DNA of 64,000 nucleotides, taken from an uncultured delta proteobacterium (GTDB lineage: Bacteria > Desulfobacterota > BSN033 > UBA1163). The stretch lies in the NCBI GenBank assembly GCA_963827685.1, contig CAWHBU010000004.1:256001-320000 (forward strand). The letters run 5' to 3'. Under the pieces are notes generated by a model. It had not been told where the DNA came from and ran no database searches. It saw nothing but the letters and a program-made list of their open reading frames with translations. The position numbers and the translations under genes were made by a program. This document shows, piece by piece, positions 1 to 64,000 of the stretch; within the stretch, counting starts at the first letter, position 1; the number at the start of each line of letters is the position of its first letter.

Positions 1-1
1 C

Positions 2-298
2 GAGCGAAATCCACGGGTATGTATCCTTGCAGTAAATAGTAATATATCTTTTTGGCAAAAATCGCTCTTGGCTGGAAAATTTGAGACCCCACCCGGAGTG
101 AGACTGATGGGCTCTGTGGGAAAAAAGCGAGAAGCGACAGAAGAAGAAATCGCCAAGTGGCAAAATCATGTCAAACTTGCACGTGGAACGAAAGGGCATG
201 ATCTTATGTGGAAAAATATGCGAACGGTCAGGGATATCTATTTCGACTCTTTTGAACCCGTTTCGTGTGGGGAAATGACGCAAGATCTGTGGAAGTAG
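2..298 (+). CDS. C-terminal part of a probable pyridoxamine 5'-phosphate oxidase-like (FMN-binding split barrel) protein, truncated by the window edge
   Basis: Frame is open from base 2 (ERNPRVCILAVN...PPGVRLMG...); the NPRVCIL motif is typical of this family. Confidence 0.55.
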   Translation, partial: ERNPRVCILAVNSNISFWQKSLLAGKFETPPGVRLMGSVGKKREATEEEIAKWQNHVKLARGTKGHDLMWKNMRTVRDIYFDSFEPVSCGEMTQDLWK

Positions 299-395
299 AT
301 TCATTTAATACAAGTCTCTATGATGCCTAAAGACGGGGAGTATCCAAGAGACTCCGAATTTCTTGACAAACAAAACAACCTAAAGGAGGCAACAA

Positions 396-833
396 ATGAA
401 AATATCAGAGGACGTATGGAAGTTATACCAAGAGCGTTTAGGCTATACCGATGACGAGATGAAGAAATTTAGGCAAAATCCGAGAAATGAAGATGTCATT
501 TCCAAGGCAGCCTCATTAATGAATAAGACGATTGTTGTAGAAGTCGTAGACTCACATGGATGCAATAGTCAGCATAAGGTGGGTGATAAGTTCTACTTTG
601 ATGGGTCAGGCAATCTGTTAACCAAACTTTGCCCCAAAAGGATCTGTTTCGGGGCGCTGAATTCAATGCCGGCATTAATTTCTATGGCGCATGAACTCTT
701 CTATGCGGGTGTTGACCCGAACGGGATGCGATTTAAGAGAGTAGGTTGCTCCGATGTGGGTTTGCAATGTGGGGGATGGGGGCGTGTGGTCATGGAGATT
801 AAGGTGGAAGATCGCAAGAAGACGAATGAGTGA
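396..833 (+). CDS. TIGR04076-like Cys-rich hypothetical protein (copy 1)
   Basis: AAGGAGG RBS; GCNSQHKVGDKF, C-x4-C and CSDVG..CGGWGRVVME motifs; near-identical paralog at 3532-3969. Confidence 0.7.
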   Translation: MKISEDVWKLYQERLGYTDDEMKKFRQNPRNEDVISKAASLMNKTIVVEVVDSHGCNSQHKVGDKFYFDGSGNLLTKLCPKRICFGALNSMPALISMAHELFYAGVDPNGMRFKRVGCSDVGLQCGGWGRVVMEIKVEDRKKTNE

Positions 834-987
834 CAAAATATGAGTTCCATGGCCAACGGCAAATATTCAGCGATCAATGATAAATGAATAGCTGAAGACT
901 CTCCGTTTCCTAAGATGGTCACATTTCGTGAGCTTCTCTGGTCTAAAGACTTAGACTGAACCTAACAGAGGTAGACAGAAAGGAGAA

Positions 988-1149
988 ATGGTCATGAAGA
1001 AAGAGGCGGAAATACTAAAACAGTACGCACGGGCTGATTTTTCTAAGAGAATGTATTTGTTCTTACAATTCCCTAACCTGAGGGATACTTTTCAAGAGAT
1101 TGAACGCAACAGATTTTGCTGCTCAAAGGACTTCTGTATATGCGACTGA
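988..1149 (+). CDS. small hypothetical protein (53 aa, MVMKKEAEILKQYARADFSKRMYLFLQFPNLRDTFQEIE...)
   Basis: AAGGAGA RBS directly upstream; below the ORF-track cutoff; 3' end may be frameshifted. Confidence 0.45.
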   Translation: MVMKKEAEILKQYARADFSKRMYLFLQFPNLRDTFQEIERNRFCCSKDFCICD

Positions 1150-1283
1150 ACAGCCTAGCATAGAAGAATGTTTCGGGCTCCTATTGTGTCTCAGTCGAAT
1201 CATCGGGACAAAGAGATTGAAAAATTCAAAGTGGATAGGTAGGACAGAAATCTGCTTCATGTTAGGGCACAGGAGGATACTGA

Positions 1284-1395
1284 GACGGGGACCTTCAGCA
1301 GATCTGCAGCGTATATAATATTGTCTCTGGCCGTCCTTTTCGGTGGGGTGTTGCTTATGGCATTCTTGGTATTTTTTCTGGCTGGTTCATCAGAG
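1284..1395 (+). pseudogene. 5' remnant of the ICMT/NnrU-like methyltransferase gene
   Basis: Aligns by eye with 7610-7720 (accttc.gcagatctg..gc.tat...tctggccgtccttttcgg.gg); no start codon, truncated. Confidence 0.7.
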
Positions 1396-1452
1396 CTAAG
1401 ATTATTTATTTAAGCGTTAAAAATATTGATAGCATAAGGAGAATGAATAAAG

Positions 1453-1950
1453 ATGAGAAAACTACCAAGATATCGATACTGCTTTGTCTGCGGGAGAAAC
1501 AATCAAGCAGGAACAGATGTTATCTGGATAGATACTGAAGAAGGAGTCATCGGTGAATATTGGGCGAACAAAAAACATATTAGCTATGAAGGGATAATTC
1601 ACGGCGGAATTTTATCAGCACTTCTTGACGAAGGCATAGGGTGGGCTGTTGCATTAAAAGAGAGAAAGTGGTTAGTAACCCGCGGATTAAATGTAATATT
1701 TAACCAACCAGTTCCCGTCGGCAAGAAGGTGACCGTAAAGGGATTTTGGTCGAATGATCAACCCATTGATAAAAAATATCGTACAGGAACCGGTATCGTC
1801 ATTGACGATGAAGGGATTGTCTACGCCTCAGGAGAAGGAAAATATTTTCCTGTATCGGAAGAATTTGAATTAAACCTGACGAAATTGCTGGAGATTCCCG
1901 ATGATGCGACAAAAGAGGTTACCATTGAAGATATCTGGGGTAGCCCTTAA
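1453..1950 (+). CDS. PaaI family (hotdog-fold) thioesterase
   Basis: CFVCG..N and HGGILSALLDE motifs. Confidence 0.85.
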   Translation: MRKLPRYRYCFVCGRNNQAGTDVIWIDTEEGVIGEYWANKKHISYEGIIHGGILSALLDEGIGWAVALKERKWLVTRGLNVIFNQPVPVGKKVTVKGFWSNDQPIDKKYRTGTGIVIDDEGIVYASGEGKYFPVSEEFELNLTKLLEIPDDATKEVTIEDIWGSP

Positions 1951-1967
1951 TGATGAGGTCTGATACA

Positions 1968-2145
1968 ATGATAAGCCATGTTCATCATACTTACCTGTTT
2001 GCCTCAAATATCGAGACCAGCCTAAAAGTTTGTCAGGAAATGTTCGGAGAAGAAAAACTGGCGGATTTAAATAGGGGTGGAAGCACAGAATGTGTTTCTC
2101 GCCATTGGCCGGGGGCGGCTTCATTTTTATGACCAACCGCCGCAC
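1968..2145 (+). pseudogene. frameshifted, truncated VOC/glyoxalase gene remnant
   Basis: HVHHTYLFASNIE, then in another frame NVFLAIGRGRLHFYDQPP; matches the intact gene at 12352-12750. Confidence 0.75.
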
Positions 2146-2325
2146 ATGTCAAACGAAAGGGGTTAATCGATCAATATCAATGCGGGATCTTTCAGCGGCT
2201 TGAAGGCTGTTAAGGAGGATGAGGCATAAAATATTTCATCACTCCCCGAGCAGAAAGCTGCACGATGCAACCAGAAGGAAAATGTTCCGGGGATTTTCAG
2301 TTCTATTTTTAAGGAGGTAAAAAAT

Positions 2326-2829
2326 ATGAATCCAAACGAAGTCAAACTTACTCCGGAACAAAGGGAAAGGCTCTTACGGGACATCTGGATTTCGCATGAT
2401 GGGCAATGGGTATTAAAAACTGTCCAGGAGCACGGCTTTGATATAGCCAATAAGCTAAATCATGCAGTGATCAGGTCGCTTGGGAAGTTAGAGATAAAGC
2501 GGCTGATGGCCGTGACAAAATTAGGGGAGATCAAGAATTCGGAACATTTCAAAAGGCTCTTAGATATTGCCTGCGGTCTCTATATGCCTGAAGAGCATCA
2601 ATACGAGATTAAACGATTAGATGATAACTCTGTTTTGGGCCACGTCCTCGAGTGTTATGTCTTTAAGAATGTGAGTAAGGCGGGAGTAAAAAATTATTTC
2701 CGCTGTGCGGCCAAACCTCGATTCACGGGTTGGTTGGAAGGTTCCGCTTTACAAGGCGAGGTCATTGCCGAAAGGGACACAGATAACTGCAATGGAACCT
2801 GTGAGATTATCTTTAAAATCAGATGGTGA
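2326..2829 (+). CDS. DUF6125-like protein
   Basis: WISHDGQW motif, C-terminal Cys residues; AAGGAGG RBS. Confidence 0.7.
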   Translation: MNPNEVKLTPEQRERLLRDIWISHDGQWVLKTVQEHGFDIANKLNHAVIRSLGKLEIKRLMAVTKLGEIKNSEHFKRLLDIACGLYMPEEHQYEIKRLDDNSVLGHVLECYVFKNVSKAGVKNYFRCAAKPRFTGWLEGSALQGEVIAERDTDNCNGTCEIIFKIRW

Positions 2830-3006
2830 ATGGTGAAAATCCTCTTCTGGAAGAGTCCTATTCGTTTAACTTTTCATAAGTAGAGGAGAGTAACAAATGT
2901 TCCCGAATGAGGTGGATTTTGTGAACCTCGATAAAAGGGATCTTTTTATAGAGACGACCAGCGAGCTTGAAATTAGGTCTAAAAGCACATAGGGAGGATC
3001 CTAAAT

Positions 3007-3510
3007 ATGAAGTCGCTCGAAAAAGATGAACTCAAGGAGCTCCTGATCAAGGGCTGGATGACTCACGATGCCATGTGGTTTTACAGTTGCCTGCAGGAAT
3101 GCGGGATCGAGAAGACGAACAGGATAAACATGGCTGCTATCAGGGCCATGTCGGCGATAGAGATCAAACGCATCCAAAAGGCTGTGGGCGCGGGGAAACT
3201 TGATACGTTTGATGAGTTTAAACGGTTTTTTGAAATAACCATGGAGATCGCAATCGGCGAATTTATGAAATATAGGTATAGCCTGCCTACAAACAACAGA
3301 ATGCATGGTGAATGGGAGTCATGCTTTGCTTATGAAGGAGTGAAAGCGCTGGGAGTCATCGACCGCTATGAATGCGGCATCATGCTGCGGATCGATACCT
3401 GGCTCGACACCCTGGGCATCAAATATGAAGTGGAACCCAAAGTGACAGGATGTATGATGCACACCGACGGCAAATGCTTTCGAGATTACAGGTTTTTCTT
3501 TGACAAATAA
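3007..3510 (+). CDS. DUF6125-like protein
   Basis: WMTHDAMWF motif, four Cys in the C-terminal half. Confidence 0.75.
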   Translation: MKSLEKDELKELLIKGWMTHDAMWFYSCLQECGIEKTNRINMAAIRAMSAIEIKRIQKAVGAGKLDTFDEFKRFFEITMEIAIGEFMKYRYSLPTNNRMHGEWESCFAYEGVKALGVIDRYECGIMLRIDTWLDTLGIKYEVEPKVTGCMMHTDGKCFRDYRFFFDK

Positions 3511-3531
3511 ATCGTCAAAGGAGGAGATAAG

Positions 3532-3969
3532 ATGAAAATTAACGAAGACGCATGGAATTTCTACCAAAAACATTTAGGCTACAGCGATGACGAGATGAAG
3601 AAATTCAGGCAAAATTCAAGAAATGAAGATGTCATTTCCAAGGCCCCTGTATTAATGAATAAGACGATTGTTGTAGAAGTCGTGGACGCGCATGGGTGTA
3701 ATAGTCAGCATAAGGTGGGTGATAAGTTCTACTTTGATGGATCTGGCAATCTTCTGACCAAACTTTGTCCCAAAAGAATCTGTTTTGGGGCACTGAATTC
3801 AATGCCGCCATTGATTTCTATGGCACATGAACTCTTCTATGCTGGTGTTGACCCGAACGAAATGCGATTTAAGAGGGTAGGTTGCTCCGATGCGGGGTTG
3901 CCATGTGGGGGATGGGGACGTGTTGTTATGGAGGTCAGCGTAGAAGATCGCAAGAAGACGACTGAGTGA
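3532..3969 (+). CDS. TIGR04076-like Cys-rich hypothetical protein (copy 2)
   Basis: Near-identical to 396-833, including the downstream ~50 bp. Confidence 0.7.
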   Translation: MKINEDAWNFYQKHLGYSDDEMKKFRQNSRNEDVISKAPVLMNKTIVVEVVDAHGCNSQHKVGDKFYFDGSGNLLTKLCPKRICFGALNSMPPLISMAHELFYAGVDPNEMRFKRVGCSDAGLPCGGWGRVVMEVSVEDRKKTTE

Positions 3970-4098
3970 ACCCCGTTAGAAATTCCAGTCGTTGCGACTC
4001 GAAACCGAGCGGGGCATCAAACCCCGCCGGAATTATTCTAAAATCTAATCCTGCTATAGCGGGACTGCAGAGCAGCGGGGCATCATTTCTAACGGGGT
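3970..4098. mobile_element. MITE with 13-bp terminal inverted repeat ACCCCGTTAGAAA and a 2-bp (GA) flanking duplication
   Basis: TIRs at 3970-3982 and 4086-4098; element absent from the paralogous site after 833. Confidence 0.85.
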
Positions 4099-4413
4099 GA
4101 AAAATATGAGTTCCATCGCCAATGGCAGATATTCAGCGATCAATGATAATCAAGTATTCTGTCCAGCCATAGGTTGCGCGCACCGCATACGATTGTAAGG
4201 AGGAGTGAGGTATGGCCAAAGCATATGTACTTTTGTTCGATGGTTATGCCGATTGGGAACTTGGACACGTACTCGCTGAACTTCGTCGTCATGGCAAGGT
4301 AGAGGTAGTAAGCGTAGGTTTTACCGACCGAGCTGTTGTCTCGATGGGCGGCCTCCGCGTGATCCCAGACACCATCCTATCACACGTTGATCCACGAGAC
4401 GTCCTCATCTTTA

Positions 4414-4952
4414 TAAAAAATACCTGTTGAATACCGCCCAGCTCTGCTGGGCGGATGAAAACAGGTTCGCGAAGCGATAAGACATGGTATAAGTACTGCA
4501 TGAGCTCGATAAAAAGAACAAGCCATGCGGTCTACGATTTGAAATATCATATGGTATGGGTTCCCAAATATCGGAAGATGATATTGGGAGGTGAGTTGGC
4601 AAAAAGGCTTAAGATGAGTTTTGAGCAAATATCGGAGAGGTACGAGTTTGAGATAGATACGATGGAGGTAAAGGATGATCATGTTCATTTATTTTTGTCT
4701 GCCCCTCCTCGGTATTGTCCGGCAGAGATTGTGCAGATCATAAAGAGTATCTCGGCGAAAATGGTGTTCAAGCAGTTTCCAGAGGTGAAGAAAGAGCTTT
4801 GGGGTGGAGAGTTTTGGAGTGATGGGTATTTTGTTCGGTCTGTTGGAGACAAAGTTACCTCTGAAGTCATACGTCGCTATATAAAGTATCAGCAACAGGA
4901 GCAATTAAGTTTTGAATTTTAATGCCCCGCAGCTCTGCTGCGGGGTTCTTTA
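4414..4952 (+). mobile_element. IS200-type element (tnpA only, 539 bp), copy 1
   Basis: Subterminal hairpins ccgcccagctctgctgggcgg and ccccgcagctctgctgcgggg; identical inverted copy at 9627-10165. Confidence 0.95.
4500..4922 (+). CDS. tnpA: IS200/IS605 family Y1 transposase
   Basis: YHMVWVPKYR, HUH motif DHVH, FWSDGYFV and YIKYQ catalytic Tyr. Confidence 0.95.
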   Translation: MSSIKRTSHAVYDLKYHMVWVPKYRKMILGGELAKRLKMSFEQISERYEFEIDTMEVKDDHVHLFLSAPPRYCPAEIVQIIKSISAKMVFKQFPEVKKELWGGEFWSDGYFVRSVGDKVTSEVIRRYIKYQQQEQLSFEF

Positions 4953-5329
4953 CTATACCAGGAGGCTACATCTGGGAAGGAGAGTACCCTGCTGCTGCGC
5001 TTGAGCAAATCTTGCACCGTTTAGAAGAACAGAGAATACCCATTGCGGCAATCTGTGCTGCAACCGTTGCAGTGGCTCGTGGCGGGCTCCTGCATGGCCG
5101 AAAACATACGAGCAACTCAAAAGAGTATCTATCAAAAATGTATCGAGACTATTCAGAAGGTGCAAATTATGTAAATACCCTGGCAACTCGAGATAGACAC
5201 GTCATTACTGCCAGCGGTTTGGGCTCAATTGAATTTACCATGGAAATATTCACCGAGCTTGACCTATTAACTCCTGAAATGATGTCGATCTGGTATGAAG
5301 CATTCAAACATGGGAAATATCCTCGAAAT

Positions 5330-5436
5330 GCCTAACGAGCGCATCAACCGGACGGCGCGGCCACGTATTCTTTTCAAGTCCGTCCTACAAAAGGTGAGTC
5401 TTTAACAGTCAGGTGCCGCCAGTTATGCGCAGTGTT
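5330..5436 (+). other. attC-like site, interrupted at R' by a MITE
   Basis: GCCTAAC overlaps the stop codon; gcatcaac/gttatgc L boxes; terminal GTT. Confidence 0.6.
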
Positions 5437-5594
5437 GAGGCTGTAGAAAAAGTCAATCTCGCGCCAGACCGGTAAGTTGGAAGAAAATGCGACCTCTCAG
5501 GTATGCTCTGTATGCGACGATCTCATGCTGGGGAGGGGTCAAGACCCTCGAAAACCACCCCTTAATCGCAGTGAGGGACTTTTTCTACAGGCTC
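5437..5594. mobile_element. MITE with 18-bp TIR GAGGCTGTAGAAAAAGTC (1 mismatch), flanked by GTT on both sides
   Basis: TIRs at 5437-5454 and 5577-5594; no coding capacity. Confidence 0.75.
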
Positions 5595-5636
5595 GTTTAG
5601 CCGCCTGTTCATTCGTGCAAGTATTGGAGGTTTTTT

Positions 5637-6826
5637 ATGATGCAAGAAGACTTTTCATTCAGGATCGGAAAATACGCATCTAAATGATGAACCCAATTTC
5701 AACTTTCAGTTAAATCGAACGATCATGTGGAGCGGGGGGGATGTGGATGAACTAAGGCGTGTTGGTCCTAAAATCAAAGATTCTTCATCGTGGGAAACTG
5801 AGTTAGTTGGCTTAGCTGAAAAAGCTCTATCTGAAGGCAGGATTGTTCACGCGATTGCTTACTTCAGAATGGCGGAATTCTTTATGTTTGATGGTAACCC
5901 GAGAAAGCTAGAAATCTACCAAAAGGCTAGAACCTTATTCTACAATCACTACGCTGATATCTTTGAAAACGGACTAATCACTCGAAAAAGTGTTCCGTAT
6001 GAAAATGCTCAACTGCCGATATGGATCTCCTTGCCAGAGAAACAGCCTGTCAAGGATGTAATTCTCCTGCACGGGGGAAATGACTCGTACATGGAAGAAT
6101 TCTTGCCCATCATTCTCTATCTTCGCCACAAGGGGTTTGCTGTCTGCCTGTTTGAAGGCCCTGGACAAGGAGAAGTATTGCGCGAACAAGGCATTCCCTT
6201 TACCCATGAATGGGAAAAACCCGTTGGAAAAATCTTGGACGAATTCAACTTGAAAGATGTTACCATCATCGGTATCTCACTAGGGGGTATGCTGGCACCA
6301 AGAGCAGCGGCGTATGAAAAGAGAATCAAACGTGTCGTGGCATGGAGTATCCTTCCCAACTTGCTTGATCTGATCATCTCTACCAGAAAGAAAAGCTTAC
6401 AACAAATCATCCGACTATTGTTTGGACTTAAAGGCTAAATCGCTAATCAACTTTGCCATCAAGCGTCAAATGGAAAAAGACCCTCTCGCTAAATGGGGAA
6501 TTAAACACGGAATGCATAACATGGGAGTCGATTCGGCTTATGAGTATTTGGCGAAAGCGGACCGTTTTCAAATCACCAATATCGCCCATCTCATTGATCA
6601 AGATTTTCTCTTAATGGGGGCATCGCGTGATCATTTCATCCCTGTTGAGTTCTATAAGACGGAAATAGACCATCTCACAAATGTTCAGTCAATGACCTTT
6701 CGGCTATTCACCGAAAAAGAAAACGCTGGGAATCACTGTAATGCGGGAAACACGAAACTAGCGATGGACACTATAATGGAGTGGATAGAATTCGTAAAAT
6801 CACATTCTGTGACGATCAGAAATTGA
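5637..6826 (+). pseudogene. alpha/beta hydrolase with two frameshifts (~5676 and ~6435)
   Basis: GGAGG RBS and ATG at 5637; GISLGG nucleophile elbow in 5725-6438; Asp and His (DHFIP, NHCN) in 6422-6826. Confidence 0.8.
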
Positions 6827-6855
6827 TACCAACCTATGAGAAACAAGGCATTGGC

Positions 6856-6913
6856 GGCTAACCACGGCTTGCAGCGGATCACCGGAGGCTCCCGCTGAAG
6901 CCGGCCGTTGTTG
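6856..6913 (+). other. attC-like site
   Basis: GGCTAAC ... gcttgcagcgg / ccgctgaagc arms with a bulged base ... GTT. Confidence 0.55.
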
Positions 6914-6965
6914 GGTGGATTTATTGATAATTACGTATCATGAGTAATGAAAGGAGGCGAAACTT

Positions 6966-7490
6966 ATGCCAATACTATCAGAGACTGAGGCATTTGAAGC
7001 AATGTCCAAACCACAACTGATCGAATTGTTGAAGCTTTATGCCCAGCTTTTGCTCACTGTTGATGGTCTCTGGTTTATGGGGACAGAAAAGGCAAAGGGT
7101 ATGGATGATGCGATCAGAGTCGATAAGGAGGTTTGGCGTCAGTTCGGTGCACTTGAAGCTAATCGTATGAAAAAGTTCGTAGGAATGGACTCTATTACAA
7201 CGGTCGAGGACGTTTGCAAAATCGTTCTTTTAAGCCCAATGTGGGTTAGTGTGGGACCTAAAGCTGAAATTCAGAACGGTAGATGTTTCTTGTCGGTAAC
7301 TAACTGCCATCCTCAGAAAGCCAGGATAAGGCAAGGTCTCGGTGAGTTCCCTTGCAAATCAGTGGGAGCAGCATATTTCGAAGGATTTGCGGCTGCGCTC
7401 AATCCTAATCTTAAGTACCGGTGCGTATTCTGTCCCCCTGATCAACACCCCGAGAATGAGTGGTGTAAATGGGAAGTCGGTTGGTTTTAA
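6966..7490 (+). CDS. DUF6125-like protein
   Basis: VDGLWF, FPCK, CVFCPPD..P...WC.W motifs. Confidence 0.8.
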   Translation: MPILSETEAFEAMSKPQLIELLKLYAQLLLTVDGLWFMGTEKAKGMDDAIRVDKEVWRQFGALEANRMKKFVGMDSITTVEDVCKIVLLSPMWVSVGPKAEIQNGRCFLSVTNCHPQKARIRQGLGEFPCKSVGAAYFEGFAAALNPNLKYRCVFCPPDQHPENEWCKWEVGWF

Positions 7491-7503
7491 AACCAACAAG
7501 GCC

Positions 7504-7592
7504 ACCCAAGAGGTCAATCAACCCGACGCAGAATAGCGTCGGTGGGTTTAAGTGCAGGTAGTTGCCTGCGCGGGTTATTTCTACCGTTGGGT
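7504..7592 (+). other. degenerate attC-like site
   Basis: ACCCAAG ... aatcaacccgacgcag / ctgcgcgggttatt ... GTTGGGT. Confidence 0.5.
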
Positions 7593-7609
7593 TCCAGGAG
7601 AACATTGAA

Positions 7610-8341
7610 ATGGAGACCTTCCGCAGATCTGTAGCCTATGTGGTATTGTTTCTGGCCGTCCTTTTCGGCGGCGCCTCGCTGATGGCATTTTTGTTGTTTA
7701 TTCTAACTGGCTCGCCCCAGCTATTAAGCCTTAACTTTCATGCCAGCAGAGTGCTCTGGTGGGATACCGCTCTCTCCATGGCCTTCTTCATTCAGCATAG
7801 CGGGATGGTTCGAAGGTCATTCCGCCAGCGGCTGGCCCACTTCTTTTCAGAGGAGTATCAAGGTGCTTTGTACGCAATCGCCTCAGGTATCGTCTTGTTG
7901 GCAGTGATTGTTCTGTGGCAGAAGTCAGCGCCTGCCTTCTGGGTATCTCATGGCGTATTCCGCTGGTCGTTCTACGTAGTCTATTTGCTGTCATTCACTG
8001 GATTTATCCGGGGTACGAGAGCACTGAAAGTCTTTGATCCCTACGGCCTTAGGCCGATCTTGGGTCGTTTGAGGGGTAGGAAGCCAAGGCCCATGTTGTT
8101 CGTGGTCAGGGGGCCTTACCGTTGGGTGCGCCACCCTCTCTACCTTTTCATGATATTGATGATCTGGTCTTGCCCGGATTTGACGAGTGACAGGCTGCTA
8201 TTCAATGCTCTCTGGACGGTCTGGATAGTGATCGGTTCAATACTTGAAGAACGTGACCTTGTATTGGAATTTGGTGACGTCTATCGTGAATATCAGCGTA
8301 AAGTACCCATGTTGATTCCGCGGCGCGTTCGTCCGATTTAG
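7610..8341 (+). CDS. isoprenylcysteine carboxyl methyltransferase / NnrU-like membrane protein
   Basis: GPYRWVRHPLY, EERDL...FG..Y..YQRKVPMLIP; multiple TM helices. Confidence 0.85.
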   Translation: METFRRSVAYVVLFLAVLFGGASLMAFLLFILTGSPQLLSLNFHASRVLWWDTALSMAFFIQHSGMVRRSFRQRLAHFFSEEYQGALYAIASGIVLLAVIVLWQKSAPAFWVSHGVFRWSFYVVYLLSFTGFIRGTRALKVFDPYGLRPILGRLRGRKPRPMLFVVRGPYRWVRHPLYLFMILMIWSCPDLTSDRLLFNALWTVWIVIGSILEERDLVLEFGDVYREYQRKVPMLIPRRVRPI

Positions 8342-8528
8342 TAGGTTGAATTCAGGGGATTCGAGAGACAGTGCGCCACGAGGGTGGGATTATTGATGTG
8401 GTGTACGGGGGCGGAATCACCCGTAGTAGTGAGGAACTCCTGCCATGGGGAGAGTGCGCTTGTAATTTTTCTTGGGTAAACCCTTGGCTTTGCCGGAGGC
8501 TATGATTTCTTTTTTAAGGAGGTATAAC

Positions 8529-9077
8529 ATGGAAGGATGGACCGAAAAAGAAATTAAGAACAAGGAGTTAAGGGCACCGTGTGGTATCTTTTGCGGTGCA
8601 TGCCCGCTTTACATCTCAACGAGGGACGAAAATGAAAAGTTTAGGACTATTATAAGCAGTATCTGGGGAACAAAACCTGAAGAGACGAAATGCTTCGGGT
8701 GCATGCAACCAGACCCACCGAAGAAGCTTTTTGGTTTTTGCAAGACATGTGCGATAAGGCGATGCGTAAAATCAAAAGGATACTATTCCTGCCATCAATG
8801 CAAGGAATGGCCCTGCGATATGATGGAAAAAGGCGATTTTGCTGATGCTGTTCCTTCTCCACTTAGAAAATCAGTTTTAAGGGTAATGAAAAGATCAATT
8901 CCGATATGGCGGGCCAAAGTTGCCGAATACGGTGATGAGAAGGGCAGTGTAGAGTGGGCTCGGGCAGAATGTGAACGCTATCATTGTCCCTCATGCGGAA
9001 AACCACTTTACAGAAGTGCACAACATTGTAGAGCCTGTAAAATACCAGTGGCCGATGAATTGGATGGCGCTATCTGA
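8529..9077 (+). CDS. DUF3795 domain Cys-rich protein
   Basis: APCGIFCGAC, CFGC, C..C.IRRC, CHQC.EWPC. Confidence 0.8.
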   Translation: MEGWTEKEIKNKELRAPCGIFCGACPLYISTRDENEKFRTIISSIWGTKPEETKCFGCMQPDPPKKLFGFCKTCAIRRCVKSKGYYSCHQCKEWPCDMMEKGDFADAVPSPLRKSVLRVMKRSIPIWRAKVAEYGDEKGSVEWARAECERYHCPSCGKPLYRSAQHCRACKIPVADELDGAI

Positions 9078-9626
9078 TTTTTTTACTAAGGAGATGCGGC
9101 CGGGGAAAAAGAATTCAGAATTGCGCGTATTGTAGTGAATATCCGTGCCAGAACCTAAGGAATTTCTTTGTGCTGGTGCCACATGAAAAAGCCAATCTGT
9201 AAGAAATAAGAAAGAGATTTTAACAATAACGCCTAAAAAGGAGGAGCATATGGTCAACACAATATATGAAAAGTTGCGTGAGCACTTGGATTCTCTCCCC
9301 ACAGGATACCCCAAAACCGAGAGCGGGGTGGAGCTGAAAATTCTGGAAAAGCTTTTTACGGAAGAAGAAGCGGAAATCGCCTGCCAGCTGAAACCGGTGC
9401 CGGAATCTGCCGAGCAAATTGCCCAGCGGCTGGGGCGGGATCCCCAAGCAGTCGCCGACCTTCTTTATCGTATATCCCAAAAAGGTCTTATCTTTCGGAT
9501 TAAATATAAAGAAATTTACCATTACATGGCCATGATGTTCATCGTAGGAATCTTCGAGTACCAGGTGCATAAGCTTGACCACGAAATCGCAGAATTATTG
9601 GAGACCTACCACCAAGAAGCCATGAG

Positions 9627-10165
9627 TAAAGAACCCCGCAGCAGAGCTGCGGGGCATTAAAATTCAAAACTTAATTGCTCCTGTTGCTGATACTTTATAT
9701 AGCGACGTATGACTTCAGAGGTAACTTTGTCTCCAACAGACCGAACAAAATACCCATCACTCCAAAACTCTCCACCCCAAAGCTCTTTCTTCACCTCTGG
9801 AAACTGCTTGAACACCATTTTCGCCGAGATACTCTTTATGATCTGCACAATCTCTGCCGGACAATACCGAGGAGGGGCAGACAAAAATAAATGAACATGA
9901 TCATCCTTTACCTCCATCGTATCTATCTCAAACTCGTACCTCTCCGATATTTGCTCAAAACTCATCTTAAGCCTTTTTGCCAACTCACCTCCCAATATCA
10001 TCTTCCGATATTTGGGAACCCATACCATATGATATTTCAAATCGTAGACCGCATGGCTTGTTCTTTTTATCGAGCTCATGCAGTACTTATACCATGTCTT
10101 ATCGCTTCGCGAACCTGTTTTCATCCGCCCAGCAGAGCTGGGCGGTATTCAACAGGTATTTTTTA
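9627..10165 (-). mobile_element. IS200-type element (tnpA only, 539 bp), copy 2
   Basis: Reverse complement of 4414-4952; identical translated ORFs. Confidence 0.95.
9657..10079 (-). CDS. tnpA: IS200/IS605 family Y1 transposase
   Basis: Identical protein to 4500-4922. Confidence 0.95.
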   Translation of the reverse strand: MSSIKRTSHAVYDLKYHMVWVPKYRKMILGGELAKRLKMSFEQISERYEFEIDTMEVKDDHVHLFLSAPPRYCPAEIVQIIKSISAKMVFKQFPEVKKELWGGEFWSDGYFVRSVGDKVTSEVIRRYIKYQQQEQLSFEF

Positions 10166-11022
10166 TAAAGAGATAATTCGTCCCCAGACCCCACAGCTCA
10201 GGGTCGTGCCTGTACGGGAAAGCTTAGACCCGGCCATAGAAATCCAGCCTTATGATGAGTTGCGGAAGATCGTTCTATCCCAGAAGACCATTGCCTTGGC
10301 GGATTGTATCTGCCGGGAGAAAAGTGCGCTTCTGGGTCACCCTTGCAGTAAACCCATGGAAACCTGTCTTTTATTTGGGCCCATAGGCGAGTACTACATC
10401 GAAAACGGCATTGGCCGGAGGATCACCTGCGAAGAGGCCCTGAAGGTTCTGCAACAAAGTGAGGAAGCGGGCTTGGTGCCGAGTCCGGCGAATGCGCAAA
10501 AGACAGCGGGAATATGTAACTGCTGCGGCTGTTGCTGCGGGGTGTTAAAGGCCCTCAAACTCCACAGCCATCCCAGCAGCTATGTAAAGTCAAATTTCTT
10601 CGCCCAGGTTGATGAGGACCTCTGTACAGGCTGCGAAACCTGTCTGAAAAGGTGCCAAATTGAGGCCATCTCCGTGGAGGACGACCGGGCCCGAATTGAC
10701 CTCAAGCGCTGCTTGGGCTGCGGACTTTGTGTGACGACCTGTCCCACCAAGGCGCTCTCCTTGCGCAAAAAAGATGCCCGAGAGGCTTATGTGCCTCCAC
10801 CAAAACACATCGATACGTACTTGCAGATCTCCAAAGAAATGGGGAAGATCTAAAAAACGCTCAAGATCAGAACGTCAACTCGTCAAAAGTGTTTCGGGAG
10901 GTATATGTGCCCCGGGGGTGTTTTTTGAAAAAGGTTCAACATGGATCACAACCCCCAGGCTTTGCAGTTCATACTATAACCCATTAAAATTGCCATTCAT
11001 CTTCTTATCCAAGGAGGCTTTT

Positions 11023-11796
11023 ATGAGCAAGGATGAAATAAGGGAATATGGTTATAGTTTGGGTGTGGATGTTGTGGGTTTTGCTTCCATACAGGATTAT
11101 AAATCCGAAAGATCACCGGATCCGAAGAGCATTTTGCCGGATGCGAAATCAATTGTTGTTCTTGGACATCGCATGATCGACGGCGCACTGGATGGCAAGA
11201 ATCCTCGGATCAATATGGCGGGCCGGATGGTCGTGATGGACACATCCAAAAGTCACCTTTATCTCATGGCCAAATTTGTTGAAAAGAGATTTAAGGTGAG
11301 AGCAGCGACGGTATTACCCTCTTATCCGCTGGATATGGAAGCACCGGCATTGGGGCTCTTGGGAGATTTGTCCCTGCGTCATGCCGCAGTCGCCGCAGGT
11401 GTTGGGGTGTTCGGGCGGCATAATCTTATTATTCATCCTCGTTTTGGATCGCGTCTCAGCTTTACGGGGTTACTGACGGAACTGCCTCTTGCCTCTGATC
11501 CGCCCATTAAAGAAGAACTTTGCAATGGGTGTGGTTTATGCGTCGAGGCTTGTCCTGGAGGGGCCCTTGATACCGAAAAGAGGACAGAGGAACTGAAATG
11601 CTTACGGGCCTCACAGCCGTATGGCATCGGTAGCGCAGTCGGTTACATTCGGAAATTTTTCGGTAAATCCGTGGATGAGCAGAAAGCCTTGATCAAAGAT
11701 CCGTTTTTCATGAGCCTCTACCAGGCGTCATTCATCGGATTTCAATACGCCTGCTTCAATTGCATCGCTGTTTGTCCAATAGGTGAAATATGTTAG
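11023..11796 (+). CDS. epoxyqueuosine-reductase-like (cobalamin/4Fe-4S) protein
   Basis: RHAAVAAGVG.FGRHNL..HPRFGSR, CNGCGLCVEACP, CFNCIAVCP. Confidence 0.8.
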   Translation: MSKDEIREYGYSLGVDVVGFASIQDYKSERSPDPKSILPDAKSIVVLGHRMIDGALDGKNPRINMAGRMVVMDTSKSHLYLMAKFVEKRFKVRAATVLPSYPLDMEAPALGLLGDLSLRHAAVAAGVGVFGRHNLIIHPRFGSRLSFTGLLTELPLASDPPIKEELCNGCGLCVEACPGGALDTEKRTEELKCLRASQPYGIGSAVGYIRKFFGKSVDEQKALIKDPFFMSLYQASFIGFQYACFNCIAVCPIGEIC

Positions 11797-11887
11797 TCGT
11801 TGGCTGTTGCATCGGAATTGCTGTCGTTCTAACCGGGAAAAAATTAAAGGGGTTTGAAATATGCGCTTGACTTTTAGATACCTCAGC

Positions 11888-11921
11888 GCTATATTTTGTG
11901 TAGCGCTACATAAAATATAGC
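11888..11921. promoter_or_regulatory. 34-bp palindrome overlapping the promoter; probable operator of the HxlR-type regulator
   Basis: gctatattttgtgtagc|gctacataaaatatagc (1 mismatch); TTGACT -35-like box just upstream. Confidence 0.65.
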
Positions 11922-11939
11922 ATACGTTCCGGAGGAATC

Positions 11940-12341
11940 ATGCCGACACCAAAAGCCGGGATCAAGGTAAAGGGTTCTCGAACCGGACGCCCCATTATGG
12001 CGATTCTGGATCTTTTGGGCAGGCGATGGGCCCTGAGGATTCTTTGGGAGCTCCATCAAAGCGGCCCCAACAGCTTCAGAACCCTTCAAAAACTGTGCGG
12101 CGATATTTCGCCGACCGTGCTCAACTTGCGCTTGAAGGAATTGCGCGAGGCCGGCATCGTCGAACTGCGGGACAGAGAAGGATATTTGATCACCGAGGAA
12201 GGTGTCACCCTGGGCAAGATCATTGATCAGCTCAACATTTGGGCAAAGCGCTGGGCCGGACGAAAGAATTCGTCGAAACTCCCCTGCCGAAAAAAAAGAT
12301 CTTCACAAGAATCAACTCCCAATAAATATGCAAAACCATAA
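11940..12341 (+). CDS. HxlR family transcriptional regulator
   Basis: LDLLGRRWALRILWEL, SPTVLNLRLKELREAGIV. Confidence 0.9.
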   Translation: MPTPKAGIKVKGSRTGRPIMAILDLLGRRWALRILWELHQSGPNSFRTLQKLCGDISPTVLNLRLKELREAGIVELRDREGYLITEEGVTLGKIIDQLNIWAKRWAGRKNSSKLPCRKKRSSQESTPNKYAKP

Positions 12342-12351
12342 GGAGGTCATT

Positions 12352-12750
12352 ATGGCGCATCATGTCCACCATGTTTATCTCTTTGCGTCCGACATCGAAA
12401 AAAGCCTGGCTTTTTATCAAGCGTTCTTCGATGGCGAGATCATTTTCGATATGGAAATTGCGGGGGCACGCAACGTTTTTATGAAGGTCGGCATCGGCAG
12501 GATTCATTTCTATGATCAGCCTCCGAAAATGTCTGGTGCCGGTAGCATCCACCATTTCGGCGTCCAGACGGATGATGTAGAAAGAGACTACCAGCGGATG
12601 AAAACCGAGGGTGTTGCTTTCAACAAGCCGGTCATTGACCTGGGATACATGGAATACATCATGGTGCCCGCGCCGGACAACGTCCTCATTGAACTGTTTG
12701 AAGTCAACAAGGCGCTCCTCCCGGCCGAGTATCATGATTATTTTGCCTGA
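12352..12750 (+). CDS. VOC/glyoxalase family protein
   Basis: HHVYL, HHFG, PDNVLIELFE. Confidence 0.85.
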   Translation: MAHHVHHVYLFASDIEKSLAFYQAFFDGEIIFDMEIAGARNVFMKVGIGRIHFYDQPPKMSGAGSIHHFGVQTDDVERDYQRMKTEGVAFNKPVIDLGYMEYIMVPAPDNVLIELFEVNKALLPAEYHDYFA

Positions 12751-12796
12751 AAGGCTGTTCGGTAGATATTTGCGGTAGCATTTTTGAGGAGGCATT

Positions 12797-13624
12797 ATGC
12801 GCAAAGACTATGGCATTATAGATGTTTGGATGCAGCACCCAACCCTGAAATTCGTAAGTCAGCCCATGTTCGATTCCCTCAGGAGGTGGGTGGGGGCAGA
12901 AAGATTAACAGAGGAGATCCCGGTAGAGGTCACCATCGCTGCGATGGATGAGGCAGGTGTTCGATTGGGTTTGATATGTGCCTGGTGGGGTCCGCAGGGG
13001 CCACTTATCTCAAACGATGAAGTCGCAGCCCTTGTCGCGAAGTATCCAGACCGATTTGTTGGGATCGCATCCGTTGATTTATACAGACCGATGGATGGCA
13101 TTCGTGAACTGAGACGTTGCGTAAAAGAGCTTGGATTTAAAGGCCTTAGAATCGTCCAGTGGCTCTGGAACCTGCCCCCGACAGACAGACGTTATTACCC
13201 CTTGTATGCGGAGTGCATTGAACTTGGCATTCCCATCTGTCTCCAAGTAGGTCATACTGGCCCTCTGCGGCCTTCAGAACCAGGTCGACCTATCCCCTAT
13301 ATCGATGAGGTGGCCATTGAATTCCCTGAACTTATAGTCGTGTGTGGGCATATAGGATATCCCTGGACAGTGGAGATGATTGCCGTTGCAATGAAACATC
13401 CAAATGTTTACATTGACACCTCGGCCTACATTGCCAAGAGATATCCAAAGGAGTTGGTAGACTATCTGAAGAAGAACGGACGAGAAAAGGTTCTCTTCGG
13501 CACGAACTACCCTATGATTACCGCAGGGATGTGTTTGAAGGATCTGGATGCACTCGAACTCGGCGGGGAGGTAGAGAAACTTTTTTTGTGTGAGAATGCA
13601 AAACGAGTATTTGGGCTTCAGTAG
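12797..13624 (+). CDS. amidohydrolase_2 family protein
   Basis: ELRRCVKELGFKG, GHIGYPW, NVYIDTSAY, VLFGTNYP. Confidence 0.9.
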   Translation: MRKDYGIIDVWMQHPTLKFVSQPMFDSLRRWVGAERLTEEIPVEVTIAAMDEAGVRLGLICAWWGPQGPLISNDEVAALVAKYPDRFVGIASVDLYRPMDGIRELRRCVKELGFKGLRIVQWLWNLPPTDRRYYPLYAECIELGIPICLQVGHTGPLRPSEPGRPIPYIDEVAIEFPELIVVCGHIGYPWTVEMIAVAMKHPNVYIDTSAYIAKRYPKELVDYLKKNGREKVLFGTNYPMITAGMCLKDLDALELGGEVEKLFLCENAKRVFGLQ

Positions 13625-13725
13625 AACTGGGCTCCGAAAAGAGCGACTCGTTTTTTTTTAGGATTAAGTGGGGGCCGACTCAAATCTCACAGTCCGGTAT
13701 AATAAATGTGATTGGAGGATAAAAA

Positions 13726-14550
13726 ATGAAGAAAAATCTTCAATTTTTAACTGAGAAGAAAAGTAAAAAGAGCAAGATTACAATGCTTTCTTGCTATGAC
13801 TATCCTACTTCTTTGCTTGCTGAACAAGCGGGAGTGGATATTATTTTGGTTGGTGATAGTGTCGGTACAAAGATGCTTGGTTACAAAAGCCCTAATCAAG
13901 TTACCATGGAAGATATGATTCACCATGTAAAAGCAGTGCGTCGAGGAGTCACGAATTCATATTTAATGGCCGATATGCCGGTGAGTTCCGTTGAGACTCC
14001 CGCTCAAGCGTTAAAAGATGCCCGGATCTTTTTGAACCATGGTGCGGATGGGGTGAAAATTGAAGTATTTGAAACGGAAATCGTATCCCTTCTTTCTGAA
14101 AATGGGATCGAAGTTTGCGTGGATCTGATCTACCCCTTCCTACAGCATCGTGACTCGCAGAAACCCGTTGCCAAGCTCTTAGCGGATTATTTCGCGATTG
14201 CCGTAAACCATCAACGACACGGAGCCGCCTTGTTGGTCTTTACCATGGCTCCTGAAGAGATAGCCAAATTGGCAACCGAGCAGCTTAAAATCCCTACGGT
14301 TGGCGTAGGCTCAGGCAGATATACGGACGGCCAGGTTTTGATTACAGCTGAAATGCTCGGAATGAGTAAAGCGGCTCATTATTATAATAAACTTTACGAT
14401 ACCTTTGAAGAACGAACATTAAAAGCAATGCAGCAATTTGTAAACGAAGTAACAAATAGCGAGTTTCCCACAGAACAGAATTCCCAGCATGTAGGCGAGG
14501 ACCAGCTTAAGGAAGTCAAAGAATTAGTTAAACGGATGGATAGTATATAA
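13726..14550 (+). CDS. panB: ketopantoate hydroxymethyltransferase-like protein (divergent active site)
   Basis: YDY, ILVGDS, ADMP, VKIE, GVGSG...DGQVL; HxGLTPQ motif and catalytic Glu not evident. Confidence 0.75.
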   Translation: MKKNLQFLTEKKSKKSKITMLSCYDYPTSLLAEQAGVDIILVGDSVGTKMLGYKSPNQVTMEDMIHHVKAVRRGVTNSYLMADMPVSSVETPAQALKDARIFLNHGADGVKIEVFETEIVSLLSENGIEVCVDLIYPFLQHRDSQKPVAKLLADYFAIAVNHQRHGAALLVFTMAPEEIAKLATEQLKIPTVGVGSGRYTDGQVLITAEMLGMSKAAHYYNKLYDTFEERTLKAMQQFVNEVTNSEFPTEQNSQHVGEDQLKEVKELVKRMDSI

Positions 14551-14614
14551 GAATTGACGCTCTCCATGGCTCTTGCTGGGGCAGCGGTTGGGGCGTTTGT
14601 TAATGAGGAAAATC

Positions 14615-15022
14615 ATGGAAAAGGAGCTTCTACTCAAAATCGGCGGGATACACAACATTCTGTGTGCTCTGCTGCATGTGATATTTCCCAGAATGTTCAA
14701 ATGGAGCAAGGTACTGGAATCACTTCCCGGCGATAAACGATTAATCCTTGAACCATCCTTGCATATTATGAACTGGTGCATGGTAGTTTTCTGGGTAATA
14801 CTTGCGTATATTTCCCTTGTGCATACCTTAGAGCTATTGATACCCGGCCTTGGTAGGACTCTGCTGGTCTCGATCGTGATATTCTGGATTATCCGGATTT
14901 TCGTGCTTCAGCCCATATACATAGGTATTAAAAATCGGATGTCCTGGCAGATGATTGGATTTTTCCTGGTCGGGCTTGTTCTTTTCGCAGTGCCGCTCAT
15001 AGAATCACTTGGATCTCGTTAA
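14615..15022 (+). CDS. four-TM hypothetical membrane protein
   Basis: Four hydrophobic segments; GAGGA RBS. Confidence 0.7.
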   Translation: MEKELLLKIGGIHNILCALLHVIFPRMFKWSKVLESLPGDKRLILEPSLHIMNWCMVVFWVILAYISLVHTLELLIPGLGRTLLVSIVIFWIIRIFVLQPIYIGIKNRMSWQMIGFFLVGLVLFAVPLIESLGSR

Positions 15023-15207
15023 TATAGCAATAAAAAAGACTATGATTGACCGCACGTTTCAATAGGATGAGCAAGGCCTTGTGATTCATTCAGCCGATAG
15101 CTCGAAAGGATTCCTAATAAGTTGTTTTAGAACTCACGGTTTCGCCGGATTCGCGCGGGTTTCGCGGTTTCGGCGTTGACGGCTCCCGGTGAGCCTCAGA
15201 ATTGGAC

Positions 15208-15885
15208 ATGATGAATACCAATGACAGCCTCCTCCGTGTGCTTGACCCATGGCCATGCTGTATTCTGGCCACTGCCCGTATCGCGGGTCTGCCTGAGCGG
15301 GAGAATTCCTTCTTCGCTGCTTTTATGCCCCAAGCGATAACGGCCCTCACATTGGGACATCACGTCACGACTGAGGAGGAGTGGACTTGGTATGCAACCA
15401 TGACAGGAGGAGAGCACTGCGCTGCCGACAATCATGCCAAGAAGCTATGTGAGAGGATCAAAGAGAACTTGATACAAGCGGGGCATGAGGCCAAGCTGGT
15501 CAGTTACCCCGGTGTAAGCGGTCTGCAGTTTCGTTATGTCGCAGAGGCCTCAGGCCTGGGGACAATTGGCACCAATGCTTTTCTATTTCACCCTGTATGG
15601 GGTCCCTGGATTCATCTACGTGTACTGGCTACAACGGCCATTCTTGACATTCATCCGAAGGAGACAGGTAATCAGTTGTGCAATCAGTGCGGCTTGTGCA
15701 TCTCAGAATGCCCTGCTGGGGCCATATCGGATGAGTCTTTCGTGGGACATCAGTGTCGATCATACCGCAAAGCCAAAGGGGAATATGAGCCGTATGGATT
15801 GAGTGGTGAGCTCAGGTGGTGCAAGCGATGCATTAAAGTATGCCCGCAGGGACAACAACCCATTCCCCGCATAAGCGGTGCATAG
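15208..15885 (+). CDS. QueG-like 4Fe-4S protein
   Basis: AEASGLGTIG.N...HPVWGPWIHLR, CNQCGLCISECP, CKRCIKVCP. Confidence 0.75.
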   Translation: MMNTNDSLLRVLDPWPCCILATARIAGLPERENSFFAAFMPQAITALTLGHHVTTEEEWTWYATMTGGEHCAADNHAKKLCERIKENLIQAGHEAKLVSYPGVSGLQFRYVAEASGLGTIGTNAFLFHPVWGPWIHLRVLATTAILDIHPKETGNQLCNQCGLCISECPAGAISDESFVGHQCRSYRKAKGEYEPYGLSGELRWCKRCIKVCPQGQQPIPRISGA

Positions 15886-15973
15886 ACTGTCGAGTAAACG
15901 GCTCCAACTGATGGTTTACAGCTGCCGCTGACCCACAAAGATCGGCCAATTTGGGTAGAGGAGAAGGTTTGAG

Positions 15974-16642
15974 ATGAAAGATGAAGAAAGAGATGATCCC
16001 TTCCTGGGGGAAAGACTTGTCAAATATGACGAATGGTTAAACAAGGGGCAGATTTCATTTTTGTCAAAGGTCATCCCTGTCTCAGAGTCCCTCAAAGCAA
16101 AGGAATGGGTCTTGCCAACCGAGCAGGCCATAGAGGTACTACGAAATGCAAAATCAGTGGCATTGCAGAACTGTGAATGCAGGACTCACTACAAAAGGTG
16201 TGACAAGCCGGTTGAAGTTTGTTTCCTGCTGAATGAAGCGGGAGACAAATCCGTCTCCGAGGGCAAGGCCCGTCAGGTGTCTTTGACTGAGGCGACGGAT
16301 GTTCTAAGAAAAGCAAATGAAAACGGCCTGGTTCATCTCTCCCTATACATGCCCAACCATCAGGTTTTTGCACTCTGCAGCTGCTGCGCGTGTTGTTGCC
16401 ATGATCTGCAAATTGTAAAGCTTTTTGATCGGAAGGACCTGATGGTCCGTTCTGAATATGTAGCGGTCACTGATTCTGAGATCTGCGTCCATTGCGGGAA
16501 ATGCATTGAACGCTGCGTGTTTGGTGCTCGGGTATTTCGGGGTGAACAAATGGAATATCATGCTGAAGAATGTCTTGGATGCGGGCTTTGCATTACCACT
16601 TGCCCTGTCCAGGCGACATTTATGCAACCCCGGAAATCATAG
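15974..16642 (+). CDS. 4Fe-4S binding protein
   Basis: CECR, CSCCACCC, two ferredoxin motifs; shorter relative of 9250-10853. Confidence 0.85.
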   Translation: MKDEERDDPFLGERLVKYDEWLNKGQISFLSKVIPVSESLKAKEWVLPTEQAIEVLRNAKSVALQNCECRTHYKRCDKPVEVCFLLNEAGDKSVSEGKARQVSLTEATDVLRKANENGLVHLSLYMPNHQVFALCSCCACCCHDLQIVKLFDRKDLMVRSEYVAVTDSEICVHCGKCIERCVFGARVFRGEQMEYHAEECLGCGLCITTCPVQATFMQPRKS

Positions 16643-16869
16643 CCCAGGTAAGTGAGTCGATGGGACATTGCTTCAGAGACAACTTATGAAAAAGTATTAT
16701 TCCAAATTAAATTGACCTTTCGTTTCGCCATTCGACTTACCAGTAGTGATTCTGGTATTCCTAAGATAGCTTCACTTTGAACTAACCTTCAGCTTTTTTA
16801 TTTTTTTGGTCACACTTCCCGCTTAGAAAGAGTCAAAAGGAATAGATAACACAACAATCGAGGAAAAAC

Positions 16870-17709
16870 ATGGAATCAGATATCGAGATGTTAGTCAGCA
16901 TTGCGAAAGAGGGTGATAAAAGGGCCCTCGAAGAGCTGGTTTTGAAGATTCAGGATAAAATCTATGGCCTTGCCTTACGCATGCTTTATAATCCGTCCGA
17001 TGCTGAAGATGCGTCTCAGGAAATCCTACTTAGAATCATTACTCATCTCGGGACTTTCAGGGGAGAAAGCTCCTTTAGCACCTGGATGTACCGGGTGGCG
17101 GCCAATCACCTGCTGACTATACGCAAGCGCCGGGCGGAACTCAGGGCCGTGTCCTTTGAGGAATACGGAAAGAGTTGTGATTTAAAATCAGCTATGGATT
17201 GGCAGGAATCGCAATCCGAAACACTACAGCATCTTTTTGTGGAAGAGATCAGAATCAGTTGCCTGCAAGGTCTGCTGCTTTGTTTGGATAGGGAACACCG
17301 GCTGGCTTATCTCCTGGCGGATGTATTTGATGTCAGCAGTGAACAAGGAGCGGCGATCCTTGATATCACACCTGCTGCCTTTCGCAAGCGCCTTTCGCGG
17401 GCGCGGGAACGGATTCAAGATTTTCTGACAAAGAATTGCGCGTTGATCAATCCGGACAATCCCTGCCACTGTGAACGCCAAGTGGTCTCTCAGCTGGATA
17501 CCGGGAGGTTTGATGATAAACACATGGTTTTTGCCAAACATCCCTGCCGCATCAGGCACGAAGAAAGCGCCTTGATTCGTATCAGGGAAATGGATGAACT
17601 AAACCAAATTGCCGTCCTTTATAAGCGCTACCCCGATTTTCGTGCCCCCGCGGTTTTTATCGAAAACCTCAGGGGCTTGGTGGGTTCAAAAAAATATGAG
17701 TTGTTGTAA
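16870..17709 (+). CDS. ECF RNA polymerase sigma factor with Cys-containing C-terminal extension
   Basis: DAEDASQE, FSTWMYRVAAN, FRKRLSRAR; extension CALINPDNPCHC. Confidence 0.9.
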   Translation: MESDIEMLVSIAKEGDKRALEELVLKIQDKIYGLALRMLYNPSDAEDASQEILLRIITHLGTFRGESSFSTWMYRVAANHLLTIRKRRAELRAVSFEEYGKSCDLKSAMDWQESQSETLQHLFVEEIRISCLQGLLLCLDREHRLAYLLADVFDVSSEQGAAILDITPAAFRKRLSRARERIQDFLTKNCALINPDNPCHCERQVVSQLDTGRFDDKHMVFAKHPCRIRHEESALIRIREMDELNQIAVLYKRYPDFRAPAVFIENLRGLVGSKKYELL

Positions 17710-17735
17710 GGGGAAAAAGTAGGAAGGAGAGAAAC

Positions 17736-18086
17736 ATGGAGAAAATGATCGCTTTTTGTGGAATCAATTGTGCTGAATGTCCCACATTCTTGGCTACACA
17801 GGCGAATGATGATAAAAAACGAATAAAAATCGCAAAGCGATGGTCATTAGAGTATGAGAAACATAAAGATCTTAAACCAGAAGAAATCAATTGCAATGGT
17901 TGTTTAACGAAAAATGGTATTCTTTTCAAGTCCTGTAGAGTTTGCTCTATAAGAGAGTGCGGAATGAAACGGAAGGTTGCCAATTGTGCATATTGTGAGG
18001 AGTATCCATGCCAAAAATTGAATGATTTTTTAATAGAGGTACCCTATGGAAAAGCCAACCTGGATGAAATAAGAAAAACATTATAA
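17736..18086 (+). CDS. DUF3795 domain protein
   Basis: CGINCAECP, CNGC, C..C.IREC, CAYCEEYPC. Confidence 0.85.
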   Translation: MEKMIAFCGINCAECPTFLATQANDDKKRIKIAKRWSLEYEKHKDLKPEEINCNGCLTKNGILFKSCRVCSIRECGMKRKVANCAYCEEYPCQKLNDFLIEVPYGKANLDEIRKTL

Positions 18087-18171
18087 AGGATCAGTACTTA
18101 CTTCTTAAGGAAAGCAAAATGGAAGATGCAGTCAAACGCTTGTTCCTTCAACTAAATGAAAGGAGAATACG

Positions 18172-18588
18172 ATGGACTACAGACATATGACAGCACCGTG
18201 CGGATTGGATTGCTTCAATTGCCCCGTGTATTTGGCCAATGAGAATCAAAAGCTCAGGGCTGTGATAGCCGAAAGATTTGGGATTCCCGAAAAAGAGGCA
18301 GTTTGCCAGGGATGTCGAAACGAGGGCGGCACGATCGCCTTCCTGGGTATGACCGAGCCGTGCAATGTCTACCGCTGTATCGAGAAGAAGGGGCTTCGCT
18401 TTTGCTGTGACTGCGATGATTTCCCTTGTGACCATCTTCATCCGTATGCAGATCAAGCTTCCCAGAAGCCGCATAATACCAAAGTTTTTAATTTATGCTT
18501 AATCAAGAAGATGGGGCTGGAATCATGGGCGCAAACAAAGGCGAAAAGTGTTAGAGACACCTATTTCAACCAGAAGTTTAAGCTGTAG
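18172..18588 (+). CDS. DUF3795 domain protein
   Basis: APCGLDCFNC, CQGCR, CCDCDDFPC. Confidence 0.85.
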   Translation: MDYRHMTAPCGLDCFNCPVYLANENQKLRAVIAERFGIPEKEAVCQGCRNEGGTIAFLGMTEPCNVYRCIEKKGLRFCCDCDDFPCDHLHPYADQASQKPHNTKVFNLCLIKKMGLESWAQTKAKSVRDTYFNQKFKL

Positions 18589-18875
18589 CCAAAAGTAGTT
18601 GTATGAAGGCATAATCAAGCGTTCCCTCTGCTTGTGCCGTAAACAGTGGTACCCACCGGTGAGCTTTGACATCGAAAGTGGTCGGCTTTTTCCCGCCCGG
18701 ACTATCCTTTTCGCTTTGCCTCTTGTGAAATCACTTAGATATCATTAAGATAACAAAAAAAGAATGTGGCTGCTAATAGCATGTTTCATTGGGCGGAGCA
18801 GATTGCGATATAAGTTGAGAATTCATCGGAGTCCAGAGCATTGAATAGGAATGATACGAAAAGGAGGAAATACCC

Positions 18876-19559
18876 ATGAGCATCGTGGATCTTAAAAAGG
18901 AGGGCGATATTTTCATTCTTACCATGCAGAACGGGGAGAACCGGTTTAATCGTGCCTTCATCGATGCCATGAATCAGGCCCTGGATACAGTCGAAAAATC
19001 CAGCGGACCGGCAGCTCTCGTCACCAGCGGCGGGGAGGAAAAATTCTACTCAAACGGCTTGGACCTGGCCTGGCTCACCGGCGATGGTGAGAAGGAGAGA
19101 CCCCAATTTGTCAAGTCTGTCCTGAAATTCCTCGGACGGGTGATGGCCTATCCCATACCCACGGTGGCTGCGATTAACGGGCATGTCTTTGCTGCAGGAG
19201 CGATGCTGGCGCTGGCCCACGATTTCCGAGTGATGCGGGCTGACCGGGGTTTCTTCTGCCTTCCCGAAGTGGATATCAACATCCCGATGGCTCCTGGTAT
19301 GACTGCCCTGATCAAAAGCCGACTCTTACCCAATGTGTTTCGCTACTCCATTCTCACGGGGGCGCGCATCGGCGGCGTCGAGGCAAAGGAACTTGGTATT
19401 GTCGATGAAGCTGTTCCCGCTGAACAGGTGCTACCGCGGGCTATGGCTCGGGTTTCCTCAATGGCCAACAAGGGCCGGGATATCTACGGAAGCCTGAAGC
19501 GGGGCATGTATGCGGAGGCAATCGCTTTGCTGGAGAGCGGCGCAGTGAATTTTCCGTGA
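18876..19559 (+). CDS. enoyl-CoA hydratase/isomerase family protein (delta-isomerase-like)
   Basis: YSNGLDL, PTVAAINGH..AAG, FCLPEVD. Confidence 0.9.
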   Translation: MSIVDLKKEGDIFILTMQNGENRFNRAFIDAMNQALDTVEKSSGPAALVTSGGEEKFYSNGLDLAWLTGDGEKERPQFVKSVLKFLGRVMAYPIPTVAAINGHVFAAGAMLALAHDFRVMRADRGFFCLPEVDINIPMAPGMTALIKSRLLPNVFRYSILTGARIGGVEAKELGIVDEAVPAEQVLPRAMARVSSMANKGRDIYGSLKRGMYAEAIALLESGAVNFP

Positions 19560-19593
19560 TTCATGCCAAAAGCATCCCGAAGGAGAATTCAAA

Positions 19594-20289
19594 ATGAAGG
19601 TCCTTGGAATTATTGGGGGTATTGCCCCAGAGTCAACCGTTGATTATTATCGTTTGATCATTGCCTCATACCGCGAACAGAAGCGAGATGGGAGTTATCC
19701 CCCGATCATTATCAACAGCATCGACATGAAGAAGATGCTGGATTTAATAGCGGGTAAGGAGTTAGCAGGAGTAACAGAGTACCTCCTGGGTGAAGTGAAG
19801 AAACTGGCGCAGGCAGGAGCCGATTTGGGTTTGCTGGCTTCAAATACGCCGCACATTGTTTTTGAGGACATTCAACGGCAGTCGCCTCTTCCTTTGATCA
19901 GTATTGTGGACGCGGCTTGCGAGGCCACGAAAGCACTGGGGATCAAAAAAATTGGCCTGTTCGGCACGCGCTTCACGATGCAGGGAGAATTCTACCCCGA
20001 GATATTCTCAAGGCAGGGGATTGCAGTTGTCGTACCTGACTTGGATGATCAGGACTATATTCACGAAAAATACATGAGCGAATTGGTCAATGGCATCTTT
20101 CTGGCCGAAACGCGGGAGCGATTGTTGTCAATCGTGGACCGTTTGAAGGAGAAGCAGGGTATTAAAGGCCTGATTCTGGGGGGAACGGAATTGCCATTGA
20201 TCCTGCGGGATGTAGTCGGCAGGGGGATTCCATTCTTGAATACCACTAAGATTCATGTAGAAAGCGCCATTGCCAAAATGTTTTCGTAG
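19594..20289 (+). CDS. aspartate/amino-acid racemase family protein lacking both catalytic Cys
   Basis: GIIGGIAPEST.DYY, ASNTPH, GTRFTM, GGTELP. Confidence 0.85.
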   Translation: MKVLGIIGGIAPESTVDYYRLIIASYREQKRDGSYPPIIINSIDMKKMLDLIAGKELAGVTEYLLGEVKKLAQAGADLGLLASNTPHIVFEDIQRQSPLPLISIVDAACEATKALGIKKIGLFGTRFTMQGEFYPEIFSRQGIAVVVPDLDDQDYIHEKYMSELVNGIFLAETRERLLSIVDRLKEKQGIKGLILGGTELPLILRDVVGRGIPFLNTTKIHVESAIAKMFS

Positions 20290-20327
20290 GGAGACGCCAA
20301 CCTTTAGATGCTTGGGACTTCGATAAT

Positions 20328-21164
20328 ATGAAATTTTACAAGTACCACGCCCTTGGCAACGATTATGTGGTTCTGGATCCCCGAGACCAGCCACTTGCTC
20401 TTACTTCGGATCAAATCAAAGCCGTCTGTCACCGTCACTATGGCATCGGGTGTGATGGAATTATATTAGGCCCGCTATCATCCACAAAGGCTCCTTTTTT
20501 GCTGCGTATTTTTAATCCGGATGGAAGTGAGGCGGAAAAGAGCGGCAATGGTCTTCGTATCTTCTGTCGCTACCTCTGGGACCGCAAGCTGGTCGGCAGC
20601 CGAACATTCGATATTGAAACAAAGGGTGGCATGGTTCGATGTCTCGTGTTGGACGGTGGGAAACGAGTTCAGGTTGAGATGGGGCGGGTGAGCTTTTGGA
20701 GTAAAGATATTCCCGTTGCTGGAGAGCCCCGTGAGGTGCTGCAGGAGTCGATCACCATTGGCGAGGAGACCTTTCGTTTCAGCGGCGCAACGATAGGCAA
20801 TCCGCATTGCGTCATTCCGGTTCAAGACCTTTCCCCGGAGTTGGCCAAAAAATATGGCCCTCTTTTGGAGGTTCATCCGTTGTTTCCGAATCGCACCAAT
20901 GTACAGTTCCTCAAGGTGCTGGATCGGAACAACATCCGGATCGAGATTTGGGAGCGAGGGGCGGGCTACACGTTGGCTTCGGGCAGCAGTAGCAGTGCGG
21001 CCGCTGCGGTGGCGCGGAAACTGGGTATGTGCGATTCGCAAATTACTGTCCATATGCCAGGCGGGAAGATCAGCATTTCGGTAGATGAAAACTTCGGCAT
21101 CGTCATGGTTGGACCGGTAACACGAATCGCCGAAGGACAATTGGCAGATGAAGTGTTTGAATAA
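20328..21164 (+). CDS. dapF: diaminopimelate epimerase-like protein (Cys-to-Ser at both catalytic sites)
   Basis: KYHALGNDY, NPDGSEAEKSGNG, GNPH, TNVQF, WERGAGYTLASGS. Confidence 0.85.
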   Translation: MKFYKYHALGNDYVVLDPRDQPLALTSDQIKAVCHRHYGIGCDGIILGPLSSTKAPFLLRIFNPDGSEAEKSGNGLRIFCRYLWDRKLVGSRTFDIETKGGMVRCLVLDGGKRVQVEMGRVSFWSKDIPVAGEPREVLQESITIGEETFRFSGATIGNPHCVIPVQDLSPELAKKYGPLLEVHPLFPNRTNVQFLKVLDRNNIRIEIWERGAGYTLASGSSSSAAAAVARKLGMCDSQITVHMPGGKISISVDENFGIVMVGPVTRIAEGQLADEVFE

Positions 21165-21182
21165 GGAATCTGGACGGAAAAA

Positions 21183-21380
21183 GCGGTACGTCCATAAAAA
21201 TATAAGAATCTATCCTTCCTTGAGTTTGAAATGTCTCTTTTCGATGATCCTCGCCGTTCGACTCCTCGGATGATGAGATGGTGGACTCCACCAGGGTAAT
21301 CGATCCTTGCTTTCCGGGGCATGAAAACACACCATCAAACCCTAACCAACATGTCAACTTATAATTCTATGGATGTCCCC
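21183..21380 (-). mobile_element. internally deleted REP-associated (RAYT/Y1) transposase element
   Basis: Encodes MPRKARIDYPGGVHHLIIRGVERR from 21322 on the minus strand; imperfect ~24-bp inverted ends ggtacgtccataaaaatataag / cttataattctatggatgtcccc. Confidence 0.75.
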
Positions 21381-21401
21381 TTCTATTTAAAGCCAAATGG
21401 A

Positions 21402-21689
21402 CTACTTATCCTTTTTCGGAGGACACTCGAAGCCCCAAAATCTTGCTTTCAATTGGCCTTGTTTCAATCCGTAAAAATCACAAACTTTTTGATACCCTGG
21501 ACAAAACTCAGTCGCTTTTTGATCCATTAAAGCTGTGATTGCGTTTTCGTTCGACCATGTCGGAGAGGTATAAACAAAACTCATTAGATAGATGTTTTCT
21601 TTTATCGGGTATACTTCGTGTGACCTAACCGTAGTGCACCCAGCTAACAACGCTAAAGCCAACAAAATTAACCACCACATCCTTTTCAT
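21402..21689 (-). CDS. small lipoprotein
   Basis: MKRMWW...LLAGC lipobox; AAGGAGG RBS. Confidence 0.75.
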   Translation of the reverse strand: MKRMWWLILLALALLAGCTTVRSHEVYPIKENIYLMSFVYTSPTWSNENAITALMDQKATEFCPGYQKVCDFYGLKQGQLKARFWGFECPPKKDK

Positions 21690-21889
21690 TTCTATTTCCT
21701 CCTTAAAAATGGGGAGATGATGAACTTAGGGTCCACCGTGCTCACAGCGAAACCTGGTAGAATTCTCCTTTTCTATTTTTCGGTGAATTGTTATACATTG
21801 TGAATCACTCCTGCCTCTCTACTCCATTCCTTTCTCCTTTTCCACCACATCACCTCCTTCTTTTAGTTTCCTATCCTTAGCCCTCTTTT

Positions 21890-22105
21890 TCACCCTTTCC
21901 CAAACCGCTTGAGCGTTCTGTAAAAGTCAGGGCGATCTTCCTTCGTCCATTCGATATCATCAAGAAATGCCCTCACAGTCATCTTACTGTCTTTTTCCGA
22001 CTCGCTCATCCAAAACTCTCCTTGAAGAAGCCATGGCACAACGAGAATCGCTACGTCCGGATACTGTGCAGACCTGTAGCTGTACTCGTTAGGCCAAGGG
22101 GTCAA
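21890..22105 (-). CDS. hypothetical protein
   Basis: Co-oriented ORF with a G-rich RBS; no motif. Confidence 0.4.
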   Translation of the reverse strand: MTPWPNEYSYRSAQYPDVAILVVPWLLQGEFWMSESEKDSKMTVRAFLDDIEWTKEDRPDFYRTLKRFGKG

Positions 22106-22240
22106 TTGATACCCCCCCTTTCAGATTGAGTTTTGTTTAGGACAAATTTAAGGGAGAACGAGCAGACCTCAGACTTTTAAACATGCCTGCTCATTTTCCT
22201 CTTAGCCTCTGAAAGCATTGTTTCGGAGAACAAAAAGATC

Positions 22241-22348
22241 TTAGCGTTTCTTCGCTTTCGCTCTGATGGTCTTCCACCCTTTCTTTGCTGCCGCTACTTT
22301 CTTTGGATCTTTAGCCTTCTTGACCTGCTTCTTTCCGCTCTTTTTCAC
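22241..22348 (-). CDS. 35-aa lysine-rich basic protein (MKKSGKKQVKKAKDPKKVAAAKKGWKTIRAKAKKR)
   Basis: AAAGGAGG RBS before GTG; downstream of a sigma54-type promoter. Confidence 0.6.
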   Translation of the reverse strand: MKKSGKKQVKKAKDPKKVAAAKKGWKTIRAKAKKR

Positions 22349-22397
22349 CTTGTATCCTCCTTTTACGGTCATTTTACTTTCCCCTAAGATGCTTAAG

Positions 22398-22413
22398 AGC
22401 AAACATTATGCCA
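22398..22413 (-). promoter_or_regulatory. sigma54 -24/-12 promoter
   Basis: Minus strand reads TGGCATAATGTTTGCT with consensus spacing. Confidence 0.7.
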
Positions 22414-23126
22414 ATTACTGTTCCATCACGTGAACTCCAGGGAGGCTTATCGGGCTTGGAATCAGAGTGTTTAAAAACTCGTGCAATGTTAAGAAGTTGT
22501 AAGATTTGGGTTAGTGAATTGATGAAAAAAGTGTTTCTAAGATTTAAAATATGGCCTTATTTCAAGTCTTAGGCATATTGGCATAATTCTATACAGGCAC
22601 GACAGATTGTGCATTTATGAAGCCTTTGCACAAGGCAAAAAAAGCCTACCCCTAAGGTGAGCCTTAAGTGTGTGTCCTCTTTCGGAGAAATCGCCCTCTC
22701 CGGTTAATTAGAAGCCCGCTTTAGCCAAAGAGCTTTTGCATTGAAGGGGTTCCCCATATAGAAGCTCCGAGGACTCCTTACTGAAATTAACAATTCCAAA
22801 AATTCTTAAAAAGGTGTATATTATAATTGCAAACCGTTAACACCATCTTATCTCGTTATTTTAACAAGCAACAATGTCTTCAGGCATATTCACTGGTTCG
22901 AAAGTGTTTTTTGAGGGGCGGGAGAATTATTGAGTTACTATTGCAAGATTTTAGCTTAGAGGATTGGCGATACGATCCATCAGAAAACCCATGGCGGAAT
23001 ATACCTAACGTGTCATGAAATTTATTCATTACTTGGTTATAGCAATCGTCGGCGCATTGATCACTATTTATGGTCGAATCCTTGCGGTTCGCTGGACTGA
23101 ATATTATCGGTTGCGTGCTCTTCTCA

Positions 23127-23236
23127 TTCGGTGTCGTGATGGTTGGGCCGGTAACCCGAATCGCCGAAGGACAATTGGCAGATGAATTGTTTCAATAAAG
23201 CATCTGGACGGAGAAAGGAAAAGCGGGGACGTCCCC
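23127..23236 (+). repeat. copy of the dapF 3' end followed by the palindrome GGGGACGTCCCC
   Basis: Matches ~21093-21190. Confidence 0.85.
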
Positions 23237-23302
23237 TATTCCCTTTTCGAGAATAAGCTCCTTTTTTGTCAAGATAATTTCAGGTACCTTCGCCCCTCTC
23301 TA

Positions 23303-24748
23303 TCAGTTCTTCCGACCTGCCGCTTTGCGTCTTTCATGATAGGACACAAACTTGCTCAGGGAAGAGGCCGCCCGCTGAATCGAATGGAAAACGGCGAATC
23401 CTGCCGCAATCAGCTCCTTTCCTACCTCATAGGCAAACTGCCTCATGGCGGCGGAAGCGAAGCTGTGCAGGATGACGGCCAGAGGCTTCCGGAGCGCCCC
23501 CTTGACCTCGCCGATCAGCTGCACATAGATCCTTAACAGGAGGTCCTTGTCTTCCGTGGAAATGAGGCCGAAATGGTCGAATGCAATCTGCATGACCAGC
23601 AGGTCCGCTTCGTCGCATTGGTCGATCGTTTTCATAATATTCATGAAGATCTCGGGCGATTCGAAATTATTGATATCGACGGGGTTTTTGAAAATGCGTC
23701 CGGCCTCGGAAGGAAAAGTGTCGATCAGCTTTTTACGAAGTCCATCGCTCAGCCGGGGCAGGACGAGTCCGGCATGCGTAAATGCATCCGCCAGGATCAC
23801 GCTTGCGCCGCCGCCTATCCCGATGATAACCGTTTTCCTTCCTCCCGGGACTGGCAGGCGTTGCAGCGCCATGGTGATATCCATCATCTCTTCAATGCTG
23901 TCCGTGCGGACGACCCCCGCCTGGCGCAGTGCACCTTCCCACACCCGGTCTGAACCGGCCATGGCGGTGGTATGTGATTTCGCCGCCTCGGCCCCCGATT
24001 CGGTTGTCCCGACTTTAAAGATGATGACGGGCTTGTCCTTCGCGGTCGATTTCAGGGCCTTCAAGAATCGCGGGCCCTCTTTCACGCCTTCGATATAAGC
24101 GGTAATGATTTTTGTTTCGTCATCCTGCGCCAGGTATTCCAGGTAATCGGACTCGTTCAGATCGGCGCCGTTGCCCATGCTGATCACCTTGCTGAAAAAG
24201 ATGCCCCGGCCCATGCCTTCCCGAACACAGTGCGCAGAGTTCCCCCCGCTTTGAGAGATCATGGCCACCGGACCGCTCGCTCTTTCAAAGTCGCCATTGA
24301 AGGTGAGGCCGCCGGCGGGGCAGTAAAGGCCCAGGCAATTCGGCCCGATCACGCGGATGCCGCCGGCCTTTGCCTTGGCTATGATCTCCGCCTGCAGGCG
24401 TTCGCCTTCGCTATTTTCTATCTCGCCGAAACCCGAGGTGAAAAAATGGATCGCCTTCACGCCTTTTTCAGCCGCATCCGCCACGAGCTGCGGTGTATAG
24501 GGGGCGGGGATGGCGGAGATGACGAAATCGATCTGATCAGGAATTTCTTTCACGCTTTGATAGATTTTCATGCCCATGACCTCGCCGCCGGAAGGGTTCA
24601 TGGGGTATATCTTACCCTTGAATCCGAATTGCATCAGGGCCTCGAGAAATTTCAGGCCGGCATTGAATTGCTTGGTTTTCTCCGACACGCCGGCGATGGC
24701 GATTGTTTTGGGATGAAATAGAAAATCAAGATCTGCACCACGTTTCAT
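23303..24748 (-). CDS. CoA-binding protein, acyl-CoA synthetase (NDP-forming) alpha-subunit-like
   Basis: FLFHPKTIAIAG.S, SGFGE, IGPNCLG, SQSGG, SHT phospho-His; upstream ORF extension is repeat-derived. Confidence 0.9.
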   Translation of the reverse strand: MKRGADLDFLFHPKTIAIAGVSEKTKQFNAGLKFLEALMQFGFKGKIYPMNPSGGEVMGMKIYQSVKEIPDQIDFVISAIPAPYTPQLVADAAEKGVKAIHFFTSGFGEIENSEGERLQAEIIAKAKAGGIRVIGPNCLGLYCPAGGLTFNGDFERASGPVAMISQSGGNSAHCVREGMGRGIFFSKVISMGNGADLNESDYLEYLAQDDETKIITAYIEGVKEGPRFLKALKSTAKDKPVIIFKVGTTESGAEAAKSHTTAMAGSDRVWEGALRQAGVVRTDSIEEMMDITMALQRLPVPGGRKTVIIGIGGGASVILADAFTHAGLVLPRLSDGLRKKLIDTFPSEAGRIFKNPVDINNFESPEIFMNIMKTIDQCDEADLLVMQIAFDHFGLISTEDKDLLLRIYVQLIGEVKGALRKPLAVILHSFASAAMRQFAYEVGKELIAAGFAVFHSIQRAASSLSKFVSYHERRKAAGRKN

Positions 24749-24786
24749 AAGAGGCATCTTTCTTTTACGAAGATATATTCCGGTCA

Positions 24787-25170
24787 TGCCGAGGCAGCAC
24801 CGTCCCAAAGACATAAACCACCTCAGGTCTGTTGTCAATGGAAGATGTTGTTGCGAGCGGTCGAAGCGAAGCATGTATGCGGAGGCAATCGCTTTACTGG
24901 AAAGCGGCGCAGTGAATCTTCCTTGATTCATGCCGAAAGCATCGTAAGACTCTTGCATTTGGGTAGAGGAAGACTTCGGTATCGTCATGGTTGGGCCGGT
25001 AACCCGAATCGCCGAAGGAGAATTGGCAGACGAGATGTTTCAATAAGGAATCTGGACGGATGATGATATGGTGGACTCCACCAGGGTAATCGATCCTTGC
25101 TTTCCGGGGCATGAAAACACGCTATCAAACCCCATCCAACATGGCAACTTATGATTTTATGGACGTCCCC
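24787..25170 (+). repeat. collapsed mosaic: 73-bp segment (also at 26249-26321), enoyl-CoA hydratase 3' end, dapF 3' end, RAYT 5' fragment, GGACGTCCCC end
   Basis: 24871-24943 matches 19504-19577; 24956-25060 matches 21073-21178; 25058-25170 matches 21268-21380. Confidence 0.9.
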
Positions 25171-25504
25171 CTATTCGTCTATTCGTACTTCCATTTCAAG
25201 GCGACCGCAGGACTTCATGTGAGAGATACGGATGGATGACTGGATAGAAATCCGAATTAAAGCGAAGCGGTAAAGAATTCTATTGTTGGCCATGAATGAG
25301 CACCTTAGATCAAATGACTAAATTCATCCCCTTAGGTCAAATTGCCCTCTTTGACCCAAAGGAACATTTGTTTCTTGACAAGCCTAACTTTTTTATGGAT
25401 GACCCCATTTTTTCCTGACATTCTTGCATCATTTGTGGTATATCATAATATCAAGATAATTCAGACCACCCGCGAGGGTGGGACTAAAAGCCATGGGAGG
25501 AACC

Positions 25505-26185
25505 ATGAATAAAATGTACGCCTTTTTCACCCAACTCCGCCACTCCCCAATCTCCTGCCTCGCCGCCGTCATCCTGGTCATGTTAGCCTGGAGCAGCCTT
25601 GCGCTCTGCGGCGAGATTCATGATGCGGCCAAGAAAGGTGATTTGGAAAAGGTCAAGGCGCTGCTCAAGGCCAATCCTGATTTGGTTTCCAGCAAAGATA
25701 ACTGGGGCGAGACGCCTTTGTTCCAGGCGGCGAATGGGGGTAAAAAAGATGTGGCAGAATTGCTGTTGGCAAACAAGGCCGATGCCAATGCCAAGTCCAA
25801 ATATGGCTGGACACCTTTGCACTTTGCAGCGTCTAATGGACACAGGGACGTAGCGGCATTGTTGCTGGCGAACAAGGCCGACGTTAATGCCAAGGATACA
25901 ACCGGCTGTACACCTTTACACTATGCATCGGCTATGGGCAAAAAGGACGTAGCGGCATTGCTGCTGGCCAATAGGGCAGAGGTCAGTGCCAAGAACAAAT
26001 ATGGCCAGACGCCTTTGCACTTTGTGGCGACTTCAGGCGAAAAGGACGTGGCGGCATTGCTGCTGGCAAATAAGGCAGAGATCAATGCCAAGGACAAGGA
26101 CGGCAATACGCCTTTATACCAGGCGGCGAAGCGGGGTAAAAAGGACGTGGCGGAATTACTTCGCCAGCACGGCGGCCACGAATAG
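25505..26185 (+). CDS. secreted ankyrin repeat protein
   Basis: Signal-peptide-like N-terminus; about six 33-aa G.TPLH..A..G repeats. Confidence 0.92.
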   Translation: MNKMYAFFTQLRHSPISCLAAVILVMLAWSSLALCGEIHDAAKKGDLEKVKALLKANPDLVSSKDNWGETPLFQAANGGKKDVAELLLANKADANAKSKYGWTPLHFAASNGHRDVAALLLANKADVNAKDTTGCTPLHYASAMGKKDVAALLLANRAEVSAKNKYGQTPLHFVATSGEKDVAALLLANKAEINAKDKDGNTPLYQAAKRGKKDVAELLRQHGGHE

Positions 26186-26639
26186 CTTTAGAGAGAGCAG
26201 CGTAATGAGAAGGCGGACGTCCCCCTATCTTCGTCCCCCTATCTTCCGTGCCGGGACAGCACCGTCCTAAAGACATAAACCACCTCAGGTCTGCTGTCAA
26301 TGGGAGATGCTGTTGCGAGCGATCGTGATTGCGTATGAAAACCAGGGCCCCTCAATCTCCGATCAGGATAAAGGAGGAAGGGTAGCCTGCCCGCCCTGTA
26401 CCATATTAGGTTCAGGGCCTGCCCCGCCCTCGGTCTATTGATAGTGCGGGACCGGGGCCGGCAAGCAGGGGGGATTTGAAAGCATTTTCAGGGGTCAACA
26501 CAGGAGATCATAGACATAAAGCCTCCGATAAACAATCAATTAGAATTGCCGATTACAAAGAGTTAGGTTGGGCTTTCTATATGATCTGAAGATTTACGAT
26601 TGAAATCGAGTATAACGGCTAGGTTTCAGCCGCGCCTGC

Positions 26640-27590
26640 TCACAAGTTCCCTGGCACTGGTGCGAGAAGATCCGCAAGTGTGCTCGGCTTCGGTTCGGCC
26701 AGGCCAACGAAGAAACGATGCCCTTCGTTGCCATCCCAAATGAACGGCGATTCGGTGCCACAGCACCAAAACGCCAGATAAGTGTAGGCGAACCGCGTGG
26801 CAAACTCTGGCGTCTCCCGCAGGACTCGCGCGATGACCGCCCGAACTGCAGCCATACCATCAAACACGACGGACTCCTGCGCAAACTTACCACCCATTCC
26901 CCCCGGCCTACCCAATCGATGCACGTAGCTATCTCTCGCGTCCTTCAATTCCATCAGGCGGCACCATTCGTTGCCCTCACGATCCAGCGAAGCACCGGTT
27001 AGAAATCGGAAGATGAACTGGATGCGTTCAGACACTCCCTGATAGTAGGGTTCTTCGACGGGACTTCCTGACTTGTCCAGCCGCAGACGCACTTCTTGAA
27101 GCAATAATCGCGTTTCTGGCGGCAATGATGCCTTCCGCTGTTCGGCAACAATGCTGGCAAATTCGTTCATCAATGTTTCAAGGGCCCACCAAGCGTGAAT
27201 CACTGCTGATGAATAACACCGAATTGCTCCGAGGGGGTATCTCTTCGGGAAGTTGTTCGCGATCGCGATTCGGTAAAGCTGGACCTCCGCCTTGGCAGCA
27301 TCAAGTGTCCACAGGGGAAGGAATAGTTTCTCCAGGGTCTCGAATCGAATTCCCAAGACCCCGCCGGCCTTTTTGTGAGCCCAGAGGCGCTTCAGCAGAT
27401 CCGGGCTTGGCTCTGCCCATTTGTCGATCATGGCCAGAGTCTCAACTACGAACAGGACTCGGAAGCTGGGGTAGGAGGTCTTGTAGATCTCCATCAAACG
27501 ATCCCATCGTTTGTGATAGGACGGTTCCTCAAAGAAGTTGTCATAGGCGGGATCGAATTCCTCAATCAAGTGAGCCGCTCCAGAAACCAT
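26640..27590 (-). CDS. hypothetical protein with a C-terminal HEPN-like RX4H motif
   Basis: LMELKDARDSYVH; half attC-like tail (gcggctgaaacctagccGTTATAC) after the stop. Confidence 0.6.
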   Translation of the reverse strand: MVSGAAHLIEEFDPAYDNFFEEPSYHKRWDRLMEIYKTSYPSFRVLFVVETLAMIDKWAEPSPDLLKRLWAHKKAGGVLGIRFETLEKLFLPLWTLDAAKAEVQLYRIAIANNFPKRYPLGAIRCYSSAVIHAWWALETLMNEFASIVAEQRKASLPPETRLLLQEVRLRLDKSGSPVEEPYYQGVSERIQFIFRFLTGASLDREGNEWCRLMELKDARDSYVHRLGRPGGMGGKFAQESVVFDGMAAVRAVIARVLRETPEFATRFAYTYLAFWCCGTESPFIWDGNEGHRFFVGLAEPKPSTLADLLAPVPGNL

Positions 27591-27619
27591 CTTTTTTGGT
27601 GCGATTATCTCTTATGCTG

Positions 27620-27805
27620 CTTCTATATTTTCCTAAATCTTAAACCAATAAAGGCTCTCTTCCGGTCAAAAAGGTTTGAACTTTATGCCATTTTCCCAGA
27701 AAAGGTTGTCCTGAACAATATTATATAGAATCCAGTTAATTTCAGAATGAATAATTCTCCGAGGTTCAAGAGTCCCCATTCCCACTTTTCGGTTGTAATA
27801 TACAT
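27620..27805. repeat. AT-rich ~185-bp intergenic module, copy 1
   Basis: Shares cttaaaccaataaaggctctcttc, aaaaggttgtc.tgaacaa.attatatagaat and ggttgtaatataca with 29035-29214. Confidence 0.8.
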
Positions 27806-27894
27806 CTTTTTTGAAGACTTGAGAAGCCAAATTTTTAGAAAGGAGTATTGGGCGGGAGTTTGGTCAGGACGCAAACTGCGTTTACTTAACAAAC

Positions 27895-28359
27895 TTAAGT
27901 ACGTCCCCCGGGAGATTCCCCCGGAAGGATGGCTTCGAGGTCTGTGGCGCCCACTGCACGAGCGCGGCGCTCGAGCAGTTCGGCAACAATTTCGAGCGGC
28001 TCAAACCATTCGTCAGGACTGACAGACGGCAGTTTTTCGCCAAGGTTTTCGAGCATTGAGCGCATTGCCTGAAACTCGGTGTCGCTTGGCTCGTAGCGCG
28101 CATGATGAGCACATTTATTGCGCATCGTGTTCACGAAGCGCAACGCGTCGGCGAGTTTCGGTTCAATGACTGCTAGCGCCTCGCAAAGAGCCACGAGCAT
28201 CTGAAAGCCCAAAGTCCTATTTCGGAACAAAGCGTCGGGATTCGGTAGCTTGGCGAACAGGCTTCGGACTAAGAGATGCTCAAGCCAGAGATGGCTAGAG
28301 ATAACGAAAGACTTGCCAATGGTTTGACCGTCAACGTAGCGAAGGAGATTGCTCTCCAT
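27895..28359 (-). CDS. HEPN-like protein
   Basis: HLWLE...MRNKCAH RX4H motif; 3' end runs into the ACGTCCCC junction. Confidence 0.6.
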   Translation of the reverse strand: MESNLLRYVDGQTIGKSFVISSHLWLEHLLVRSLFAKLPNPDALFRNRTLGFQMLVALCEALAVIEPKLADALRFVNTMRNKCAHHARYEPSDTEFQAMRSMLENLGEKLPSVSPDEWFEPLEIVAELLERRARAVGATDLEAILPGESPGGRT

Positions 28360-28398
28360 CGAACAGACCCCTCCTGTATCGAAACGCTCGTTCTTGCC

Positions 28399-28480
28399 GC
28401 TTAACGCTACTCCTCACGCGTTGCAGTGAGGCCGTCCGCGGCCCCACTACAATCGCGTGCAGGAGGCTGTCCGGTTGATC
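28399..28480 (-). other. attC-like site
   Basis: Minus strand: GATCAAC..ctcctgcacgcg..tgtagtggggcc / ggcctcactgca..cgcgtgaggag..GTTAAGC. Confidence 0.7.
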
Positions 28481-28991
28481 CTTCACGAGTGTCGAGAATG
28501 AGTTCCTTCGTCCACCCAGGAAGTGTTCCATGTTTCGGATGGCGGTTCAGTTTCCATAGGAACCCGTACACGCTGCCAACGGGCAGGACGAAGTGGGTTT
28601 GAAGTAGGCTACTGGTGTTGGGCTCGAGAAGGAACTCCTCTAGTTCTTTATAGGGTTGAGTCACGTATACAGGGTTGTGCAGATCGGCTTGCAGAGAGAG
28701 TGGACCCTCACGGAGGTCGCCGGGGATTCTGTAAACTGAAACGTTAGAGGTCTTGGTGTCGAGGTGGACGGGGAGCGGGCTGTGATTGTTCCATGTTGCA
28801 CTGAGTGTCACTAGCACACGCCCATCGCAAATAGGGATCGTTTCTGCCGACAACTTACCGTCGATAGATGGCATGTCCTTCTTCGAGCGGAGGTGTTCCG
28901 CGAAGAGCTTGTTGAGGAGAACCCAGAGTCCATACACTAGAACCGCGACGGTGGGGACCCACTCGCGGAGAAAAGTGAGCACTGCTTTCAC
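28407..28991 (-). CDS. hypothetical protein with one N-terminal TM helix
   Basis: Hydrophobic segment near residues 10-30; C-terminus reads through the attC-like site. Confidence 0.6.
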   Translation of the reverse strand: MKAVLTFLREWVPTVAVLVYGLWVLLNKLFAEHLRSKKDMPSIDGKLSAETIPICDGRVLVTLSATWNNHSPLPVHLDTKTSNVSVYRIPGDLREGPLSLQADLHNPVYVTQPYKELEEFLLEPNTSSLLQTHFVLPVGSVYGFLWKLNRHPKHGTLPGWTKELILDTREGSTGQPPARDCSGAADGLTATREE

Positions 28992-29034
28992 CTTCTATAT
29001 CTCTTTCTCCCAACCGAACTTATTTTTTAGCTCG

Positions 29035-29214
29035 TTCTATATTTTTATTAAACCTTAAACCAATAAAGGCTCTCTTCTGCTCAAAAGGTCGAGATTTCAT
29101 AGCATTTTTCCGCAAAAGGTTGTCTTGAACAACATTATATAGAATTGACTTAATTTTAGAATGAATTATTCACAGGGGCAGACCCACATTGTTCATTTAT
29201 GGTTGTAATATACA
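29035..29214. repeat. AT-rich ~180-bp intergenic module, copy 2
   Basis: See 27620-27805. Confidence 0.8.
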
Positions 29215-29443
29215 CGTTTTTCTAAAATAAGGGAAGTGAAGAGTACCGGAATGACTTTTAAAAAAGATAGGTGAAGGTTCCAGCGACTAATGTTCATTTT
29301 GATGTAAATCTCGAAGTACTGCGGTCAGCAAGGTTTTGGACGACGAGGATAGACAAATCTAATAATTCAAGACCTGATCCCAAGGATTATCCCGAAGCTT
29401 GCAGTCCATGAAGGGTTAAGGATCACATTGCTCACATTTGTTA

Positions 29444-30157
29444 TTATAGCAGGGCATCATTAATCATGTTCACCAGCACATCATCTGCCATCATGGTAGA
29501 GAAGCTGGGGTTAGCGCCCGATGCATGTTGGATTGGTAACACATTGACATTCAGATTACCGATGATGAGACGTGGAAGCACACGCTTCTCGACAATGCAT
29601 TTCAAATGCTCAGTGAGCGATTTGGGATAATTCATTTCCAGATAGTAATCATAGAAAGCATCCCGGCTTGTTTTGCCCATAAGTAATAGCAATCGGGGTC
29701 TGATAATCTTAATCTCATCAACGAGAAAGCGACCTTGCTGACAGTTCCGAATCTCGAAAGGGGTGGGAGTACGATCCCCGCTTTTGTTCTGATCTTTGCC
29801 AGGGTAGCACTGTGCAATTTCAGTATTGTAGACGGAGAAGAAACCATATCTTCGGGCTGGGACACGCGAACCTCCTTCTAAAATGAGATTGCGAGGAGGA
29901 AAAACTGTTCTCTGGAATCGATTCAAGAAACCCTCCAGACGATTGCCTGTGGTACCAAGTCTGCCATCTGGTGTGAAGAAATTCACCCCCGTCTTCCGGA
30001 GCTGGTTTGCCGCGAGGGCTTGCGAAATGACGAACACATCCGCATCAATGTCCACCGCGTCAATTCGTCGTAGAGCCTTCTGCTTGTCCATCTGTGGGCA
30101 GATATGACAAGAATGGATATTGAAGTAAAGCTGCCTGAGTGCTTTATCTTTTGTCAT
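29444..30157 (-). CDS. uracil-DNA glycosylase superfamily protein (Fe-S type, divergent)
   Basis: CHIC, VISQA, TEIAQCYP...DRTPT..EI.NC, EIKIIRPRLLLLMG, QHAS. Confidence 0.75.
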   Translation of the reverse strand: MTKDKALRQLYFNIHSCHICPQMDKQKALRRIDAVDIDADVFVISQALAANQLRKTGVNFFTPDGRLGTTGNRLEGFLNRFQRTVFPPRNLILEGGSRVPARRYGFFSVYNTEIAQCYPGKDQNKSGDRTPTPFEIRNCQQGRFLVDEIKIIRPRLLLLMGKTSRDAFYDYYLEMNYPKSLTEHLKCIVEKRVLPRLIIGNLNVNVLPIQHASGANPSFSTMMADDVLVNMINDALL

Positions 30158-30579
30158 ATCGTATGTCCTAGCCCTCTGGCAATATCGCGAGCAACACGTG
30201 ACTTGTTGGGCAGTCCCATGGGTTTTGAGTTGGTGTAGTCGTATCCCTCGTCAAATTGGTCTGCTGTGAGGTCGATGACTTCACCGTTTTTGTGCTTGAA
30301 GAACCAGTGAGATCCCGACTCATCCTTCTTCCGATGGACCTTGAACCCATCTGGCATCAATTCCATTCGATAGACAGCTTCTGTCACACGGTGACAATAA
30401 CCTGTAGTGGGAACGCCTTTTAGATTCACTTTCCTTTTCCATTGTTCAACAATATCGGGATCATTCAGGTGAACAGGCGGGCCGATTTCCAAGAGTACTT
30501 TGCGTAAAGATTCTCTGCTGATACCAACCCTTTGAAACATCGTGTCAATCTCTTCGTTGGTGAATTTGATCTTGAGCAT
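30154..30579 (-). CDS. YunG-like / papain-fold Cys-His-Asp protein
   Basis: GYCHRVTE...SHWF...VIDLTADQF; ATGA overlap with the UDG-like gene. Confidence 0.6.
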   Translation of the reverse strand: MLKIKFTNEEIDTMFQRVGISRESLRKVLLEIGPPVHLNDPDIVEQWKRKVNLKGVPTTGYCHRVTEAVYRMELMPDGFKVHRKKDESGSHWFFKHKNGEVIDLTADQFDEGYDYTNSKPMGLPNKSRVARDIARGLGHTI

Positions 30580-30663
30580 AAGAAATCCTCCGGGGGTGAC
30601 ATTACGGAGAGAGTTTTGAGAAAGACTCCAGTCCTAATAATGTCCCTGCAAGTTGCAAGTTTC

Positions 30664-30700
30664 GCATAACTCGTTCACATCCGAACTTATCCGCATTGGT
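30664..30700 (-). other. possible attI-like site heading the minus-strand array
   Basis: Minus strand gcggataagttcggatgtgaacgaGTTATGC upstream of the first gene; no intI present. Confidence 0.35.
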
Positions 30701-31169
30701 TCGTTTATCCCCTGAAAAATGGACGCAGAAGCGAGGTTTGGATATACTCCCCAAGTGGTGGTATAGACGAACTGGCACGGATTTAGCACCTAAGGATTAC
30801 TGGTTGGAGTATACACCTTTTTCTAAAATTACGGAACAAAAAGTTACAAGGAAGAAGGCGAAGAATCCTACCTCCCCTTCCCTATATACACCTCTGAATG
30901 CCTCTCATGCCACTCCCAATTCTTTATCCACCTACGCAGAACACGACGGGTTTTACCCGTGGACGCCGTCGGCCATAGCCTATGGCGTCGGACGATGAAT
31001 GCGTAAGTTGTCGTTGAAACATTCATGGGCCAAAGCATTAATGCTTCGGTGGATTCCGCCGCTGGTGGATAACCCTGCGAAGCCTTGGCACTTGCGCGTA
31101 GAAGCGCTACGGCGCCCAGGTGCGTAGGAGGGTATGTCAAAGAGGTACCACGGGCTTTGCCCGTAGGGC

Positions 31170-31235
31170 TCCATGTATCGTTCGGCCAATTTTTTATCCC
31201 TTATCACGAGGAGATTTTCAGCATTGTTCTCTGAA
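31170..31235 (-). pseudogene. C-terminal fragment of a phospholipase D/Nuc-like gene
   Basis: Reads ENNAENLLVIRDKKLAERYME. Confidence 0.5.
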
Positions 31236-31356
31236 TTTCTGTCTTAAGAATAGGGCAATAGGTCGAATTCTTATTTGACACAGTTTGCTCAATGGGTTAA
31301 TAATTTCAAGGATATTTGGCATTGGTCTAATAAAAACGCATTAAATAAATTGACAT

Positions 31357-31406
31357 CACCCTCTCCCTAACCCTCCCCCCTTGAGGGGGAGGGGAGGGTG
31401 GGGGGA
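31357..31406. repeat. REP-like palindrome (ccctcccccttgagggggaggg)
   Basis: Related element at 35951-36025. Confidence 0.65.
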
Positions 31407-31421
31407 TAGGAGGTTTAACAT

Positions 31422-32228
31422 ATGTTCGATCTTTCCAGGTTTTCGTTAAAGGGTAAAACGGCGATTGTAACCGGTGGCAGCCGTGGTATCGGCAAGGGTG
31501 TGGCACTGGGCTTGGCCAAGGCCGGCGCAAAGGTGGCGGTGACCAGCCGCAAGATGAACGACTTGGAGGCTACGGCTGCAGAGATTAAGGGATTCGGAGG
31601 TGAAGCGTTTCCCCTGCAGTCGCATCTGGGCAAGATGGAAGAGATCAACCGGATGGTCAGCGCCGTCGTGGACAAATTCGGCAGGATCGATATCCTGGTC
31701 AATAATGCCGGCGCCAGTCCCGCGATGGGCAGTGTGCTGGAATCCGACGAGCGCCTCTGGGAAACCATCATGAACCTGAACCTGAGAGGACTTTATTTTA
31801 CCAGCCAGGCCGTCGCCAAGGTGATGAAGAAGCAGGGCAATGGAAAGATTGTCAATATCGCTTCGATCGATGGCTTCAAGCCGGAACCCGGAGTGAGCGT
31901 CTACAGTATCTCTAAAGCCGGCGTCCGAATGATCACGAAGGCCTTCGCTATGGAATTGGCCCCGTTCAATATTCAGGTGAACGCGATCTGTCCCGGGCCG
32001 ATCAGCACGAAGATGCTCGATTCACACTGGTTCCACCTACCGCCGGAAGAGGCCAAGAGGCAGAAGGAAGCAATGGCCAAAATGACCCCCATGGGACGCA
32101 TAGGCGAGCCCGATGAAATAGCGGGTGCGGCGGTTTATTTAGCTTCCGATGCTTCCAGTTATACTACCGGGGCTGAGATCGTGATTGATGGCGGAACCCT
32201 GCTGGCTTTTGTCCCACCGGGAGAATAG
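31422..32228 (+). CDS. SDR family oxidoreductase
   Basis: TGGSRGIG, NNAG, YSISK. Confidence 0.92.
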   Translation: MFDLSRFSLKGKTAIVTGGSRGIGKGVALGLAKAGAKVAVTSRKMNDLEATAAEIKGFGGEAFPLQSHLGKMEEINRMVSAVVDKFGRIDILVNNAGASPAMGSVLESDERLWETIMNLNLRGLYFTSQAVAKVMKKQGNGKIVNIASIDGFKPEPGVSVYSISKAGVRMITKAFAMELAPFNIQVNAICPGPISTKMLDSHWFHLPPEEAKRQKEAMAKMTPMGRIGEPDEIAGAAVYLASDASSYTTGAEIVIDGGTLLAFVPPGE

Positions 32229-32362
32229 GAAGGGGAGCGGAGATGACATCGAGGCCCGAAAGCGGATGGTGAAACATCTGGTCGGGACTAAGGACTAATT
32301 TCTCTATTGAGAATAATTAGCTTGCAAAGAGAAAAAAATCCCAAATTAGAGGAGAGCGAGCA

Positions 32363-34174
32363 ATGAGTGATGAAACCCTTCTGGCCTATTTCCAGAGACA
32401 TGTTAAGGAACATCCCAATCGAGTCGCATTGCGACATAAAGATTATGGGATCTGGCACGATGTCACCTGGGGTCAATATGAAGAAAAAGTGAGGCAGGTC
32501 GCCATGGGACTCATCAGCCTCGGTCTCAAAAAAGGGGAGTGCGTTTCCATCATTAGTGAGAATCGACCGGAATGGGTCTATTCTGATTTTGGGATTATGT
32601 TCGCCGGTGGAACCACGGCAGGGGTTTATACGACCAATGCGGCAGAACAGTGTGGATATATCGTCCAGAACTCTGGATCGAGATTCTATATTGCAGAAAA
32701 TGAGGAGCAATTCGATAAGACCCTGAAATTCAGAAAGGACAATCCGCATTTGGAGAAGGTCATCGTCATCGAAATGGAAGGATTGAAACGCTATAAGGAT
32801 CCAATGTTGATGAGCTTCGATGACCTGTTGAAGCTGGGAAAAGAGTTCGATGAAAAAAATCCCGGACTTTTTGAGAAACGGGTGAAGGAGGTCGGACCTG
32901 AAGACCTGGCTGTTCTCATCTACACTTCCGGCACGACAGGTCCTCCCAAAGGGGCGATGCTCACTCATCAGAATCTTCTCTATATGAGTGAGGCGATGGT
33001 TGATGCCAATCCCGTTAAAGATGGTGACGAGACCCTTTCTTATCTTCCTCTTTGTCACATCTTTGAGCAACTCTACACCGTGATGATCAACATCCGTTAC
33101 GGGACGGTCGTCAATTTTATTGAAAGTCCTGATACGGTTATGGATAACATGAAGGAGGTTTCACCAACGGTCACCTGTGGTGTCCCTCGGATCTGGGAAA
33201 AATATGCTTCAGGGATTATGATTCGGATGTCGGATGCCACCTGGTTTAAGCGTATGGTTTTCAAGGCCTGTATGGGAATTGGAATGAAATATGCCGGGTT
33301 GAAACTGAATTTTAAGCCTATTCCTCCATACTTAAAGTTGGCTTACATAGCGGCTTATGTGGCTGTTTTCCGGAAGCTCAAGGAACGATTGGGTTTTGAT
33401 CGTGTAAGAGTTGCCTACTCCGGAGCAGCGCCTATTTCACCGGATGTCCTGAAGTTCTTTAATGCCGTTGGCCTCCCACTGATTGAGGGGTATGGCCAGA
33501 CTGAGGGTACAGGCGTCACAACCGTCAGTCGCAAAGGTCACCTTAAGATCGGTAGGGTCGGACAGCCCCTGCCAGGGGTGGAGGTCAAGATCGCTCCCGA
33601 TGGAGAGATACTTGTCAAGGGCCCAGGCATTTTCAAGGGTTATTTTAAAAACCCTGAGGCCACCGCGGAGACGCTCAAAGATGGTTGGCTTCATTCAGGG
33701 GACGTGGGAGAGTTGGATGGGGATGGATTTTTAAAGATCACCGACCGGAAGAAAGATTTAATCATCACTGCGGGTGGGAAAAATATTGCTCCTCAGAATA
33801 TTGAGAACCAACTCAAGTTCAGCCCTTATATCAATGATGCGATCGTGATTGGCGATCGGCGGAAATTTCTCGCTGCCCTCATTGCCATCGACGAAGAAAA
33901 CGTGATCAAATATGCTCAGGACAACAAGATCCAATTCGGCACTTATGGCAGCCTCACGCAGGCCCCGGAGATCAAACAACTGATTCAGAAAGAAGTGGAT
34001 AGGGTGAATAAGACACTTGCCCAGGTGGAGCAAGTTAAGAAATTTACCATTATCCCCAAGAAACTTTATGAGGAAGATGGTGAAGTGACGCCCACGATGA
34101 AAGTGAAACGAAAGTTCATCAATGAAACCTATAAGGATATCATCGAGAAGATGTACCGCTCAGGAGGAGGATAG
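32363..34174 (+). CDS. long-chain fatty acid--CoA ligase (AMP-binding)
   Basis: YTSGTTGPPKG, EGYGQTE, SGD, ITDRKKD, TPTMKVKR. Confidence 0.92.
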   Translation: MSDETLLAYFQRHVKEHPNRVALRHKDYGIWHDVTWGQYEEKVRQVAMGLISLGLKKGECVSIISENRPEWVYSDFGIMFAGGTTAGVYTTNAAEQCGYIVQNSGSRFYIAENEEQFDKTLKFRKDNPHLEKVIVIEMEGLKRYKDPMLMSFDDLLKLGKEFDEKNPGLFEKRVKEVGPEDLAVLIYTSGTTGPPKGAMLTHQNLLYMSEAMVDANPVKDGDETLSYLPLCHIFEQLYTVMINIRYGTVVNFIESPDTVMDNMKEVSPTVTCGVPRIWEKYASGIMIRMSDATWFKRMVFKACMGIGMKYAGLKLNFKPIPPYLKLAYIAAYVAVFRKLKERLGFDRVRVAYSGAAPISPDVLKFFNAVGLPLIEGYGQTEGTGVTTVSRKGHLKIGRVGQPLPGVEVKIAPDGEILVKGPGIFKGYFKNPEATAETLKDGWLHSGDVGELDGDGFLKITDRKKDLIITAGGKNIAPQNIENQLKFSPYINDAIVIGDRRKFLAALIAIDEENVIKYAQDNKIQFGTYGSLTQAPEIKQLIQKEVDRVNKTLAQVEQVKKFTIIPKKLYEEDGEVTPTMKVKRKFINETYKDIIEKMYRSGGG

Positions 34175-34325
34175 CATAGCGCAGAGCGCATAGAGCATAG
34201 CGAGGAGAAGCACCAGATCCCAAGCACCAAATAACAAACAAATTCCAATGTTCAAATTCCAAAATTCCAAAGAAAATAATTTTGGTCATTGAAAATTGGT
34301 GCTTAGAATTTATTTGGGATTTGGA
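34173..34325. repeat. 7-nt-periodic inverted repeat elements between convergent genes
   Basis: agcatag/cgcagag/cgcatag run; aagcacc/agatccc/aaattcc run with a complementary ggaactt/ggagttt/gggattt run. Confidence 0.75.
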
Positions 34326-34353
34326 ACTTGGAGTTTGGGATTTTGGTCTCAAG

Positions 34354-35121
34354 TTATCGCCATCGTTTCTTTTTCTTCCACCTCTGGTATCCTTTCATCG
34401 ATTCCTCTGATCGAATACCCAGGTAGAACTCCTTCACATCTTCATCTTCCAAAAGGATATTGGGGGTATTGGCCGCGACAATCCTTCCATTCTCGAGCAC
34501 AAATGCGTAATTCGAGATCTTCAAGGCCATCTTCGCATTTTGCTCAACGAGAAGGATGGTTGTCCCTTCCGCATTGATCGTTTTAATGATTCTGAAGATT
34601 TCTTGGACAAGGATTGGAGATAGCCCCAGCGAAGGTTCATCCATCATCAGAAGTTTGGGTCTGGTCATCAATGCTCTGCCAATGGCGAGCATCTGCTGTT
34701 CTCCTCCGCTTAATGTACCAGCCCACTGACCCTTCCTCTGGCAAAGGATAGGGAAATGGGTGATCACCCGATCGTAATCTTCCTTCACCCCTTTTTTATC
34801 CTTCCGGATATAAGCTCCCATCTTCAAGTTTTCATCGACACTCAATTCAGGAAAGACTTCCCTTCCCTCCGGCACATAAGAAATTGCCAGGTGAACGATT
34901 TCCTCTGCATCCTTTCCATCAATCCTCTTTCCGAGAAATTCGATGGTTCCTTTATCCGGTTGGTCCTCAAGAAGTCCCATAATGGTCTTCAGGATCGTCG
35001 TCTTCCCAGCACCATTGGCTCCCAGAATGGCGGCGATCTGTCCTTCCTTAACTTCTAAGGAGACTCCCCTGATCGCCATGATCAGTCCATAGAGGGTTTC
35101 GATGTTTTTGACCTTAAGCAA
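34354..35121 (-). CDS. livF: branched-chain amino acid-type ABC transporter ATPase
   Basis: GANGAGKT, LSGGEQQMLAIGRAL, DEPSLGL; TTG start inferred. Confidence 0.9.
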   Translation of the reverse strand: MLKVKNIETLYGLIMAIRGVSLEVKEGQIAAILGANGAGKTTILKTIMGLLEDQPDKGTIEFLGKRIDGKDAEEIVHLAISYVPEGREVFPELSVDENLKMGAYIRKDKKGVKEDYDRVITHFPILCQRKGQWAGTLSGGEQQMLAIGRALMTRPKLLMMDEPSLGLSPILVQEIFRIIKTINAEGTTILLVEQNAKMALKISNYAFVLENGRIVAANTPNILLEDEDVKEFYLGIRSEESMKGYQRWKKKKRWR

Positions 35122-35896
35122 CCTTTTCCTCCTCACCCAGATAAGCCTTAAGAACTTCCGGATGCTTCTGAATCTCTTCTGGTAAGCCTTCTGCAATTCT
35201 CTCCCCGTAATTTAAGGTCAAGATTCGGTCGGATATATCCATGATCAAATTCATGTCATGCTCCACAAGAAGAACGGTGATGCCGAGGTCGTCACGAATA
35301 TCCTGAATTGAGAACATCAAGTCTCCTTTTTCCTCCATATTCATTCCGGCCGATGGTTCATCTAAAAGGATGACTTCTGGCTCCAGTGCTAAGGCGCGGC
35401 CGAGTTCTACAAGTTTTCGAGTCCCGTAGGGCAGATTTATAACAAACTGATTTCTTGCGGCCTGCAACTCAAGAAAGTCAATCACTTCTTCCACCTTCCC
35501 TCTATGTTCAATCTCCTCCCTGGCTGCCTTTGAACCCTTATAAATGAAAGTCGCACCTCTCCAGACCCCTGTCTTCATGTGAAGGTGACGGCCCAACATG
35601 AGATTATCCATGGTGCTCATGTGAGAAAAAAGTTCAATGTTTTGAAATGTCCTGGCAATCCCCTTTTTGGCAACCTGGTAAGGTTTTAAAAAGGTGATGT
35701 CTTCTCCTTTGAAGGAGATCTTTCCGGAATTGGGTTGATAAATTCCACTGATGCAATTGAAGATAGTGGTCTTTCCGGCTCCATTCGGTCCGATGATGGA
35801 ATAGATGGCCCCTTTCCCCACTTCAAAGCTGACATTGCTCAATGCTCTGATGCCGCCAAAAGAGATCGTCAGGTTTTCTATTTTCAGTATACTCAT
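35114..35896 (-). CDS. livG: branched-chain amino acid-type ABC transporter ATPase
   Basis: GPNGAGKT, ARTFQN, LPYG, VEHDM, AYLG. Confidence 0.9.
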   Translation of the reverse strand: MSILKIENLTISFGGIRALSNVSFEVGKGAIYSIIGPNGAGKTTIFNCISGIYQPNSGKISFKGEDITFLKPYQVAKKGIARTFQNIELFSHMSTMDNLMLGRHLHMKTGVWRGATFIYKGSKAAREEIEHRGKVEEVIDFLELQAARNQFVINLPYGTRKLVELGRALALEPEVILLDEPSAGMNMEEKGDLMFSIQDIRDDLGITVLLVEHDMNLIMDISDRILTLNYGERIAEGLPEEIQKHPEVLKAYLGEEEKVA

Positions 35897-35950
35897 CGCT
35901 TATGGGTCTTCCCGCTCTTTGATGTGATTCTTCTGCCCATGGATTCACAT

Positions 35951-36120
35951 AACCCCACCTATCCTCCCCTTACCTTAAGGGGAGGTACATCCCCCTCTTA
36001 GGTTAAGAGGGGGAGAGGGGGAGTTACTTCCATCCGCTGCACCCTTATGTGCACTGCAAAGCTATCCATTCTATCTATGAGACTGCTATATGTACGGGCG
36101 GCCCAAGTTGGCCGCCCCCA
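35951..36120. repeat. cluster of REP-like palindromes
   Basis: cctcccctta..taaggggagg, ccccctctta..taagaggggg, gggcggcc..ggccgccc. Confidence 0.65.
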
Positions 36121-36183
36121 AGAAATTCTTCTCCCTCTATCACCTGCCATAGTCAAGTAGGAAAGGGGATTTTTTGCGAAAGT

Positions 36184-37356
36184 CTACTTCGTGATCCTTA
36201 TCCAATCCGTGAGCTTCTCAATCGTCCCGTCTGGGCGGACCTTCCCGTAAAAGACGTGTTTAGCTCCTTGCCTCTCTGTAGCGCTATAGGTGATGGGCGC
36301 ACCGATCCCCTGCCAATTCTTCAAGCTTTCCTCGGCCTTAATCCAACTCTCTGTTGTTAAATTCCTTCCTGCCCTCCTTAGCCCTTCAACAAAGGGTTCA
36401 GCAAAGGCGATGCCTGCATAATAGAACGTGCCCCATCTTTCCTGAGGTTCCAGCTTCTTATGCCATTCGCGATATTTCACCATCAAAGGATGATTGGAAT
36501 CTGGTAATTCACTGAAGAAAGAATTGATCATCCCGGCCCACAAGCCCTTTGTGATTTGCATCATGAGAGCTGAATCAGAGAGGGTATTACTCGTTGCCCA
36601 TTGCGGCCTAAACCCGATTTTAGCCGTTTCGCCTAAAATCAATGCCGCATGGGTCGGCATGGCCCACATGACCACAGCTTCTGCTCCAGAATCCTTGAGC
36701 TTCAAGGCGTGGGTGCTCAGGTCGCGGTCCGTCATTTCGGCTGAAATCTTAGCGACCAGATCGATCTTTTTGTCTTTCAGATACCGCTCAACCCCCATCA
36801 ACCCTTGCTTTCCATAATCGTCGTTCTGATAGAACATGGCCAGTTTTTTTAAACCCAATTTTTCGTGAAGATACCCCGTCAGGTTATATGCTTCATCATC
36901 ATAAAGTGGATATATAGCAAATAGATATCTTTGGAAAGGCTGAATCCAATTGTACACTCCAGTAACTGGACTAGCCCAGGGGACCTTGTTCTCCATGAAG
37001 TAATCCCGCACAGTCATACCCGGTCCAACCCCAACGCCTCCCACGACAGCAAATACCCCAATATCCTCCACGAACTCCTTGCCAATGGCTTTGGTTTTTG
37101 CTGGCTGGTAAGCATCGTCGCGAAGAAAATATTTTAACTTCCTCCCGTGGATTCCCCCCTCTTCATTAATAATCTTGAAGAATAACCCTGTTCCTCTGGC
37201 AACAGCGCCCCAAGGGGCAGCTGGTCCGGTCTGTGGTCCCCACTGACCAACAAGAATTTCGGTATCCGTCACACCGCGTTCAGCTGAGACCGGCGTCGTC
37301 ATTAAAAAAGCCGCTACTATCAATAGACCCAGAAAAACCAAAGTTCTATTCAACAT
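36184..37356 (-). CDS. ABC transporter substrate-binding protein (LivK-like)
   Basis: Signal peptide, GPQTGPAA, GGIHGRK, DDAYQP. Confidence 0.9.
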   Translation of the reverse strand: MLNRTLVFLGLLIVAAFLMTTPVSAERGVTDTEILVGQWGPQTGPAAPWGAVARGTGLFFKIINEEGGIHGRKLKYFLRDDAYQPAKTKAIGKEFVEDIGVFAVVGGVGVGPGMTVRDYFMENKVPWASPVTGVYNWIQPFQRYLFAIYPLYDDEAYNLTGYLHEKLGLKKLAMFYQNDDYGKQGLMGVERYLKDKKIDLVAKISAEMTDRDLSTHALKLKDSGAEAVVMWAMPTHAALILGETAKIGFRPQWATSNTLSDSALMMQITKGLWAGMINSFFSELPDSNHPLMVKYREWHKKLEPQERWGTFYYAGIAFAEPFVEGLRRAGRNLTTESWIKAEESLKNWQGIGAPITYSATERQGAKHVFYGKVRPDGTIEKLTDWIRITK

Positions 37357-37407
37357 TTTTCCTCTTCCTCCTTTCTAATGTTAATGGTTCATTAGTGAGC
37401 AATGAAG

Positions 37408-37473
37408 GAGATTGCTTCGGCTTCGCCTCGCAATGACAGAAGGGGTGTCATTCCGAGCAAAGTGAGCAATCTC
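37408..37473. repeat. palindromic intergenic element (gagattgct...gcaatgac / gtcatt...agcaatctc)
   Basis: Inverted repeat upstream of the substrate-binding protein gene. Confidence 0.65.
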
Positions 37474-37524
37474 GCTTTTGAATCCGTAAATCAATGACTC
37501 AATCACCTCCTTTTCCACCAGGGG

Positions 37525-38397
37525 TTAAACTTTCTTTACATAATGTTTGGCCAAGAGTCCACTTGGCTTGATGCACAACATCAGCACAATGATGGCAAAA
37601 GCTACGACAGATTTGAATGCCAGCGAAACATACCCGCCGAAAAGATTTTCAATGATCCCCAACATCGCGCCCCCAACGGCTGTACCGGGCAAGCTGGTCA
37701 TCCCCCCTAAGACTCCAGACGCAAACCCCTTCAGAAGAGGATCCATCATCATCGGAGGATCCAGTACGCCAAGGGCGGCAATGAGCATGCCGGCCGCTGC
37801 GCCAACCATCGAACTGATTGCCCAGGTGAAGGAGAGGATCCACTTGGTACGGATGCCCATGACTCGAGCGGCCAGCTGATTCTGTTGAGTGGCTCTCATG
37901 GCAGTGCCCAGTTTGGTATAACGGAAAAAGAGGAAGAGGATAAACATCAGAACCAGTGAGATCAAAATGGTCCAGAAGTTGATCTTGCTGATGATTAGCC
38001 CATGGAAATTGTAAGCCTCTATATTGGAAACTGGAAAAGGAAGTGATTTCTGATCAGGTCCCCATTTCCATCCAACGAATCCCATGAGAATCATTTCAAA
38101 ACCGAGGGTAATGATAATGAGCCCTATTACCGTTGGGTCCTTGGCCTGTCTCAAAAAGACAAGTTCAAAGAACATGCCCAAAAGGATAGCAAACAAAAAT
38201 GTGAAAACGACTGCCCATTCGAAAGGTACATGATAAGTTTCAAGGAGAGAAAAGGTCACAAACGTACTGATCATGGCCATTTCCCCCTGGGCGAAGTTAA
38301 GCACCTCAGAGGATTTGTAGATAATGACCATGGCGAGAGCCAGTAGGGCATAACAGGCTCCAACTGCCAAACCACTCACAATCAACTGACCAAACAT
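37525..38397 (-). CDS. livH: branched-chain ABC transporter permease
   Basis: NFAQGE, G.AMRA, LGGM, PSGL. Confidence 0.9.
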   Translation of the reverse strand: MFGQLIVSGLAVGACYALLALAMVIIYKSSEVLNFAQGEMAMISTFVTFSLLETYHVPFEWAVVFTFLFAILLGMFFELVFLRQAKDPTVIGLIIITLGFEMILMGFVGWKWGPDQKSLPFPVSNIEAYNFHGLIISKINFWTILISLVLMFILFLFFRYTKLGTAMRATQQNQLAARVMGIRTKWILSFTWAISSMVGAAAGMLIAALGVLDPPMMMDPLLKGFASGVLGGMTSLPGTAVGGAMLGIIENLFGGYVSLAFKSVVAFAIIVLMLCIKPSGLLAKHYVKKV

Positions 38398-38408
38398 ATT
38401 TTTCTCCA

Positions 38409-38472
38409 AATGCGGATTTCGGATTGCGGATTTCGGAATTCAATCCGCATTCCACATTCCGAATTCCGAAAT
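38409..38472. repeat. 7-nt-periodic inverted repeat between livM and livH
   Basis: tgcggat ttcggat tgcggat ttcggaa / atccgca ttccaca ttccgaa ttccgaa. Confidence 0.8.
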
Positions 38473-39533
38473 TAAAAAGGCCATGTCTTCCAGTAGCGTT
38501 TGTTTCGAATCCAGAATCCAAATATTCCTAAGGGCTCAAAGAGAACAATCAAAATCATGATCAATCCATAAACAATGACAGCCACATTAGAAATCCCGGC
38601 GATGCTCATATATTTCTGTGAAAAGGTGACCAACGCAGGTCCAATGGCTGGGATATCCTGAATGACCTGAAGTTTGATGTCGAGAAAAGTCATGAGGGCA
38701 GCTCCGGCAATAGAGCCCATGACGGATCCCAGGCCACCCACGACGACCATGGCCAGGAAGGTAATCGACATGATGAGATGAAAACTCTCAGGATTGATGA
38801 ATCCAAGGATAAAAGCGTAGAGTCCCCCTGCAACTCCTGTATAAAAGGCACTCACCGCAAAAGCCAGGGTCTTGTAATAGGTGAGGTTGACTCCCATCGC
38901 TTCCGCAGCGATATCGCTATCCCGAATCGCGATGAAGGCCCGTCCCACCCTTGTCTTGATCAACTTGACTGCTCCTATTGTCATCAGAACGGCGATGATC
39001 ATGATCACGTAATAATAATGCATATCCTTCATTGGAGTTCCAAAAAGATAGAGTTTTGGGGCTTGAAGTCCCATCCTTCCTCCAAAGAATTCCATATGCT
39101 TGATAATGGTGGTGATCGTCATACCGAAACCAAGAGTTGCGATAGCGAGATAAGGACCCTTGAGACGAAGGGCTGGAAGTCCCAAAATAAATCCGAAGGC
39201 GGAGGAAACAAACCCTGCAATGGGAAGGGCAATCCAAAGAGGGAAGCTCCACCTCAAGATGAGGATGACGGTTGTGAAGGCTCCCAGAGCAAAGAATCCG
39301 GCATGGCCCATCGATATCTGGCCGGTATACCCCACGAGGATATTCAAACCGATGGCAACAATGGCATTGATGGTGATGAGATTAACAATATAAAGGGACA
39401 TCCCCAAAAGGTGATATTTTGTCACGAGCCAGGGCAAGATTCCTAAAAAGATGAGAAATAAGATGGACCAAACGAGGATGGTATTGCTTTTAAAAAGTTC
39501 AATATCTTCGTAATAACTACGCTTGATATCCAT
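38472..39533 (-). CDS. livM: branched-chain ABC transporter permease
   Basis: GYTGQIS.GHAGF, GPYLAIATL, GRAFIAIRD, GGLGS. Confidence 0.9.
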   Translation of the reverse strand: MDIKRSYYEDIELFKSNTILVWSILFLIFLGILPWLVTKYHLLGMSLYIVNLITINAIVAIGLNILVGYTGQISMGHAGFFALGAFTTVILILRWSFPLWIALPIAGFVSSAFGFILGLPALRLKGPYLAIATLGFGMTITTIIKHMEFFGGRMGLQAPKLYLFGTPMKDMHYYYVIMIIAVLMTIGAVKLIKTRVGRAFIAIRDSDIAAEAMGVNLTYYKTLAFAVSAFYTGVAGGLYAFILGFINPESFHLIMSITFLAMVVVGGLGSVMGSIAGAALMTFLDIKLQVIQDIPAIGPALVTFSQKYMSIAGISNVAVIVYGLIMILIVLFEPLGIFGFWIRNKRYWKTWPF

Positions 39534-39737
39534 CGAAGATTATCTTCCTTGGGCTTTCACTCTCTGAAAGACCACTGATCGGATCGAAAAATTCTTTGAA
39601 ACGCAGGATGAAAAGGAACCACATGCTAAAATCATAAGGTACATTTTGTCAACCCCCTTTTTAAGATATCCTTTAAACAAAGTCAATGGGTTCCGTTCAT
39701 TGCGGCGTGAATAATGTCCTCATTTGAGATGGGTGCC

Positions 39738-41243
39738 CTAATCCTCGAATCGAAGAGTGCGCTTGAGGATCTTGCCGGTATGGCTCTTGGGTAGCTCCTT
39801 CGCCAACTGAATTCTTCTCGGGTATTTATAGGGTGCAACTCGTTCTTTGACGAACTGTTTCAACTCTTCCGGTGTGGCGCAAGCTCCCTGGCGAAGCACG
39901 ACAATTGCGGCCACCTCTTCCCCCAAATCGAGATGGGGAACTCCCACCACTGCAGCTTCAACGACGTCTGGATGGGTGTAAAGAATCTCCTCAATTTCCC
40001 GCGGGTACACGTTATACCCTCCCCGGATGATCATTTCCTTCTTTCGATCCACGATGTAGATGTATCCATCCTTATCCATCCGGGCGAGGTCGCCTGTATG
40101 TAACCAGCCTTCGCGGACAGTTTCGGCAGTGGCCTCGGGTTGGTTGAGGTATCCTTTCATGACGCCGGGTCCGTGGATAATCAGCTCTCCCACCGTTCCT
40201 GGGGGGACGTCTTCATCCTGATCATTCACAATCCGTGCCTCAAATCCAGGGATGGGAAAGCCGATGGATCCAGGTCGTGTTTGGCGACCGAAGGGGTTCT
40301 CCACACACACTGGAGAGCACTCAGTAAGCCCGTATCCTTCGTAGATGGTGGTATGGAAGCGATCCTCGAATCGGCGAAGCACCTCCACTGGAAGAGAGGC
40401 GCCGCCTGAGACACAAAACCGAAGGCCGGATCGCTTCGGTGGACTAACATCGGCTAACTCCGACAATCGGTTGAAAATGGTGGGCACCGCGATCAGGATC
40501 GAACGCTCTTCCTCCTCGATGGCGGAAAACAGCTCCTCAACATTGAAGGTGGACCACAATCGGATGGTCAAACCCAGATAGATAGAAGCGTTGAGTACGC
40601 TCGTCTGGCCAAAAATGTGGTAAAAAGGCAGGACGCCGAAAACCACATCATTGGGTCCAGTGGATCGCATGTTGGCGACGGTCATGGCATTGTTAGCCAG
40701 GTTGTAGTGAGTGAGCATGGCTCCTTTGGGATGACCTGTGGTGCCGCTGGTGTAGACGATGGCCCAGGTGTCGTCATCCCGGGTTGGGTATGGACGAAAT
40801 GTCCCTTCCTGAACGAAGAGTTCCTCCAGAAGGATGAATCCCTCGCCATACGCTACGCCTTGGGCGATGCGCAGATCCATCTTTGGGAGATGTTCCATGA
40901 CTTGGCGAGGGTGTTCCAAATAATCCTTGTGGCCGATGAAGGCCCGTGCGCCGGAGTCCTTAAAAATATGATCGAGTTCTCCCGTTCGATAGAGAAAGTT
41001 TACCGGCACGACCACCGCTCCCACCTTCGCTAAGGCATAGTAAACGATGACCCACTCTATGGAGTTTGGCATCATCAATACGCAGACATCTCCGGGGTGG
41101 AGTCCTGCACGGACGAGTCCATGGGATAGGCGATCCACTTGGCTGTTTAATTCTTCGTAATTGACTGTTCGTTCCAGGAAACGAATGGCTGGATGTTCAG
41201 GCTTCCGCGCAGCGCTCGCAATGAGAAGGTTAGAAATATTCAC
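39738..41243 (-). CDS. acyl-CoA ligase (AMP-binding)
   Basis: YTSGTTGHPKG, GYGLTE, GGYNVYPREIEE, TGKILK. Confidence 0.92.
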   Translation of the reverse strand: MNISNLLIASAARKPEHPAIRFLERTVNYEELNSQVDRLSHGLVRAGLHPGDVCVLMMPNSIEWVIVYYALAKVGAVVVPVNFLYRTGELDHIFKDSGARAFIGHKDYLEHPRQVMEHLPKMDLRIAQGVAYGEGFILLEELFVQEGTFRPYPTRDDDTWAIVYTSGTTGHPKGAMLTHYNLANNAMTVANMRSTGPNDVVFGVLPFYHIFGQTSVLNASIYLGLTIRLWSTFNVEELFSAIEEEERSILIAVPTIFNRLSELADVSPPKRSGLRFCVSGGASLPVEVLRRFEDRFHTTIYEGYGLTECSPVCVENPFGRQTRPGSIGFPIPGFEARIVNDQDEDVPPGTVGELIIHGPGVMKGYLNQPEATAETVREGWLHTGDLARMDKDGYIYIVDRKKEMIIRGGYNVYPREIEEILYTHPDVVEAAVVGVPHLDLGEEVAAIVVLRQGACATPEELKQFVKERVAPYKYPRRIQLAKELPKSHTGKILKRTLRFED

Positions 41244-41402
41244 GACCTTACCTTAACCTCCCTTTCTTATGCCCTCCTGCCAGACCTATGGCAGCCGATC
41301 CCGTCTCTTAATCCATAACCCTCTGCAAGGGATAGGACTTCAGGCAGGAAGAGGACGAGGTGGGTTTCCTGCGGTGAAATGCCCGCAGTTTCATGGGCTG
41401 GA

Positions 41403-42182
41403 TCAGACAGCGAGCTGTCCCCCATCCACTGGGAGAACAATACCCGTGACATACCTGGAAGCTTCCGAGGCCAGGTAAACCACAGCTCCCTTGAGTTCCT
41501 CTGGCTCACCGAATCTGCCCATGGGGACAAGGCTGAGGATTTTCTTTCCGTGGTGGTCTAAAACCCAATGGGTCATGTCGGTGGGAAACCAGCCTGGAGC
41601 AATCGCGTTGACGCGGATGTTGTATTTGGCCCATTTGGCAGCCAGGTCTTTGGTAAAGGTAATCAGTGCTCCTTTGCTGGCGCTGTAGGCAATAGCATCC
41701 GCCGTATCCGATTCCATTCCAATGACTCCCATGACCGAAGCAATGTTAATGATACTCCCGCTTTTCTGTCGGATCATCACTCGTCCAGCAATTTGGGAGA
41801 AGAGAAAAGCGCCGGTCAGATTGGTGCCCATGACTTTTTCCCAACCTTCCAGAGAGTAATCTTCAGGGGTTCCGCCCCAGGTGACTCCAGAGTTGTTGAC
41901 CAAAATATTCAATCGTCCGAATTCCTCCAAAGCCTTGTCTACCACACTCTGGATACTCGCCGGGGATCTCACATCGCAAGCCATGGCTAAAGTTTTTACT
42001 CTCAATTTCGCTAGGTCCTGTGCTGCCTTCTGGCAATTTTCCACCTTCCGCGAGCAGAGTACGATATTCGCTCCAACCTCGGCTAAACCCTCGGCCATCT
42101 TTAAACCGATACCTCTTCCTCCGCCTGTAACGATCGCTACTTTACCGTTCAAATCGAACATCTCCCTGACATTCATGTTCAC
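41403..42182 (-). CDS. SDR family oxidoreductase
   Basis: TGGGRGIG, NNSG, YSASK. Confidence 0.92.
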   Translation of the reverse strand: MNMNVREMFDLNGKVAIVTGGGRGIGLKMAEGLAEVGANIVLCSRKVENCQKAAQDLAKLRVKTLAMACDVRSPASIQSVVDKALEEFGRLNILVNNSGVTWGGTPEDYSLEGWEKVMGTNLTGAFLFSQIAGRVMIRQKSGSIINIASVMGVIGMESDTADAIAYSASKGALITFTKDLAAKWAKYNIRVNAIAPGWFPTDMTHWVLDHHGKKILSLVPMGRFGEPEELKGAVVYLASEASRYVTGIVLPVDGGQLAV

Positions 42183-42239
42183 ACCTCAATTTATATATAT
42201 TAATGATAGAAACTCGCTTCTCTGTGTGTTGACCGGCAA

Positions 42240-42301
42240 GTGCCCCGCAAGCCCCGCCTTGCAGGCGGGGTCCCTGCCTACCGGCAGGCAGGAAGGGGCA
42301 C
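42240..42301. repeat. nested palindromes (ccccgccttgcaggcgggg + cctgcctaccggcaggcagg)
   Basis: IS200/REP-like hairpins inside gtgcccc/ggggcac. Confidence 0.6.
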
Positions 42302-42482
42302 AATCAAAAAGATGTTTCCTTCCCGGGAAGCCCCAACCTGTGGCCGGGAGCTTCAATATAAGAAAAAAGGGAGTTGTGTGTCAAGCAACAAGTCCACAGT
42401 CCACAAGAGGTGGGGTGCTTTCTCAAGCCATCCCGGGGAGTCAAGATGGGTGACCCCCCTAAAGCTTTAAACGTTTTGAAAT

Positions 42483-42517
42483 AAAAAGGCAGGGCCATTG
42501 CTGACCCTGCCTTTTTT
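42483..42517 (-). terminator. intrinsic terminator after the lipase gene (possibly bidirectional)
   Basis: aaaaaggcagg...cctgccttttttt. Confidence 0.75.
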
Positions 42518-42558
42518 CGTTCGAAGATGCTCCAATTGGAAGTGTTTATCGCCGCATC

Positions 42559-43977
42559 TTACCACCAGTACGGGGCCCCACCACCGCAAGGGATATCTTC
42601 CCGCTGGAGGAAGTCATTAAATTGAATTGTTATCCTGTCAGTCGTAGATGCCCAGTTGGGGACGTTTAGTACCTGCATTTTACCCTCGCCGCCTCGCGGC
42701 ATAAGCACAAGTCGTATTCTCCCATCCGGAGGATTAGCCCCAGGAATATAAAGATCAACCCCAGTTAGGAAAGTAAGCGCTGCGAAAAAAGGGATCGGTT
42801 GGGTAAGGTTGCTTACGCCGTCCTTGCCCTTATCGTAAACAAAGACCGAGTTTATCAACGAGCTAAGGGGGCATATGGCCGCGTTAACTATGTTAACACC
42901 GTTGATCGCAAGAATGTCATTGTTGACCCCTTGATCACCCCATAACTCCCTGTACCGTGTAATCACCAGGTTGCTTTGGTGGTCGCTCTTATCCGTATAA
43001 TAGTCAAGCCCGGTGGGCCCGGGTGGAGCATCGAGTAAGCGAATCAGGTAATCGCTCCTTATAAAAGGTTCATAATAGAAGTGGTGAGGTGTGAAGTTTT
43101 GAGGCACGATGACAAATTCATAGTAAGCACCGGCCTTGGCCTTAAAAGGCCCCCAGTTTCCATCTTCGCCTATAGCGTAAATTGCCTCAGGCTTCTTATA
43201 AATTCTTGCCCCGGTATCGCCGTTGATTTTATATATCTCTAAAGTTGAGTTTGCCACTCCAACATTTTGTGGGAAGTAGACCGCCCTTCCAGCAAGCCAA
43301 ATGTGTTCACTGAGTTCAGGCCGAATCTCCGTTGTTACAGGGTCATGGCCTGTAAAGAACTTGTACATTTCCAAAAATGACGCAGCACAGGTTGCACATT
43401 CGACATGAGTCACGCCGGGGATTGTGACATTCAACGCGTTCGGCATCGAACGGGGACCCATAGCTAGGAACGCTGGAGGATCCGCCCCGGCCCATAATGC
43501 CAAAGTGGACACTCCTGGATTGTTTGCTTGGCCGTCAATATTCACATAGTGGGCGACCTTTGCAGCACGCGCTGTTGAGCTTATCAGGTATCCATACGAG
43601 ACAAATGTGCCGAGAGAATGCCCCAGAATGTCAACCTGATTGGCGCCGGTCTCCTTCAGAAGGGTGGCAATAAGCTGATCCAGGTTGGCCCAGACCTGAA
43701 GCAGATAAGGGGTCACAGACAGGTTACCAACACTAAATTGAGAAGAGTCGTATTCAAGCACCGCGATGTAGTTTTGGGGGTAGCCGTTGCTTGTAAATCG
43801 CATGGCCTGTGACTCAAATTGGGCTCCTGAACCCGAGCCACCATGAACAAAAATCATGGGCCTAAGAGCCGGGAAGTGCTTTTGATAGTTGGCACTGGCT
43901 GGTGTAGATAAGAAGCAAAGCCCGATCAAAATGAGAACCAACAATGTGACAAATGAACAGTGTGATAATTTCTTCAT
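42559..43977 (-). CDS. secreted lipase, Archaeoglobus AFL-like alpha/beta hydrolase with C-terminal domain
   Basis: Signal peptide; FVHGGSGSGAQFESQAMRF.SNGYP, GHSLG, NIDG, THVE. Confidence 0.8.
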   Translation of the reverse strand: MKKLSHCSFVTLLVLILIGLCFLSTPASANYQKHFPALRPMIFVHGGSGSGAQFESQAMRFTSNGYPQNYIAVLEYDSSQFSVGNLSVTPYLLQVWANLDQLIATLLKETGANQVDILGHSLGTFVSYGYLISSTARAAKVAHYVNIDGQANNPGVSTLALWAGADPPAFLAMGPRSMPNALNVTIPGVTHVECATCAASFLEMYKFFTGHDPVTTEIRPELSEHIWLAGRAVYFPQNVGVANSTLEIYKINGDTGARIYKKPEAIYAIGEDGNWGPFKAKAGAYYEFVIVPQNFTPHHFYYEPFIRSDYLIRLLDAPPGPTGLDYYTDKSDHQSNLVITRYRELWGDQGVNNDILAINGVNIVNAAICPLSSLINSVFVYDKGKDGVSNLTQPIPFFAALTFLTGVDLYIPGANPPDGRIRLVLMPRGGEGKMQVLNVPNWASTTDRITIQFNDFLQREDIPCGGGAPYWW

Positions 43978-44275
43978 TGTCCTCCTCCTTGTTCTCAAAA
44001 AAGTGAATTGGCGCTCTTTGTTTCCTCATTTTCCTGAGCCTGGATTCTTAGCGCCCCCGACAGAGCTCACTTATCCTGTCGGGGGCGGCTTAGGCAACAT
44101 CTGATGGGCTTCTCCATAGGGGGATGGCAACAGCAGAGAATATCTCCCCGGAGACAAAAAGTTCTCCTGAAGTATTCATGAAGGAATTTGCTTTGGTAGC
44201 TCTTTCTCATCATTCGTTCCAAGGGGTTCGGAGTTAATCGGTTATTTTTTAACCGCGCCCGGGCCTTCCGCGGTT

Positions 44276-45943
44276 CTAAGATGAATCCCATTTCTTTGTG
44301 ATCTCCTCTTCCCGCAGGATCTTCCGCAGAACTTTTCCGATTGCCGATTTTGGAAGCGAAGACCGAAATTCTACCAGCTTCGGGACTTTGTAGGCAGCCA
44401 ACTTCTCCCGACAGAAGGCGATGATTTCCTCCGCCGTGGCTGTCTCCCCTGGCTTCAAGACGATGAACGCTTTGACTGTTTCACCGCGGTACTTGTCCGC
44501 GATGCCTACTGCAACTCCTTCCTGCACTTTGGGATGCTGAAAAAGTACCTCATCGATCTCCCGGGGGTAGATGTTGAATCCTCCGGCGATGATCATGTCC
44601 TTCTTGCGGTCCACGATGAAGAAATAGTCGTCTTCATCCTGGACGGCAATATCCCCGGTGTAGAGCCATCCCTCTCTTAGCTGTCCGGCCGTTTCCTCGG
44701 GGTTGTTCCAGTACCCCTGCATGATCATGGGGCCTTTCATGATGATCTCCCCTGGCTCGCCCTGCTTCACATCCGTTACCCCATCCTTGACGCTGACGAG
44801 GCGCACATCATTGTCCGGTATGGGAACCCCGATGCTGCCCACTTTATGACCCAGAATAGGATTGGAAATCCCCAGGGCTGTGGACTCGGACAAGCCATAT
44901 CCCTCACCGAAAAAGATCCCCGTATCTCTAACCTGCTCGATAAGCTCCAGGGGCATTGACGCGCCTCCAGAACTCAACATGCCCAGTTTTCGGCCAAGGT
45001 CAAGTTCTGCGGCCTTAGGATGATTAATGACCGCGCTGATCATCGTGGGTACAGAAGGGAAAAAGGTGATCTCTCTGAAGTTGGCCAGGAGCCCAATGAA
45101 TTCATCAATCTGGAACCGGGGAACTATAATTTGAGTGGCGCAGCTGAAGAGTGCCCAGTTCATCACCACAATGTTTCCGTAGATATGGAAGTAGGGTAGG
45201 ACCGCGATGACATTGCGTCTTTCGTAGGGAGTTAGGATAATTGAAGGATTTCCCCATAGAGCGCATCGAAAGGTTGCTGCAATCACATTGGCATGCGTGA
45301 GGAGGGCCCCTTTGGGAATGCCAGTGGTGCCGCCAGTAAACTGGATCAGAGCTGGATCTTCCGGATTCACTTGGACACGGGGGCGCTTCATTTCCGTGCA
45401 GCCCTCCAGAATCTCAGAGAAATGATACCAGCCCTCCTCTAACCCCAGACTAGCCGCGGTGGACTGACCCTGTCCTTTTATATAATCCGTGACTTTGGTA
45501 ACCACCACCCGGGAAATAAGAACCTCTTTGTACAGGACTCGGATAGCGGGAAGCCCCGTGTCAAAGGTGATCAGGGTTGTCAGGCCCGTGACGTTAGCCA
45601 TCAGTTTAAGCTCTTCAGCTGTGTACATGGGATTGAGGTTCACGATGATTGCTCCGAGCGATAAAACCGCATAATAAGCAATCAGGTATTGAGGACAGTT
45701 CGGGAGATGGATACCAACCCGTTCCCCTTTTTGAACACCCAGGGCTCCCAGAGCGTTGGCCATGCGCAGGATCTGCTGGCGCAACTCCCAGAAAGTCATC
45801 TCTGTCCCGTAAAAAGTTAGGGCCGCCTTGTCCGGGTAGGCGTTAGCGGGTATTTGGATAAGTTCATGGATCGGAAAGCGTGGCACGCGGACAGTCGTCG
45901 GTACGTTGTAATCATAATGTCTGTGCCAAGGTTTTGTTTCCAA
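44276..45943 (-). CDS. long-chain fatty acid--CoA ligase (FadD-like)
   Basis: QFTGGTTGIPKG, GYGLSE, GGFNIYPRE, GKVLRK. Confidence 0.92.
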   Translation of the reverse strand: METKPWHRHYDYNVPTTVRVPRFPIHELIQIPANAYPDKAALTFYGTEMTFWELRQQILRMANALGALGVQKGERVGIHLPNCPQYLIAYYAVLSLGAIIVNLNPMYTAEELKLMANVTGLTTLITFDTGLPAIRVLYKEVLISRVVVTKVTDYIKGQGQSTAASLGLEEGWYHFSEILEGCTEMKRPRVQVNPEDPALIQFTGGTTGIPKGALLTHANVIAATFRCALWGNPSIILTPYERRNVIAVLPYFHIYGNIVVMNWALFSCATQIIVPRFQIDEFIGLLANFREITFFPSVPTMISAVINHPKAAELDLGRKLGMLSSGGASMPLELIEQVRDTGIFFGEGYGLSESTALGISNPILGHKVGSIGVPIPDNDVRLVSVKDGVTDVKQGEPGEIIMKGPMIMQGYWNNPEETAGQLREGWLYTGDIAVQDEDDYFFIVDRKKDMIIAGGFNIYPREIDEVLFQHPKVQEGVAVGIADKYRGETVKAFIVLKPGETATAEEIIAFCREKLAAYKVPKLVEFRSSLPKSAIGKVLRKILREEEITKKWDSS

Positions 45944-46128
45944 CTTATATTACCTCCTATTCCATTCTCCCGTTCCTTCCTTTTTTGGCACTATTACTTA
46001 ATTTTATGGCCAGGGTCAAATCCCCGGTCATCCGTGAATCAGTACTTATTCTGATGCAGGAATATATTGGTGGGGGTCACCCATTTTAACGCACCTATCA
46101 AGAGAAAAAAGTACTCCGTTTTTTACCG

Positions 46129-46485
46129 TCACCAACCGCCATAGATATTCATTAATCCTTTGGCAATTCTCTCGCCGGCCTCATTGCTACCGAGCAGACT
46201 GTACGCGGTTCGGGGACACCTGTATCTCTTATAGAGTGCCCGGATACAATCCGAAAACTTCCCTTCCCGATCCCCTGATACCGTAATCACTCCCTGTGAG
46301 ATATCTTCAATCTGCTTATCCAAGGTGCTCTCCATCAGGAGACCCTCTTTCATCTGCCGATTCTCTATCTTCTCGTAAGAGATCTTTACCCCATATTTTT
46401 GCGCAAGGTTTTTTAGAACCCTTTCCTTAATTTCCTCTAAAGCATCCCCCGGAAAATATCGCAGCTTTACCAAATATTCAGTCAT
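46129..46485 (-). CDS. hypothetical protein (copy 1)
   Basis: Near-identical to 54697-55053. Confidence 0.75.
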   Translation of the reverse strand: MTEYLVKLRYFPGDALEEIKERVLKNLAQKYGVKISYEKIENRQMKEGLLMESTLDKQIEDISQGVITVSGDREGKFSDCIRALYKRYRCPRTAYSLLGSNEAGERIAKGLMNIYGGW

Positions 46486-46500
46486 GGCTCCATCTCCTTA

Positions 46501-46670
46501 CTGCAATTCAGACACTGGACTTAAGACTTTTGACACCAGACTTCTCTTTTTCGTGAAAGCGCAAGTCGTGAGTCGTTAAGGGTTACACCTTGCGCCTCAC
46601 GACTGACGCCTTGCGATAAGAAGTTCAGTCTGATGTCTGAAGTCTATGGTCTAATGTCTGAATCACAGTC
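46501..46670. repeat. nested 7-nt-periodic inverted-repeat element flanked by TCTCCTTA direct repeats
   Basis: Absent from the duplicate junction at 55054-55065. Confidence 0.8.
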
Positions 46671-46676
46671 CTCTCC

Positions 46677-47531
46677 TTAACCTGGCAAGTATTCCTGATA
46701 TTTCTTGGATCTACTTTTTCTCTCCCCTTTCGTCCGCAGAAAATAGTCTTTGGACGGCGCAATATGATAGGTAAAATGATTGTACGACACCTCCGGCCGA
46801 AACCGATTGTCCGCCAAAGCTTTCTTCTCAAATGTCACGCGGATCTTCCCACCTGCCATACTCAGCTTTCCCCGGACCCCACACGTGGGACACTCAACGG
46901 TTTCTCGATCTTTTAATATCCGCACAAGCCAATCATGACAGGAAGGACAAACGCCCTCTTCCCCCTTATAGGCTAGATCCTTTTCCCCGATGGCGACGGC
47001 GATTTCTTTTCCCATACGATAGGCCAAATCCATCGCCTCCTGATCCAGCACGACTTCGGATATCCCCTGAGTACAAATGGCGGCCTCGTTGATTTTGGTC
47101 AAGCCCATTACATTCAGGAGGATGTTGGATTGAACAGAAATATAGGGAATCCACCCGCGCGTAGCATAGGGAACGATGACGGTCGCCGGCTTTTTGATTT
47201 TGCCAATCTGATGGCCCAGAATCCAGCACCGGTCGATCAGTTGCTTGATCACGGCGGTCAATTCCAGGAAATAACAAGGCGATCCCAGAATCACCCCGTC
47301 GCACTCATTCACTTTGGAAAAGATGAAGCTCACATCATCGTCTTTTACTTGACAGACATTTTCCCGAAATAGGCAGAGCCCACATCCTCGACAGGGACTG
47401 ATTTCATAATCTGTCAGCCGGAGAATTTCTACTTGTGCGCCCTCTGATTCAGCCCCCATCAGGGCTTGTTTCAAAAGAATTTCCGTGTTCCCGTTCTTCC
47501 GAAAACTCCCATTCAACGCCAACACCTTCAT
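46677..47531 (-). CDS. flavodoxin family / iron-sulfur flavoprotein with C-terminal Zn-ribbon
   Basis: GSFRKNGNT, CRGCGLC...C, GSPCY, CPSC...CPTC. Confidence 0.85.
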   Translation of the reverse strand: MKVLALNGSFRKNGNTEILLKQALMGAESEGAQVEILRLTDYEISPCRGCGLCLFRENVCQVKDDDVSFIFSKVNECDGVILGSPCYFLELTAVIKQLIDRCWILGHQIGKIKKPATVIVPYATRGWIPYISVQSNILLNVMGLTKINEAAICTQGISEVVLDQEAMDLAYRMGKEIAVAIGEKDLAYKGEEGVCPSCHDWLVRILKDRETVECPTCGVRGKLSMAGGKIRVTFEKKALADNRFRPEVSYNHFTYHIAPSKDYFLRTKGERKSRSKKYQEYLPG

Positions 47532-47565
47532 AGGAAAGGCCTCCTTTCTTGGGTTCCCAATATGA

Positions 47566-49389
47566 TTACTCCTGGTACATCGATTCGATCAAATCCGCAT
47601 AATGAGCGTTAATGAATTTCCGCTTTACCTTCATGGTCGGTGTCACTTCCCCATCCTCGGTATAAAGCTTCTTGTCGAGAATTCTAAATTTTCTGATGTT
47701 CTCCACCCGGGCCAACTGTTTATTTACCTTATTGACCTCGGCCTGGACTAGATTTATGATCTCTGGCGATTTGGTCAGAGTCGCAAAAGTGGTGTACTGG
47801 ACCTTATTCTGCTGAGCATATTTGCTCACATTTTCCTCATCGATAACGATGATTGCAGTCAGATACTTCCGGCCATCGCCGATCACGACCGCATCATTAA
47901 TATAAGGGGAAAATTTTAACAGGTTTTCTATATATTGGGGAGCGATATTCTTGCCTCCTGCGGTGATGATCAGGTCTTTTTTTCTGCCCGTGATCTTTAA
48001 ATAGCCCTCCTCATCGATCTCCCCGACATCCCCGGTATGAAGCCAGCCATCAACGAGGGCTTCTCTGGTACTCTCTTCATCCCGGTAATAGCCTTTGAAT
48101 AGTCCCTTGCTCCTAAAAAGGATCTCCCCATCTTCGGCAATCTTAACTTCCATTTCCGGCAGCGCTTTGCCGACCGTTCCCACTTTAAAAGAAGATTCAT
48201 CAGAAGTGTGGGTGGTTCCCGTAGTTTCCGTCATGCCAAATCCTTCCCGGATGGGAACGCCAATGCTTTGGAAGAATTTCAAGATATTATGAGAGATCGG
48301 AGCGGCTGCGGAATTTCCGAGTCGAGTTCTGTCCAGGCCCAGCCTCTCTTTGAGCTTCCAGAAAACTGCGAAGTCGGCCAAGAGATAACCGAGGCGTAAC
48401 GACAACGGGCAGGTTTTTCCGGATAATTTCTTCTCATTGTACGCAGCCCCTACGGTTAGGGCCATTTTATAAACTTTCCTCTTCAACCAGGTGGCATCCT
48501 CCATCTTCAGGACGATGCCGGAGTAAATCTTTTCCCAAATTCGAGGGACAGCGTGAAAGAATGTTGGGGAAACATCCCTCAGATCTTTCATGATCGTATC
48601 CGGACTCTCTGTAAAATTAACGATATGTCCCACGGTCAAATGCACCATGAGAGCGAATACCTGTTCATAGACGTGGCAAAGAGGAAGAAAGGAGATCGTT
48701 TCGTCCCTTTCCGTAAAGTTTCCTGTGTTGCAAGTCTGTTTGCCGACCCATAGGTAGCCTTCATGAGAAAGCATGGCCCCTTTCGGAGGTCCGGTTGTTC
48801 CCGAAGTGTAAACAATTCCCGCAATATCTTCCCCTTTTCCCTGAGCAATCAGCTGATCGAAGAGAGTTGGATTTTCTTTATCAAGTTTCTTGCCCAGATC
48901 CAAAAGTTCGTCAAAACTCATGAGCATAGGGTCCTGGAAATGCTTAAGGCCTTCCATATCCCAAACGATCAATTTTTTCAATTGCGGGGTATTGTCTCTG
49001 AAGGCCAGAGCCTTATCCAGCTGTTCTTCGTCTTCACAGATATAAACCTTTGACCCCGAATGGCCCACTACATATTGACACTCCGGAGCGGGATTCGTTG
49101 TATAGACCCCGACAAACGCCGCTCCCGCGGCCATGCTCCCCAGCGCCGAATACAGCCATTGTGGCTGGTTTTCTCCAATGATGGCCACATGGTCGCCTTT
49201 CCTCACTCCGAGCGCATGCAGACCCAAGGCAACACACCTGACTTTTTCCAGGTATACGGACCAGGGGATATCCTCCCAGATACCGAATTCCTTTTTCCTC
49301 AGGGCAACGCGCTGAGGAAATTTTTTCGCTACATCCACTAAGGCTTCAGGCAGTGTATCCACAGCCATCCTCTTGCCCCTGATATCCAA
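47566..49389 (-). CDS. long-chain fatty acid--CoA ligase (AMP-binding)
   Basis: YTSGTTGPPKG, GFGMTE, TPTMKVKR; paralog of 32363-34174. Confidence 0.92.
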   Translation of the reverse strand: MDIRGKRMAVDTLPEALVDVAKKFPQRVALRKKEFGIWEDIPWSVYLEKVRCVALGLHALGVRKGDHVAIIGENQPQWLYSALGSMAAGAAFVGVYTTNPAPECQYVVGHSGSKVYICEDEEQLDKALAFRDNTPQLKKLIVWDMEGLKHFQDPMLMSFDELLDLGKKLDKENPTLFDQLIAQGKGEDIAGIVYTSGTTGPPKGAMLSHEGYLWVGKQTCNTGNFTERDETISFLPLCHVYEQVFALMVHLTVGHIVNFTESPDTIMKDLRDVSPTFFHAVPRIWEKIYSGIVLKMEDATWLKRKVYKMALTVGAAYNEKKLSGKTCPLSLRLGYLLADFAVFWKLKERLGLDRTRLGNSAAAPISHNILKFFQSIGVPIREGFGMTETTGTTHTSDESSFKVGTVGKALPEMEVKIAEDGEILFRSKGLFKGYYRDEESTREALVDGWLHTGDVGEIDEEGYLKITGRKKDLIITAGGKNIAPQYIENLLKFSPYINDAVVIGDGRKYLTAIIVIDEENVSKYAQQNKVQYTTFATLTKSPEIINLVQAEVNKVNKQLARVENIRKFRILDKKLYTEDGEVTPTMKVKRKFINAHYADLIESMYQE

Positions 49390-49395
49390 AGTTTT

Positions 49396-50178
49396 TTATC
49401 TAAATCTCACCTTTCTTCTATATCGCTTGTACCCCTTTACGGAAGCCTCCGTAGCGATACCCAGATAGAATTCCTTCACATCCTCGTCCTGCCGCAAAAC
49501 CTCCGGCTTGCCGGCGCGGACAATCCGGCCGTTTTCCATTAGAAAGGCAAACGTGGCATATTTTAGGGCCATATTGACGTTTTGTTCCACCAGGAGGATC
49601 GTGACTCCCGCGTTTTGATTGATATCCTGGATAATACGAAATATTTCTCTTGTTAGGAGAGGCGATAATCCCAGGGAGGGTTCATCCAGCATCAGTAGCT
49701 TCGGTTGGCTCATCAGAGCTCTGCCAATGGCTAACATCTGCTGCTCGCCACCGCTCAAATAGCCGGCCTCATGATTCTTTCTTTCTCTGAGGATGGGGAA
49801 CTGGGCAAAAACATTTTCGATTTCATTTTTAATCCCTTTTTTGATTTTTCGCGCATACGCCCCCATGAGGATATTTTCCCTCACCGAGAGTTCCGGAAAT
49901 ACCTCCCGGCCCTCGGGAACGTAACTGATCCCCATTTTAACGATCCGGTCCGTATCTTCTCGATCGATCCGCTTCCCCATAAATTCTATCGTCCCCTTCT
50001 CAGGTTGTTCTTTTCTCTGGTCATACAGCAACCGCATGATGGTTTTTAGGGTCGTTGTCTTCCCTGCCCCGTTGGCGCCCAGAAGAGCTACCACGTCGCT
50101 CTCCTTCACCTCAAAAGAAATCCCATGGAGCACCCGGATCAAATCATACCAGGTTTCAATGTTTTTAATGGTAAGCAT
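49396..50178 (-). CDS. livF: ABC transporter ATPase
   Basis: GANGAGKT, LSGGEQQMLAIGRAL. Confidence 0.9.
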   Translation of the reverse strand: MLTIKNIETWYDLIRVLHGISFEVKESDVVALLGANGAGKTTTLKTIMRLLYDQRKEQPEKGTIEFMGKRIDREDTDRIVKMGISYVPEGREVFPELSVRENILMGAYARKIKKGIKNEIENVFAQFPILRERKNHEAGYLSGGEQQMLAIGRALMSQPKLLMLDEPSLGLSPLLTREIFRIIQDINQNAGVTILLVEQNVNMALKYATFAFLMENGRIVRAGKPEVLRQDEDVKEFYLGIATEASVKGYKRYRRKVRFR

Positions 50179-50963
50179 TATTCTGCTTCTCCGAGGTAGG
50201 CCTTGATCACCTCAGGATGTCTCTGCACCTCCTGGGGGGTTCCTTCAACAATTTTCTCCCCCTGGTTCATGGCCAATACCCGATCAGAAATTCCCATGAC
50301 CATATTCATATCATGTTCGATCAAAAGAATGGTCACTTTATAGTCCTCCTGGATATCTTTTATCCAAATGTGGAGATCCTCTTTTTCTTCTGTATTCATG
50401 CCAGCAGAGGGTTCATCTAAAAGGAGAATCTTGGGTTCCAGGGCCAGGGCTCTGCCCAACTCCACCAGTTTTCTCTTGCCATAAGGCAAGCCGGAGACAA
50501 ACTGATCTCTTACCACCTGGAGATCAAAAACATCGATAATTTTTTCCACAATCTTAATGTTCCTAATTTCTTCCTTGGCGGCCCGGGACCTTCTCCCCCA
50601 CATAAATGCTCCAGAGAACACACCCGTCTTCATATGAATATGCCGACCGAGCAATAGGTTGTCTATGACGGTTGCATTTGAAAATAATTCGATGTTTTGA
50701 AATGTTCGGGCAACCCCCCTCCGGGCGATGCGGTCTGGAGTATAGCCTACCAAGTTCTCCCCGTCTAACAGAATCTTTCCGCCATCTGGTTTATACACTC
50801 CATTGATCAAATTAAAAATCGTCGTCTTACCCGAACCATTGGGACCAATGACAGAGAAAATCGTATTCTTCTCGACCTTGAAGCTGATGTCGTTGACTGC
50901 CTTCAAACCACCGAAGCTGATGCTCAGATTCTCAACCTTAAAATGGTCCATTTCCCGAATCAT
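50178..50963 (-). CDS. livG: ABC transporter ATPase
   Basis: GPNGSGKT, ARTFQN, IEHDM. Confidence 0.9.
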   Translation of the reverse strand: MIREMDHFKVENLSISFGGLKAVNDISFKVEKNTIFSVIGPNGSGKTTIFNLINGVYKPDGGKILLDGENLVGYTPDRIARRGVARTFQNIELFSNATVIDNLLLGRHIHMKTGVFSGAFMWGRRSRAAKEEIRNIKIVEKIIDVFDLQVVRDQFVSGLPYGKRKLVELGRALALEPKILLLDEPSAGMNTEEKEDLHIWIKDIQEDYKVTILLIEHDMNMVMGISDRVLAMNQGEKIVEGTPQEVQRHPEVIKAYLGEAE

Positions 50964-51072
50964 CCCCTCATTGCCCTATTCCCGTTCCCGAATTTCCCGG
51001 GAGGACCTGGTCCCTATCTTTGCCAAAGCGGAGGAGAGGCGATTTCCCGGGAAATCGCCTCGTGGGGTTTTT

Positions 51073-51176
51073 ACCCCGTTAGAAAGCCCTGCCATTCATG
51101 GCGGGGATGATATAAACAAAAACTTCAATTCCTCATAGAAAGGGCGGGGTCAAAGCCCCGTCCTTTCTAACGGGGT
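51073..51176. mobile_element. MITE with TIR ACCCCGTTAGAAA and a 2-bp (TT) flanking duplication
   Basis: Same TIR as 3970-4098, different interior with hairpins. Confidence 0.8.
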
Positions 51177-52373
51177 TTACTTTTTCTTCCATTTGCTCAG
51201 TTCATTGGAGGTCCAATCTTGTAGCAGAATATAGCTTCCGTTCGGTCCGCATTTGTGGATCCTGGTGGAATCCACCCCTTGATGCTCCTGGGGAGTCCAC
51301 GTGATTTTGGGGCCGACCCCCTGAAAATCTTTCACGGAATTCAGAGCCTGCAAGAGAGCCTCGGTACTCAAGTCTCTCCCCACTTTTTCAAGGGCATAGA
51401 CTAAGGGTTCCGCAAACATAATCCCCGCCAAAAAGAAGGCCGTGAATGGCTCGTCTGGGGTTAGTCTTTTCGCGGCCTCACGATATTTCACCACCAAGGG
51501 ATGATTGCCAGTTGGATCCATTGTTTTTGCGCCGGTGATCACCCCTTCCCATAAACCTCCCGTGATCTTATACATAACAGCCAAATCACCAAGCGTATCG
51601 GCGGACACCCACTGGGGCTTATACCCGATAGCAGCGGCGGTCTTTACGGCGACCACACCGGGGGTAGGCGCAACTTGCATGATGACCGCCTTGGCGCCTG
51701 AGATCTTAAGCTTCATGATCTGGGAGGACAGATCTTTTTCAGTCGGTTCCACCGGAACTTCCGCTGTGAACTGTAACCTATAAGTCGCCATCCGTTCTTT
51801 AGCCCCAGCCAATGCATCCCAGCCCATTGGATCGTTCTGGTAGAGGAAGCCAATTTTCTTGATCTTTAGTTTTTCAACCACGTACTTTGTGAGAACACTG
51901 GCTTCATCCCCGAAGAGGCAAAAAGAGCTGAAGAGATAAGGGTTCAGCGGATAGACCAACTCCTTGGCACCCGTGCACATACCCACAGAAATTACCTTGC
52001 TTGCGGCAAGATAATCTTTTACTGCCAGCACACAAGAACTCCCCAGTCCACTGGTAACCGCCAATACCCCCTGCCGCTCAACCAATTCTTTGACCACGGC
52101 CTTTGTCTGTGCTGGATTATATTGATCATCTCTGATAAAATGCTTGATCTTTCTTCCGTGGATTCCCCCTTCTTCATTGACCAGACTAAACAAGACACCC
52201 GGTCCCCGGGAAATATTCCCCCAGGAAGCGGCAGGCCCTGTTTGGGGCCCCCACGAGCCGATTCTGATCTCCTTGTCGTCAAAGCCTCTCTCTGCGGCAT
52301 CATTATTAGGAGTCAGGATTAACAGAGCCAATATAAGAACAGATAAGAATAGAAATGAATTTTTGGAATGCAT
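51177..52373 (-). CDS. ABC transporter substrate-binding protein (LivK-like)
   Basis: Paralog of 36184-37356. Confidence 0.9.
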   Translation of the reverse strand: MHSKNSFLFLSVLILALLILTPNNDAAERGFDDKEIRIGSWGPQTGPAASWGNISRGPGVLFSLVNEEGGIHGRKIKHFIRDDQYNPAQTKAVVKELVERQGVLAVTSGLGSSCVLAVKDYLAASKVISVGMCTGAKELVYPLNPYLFSSFCLFGDEASVLTKYVVEKLKIKKIGFLYQNDPMGWDALAGAKERMATYRLQFTAEVPVEPTEKDLSSQIMKLKISGAKAVIMQVAPTPGVVAVKTAAAIGYKPQWVSADTLGDLAVMYKITGGLWEGVITGAKTMDPTGNHPLVVKYREAAKRLTPDEPFTAFFLAGIMFAEPLVYALEKVGRDLSTEALLQALNSVKDFQGVGPKITWTPQEHQGVDSTRIHKCGPNGSYILLQDWTSNELSKWKKK

Positions 52374-52504
52374 GGTTCTTTCCTCCTTTATAAGTGATTG
52401 ATGATCCAGCCTTTGAGCTCGAAAGACCCCTTTTTCACCCCCTTTCCGAGCATGATTTTCATTGACTCCTGAGCTGATCAGGACGGTTTTTGCTCCTTAA
52501 GAGA

Positions 52505-53380
52505 TTACACCTTCTTCACATAATGTTTGGCGAAAAGACCGCTGGGACGGATGCACAGGACCAGGACGATGACCGCAAAGGCTACGATGGGTTTCCATGC
52601 CGGCCAGAGATAGCCAAAAAAGTTCTCGATAATGCCCAGGATTAACCCTCCGATAAAGACCCCTGGAATGCTCATCAAACCCCCGAGCACCGCTGCAGCG
52701 AATGTCTTAAGGAAGGGGTCTAACATAAATGCCGGATCCAGCGTAGATCTGGCCACGAAAAACATCGCCGCAATTGCGCCAATCAGGGAACTGAGGCCCC
52801 AGGCAAAGGAGAACACCCATTCCACACGAGCACCCATAATCTTTGCGGCATGCTTATTTTGCTGCGTTGCCCTCATGCCTATGCCCAGCATGGTATATTT
52901 GAAAAACAGGTATAAAAAAATCATGAAGCAGGCGGCAGTGATAAATACGGCGATGGCCCAATCATTGATTAAGAATCCTTTAAAAAGTTCGTGAATCACT
53001 CGGTAAGACCAGGGTAAAGAAAAATCTTTTTGCTCTGCTCCCCATTTCCAGCTGGCCAACCCCATGAGTAACATCTCCGCCCCGAGAGTCAGTATAATCA
53101 TACCAAGATGACTGGCCTTCTTGGCGGGACGTAGGAAAAGAAATTCAATGGCTACGCCCAATATAACGGCAAATATCATGGTGATGACGAAAGCAAGCCA
53201 AAAGGGGTAGTGATAAAAGACGAGGATATGGTAGGCTACAAAGGTGGCGAACATCCCCATCTCCCCTTGGGCAAAGTTGATGACTTCAGATGTTTTATAG
53301 ATGATGACGACGGCTATCCCAAATAAACCATAGCATGCACCAATCGCCAAACCTTCTATGAGGAGCTGTCCGATCGGCAT
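52505..53380 (-). CDS. livH: branched-chain ABC transporter permease
   Basis: NFAQGE, MRATQQN, PSGLFAKHYVKKV. Confidence 0.9.
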   Translation of the reverse strand: MPIGQLLIEGLAIGACYGLFGIAVVIIYKTSEVINFAQGEMGMFATFVAYHILVFYHYPFWLAFVITMIFAVILGVAIEFLFLRPAKKASHLGMIILTLGAEMLLMGLASWKWGAEQKDFSLPWSYRVIHELFKGFLINDWAIAVFITAACFMIFLYLFFKYTMLGIGMRATQQNKHAAKIMGARVEWVFSFAWGLSSLIGAIAAMFFVARSTLDPAFMLDPFLKTFAAAVLGGLMSIPGVFIGGLILGIIENFFGYLWPAWKPIVAFAVIVLVLCIRPSGLFAKHYVKKV

Positions 53381-53456
53381 CTCTTTGTCCTTAAATCGCT
53401 TAGGTTTATCTTTTCCGGTATTCTGGCCTTCCCAAATGCTTAAAAACCGATCTTTT

Positions 53457-54527
53457 TTAGAAAGGCCAGGTCATCCAGTATTTTTTAATCCTCAGCCATA
53501 TGCCGTACATGCCGAGGGGTTCAAAGATGATGATTCCAATCATAATGAGACCGAGGGCGATACTGTTAAAATTTTCCAAACCTACAACCGTGAGCCAGCG
53601 TTTGGAAATAGTCAGGATAAAGGTTCCGAAATATGGCACCTCCGCAATATTCTTTAACAAAGAAAACTGCAAGTACGTGATGAATATGGCGCCGAAAATT
53701 GATCCCGCAATAGATCCCAATCCCCCAACAACAATCATGACAAGAAAGATAATAGACAGAAGAATATTGAAAGTGAAAGGATCGAAAAAGCCGAGAACAA
53801 AACCAAAAAGACCACCCGCAATTCCGGCATAGAAGGCACTAATGGCAAAAGCCAGGGTTTTATAAATCGGCAGATTGACCCCGATGACTTCGGCGGCAAT
53901 GTCACTATCCCTGATCGCTACAAAGGACCTGCCCACGCGAGTCTTCATAATGTTTCTGGCCCCGAGAACCATGAGGATGGTAATGATCAGAATCAGATAA
54001 AACTTACCGATATCGGAATCGATGATCCAACGGAACCCAAGCTGCGGTATGCCCAGGTCGAGGGGGGGAGCCTTTATTCCCGAGCGGCCGCCAAAAATTT
54101 CCCATTGCCCAATGACGTGCATAATGGCCATGCCGAAACCAAGAGTGGCGATGGCCAGGTAAGGGCCTTTCAATCTCAGGGCAGGTAATCCGAGAATAAA
54201 GCCAAAAAAGGCCGAGATGAAACCAGCGAGAACTATGGCAAAAATAAAAGGAACCTGCATTTTATTCATCAGGAGAGCCGTTGCGTAGGCCCCGATGGCG
54301 AAGAAGCCAGCGTGTCCTAAGGAGATTTGGCCTGTATAACCAACGAGGATATTAAGGCCCACAGCAATAATCACGTGAACCAGCATGAGGTTGAAAAGGA
54401 AAATATAATAGCTGGGTATATATGTCGGCAAAGTAAAAAGAAAAATCAACAAAGCCACCGACCAGATAAGAATGGCCTTACTCTTGAAAATCTGTAGGTC
54501 CTCATAATAATCACGCTTCATATCCAT
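53457..54527 (-). CDS. livM: branched-chain ABC transporter permease
   Basis: GYTGQISLGHAGF, GPYLAIATL. Confidence 0.9.
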   Translation of the reverse strand: MDMKRDYYEDLQIFKSKAILIWSVALLIFLFTLPTYIPSYYIFLFNLMLVHVIIAVGLNILVGYTGQISLGHAGFFAIGAYATALLMNKMQVPFIFAIVLAGFISAFFGFILGLPALRLKGPYLAIATLGFGMAIMHVIGQWEIFGGRSGIKAPPLDLGIPQLGFRWIIDSDIGKFYLILIITILMVLGARNIMKTRVGRSFVAIRDSDIAAEVIGVNLPIYKTLAFAISAFYAGIAGGLFGFVLGFFDPFTFNILLSIIFLVMIVVGGLGSIAGSIFGAIFITYLQFSLLKNIAEVPYFGTFILTISKRWLTVVGLENFNSIALGLIMIGIIIFEPLGMYGIWLRIKKYWMTWPF

Positions 54528-54696
54528 GGCAAGACCCCAAAAACCATCTGGGGATTTTCCTCTCGCATGCCACCATTCAGGTTGATGCTTAGGAATGTTG
54601 GAAAATCCCCAGACTTAACCATAGATTTGGTTTCATGGACACCTAAGGCTCTCGAAGAAAAATGCGCGCCCCTTTAGTTATAGAGAAGGACTGAGG

Positions 54697-55053
54697 TTAC
54701 CATCCGCCATAGATATTCATTAATCCCCTGGCAATTTTCTCGCCGGCCTCATTGCTCCCTAACAGACTGTACGCGGTTCGAGGACACCTGTATCTCTTAT
54801 AGAATGCCCGGATACAATCCGAAAATTTCTTCTCCCGATCCCCGGATACCGTAATCACTCCCTGCGTGATTTCTTCAATCTTCTTATCCAAGGTGTTCTC
54901 CATCAGGAGACCCTCTTTCATCTCCCGATTCTCTATCTTCTCGTAGGAAATCTGTACCCCATACTTCCGCGCAAAGTTTTTCAAATCCCCTTCCTTAATC
55001 TTTTCTAAAGCATCCCCCGGATAATACCGCAGCTTTACCAAATATTCAGTCAT
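54697..55053 (-). CDS. hypothetical protein (copy 2)
   Basis: Near-identical to 46129-46485. Confidence 0.75.
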   Translation of the reverse strand: MTEYLVKLRYYPGDALEKIKEGDLKNFARKYGVQISYEKIENREMKEGLLMENTLDKKIEEITQGVITVSGDREKKFSDCIRAFYKRYRCPRTAYSLLGSNEAGEKIARGLMNIYGGW

Positions 55054-55065
55054 GGTTTTCTCTCC

Positions 55066-55287
55066 TTAACCTGGCAAGTATTCCTGATATTTCTTGGATC
55101 TGCCTTTTCTCTCCTCTTTCGTCCTCAGAAAATAGTCCTTGGATGGCGCAATATGATAGGTGTAGTGATTGTACGACACCTCCGGCCGAAACCGATTGTC
55201 CGCCCAAGCTTTCTTCTCAGATGTCACGCGGATCTTCCCACCGACCATCCTCAGCTTTCCCCGAACCCCGCACGTGGGACACTCAAC
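55066..55287 (-). pseudogene. 3' remnant of the flavodoxin-family gene
   Basis: Matches 46677-46898 (VECPTCGVRGKL...YQEYLPG); 5' part missing. Confidence 0.85.
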
Positions 55288-55301
55288 TCCTGAAATGAAT
55301 T

Positions 55302-55562
55302 CTATTTGGTATTATCCTTTCTCTTTTTGGCAATTTTATTTCTTATTGCAAAGAAAGGCAGAAGAATAATAAAGGACAGACCTTGCCACGAAAACATCAT
55401 TCTTACGGCTCGGAGAGCGTCTTCAGCGGAGAGAATCATATCCATCTGCATGGTTCCCAATGCCTTGCCTTCCATGACCAGTTTATCGCCTACGCGTCTA
55501 ACGGAAGAAATCGACGCAGCCTCATCACCCATCTCATTGCGTATGGTCACAACATGTTTCAT
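55302..55562 (-). CDS. small hypothetical protein with C-terminal hydrophobic segment
   Basis: AAGGAGG upstream; follows the FAD oxidoreductase. Confidence 0.7.
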   Translation of the reverse strand: MKHVVTIRNEMGDEAASISSVRRVGDKLVMEGKALGTMQMDMILSAEDALRAVRMMFSWQGLSFIILLPFFAIRNKIAKKRKDNTK

Positions 55563-55619
55563 AGATTTGTGATCGGCAAGCCTCCTTTTTTCAACTAAGT
55601 TTTTCTCTTCTAATCGCGC

Positions 55620-57164
55620 TCAGCGGAAAATCGGCGGCAGAAGCTGCAGATAATCCTTGCCGGTGATGGCACTTGCACATATAAACCCGGAGTGGGCAGC
55701 CCCCTCAATCCCTCCTTCATTGAGGCGCTTTCCATATGTATCCCCGGCAAAATAGAGTCCCTCGACCGTAGGGCATTTCACGTCCACCCATTCATCCTCC
55801 GGGTGTCTCCACAGGATACAGGTATCTCCGGCGGTAAATAGCATCCAGTCCAGCGCCTTTCGCCACCCCGGAAATCCCTTATCCAGAAACTTCAATATCC
55901 GCTGGATGACAATATCTGTTTTCTTTTTATCGTGCGCTTCGGTGGCCAGGATACTGCTGGCCATTTGAAGCAGGTGTTTGCCTTCCGGCGCGGTTGTGGG
56001 GGCAATGGCAGATATCGGCACGATGTCGAGTGGAACATTGCCCCTGAACAGCCCTTCGCTTTCCGGAATCAACCAGGAAGTATGGTAGAAAGACCTGGGG
56101 TCCACCTTGAGTTCACAGAAAGCGCTCAACGGTTTCCTCATCCCGAACTGGCCGGCGACCATGGAAGTATGGATGATATTTTTCGTCAATCTGACAAATT
56201 CCGCCGGCAGCAATTTCTCCGGGATGAGCTTTAGCAGTACCTTGGGCGGGGCCGTGCAGACAACGACCGGCGACTTTATTTCCATGGTTTTGCCGTCCAT
56301 TTCCGCCTTCACGCCGGTCGCTCTGCCGTTCTGAATCATAACTTCCTTCACCCGCGCATTCGTGACGACGTCCCCTTCAGCGTCTTTGACGACAGCAGCA
56401 AATCCTTCGGTGATAAAGCGGTGCCCGGGGGCCCCGGCGAAAGCCCACGAACCATCGGTGATATGCACCCCGGTCTCCTGGACTTGTAAAAACACCTTCA
56501 GGTTTTCCCCGGCGCTGTTCAGCGCCGGATCATTGATGATCGTCTGGAAGGTGCCCATGGCATAGTGGAATTCCTGGGCCAGCTCGCTCTTTGTGATCCC
56601 TTCGACCCAGTCTTTTAACGTGACATGGTCGAGCTTTTCGGCTTCCGCTATCGAGCCCACCTGGAGCTTCCGCTTATGGACCTTCACCATCTCGGCGTAA
56701 TCTTCTTCACTCATCCATCCGTACCTGGATCTTCTCTTGATACTATGCGGCTTCCAATCGTGGTCATACCACACAAAGCCGACATTGGGATAGAAGATCG
56801 AAGCCTTGTTGAACACAGACAACGCGTGGCTGACGCGTCCCCTGTTGGTGTACCAGGCACCCCGGCCTCCTGCTTCGATGACGTATCCACGAAGCATCTT
56901 CTTTTGAATCATGGTGGACAGGTTCGGTTTCGTCTTATCGCAAACCCAGGAGTGCGCAGCCAGCGCCAGGGTTTTGCGAAACTCGTTGGCGTCCTTGATC
57001 CCCTCCCCCCTGAAGGATGTAGCCCGCCCCCCAATCACTGCTGCCTGCTCAAGAATAAGAACCTTTTTTTGCCCCATGCTTGATAACAGGGCTCCAACAA
57101 CCGATCCCGCGATGCCGCACCCGATGATAATAACGTCATACTCTTTAGAAATTTCTTCAGACAT
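55620..57164 (-). CDS. FAD-dependent oxidoreductase (phytoene dehydrogenase-like fold)
   Basis: IIIGCGIAG...E....GGR, GLYFAGD. Confidence 0.85.
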   Translation of the reverse strand: MSEEISKEYDVIIIGCGIAGSVVGALLSSMGQKKVLILEQAAVIGGRATSFRGEGIKDANEFRKTLALAAHSWVCDKTKPNLSTMIQKKMLRGYVIEAGGRGAWYTNRGRVSHALSVFNKASIFYPNVGFVWYDHDWKPHSIKRRSRYGWMSEEDYAEMVKVHKRKLQVGSIAEAEKLDHVTLKDWVEGITKSELAQEFHYAMGTFQTIINDPALNSAGENLKVFLQVQETGVHITDGSWAFAGAPGHRFITEGFAAVVKDAEGDVVTNARVKEVMIQNGRATGVKAEMDGKTMEIKSPVVVCTAPPKVLLKLIPEKLLPAEFVRLTKNIIHTSMVAGQFGMRKPLSAFCELKVDPRSFYHTSWLIPESEGLFRGNVPLDIVPISAIAPTTAPEGKHLLQMASSILATEAHDKKKTDIVIQRILKFLDKGFPGWRKALDWMLFTAGDTCILWRHPEDEWVDVKCPTVEGLYFAGDTYGKRLNEGGIEGAAHSGFICASAITGKDYLQLLPPIFR

Positions 57165-57235
57165 ATCTCCTCCTTTTTTGTTGATGAATGGTCAACCTCA
57201 ATCGAAATTCATATCTAAAAACCACCCGGCAAGAA

Positions 57236-58810
57236 TTATTTTGCTATCGCTTTCTTAAAGTCGATACCCAAGTCCTCCATGATCACCTGGACGGTTGCTC
57301 TTCCCCCGCCGTTAATACCCACTCCAGGATGGGTGCTGACCCCGCACATATAAAGTCCTTGAATCGGGGTCCTATACTGACCCCAGCCGGGAAGCGGCCG
57401 GTTGCCAAAGGATTGGGAAAGGAAGGAACCGATATGTCCGATATCCCCCTCGATCAGTGCCGGGTTCATGCGTTCATAATCGAGCGGACTGGCGATCCAT
57501 CTGCCGAGAATATTGCGGTCGTCCAAATTGGTACAGTGCTTGCGCGCCGTCTCCAGCACCTGGTCGGCAACGTCTTGCTTCACCTTATCCCACGCCGCAG
57601 CCCCGCCATCGCGTAAGTGGTAGGGCTCATAGTGGTAGAGAAATAGGGTATGCTTGCCTGCCGGGGCCCGGGTGGGATCAACGAGGGTGGCAATTCCCAT
57701 AATCGGCATACCGGCATTGGGTACGCCATAGGAATAATCATCGTATGACCGCAGAAGCTCTTCCGGGTAGGGGCTGATCTCCACAAAGGGAGCCTTATTC
57801 ACGTCACCGCCGGCTTTGAACTTAGGAGCTTCGTTGAGGGCGATCGCCTGACCGAGGGGGGCGAAGGAAGCGGGCTTCAATTTCCTAACTTTATCCTGAA
57901 AGCCCGCCGGCACCTCCCGGTCGGTCAACATCTGCAGGAATAGCTGCTTGACATTGACATTGGCCACGACCGCTTTCTTAGCCATTATTTGCTCGCCGTT
58001 TTCGAGAAGAACTCCCTTGGCTGCGCCATTCTCGACGAGAACCCGCTTGACCGCGGTGGATAGCACGATCGTGCCGCCGTTATCCCGGATGCAAGCTGCC
58101 AGGGCCTCGCTGAAAACACCGGATCCGCCGATCGGCATCGTCAATCCCCAGGTATGAAACAGGGGCCAGCCTGCTGCATAGAGACCGGTTCCCTTTTCCC
58201 GCGGGCCGATCATTTCCTCTGAAGCCCACCGGCCAAAGGCAGCCCTCATCTCTTTGCTTTCAAACCACTCCTCGGTGACATCTTGTACGCTGGATAGGAT
58301 GAGCTTCGTATATTCCTTCCCTTCCTCGCTGGAATCGAGAAAGGACATCATGGCCCCGAAACGCGGCGGCGCTGAAAACATCCCTATCTTCAAGGGAGCC
58401 GTTATTTTCTTCAGATATAGGCAGAACTTCAGATAGGCATCGGCATCCTTGGCCGAAAACTGCTTTATGGATTCGACCATCTTGTTGATGTCTTTATAGA
58501 TGACCAGTGCGCGGTCGTCGTTGAAAACAATTGCGCCCGGGGGGTCGGGGGAAACGTATTTCAATCCGTATTTGGACTTTAGCCCTAATTCGTCCTGGTG
58601 CAGTAGCGGATTGGCCTGGATCATCATATGAATGGTCCCGGCAACATCGTGCTTGAAGCCGGGCAACGTGCATTCCCTGGTAACCACGCATCCGCCGACC
58701 ATGTCTTGGAGCTCTACCACACAAACATCCACCTTGGCCTTAGCCAGGTAGGCAGCGACAATAAGCCCGTTATGCCCGCCCCCGATGATAACCACATCAT
58801 GTATTTTCAT
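57236..58810 (-). CDS. NAD(P)/FAD-dependent oxidoreductase, phytoene desaturase family
   Basis: GGGHNGL, DPTRAPAGKH, YRTPIQGLYMCG.STHPG.G. Confidence 0.9.
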   Translation of the reverse strand: MKIHDVVIIGGGHNGLIVAAYLAKAKVDVCVVELQDMVGGCVVTRECTLPGFKHDVAGTIHMMIQANPLLHQDELGLKSKYGLKYVSPDPPGAIVFNDDRALVIYKDINKMVESIKQFSAKDADAYLKFCLYLKKITAPLKIGMFSAPPRFGAMMSFLDSSEEGKEYTKLILSSVQDVTEEWFESKEMRAAFGRWASEEMIGPREKGTGLYAAGWPLFHTWGLTMPIGGSGVFSEALAACIRDNGGTIVLSTAVKRVLVENGAAKGVLLENGEQIMAKKAVVANVNVKQLFLQMLTDREVPAGFQDKVRKLKPASFAPLGQAIALNEAPKFKAGGDVNKAPFVEISPYPEELLRSYDDYSYGVPNAGMPIMGIATLVDPTRAPAGKHTLFLYHYEPYHLRDGGAAAWDKVKQDVADQVLETARKHCTNLDDRNILGRWIASPLDYERMNPALIEGDIGHIGSFLSQSFGNRPLPGWGQYRTPIQGLYMCGVSTHPGVGINGGGRATVQVIMEDLGIDFKKAIAK

Positions 58811-58873
58811 GGATCTTATTTCCTCCTTTCAATGGTATTCGTTTATGCCGCTTGAATTTTGGGGGTACTAACG

Positions 58874-59692
58874 TCATGAAACGGTGTATCCGCCATCAAG
58901 ATACAGGGTTTGGCCGGTCATATAGCTCGACGCATCGGAAGCGAGGTAAAGGGCAAGTAACCCTACCTCCCGGGGCTCGCCGAAGCGTCGCATGGGCACA
59001 GAGCGCAGATAGGTTTTGCTTATCTCCTCGTTCGAATATATTTTTTCGAGCATGGCGGTCAAAACTCCGCCGGGTCCTATGGCATTGACCGTGATATTAA
59101 ACCTAGCCAGCTCATTGGCCAAGCCTCTGGTGATGGCCACGATGGCTGCCTTGGTCGCCGGATAAATTCCCTGCAGTGCGGTGTACTTGATGGCCGCAGT
59201 GGATACGATATTTACGATTTTTCCTTTTCCCTTTTCGATCATATGCGGAACAACCAGCCTGGTTAAATCGTACCCGGCTTTGACATTCGTGTTCCAGATT
59301 ACGTTCCATTCCTCATCTGTCAGGGGCTCATTCAGATTGGGGAGTATCTTGGCAATACGCATTTTTTCGGCGCCGGGGACGGGAACTACATTCCTGAAGT
59401 TTCCCACTCCGGCGTTGTTCACCAGTATGTCGATCTTCCCAAAGTTAGACAGGCTCGTATCCACAAGCTTTTTCAAATGATCCACATTCGTTATATCCGT
59501 AGGTACGGGGATACACTGGCGCCCTTGCTTGTGGACTTCCGCGGCTGTTTCATTTAGCTGAGCAGGGGTCCTGCTCGCAGCGACAATATCCGCACCTGCT
59601 TCAGCTAGGGTTGAAGCGATGGCCCGGCCGATTCCTCGCCCGGCCCCTGTGACGATGGCCGTTCTTCCTTCGAGACTAAATTCTTTCAGCAA
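58874..59692 (-). CDS. SDR family oxidoreductase
   Basis: TGAGRGIG, NNAG, YPATK. Confidence 0.9.
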   Translation of the reverse strand: MLKEFSLEGRTAIVTGAGRGIGRAIASTLAEAGADIVAASRTPAQLNETAAEVHKQGRQCIPVPTDITNVDHLKKLVDTSLSNFGKIDILVNNAGVGNFRNVVPVPGAEKMRIAKILPNLNEPLTDEEWNVIWNTNVKAGYDLTRLVVPHMIEKGKGKIVNIVSTAAIKYTALQGIYPATKAAIVAITRGLANELARFNITVNAIGPGGVLTAMLEKIYSNEEISKTYLRSVPMRRFGEPREVGLLALYLASDASSYMTGQTLYLDGGYTVS

Positions 59693-59741
59693 ATTTTCCT
59701 CCTTTCAGGTGCCGATCGGCGAAAAAGACCCGACTGACTCT

Positions 59742-61091
59742 TTATTCCGTTAGACCGTATTTCCTGTAGATTTTTTCGTTGTCCTGCCCGATCCCGCATT
59801 TGGTTGACTTTATCCTGGGCGGCGTTGCGGACATCTTGGGGATTGCCGCGGGAATAATAAATTTGCCGCTTTCCGGATCATCCACTTCTATGAAGTTGTT
59901 GCGGATATTCCAGTGTTTTTCCTGCAGGACTTCTTTGGGTTCTTTTGTCGGAACGATGATGGGGAAGCCTTTGCTGCGCAAGGGGTCGCGGGCTGCCTTG
60001 GCGCTGAAATCAAGGGCCTTGCGGGTGAGTTCATCCCGGGTAAATTTGGAGAATGTTTTCTCGAGTTCGGTCCTCAGCTCCTCGGCCTTATCTACGTCGT
60101 CCACCGTCCGGTCAAATAAGTACCTCCAGTCGTTTTCCAGATCCCACCTGTTGAATAGCTTCAGAAGGCTCCTGAAGTCCGGGTCCAGGGGCGCCGCTAC
60201 AGTTACATAGCCGTCTTTGCATTTGAAAAATCCATAAGGATAGAGGCACCAATCGAATCCGGCGATCCGGTCACGCGGCTTCTCGGAAGTGAACCCCCAG
60301 ACTACCTGAAAACCCTGCCACGCCGTGATGGCATCGTTCGTGGCAATGTCAACCATCTGGCCCTCACCGGTCATTTGCCGGCAAAATAGGGCCGTTAGCG
60401 CACCGGCGACGGCCAGTGCCGCGCTCATATACCACGCTGCCCAGATCCCTGCCTTGAGGGGGTAATTATACGGCTCAGGTTCCCTGGGATCTCCGCTTAT
60501 CGAGGGGTATCCTGACTCCGCCTGTGCTGTCAGGTCTGTATCTGGGATATGGCTTAGCTTTTCCGCCTGCGAAGTGTAGTGGCCATACGGAGAAATCGCT
60601 ACATAGACCAATCCCGGATTTGATCCTTTTAATTGCCTGTAGCCGATGGCGGAGGAGTCCAGTTCCCCGGGTCTCAGGGCATCGATCATAACGTCGGCCT
60701 TATTGGCGAATTTTTTAAAGCTCTCCCGGCCTCCTTCGCTATTCAAATCCAGGGTAATGTAAGATTTGTTCCTGCTTTCCATTAAGAAAGGCAATCCGAC
60801 GCCGTCCACATTTACACCGTAGGGAGTGATCTTCCTGGCCGGATCACCCTCGGGCGGTTCAATCTTAATGACCTCGGCCCCATACTCACCGAGCAGGGTG
60901 GCGGCGGTAATTCCCGCGAAGTTCGCTCGGGTCGCTTCGATGACGGTGATCCCGCTGAGGGCTTCAGGTTTATTCTCGGTAGAGCCCATCATGCCCGTTA
61001 AAAGTTCGTTAAACCTGGCCAGCTGCTCCCCTGCCTTGTTACCTAAGAGGTGTCTGGAATAAACCTGAGGTTTTTTTTCACTTGCCGTCAT
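59742..61091 (-). CDS. family III CoA transferase, probably the non-catalytic subunit
   Basis: GAEVIKIEPPEGD, RNKSYITLDL; catalytic Asp position reads AAWY. Confidence 0.8.
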   Translation of the reverse strand: MTASEKKPQVYSRHLLGNKAGEQLARFNELLTGMMGSTENKPEALSGITVIEATRANFAGITAATLLGEYGAEVIKIEPPEGDPARKITPYGVNVDGVGLPFLMESRNKSYITLDLNSEGGRESFKKFANKADVMIDALRPGELDSSAIGYRQLKGSNPGLVYVAISPYGHYTSQAEKLSHIPDTDLTAQAESGYPSISGDPREPEPYNYPLKAGIWAAWYMSAALAVAGALTALFCRQMTGEGQMVDIATNDAITAWQGFQVVWGFTSEKPRDRIAGFDWCLYPYGFFKCKDGYVTVAAPLDPDFRSLLKLFNRWDLENDWRYLFDRTVDDVDKAEELRTELEKTFSKFTRDELTRKALDFSAKAARDPLRSKGFPIIVPTKEPKEVLQEKHWNIRNNFIEVDDPESGKFIIPAAIPKMSATPPRIKSTKCGIGQDNEKIYRKYGLTE

Positions 61092-62442
61092 TGATTTTGC
61101 CCTCGTCATAGTTAAACATCGCGTCTTTGGAGACATCATAATACGGAGGAGGCTTCTGTCCGACCCGGTTGTCCCAAGTCCCGATAACTTCTTCCTTCCG
61201 GAGTTTCTCGATTTCCTTGGCCGAAAGGCCAAGAAGCTTTTTCAGGACATAATTGTTATGGTAGCCTAATGGTTTGGCGAGCCACTTGATCCTGGCGGGG
61301 TTCTTTTCCAGCATTGCCGTTGGCAATCCCGCTGCCTCCTCCCCGTACATTTCATCGTTGATGTCCACAATACTCCCCCGTTCTCTTCTCCATTCATCTT
61401 TCACGACGCGCAGGTCATCCATGACCTTGCCGGCAGGGAAAGCACACTTTTCGGCCAGCTCAAGGACCTCATCCTCCATCTTGCTGCGGACCCATCGTTC
61501 CACAATCCTATTTATCTCCGCGGCATTTTCAGGTTTTAGCCGCTCCAAAGTATCCCTAAACTTGCTGTCACGAGATAATTCCGGCTCGCCCATTGCCTTT
61601 GCCAAGCCGGAGAATTGTTCGTCCGTCGCGATCGCAATCGCCACGAAATGCCCGTCGGTGGTCTTAAAGATGTTGGATGGGGCCATCGTTGGATCGACAT
61701 TGCCCGTACATTCCAGGTCCTTACCGGCCACACTCATATAGGTCCAGTTGGGCATGATCCTCATAATCGCCTCGGCCTGGGCCATGTCTATATATTGGCC
61801 TTTTCCATATTTGGCTCGGTAGTTGAGCGCAGCCAGCACGGATATGACCCCGAAAAGACCCGGCAGGAAGTCGCCATAATAATCCTGCAGCTTATACGCT
61901 TCCTTTCCGGGAAAGCCGGTAAATCTAGCAACGCCCGACATTGACTGGGCAATCAGGTCCCAGCTTGGGAAAAATCTCAGCGGCCCCCACTGCCCGTACC
62001 CGCTGCAACTGATGTAAATAATCTTGGGATTGATCTGGCTTACTGTGGTATAGCCGATGCCCCACGCTTCAGTCAACCCGGCCCTGAAATTCTCAACAAC
62101 GATATCCGATTTCTTGGCCAGCTCCAGGACCAGTTCCTTGCCCTTCTCTCTCTTTAGATCAATACCGACAAAATATTTATTGGGATTCAGGGCCTGGAAA
62201 TAAGGGTTGGCATCCTTGCGATACTTAGCCCAATAGGTCCCCAACCTCCAGCTATCGCCTTCATCCGGCTCTTCGACCTTAATCACCTCGGCCCCAAAGA
62301 GGGCCAGCCATCGCGAGATCACCGGGCCGAATATGATGCGGGAGAGGTCGAGAACCCTGATCCCCTTAAAAGCTTCCGGTTTCTTGGCCGCTTCAGCGGC
62401 GTTAAAAATCTGCTGGGTAAATGAAAAATAGTTCTCTAACAA
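61078..62442 (-). CDS. family III (CaiB/BaiF) CoA transferase
   Basis: GAEVIKVE, VENFRAG, SGYGQWGP, YGDF catalytic Asp. Confidence 0.9.
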   Translation of the reverse strand: MLENYFSFTQQIFNAAEAAKKPEAFKGIRVLDLSRIIFGPVISRWLALFGAEVIKVEEPDEGDSWRLGTYWAKYRKDANPYFQALNPNKYFVGIDLKREKGKELVLELAKKSDIVVENFRAGLTEAWGIGYTTVSQINPKIIYISCSGYGQWGPLRFFPSWDLIAQSMSGVARFTGFPGKEAYKLQDYYGDFLPGLFGVISVLAALNYRAKYGKGQYIDMAQAEAIMRIMPNWTYMSVAGKDLECTGNVDPTMAPSNIFKTTDGHFVAIAIATDEQFSGLAKAMGEPELSRDSKFRDTLERLKPENAAEINRIVERWVRSKMEDEVLELAEKCAFPAGKVMDDLRVVKDEWRRERGSIVDINDEMYGEEAAGLPTAMLEKNPARIKWLAKPLGYHNNYVLKKLLGLSAKEIEKLRKEEVIGTWDNRVGQKPPPYYDVSKDAMFNYDEGKINDGK

Positions 62443-62452
62443 TTTACGCCCC

Positions 62453-63160
62453 CTACATCCCCAAGTAGACTTCCTTAATATGACCGCTCTCCAAGAGCTT
62501 CTCGCTTGATCCCTCCATGGCGACCCGGCCGTTTTCCAGTATGTAGCCTCGATTCGCGAGTTCGAGGGCCTGCTCGATATTCTGCTCGGCGAGCAGGATG
62601 GTAACCCCCTCCTTATGCAAACTGCCGATGATCTCGTATATCTCGGTGATGGTCTTGGGGGCCAGTCCCAGGGATGGCTCGTCGATCATGAGCAAGTGTG
62701 GTATGGCCATAATACTTCGGCCAATGACCAGCATCTGCTGCTCACCGCCGCTCAGCTTGCTGGGGTTCAGCTTTCCTCTAACCTTCAAGATCGGGAACAT
62801 AGCCAAAACACGCTCCAGCGTTTCATGCCTTTTTTTCCAGGCCTCCCGTCTTCCGGAAGCTCCCATGTAGAGGTTTTCAATCACGGTCAGGTAAGGGAAA
62901 ACTCTTCTCCCTTCAGGTACCTGTTTAATTCCGGCTTTTACAATTTTGCTGGAAGGCAGGTTTTCTATGCGCTGGCCATAAAAGCTGATGCTGCCCGATT
63001 TGGCCCTGCGCAGACCGGAAATCGTATCCAGCATGGTTGTCTTCCCGGCGCCATTTCCACCGAGCAAGGCTACAAACTCACCCTGCCGCACCTCAAAGGA
63101 GGCGTCATAGAGGACTTGCACAATATCGTAAAAAACATTAAGTTTTTCTACTTTGAGCAT
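62453..63160 (-). CDS. livF: ABC transporter ATPase
   Basis: GGNGAGKT, LSGGEQQML. Confidence 0.9.
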   Translation of the reverse strand: MLKVEKLNVFYDIVQVLYDASFEVRQGEFVALLGGNGAGKTTMLDTISGLRRAKSGSISFYGQRIENLPSSKIVKAGIKQVPEGRRVFPYLTVIENLYMGASGRREAWKKRHETLERVLAMFPILKVRGKLNPSKLSGGEQQMLVIGRSIMAIPHLLMIDEPSLGLAPKTITEIYEIIGSLHKEGVTILLAEQNIEQALELANRGYILENGRVAMEGSSEKLLESGHIKEVYLGM

Positions 63161-63884
63161 ACTTTTTGCCTAAATAAGCTTCGATTACAATCGGATCGTT
63201 GACCACGGTTTTCGGCGGACCTTCGGCAATTTTCTTACCGTAACTAAGAACCTCGATGCGGTCCGAAGCCTCCATGATTACTTTCATGACATGTTCAATC
63301 CAGAGGATGGTCAGGCGATATTCTTCTTTCAAGCGCCTGATGAGTCGAATCGCACGCAAACCCTCCCCGGGGTTTAAGCCCGCCATCACTTCATCAATGA
63401 GAATTAACTTGGGGGTAGTTGCCAGCGCCCTGGCCAGTTCCAGCGTCCGGAGCTCGAACAGGGTTAAATCCTTGGCAAGTACATTTCTCTTGCCAAACAA
63501 GCCCACCGTTTCCAGACAATGGGAGGCTTCCAGCAAGGCGTCACCGAAGCTCAGATTGGCTCTGTGCTTCCCACACAGCACGCCGACGACGACATTCGCG
63601 ATCGCGGTCAAATCAGGGAAAGGCTGCGGAATCTGGTAGGTTCGGCTCACCCCCAGGTGACAGATCTTGAACGGCGGTAAGCCCACGATATTCGTCTCCA
63701 GGAAATCGATCTTACCATCATCGGCTTTATACACACCGCTGATCAGGTTGGTCAGCGTTGTCTTCCCGGCACCGTTGGGACCGATCAGGCCGACGATTTC
63801 GCCCTCATGGATATCAAAGCTAACTCCGTCAACAGCCTTTACGGCACCAAACGCTTTGGTCACATTTTCAATTTTCAGAAGCAT
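63138..63884 (-). CDS. livG: ABC transporter ATPase
   Basis: GPNGAGKT, RTYQIPQPF, IEHVM, AYLG. Confidence 0.9.
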   Translation of the reverse strand: MLLKIENVTKAFGAVKAVDGVSFDIHEGEIVGLIGPNGAGKTTLTNLISGVYKADDGKIDFLETNIVGLPPFKICHLGVSRTYQIPQPFPDLTAIANVVVGVLCGKHRANLSFGDALLEASHCLETVGLFGKRNVLAKDLTLFELRTLELARALATTPKLILIDEVMAGLNPGEGLRAIRLIRRLKEEYRLTILWIEHVMKVIMEASDRIEVLSYGKKIAEGPPKTVVNDPIVIEAYLGKKYAQSRKT

Positions 63885-63904
63885 TTTAAAGCCAACAAGT
63901 GGAA

Positions 63905-64000
63905 CTATATTTCTCTTTTACGTAATTTCAATGTCGGATAGTATTCCTTATACCGGTGGCTGCGGTAAAGCCCGTACAACCCCTCTGGTAAAGCCAGCAG
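63905..64000 (-). CDS. C-terminus of a probable ABC permease, truncated by the window edge
   Basis: LLALPEGLYG motif; lies upstream of livG. Confidence 0.6.
   Translation of the reverse strand: MLALPEGLYGLYRSHRYKEYYPTLKLRKREI

Follow-up and report, generated by a model that had tools for sequence, protein, structure and literature searches.

Two minus-strand genes overlap by their start and stop codons within the 64,000-nt stretch of DNA that was analysed (the window). In this genome the operon starts with geneA (30154..30579), which encodes a 141-aa YunG-family protein; geneB (29444..30157) encodes a 237-aa divergent Fe-S glycosylase of the uracil-DNA glycosylase (UDG) superfamily. The minus-strand letters bear out the ATGA at 30154..30157 (tcat on the plus strand) that the first-pass annotation had reported, with the ATG of geneB overlapping the TGA of geneA. 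Direct reading of the same strand places a Shine-Dalgarno-like GGAGGA (30586..30591) 6 nt ahead of the geneA ATG and an AGGA (30166..30169), within geneA, 8 nt ahead of the geneB ATG. The earlier claim of translational coupling is upheld by the ATGA overlap and by the recurrence of overlaps in related loci; geneA and geneB are a conserved, translationally coupled pair. Its base composition (GC 0.46–0.47, GC3 0.50) is within ~1 SD of that of the window's long ORFs and gives no clear sign of foreign origin.

The pair lies with two further minus-strand units in a strain-variable segment (26561..30810, no strand assigned), as judged by blastn of the window against the corresponding locus of the congener G010 (L087) and by the gene content of that locus, where the same flanks enclose other genes over ~10 kb. 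The earlier description of a cassette-like array with HEPN-motif genes stands in part. A ~200-nt element does lie upstream of the two downstream units (27628–27830 and 29043–29235), but the YunG-UDG unit has only a partial repeated intergenic element of ~40 nt (30796..30836, no strand assigned), which lies upstream of geneA at the margin of the variable segment. As for the HEPN neighbours, a 154-aa protein has an Rx4H motif and a weak Abi_2 match (E 0.0053; the Abi_2/AbiD-like match near the pair), but a 316-aa protein has the motif alone. An integron cassette array was considered separately and is ruled out by the lack of an integrase (PF00589) in the window, the nearest being ~83 kb away, and by the folding of the repeated elements, which is no more attC-like than that of shuffled sequences (z 0.3 to 0.9; one –0.4).

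Two other PF03167 genes, both better-scoring than geneB, are present in this genome. The geneB clade occurs in one of 401 sampled genomes of the phylum, which is this genome, and a search of 40 relatives gave neither geneA nor geneB. The genome acquired the pair horizontally, as an additional UDG copy whose distribution is sporadic and which sits in a variable hot spot. This distribution bears on the possibility that the two proteins repair or detoxify the cell's own DNA, such that YunG would strip an adduct (e.g. ADP-ribosyl-derived or acyl, from a toxin or from chemistry) and the glycosylase would remove the residual damaged base for base-excision repair, with no anti-phage role. A single occurrence among 401 genomes is odd for a general repair need, and the cell already has its two canonical UDG-family genes.

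A divergent glycosylase and its YunG-family partner

The geneB product matches the Pfam UDG model PF03167 with 39.6 bits (cut-off 24.3, E 6.8e-10) and has the UDG alpha/beta fold. By sequence and by structure it is most similar to family-4 UDGs, the closest solved relative being the S. tokodaii enzyme (4ZBY/4ZBX). If geneB were an ordinary family-4 uracil-DNA glycosylase lying by chance beside an unrelated small gene, these matches would speak for it, but the family motifs do not: where family-4 enzymes (UdgA, TIGR00758) have GE[AG]PG as motif A, a base-reading Asn and HPS as motif B, geneB has SQALA, Glu and HAS, and its score against NCBIfam TIGR00758 is 28.3 bits, below the cut-off of 125.3. 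The SQALA stretch (S45-Q46-A47-L48-A49, in VISQALAAN) follows strand 1, with S45, Q46 and L48 invariant in the clade; we take it to correspond to motif A residue by residue from its position after this strand and from the usual form of family-4 sequences. In a profile alignment E113 falls opposite the base-reading N82 of the S. tokodaii UDG, within an N111-T112-E113 motif that is at least 90% conserved in the clade, and the histidine of motif B is H211 (PIQHASGAN).

The four cysteines are C17 and C20 (HSCHIC), at least 90% conserved in the clade, and C117 and C139, which are invariant and align with two cysteines of 4zbx. This is the four-cysteine set of family-4 UDGs, and binding of a 4Fe-4S cluster is predicted from it. 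Judged by the motif of the UdgX crosslinking loop, geneB presumably has no equivalent of this loop. The cysteines, SQALA and HAS, together with the PF03167 match, confirm the description of a divergent Fe-S UDG with altered motifs given by the first-pass annotation: geneB is an Fe-S UDG-fold protein that retains the stacking Phe region and the histidine for the leaving group; by position a Gln stands where family 4 has its catalytic Glu, and in the alignment a Glu stands where it has the base-reading Asn.

The motifs TTGYCHRV, SHWFFK and IDLTADQFD of geneA contain all of the Cys-His-Asp motifs (GYC, HWF and DLTADQF) that had been claimed for the upstream protein. Its score against Pfam YunG (PF24585) is 19.6 bits, below the cut-off of 27; orthologues that partner this glycosylase clade elsewhere exceed it, with 37.4–43.1 bits (loci L006, L008, L016/L018 and L020), and the nearest ESM Atlas clusters of geneA carry YunG (PF24585) and Phage_YunG-like (PF24591). 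Cys62, His91, Asp103 and Thr105 are invariant across 44 aligned partners, in an alignment with a mean column identity of 28%. In the AF2 model (pLDDT 96.2) Cys62 stands at the start of a helix, H91 in strand 89–95 and D103 in a short extended stretch right after it. The structural matches are weak and nearly all are papain/transglutaminase-like Cys-His-Asp hydrolases or transferases, whose ordered, invariant Cys, His and Asp are also found in geneA; ASCH proteins are absent among them. There was no match in the PDB by Foldseek nor in PDB sequences by profile search, and the BFVD matches are uncharacterised viral proteins only. On its motifs and relatives, geneA is assigned to the YunG family, with an invariant Cys-His-Asp set.

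A search of full-text literature by gene name turned up no function for YunG, the matches being to the surname Yung, and a search of the polyvalent-protein paper (PMC5512222) did not find the name. The predicted complex of geneB with geneA (alignments A1 and A3; score 0.00, mark 0.32) speaks neither way.

Recurrence and neighbours of the pair

If the two genes belong together they should co-occur elsewhere, as the first-pass annotation had proposed to check by neighbourhood analysis, and they do. We examined 82 glycosylase loci, of which 11 were too short and 71 testable; a same-strand YunG ORF directly follows the glycosylase gene in 48 of the 71, and the two overlap by 4 nt (31 loci), 8 nt (16) or 11 nt (1). 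The window has the reverse order, with YunG first, which indicates that the pairing survives rearrangement. The same UDG clade is also fused to YunG in one protein, P0133 (400 aa), whose UDG part is 38% identical to geneB; this protein is a single cluster representative and could reflect a sequencing frameshift. Pairing of this glycosylase clade with YunG is widespread in environmental genomes and far beyond chance. Its frequency, its two gene orders and the one fusion already contradict the chance neighbourhood of an ordinary family-4 UDG and an unrelated gene, a reading we find hardly credible. In the one locus that came from a scan of genome contigs (L001, from a Methanoregulaceae archaeon) both genes are in pieces; it was counted as paired and otherwise largely set aside.

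The remaining 23 testable loci have the glycosylase without YunG, many of them on virus-like contigs, indicating that YunG is not obligatory and that viruses use the glycosylase too. Relatives of geneB form 141 clusters (90% identity) at E ≤ 0.001, the best 120 of these 141 being at least 45% identical to geneB, and members of the clade occur in both bacteria and archaea. A quick tree, for which L086 (a duplicate of L021), rows with E >1e-60 and those whose UDG ORF was under 205 aa were left out, placed the window's protein without strong support. The two closest relatives each appear as two entries inferred to share one contig (P0001/P0122 and P0002/P0123).

A third gene accompanies the pair at some loci. 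An ADP-ribosylglycohydrolase gene follows it in L006, and the ORF after it in L001, read by eye, is a candidate for another. An NT5C deoxynucleotidase gene lies directly upstream of the pair in seven of 19 paired loci. The YunG family itself is large (about 2,000 clusters at 50% identity) and common in phages, and its fusion partners include UDG, Mom, GNAT, NUDIX, ADP-ribosyltransferase, ADP-ribosylglycohydrolase, 5′-nucleotidase, HNH and GIY-YIG. The NT5C gene, with the fusions to 5′-nucleotidase and NUDIX, would suit a nucleotide-pool or salvage pathway in which the substrates of the two proteins are free modified nucleotides or nucleosides and not DNA. However, most loci, like the window, have no NT5C gene, and geneB has the full UDG fold and a predicted Fe-S cluster and shares its stacking and histidine elements with DNA glycosylases; we know of no UDG-superfamily enzyme that acts on free nucleotides, and we regard a salvage role as very improbable.

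Evidence from defence catalogues and neighbours is mixed. The PADLOC check that had been suggested for the pair was negative, as neither geneA nor geneB, nor their homologues in L006 and L050, matched any model in PADLOC-DB 2.0. As to the suggested link to defence islands, strong PADLOC neighbours occur in about six of 17 paired loci, and the defence neighbours at paired loci elsewhere comprise a ZorD-like protein, TIR, SoFic (twice), ZacC with Mrr, a Mokosh-like helicase and WYL, but other paired loci lie among housekeeping genes, e.g. pyrF, ATP synthase and holA. Such housekeeping surroundings are among the points in favour of repair of the cell's own DNA. Repair would also be consistent with the DinB-type polymerase genes flanking the pair in L014 (with LexA) and L018, with YunG being fused to or beside ADP-ribosyltransferase, ADP-ribosylglycohydrolase and NUDIX, and with a cyanophage YunG gene that adjoins a gene for a DenV-type repair glycosylase. 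Against it stand, besides the sporadic distribution, the change from Asn to Glu in the base pocket, which matches a defence glycosylase, and neighbours that vary by locus and are often defence or mobile-element genes. Taken together, we consider a repair role unlikely.

The YunG–DenV adjacency might look like strong evidence for a link to glycosylase products. It is given less weight here, because 505 phage records contain a DenV-like gene and only a few related phages show the adjacency.

Since the relatives of YunG are mainly viral, a function for a virus or mobile element would fit them as well as a host function. The nearest YunG clusters are mostly from Uroviricota, and the genomes with a YunG gene include those of phiCbK-like phages, cyanophages and megaphages. 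Of 27 viral loci, 12 have YunG beside a gene with a DruA domain (DruA/DUF4338, for which literature listings gave no function). In this model the pair would be carried on the island for counter-defence or for upkeep of the element's own modified DNA, e.g. by erasing or editing base modifications, and not for host immunity. The fusion of YunG to Mom and the DruA-domain neighbours favour it, as do the virus-like contigs with the glycosylase clade, one of them a 141-kb IMG/VR contig, and an integrase and an excisionase-like HTH protein encoded near the pair in L028. However, none of the 27 viral YunG loci has the paired form, and a search of 50,697 phage records did not find the glycosylase clade. 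At 19 paired loci there are no genes for phage structure or replication up to ~3.5 kb away from the pair, nor does the window have any; it also lacks an integrase. A viral or mobile-element function is, on this evidence, decidedly unlikely.

Comparison with Brig systems and proposed function

Defence by DNA glycosylases is a recent finding: Brig1 was described in 2024, and preprints from 2025–26 added Brig2, Brig3-BapA and the Dag enzymes. The comparison with Brig1 made by the first-pass annotation proves apt, as geneB carries the N-x-E motif whose Glu is essential in Brig1: in the available passages of the Brig1 paper this motif is N145-x-E147, and E147A and E147Q abolish immunity (PMC11078745). 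Brig1 thus has a Glu where family 4 has Asn, as does geneB with E113, a match at the level of the motif only. According to the same passages 4ZBY is a close structural homologue of Brig1 (PMC11078745), so that the two UDG-superfamily proteins share their closest solved relative, the S. tokodaii family-4 UDG (4ZBY/4ZBX). Brig1 also neighbours an ADP-ribosylglycohydrolase, its operon mates being listed as hypothetical proteins (PMC11078745), and an ADP-ribosylglycohydrolase lies near some members of both groups, whose sporadic, island-like distribution, as far as it is described for Brig1, is common to the two. In contrast, the stretch from the stacking Phe to N-x-E is ~26 residues longer in geneB, going by the residue numbers in the paper, and geneB keeps four Fe-S cysteines, on which the accessible Brig1 passages are silent. 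Brig1, as described there, acts alone, whereas geneB is paired with YunG. No entry named Brig appears among the PDB matches of geneB.

A published precedent for the two-gene arrangement is Brig3-BapA. In that preprint the overlapping genes brig3 and bapA share an operon; BapA, an ASCH-fold glucosyl hydrolase using an Asp, turns glucosyl-5hmC into the Brig3 substrate. Its target is the base modification, not the glycosylase, and the two proteins form no stable complex (bioRxiv 10.64898/2026.02.25.707755). As there, a UDG-superfamily gene overlaps a small accessory gene in the window and in the 48 related loci (by 4, 8 or 11 nt). However, the accessory protein is a YunG protein with Cys-His-Asp and not an ASCH protein that uses an Asp, and the word YunG is absent from the same preprint (bioRxiv 10.64898/2026.02.25.707755). 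The available part of a further preprint describes Brig2 and integron-borne UDG-like proteins, one of which defends against phages with hypermodified thymidine (bioRxiv 10.1101/2025.10.29.685425). Like geneB these are divergent UDG folds in variable, mobile regions, but the integron proteins, as described in that part, are single genes in cassettes, whereas the window has two genes, no integrase and no attC-like folding. As far as a literature search by gene name goes, the pairing of this glycosylase clade with YunG is undescribed.

Our preferred reading, which we put at about an even chance, is that geneA and geneB form a Brig-type two-enzyme base-excision module, probably directed against invading phage DNA with modified pyrimidines, most likely cytosine derivatives. 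In such a module geneB would flip out and excise the non-canonical base, leaving abasic sites that would block replication of the invader. The geneA product would be a thiol hydrolase or acyl-transfer enzyme that alters the decoration of the base so that geneB can act, trimming for example an amide- or ester-linked group; this role is proposed by analogy with the unrelated ASCH enzyme BapA acting for Brig3. The optional NT5C deoxynucleotidase or ADP-ribosylglycohydrolase would bring the nucleotide pool or sugar decorations under the same attack.

A wider reading, possible although we lean against it, is that the YunG proteins are thiol (Cys-His-Asp) enzymes of a class not recognised before, acting on modified DNA bases on both the phage and the host side. 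In phages YunG would work with Mom, DruA-domain proteins, GNAT and ADP-ribosyltransferase to build or tune hypermodifications, and in cells, next to a Brig-like Fe-S glycosylase, it would form a new two-enzyme immunity in which the decoration is stripped and the base is then excised, with an optional nucleotidase or glycohydrolase.

If the proposed function is correct, it would add a populous clade to the glycosylase class of defence systems and a second, unrelated kind of accessory enzyme. Glycosylases specific for modified cytosines or thymines, and the enzymes that trim their decorations, would serve as reagents for DNA modification mapping, and the pair would offer a first way into the function of the YunG family.

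Recurrence of the coupled gene pair

The first-pass annotation proposed a candidate anti-phage module of two genes, for a YunG-like Cys-His-Asp protein and a divergent glycosylase of the UDG superfamily; both lie on the minus strand. GeneA, encoding the YunG-family protein with invariant Cys62, His91 and Asp103, is an ORF of 141 aa at 30154-30579, and geneB, encoding the divergent, predicted Fe-S glycosylase, is one of 237 aa at 29444-30157. The ATGA start/stop overlap read at 30154-30157 is confirmed by tcat on the plus strand, with the ATG of geneB over the TGA of geneA. By reading the sequence we find GGAGGA 6 nt ahead of the geneA start and AGGA, within geneA, 8 nt ahead of the geneB start, and all the motifs originally quoted for both proteins are present in the ORF translations. 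The Pfam UDG profile matches geneB at 39.6 bits (cut-off 24.3), and Pfam YunG matches geneA below its cut-off (19.6 vs 27 bits).

The geneB clade is well populated, with 141 proteins at E <= 0.001 from 745 candidates; the 120 matches listed share 45-93% identity and are nearly all metagenomic. A word-index search with geneA gave 6 matches, itself included, and a profile built from its relatives reached 2,067 cluster representatives (threshold E <= 0.001). Several partner proteins exceed the Pfam YunG cut-off (37-43 bits), which supports the YunG family assignment.

We collected loci of the glycosylase clade (80 metagenome, 1 viral and 1 genome) and searched all six reading frames of each using an HMM built on geneA relatives. 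The pairing recurs: a YunG ORF in the same orientation lies immediately 3′ of the glycosylase gene at 48 loci, at least 300 nt of 3′ sequence yet no YunG ORF is present at 23, and 11 are too short for YunG presence to be judged; near-duplicates are L021 = L086, L030/L032, L041/L042, L044/L045, L016/L018, L031/L033 and L063-65. The overlap between the genes measures 4 nt at 31 of the paired loci, 8 nt at 16 and 11 nt at 1. This co-occurrence contradicts the idea that geneB is an ordinary UDG beside a chance neighbour, which we find scarcely credible. The order in the window, YunG then UDG, occurs in none of the collected loci, and in a quick tree the window glycosylase is nearest, by a placement without strong support, to L014, L015 and L022, all loci of the usual order; the linkage has therefore outlived a gene-order rearrangement. 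P0133 (400 aa), a glycosylase of this clade with 38% identity to geneB, is fused to a YunG domain, although this lone representative could be a frameshift artefact.

Clade loci that lack YunG are mostly viral in appearance: one is a 141-kb IMG/VR contig, and others carry tail-fibre, HNH/homing endonuclease, D5-like and AdoMet-decarboxylase PHROGs amid many orphan genes. Virus-like contigs with a glycosylase and without YunG are L021 (= L086), L029, L030, L032, L036, L069, L044, L045, L052, L051 and L057; one group of these has, after the glycosylase gene, two conserved genes whose products of ~100 aa and 199 aa are structural-looking by sequence. Searches of 50,697 deposited phage genomes and of 27 viral YunG loci found no clade member, and a mobile-element or viral function, on which both observations bear, seems to us improbable.

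The predicted specificity pocket of geneB

GeneB gives weak matches to NCBIfam family-4 UDG (28.3 bits, cut-off 125.3) and does not have the defining family-4 motifs. In a profile-to-PDB alignment its VYNTEIAQC faces VFITNVVKC of the S. tokodaii UDG, so that E113 replaces the base-reading N82, and C117 stands opposite a cluster cysteine and H211 opposite the motif-B histidine. The original description of cysteines spaced as in Fe-S UDGs with altered motifs holds, and geneB looks like an Fe-S glycosylase, predicted to be active, with a rebuilt specificity pocket. In human UNG, changing the equivalent Asn to Asp confers cytosine-excising activity, which fits a cytosine-type substrate for geneB.

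The Brig1 study names 4ZBY as the closest structural homologue of this defence glycosylase, places E147 at the family-4 N82 position with N145 two residues upstream, and reports that E147A or E147Q abolishes immunity (PMC11078745). N111-T112-E113 of geneB has the same N-x-E signature as the N145-x-E147 given there.

An accessory element and its neighbours

The genome has two further UDG-superfamily genes with far better Pfam scores (136.9 and 101.6 bits), making geneB an extra copy. Neither geneA nor geneB was found in 40 relatives, 14 congeners among them, and among 401 genomes sampled across the phylum the glycosylase clade was found in one, namely this genome. These three results identify the pair as an acquired accessory element; its GC and GC3 are unremarkable. 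The congener G010 shares the flanking genes (dapF, one CoA-ligase-like gene and the SDR gene), between which it has ~10 kb of other genes, coding for proteins of the M23 peptidase, metallo-beta-lactamase, Hypoth_Ymh HEPN, collagen/NHL and PilZ types, and comparison puts the variable part of the window at about 26561-30810.

Three copies of the dapF 3′ end, with 77-90% identity, lie at 21073-21178, 23107-23212 and 24955-25060, and other ~100-nt segments are duplicated (21267-21380 / 25057-25170 and 24787-24863 / 26249-26325); these duplications look like scars left beside dapF by repeated insertions. The stretch at 21.2-23.1 kb is AT-rich with small ORFs only. An ankyrin-repeat protein gene at 25478-26185 (plus strand), with an N-terminus hydrophobic by eye and 99-nt tandem units (25693-26187), is missing from the equivalent place in a congener.

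Downstream of the pair, a ~200-nt intergenic element at 27628-27830 and 29043-29235 each time precedes a minus-strand unit, and a partial copy lies upstream of geneA at 30796-30836. Blastn of the genome gave 12 mostly partial matches, the query included, and no attC-like folding was seen; the element may be a shared promoter/regulatory region or a small mobile repeat. One of the two canonical UDG-family genes of this genome (C2:670059-670499) has a tyrosine recombinase gene within a few kb (C2:664941) and a partial repeat-element copy some 20 kb away (C2:689609). One minus-strand unit encodes a 194-aa protein (28407-28991), its N-terminus hydrophobic by eye, and then a 154-aa protein (27895-28359); the other encodes a 316-aa protein (26640-27590). 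An Rx4H motif is present in the latter two, with a weak Abi_2/AbiD match for the 154-aa protein and no family match for the 316-aa protein; these may be candidate HEPN-type abortive-infection genes.

PADLOC, one of the checks first suggested, recognised neither geneA nor geneB. About 6 of 17 other paired loci have strong defence-type neighbours (a ZorD-like SNF2-Mrr protein, TIR, two SoFic, ZacC + Mrr, a Mokosh-like helicase, WYL), and other loci are surrounded by housekeeping genes. A module for repair or detoxification of self-DNA, to which such surroundings are relevant, is in our view a rather unlikely explanation. Of 19 loci, 7 have an NT5C deoxynucleotidase gene directly 5′ of the pair, and these form a single clade; we consider nucleotide-pool sanitation, the role this neighbour brings to mind, very doubtful. 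The three-gene form NT5C - UDG - YunG (L028, L047, L048, L050, L053, L055, L059) is frequently beside WG-repeat or DUF2779 proteins. An ADP-ribosylglycohydrolase gene lies 3′ of the pair at L006, and the ORF after the pair at L001 resembles one by eye; the Brig1 study describes the same neighbour for Brig1 and its N. zhouii homologue.

YunG partnerships and a proposed two-step model

Our literature search turned up no work on what YunG does. In the ESM Atlas the nearest clusters are YunG and Phage_YunG-like, most of them viral. In a set of 37 longer proteins matched by the YunG profile, the Pfam fusion partners are UDG, ADP-ribosylglycohydrolase, 5′-nucleotidase, GNAT (one with NUDIX), Mom (twice), ADP-ribosyltransferase, HNH, GIY-YIG and SWIM, and the domain also occurs within giant proteins of 2,500 to 4,700 aa. 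All evidence together, the companions of YunG are enzymes that act on DNA and nucleotides by modification or cleavage.

Another conserved partner is a DruA-domain gene (PF14236, assigned from the ESM Atlas), which directly adjoins the YunG gene at 12 of the 27 viral loci, in both orders; the IMG/VR contigs are L094-L101, L108, L114, L115, L119 and L120. By eye, these pairs sit in T4-like replication/recombination modules (gp46/47-, UvsW-, UvsX- and gp55-like). In Synechococcus phage S-CAM9 (L093, KU686205.1 111252-112270) a DenV-type pyrimidine-dimer glycosylase gene (Pfam Pyr_excise) is followed immediately by a YunG-like gene, as in S-PRM1 and S-8S53/55/56. A DenV-like gene occurs in 505 phage records and the YunG adjacency is seen only in a handful of related cyanophages, so one insertion event may account for it. 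In Caulobacter phage phiCbK (L092, NC_019405.1 94026-94700) gp296, a YunG domain with a C-terminal helix-turn-helix (Mor/HTH_23-like), lies directly 3′ of DNA polymerase I and cytosine methyltransferase and 5′ of an RNase T-like exonuclease, and is kept across phiCbK-like jumbo phages.

The closest working model for the pair is Brig3-BapA. There the brig3 and bapA genes overlap within one operon, BapA is an ASCH-fold hydrolase whose removal of glucose from glucosyl-5hmC produces the base on which Brig3 acts, and no stable complex forms between the two proteins (bioRxiv 10.64898/2026.02.25.707755). The same logic would operate here with other accessory chemistry: YunG, as a thiol hydrolase or acyl-transfer enzyme, would alter the decoration on a modified pyrimidine, and geneB would then excise the base, leaving abasic sites in invader DNA. 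Conserved coupling, fold, residue conservation and accessory status are observed features of the pair; the substrate, order of action and anti-phage outcome are what we infer, and we regard a two-step YunG/geneB anti-invader module as an evenly balanced proposition. Glycosylases that serve in defence are known, as is one operon that joins such a glycosylase to an accessory enzyme; new here are YunG as the partner, how large and broad the Fe-S clade of geneB is, and the link to a large, mostly viral, uncharacterised YunG protein family.
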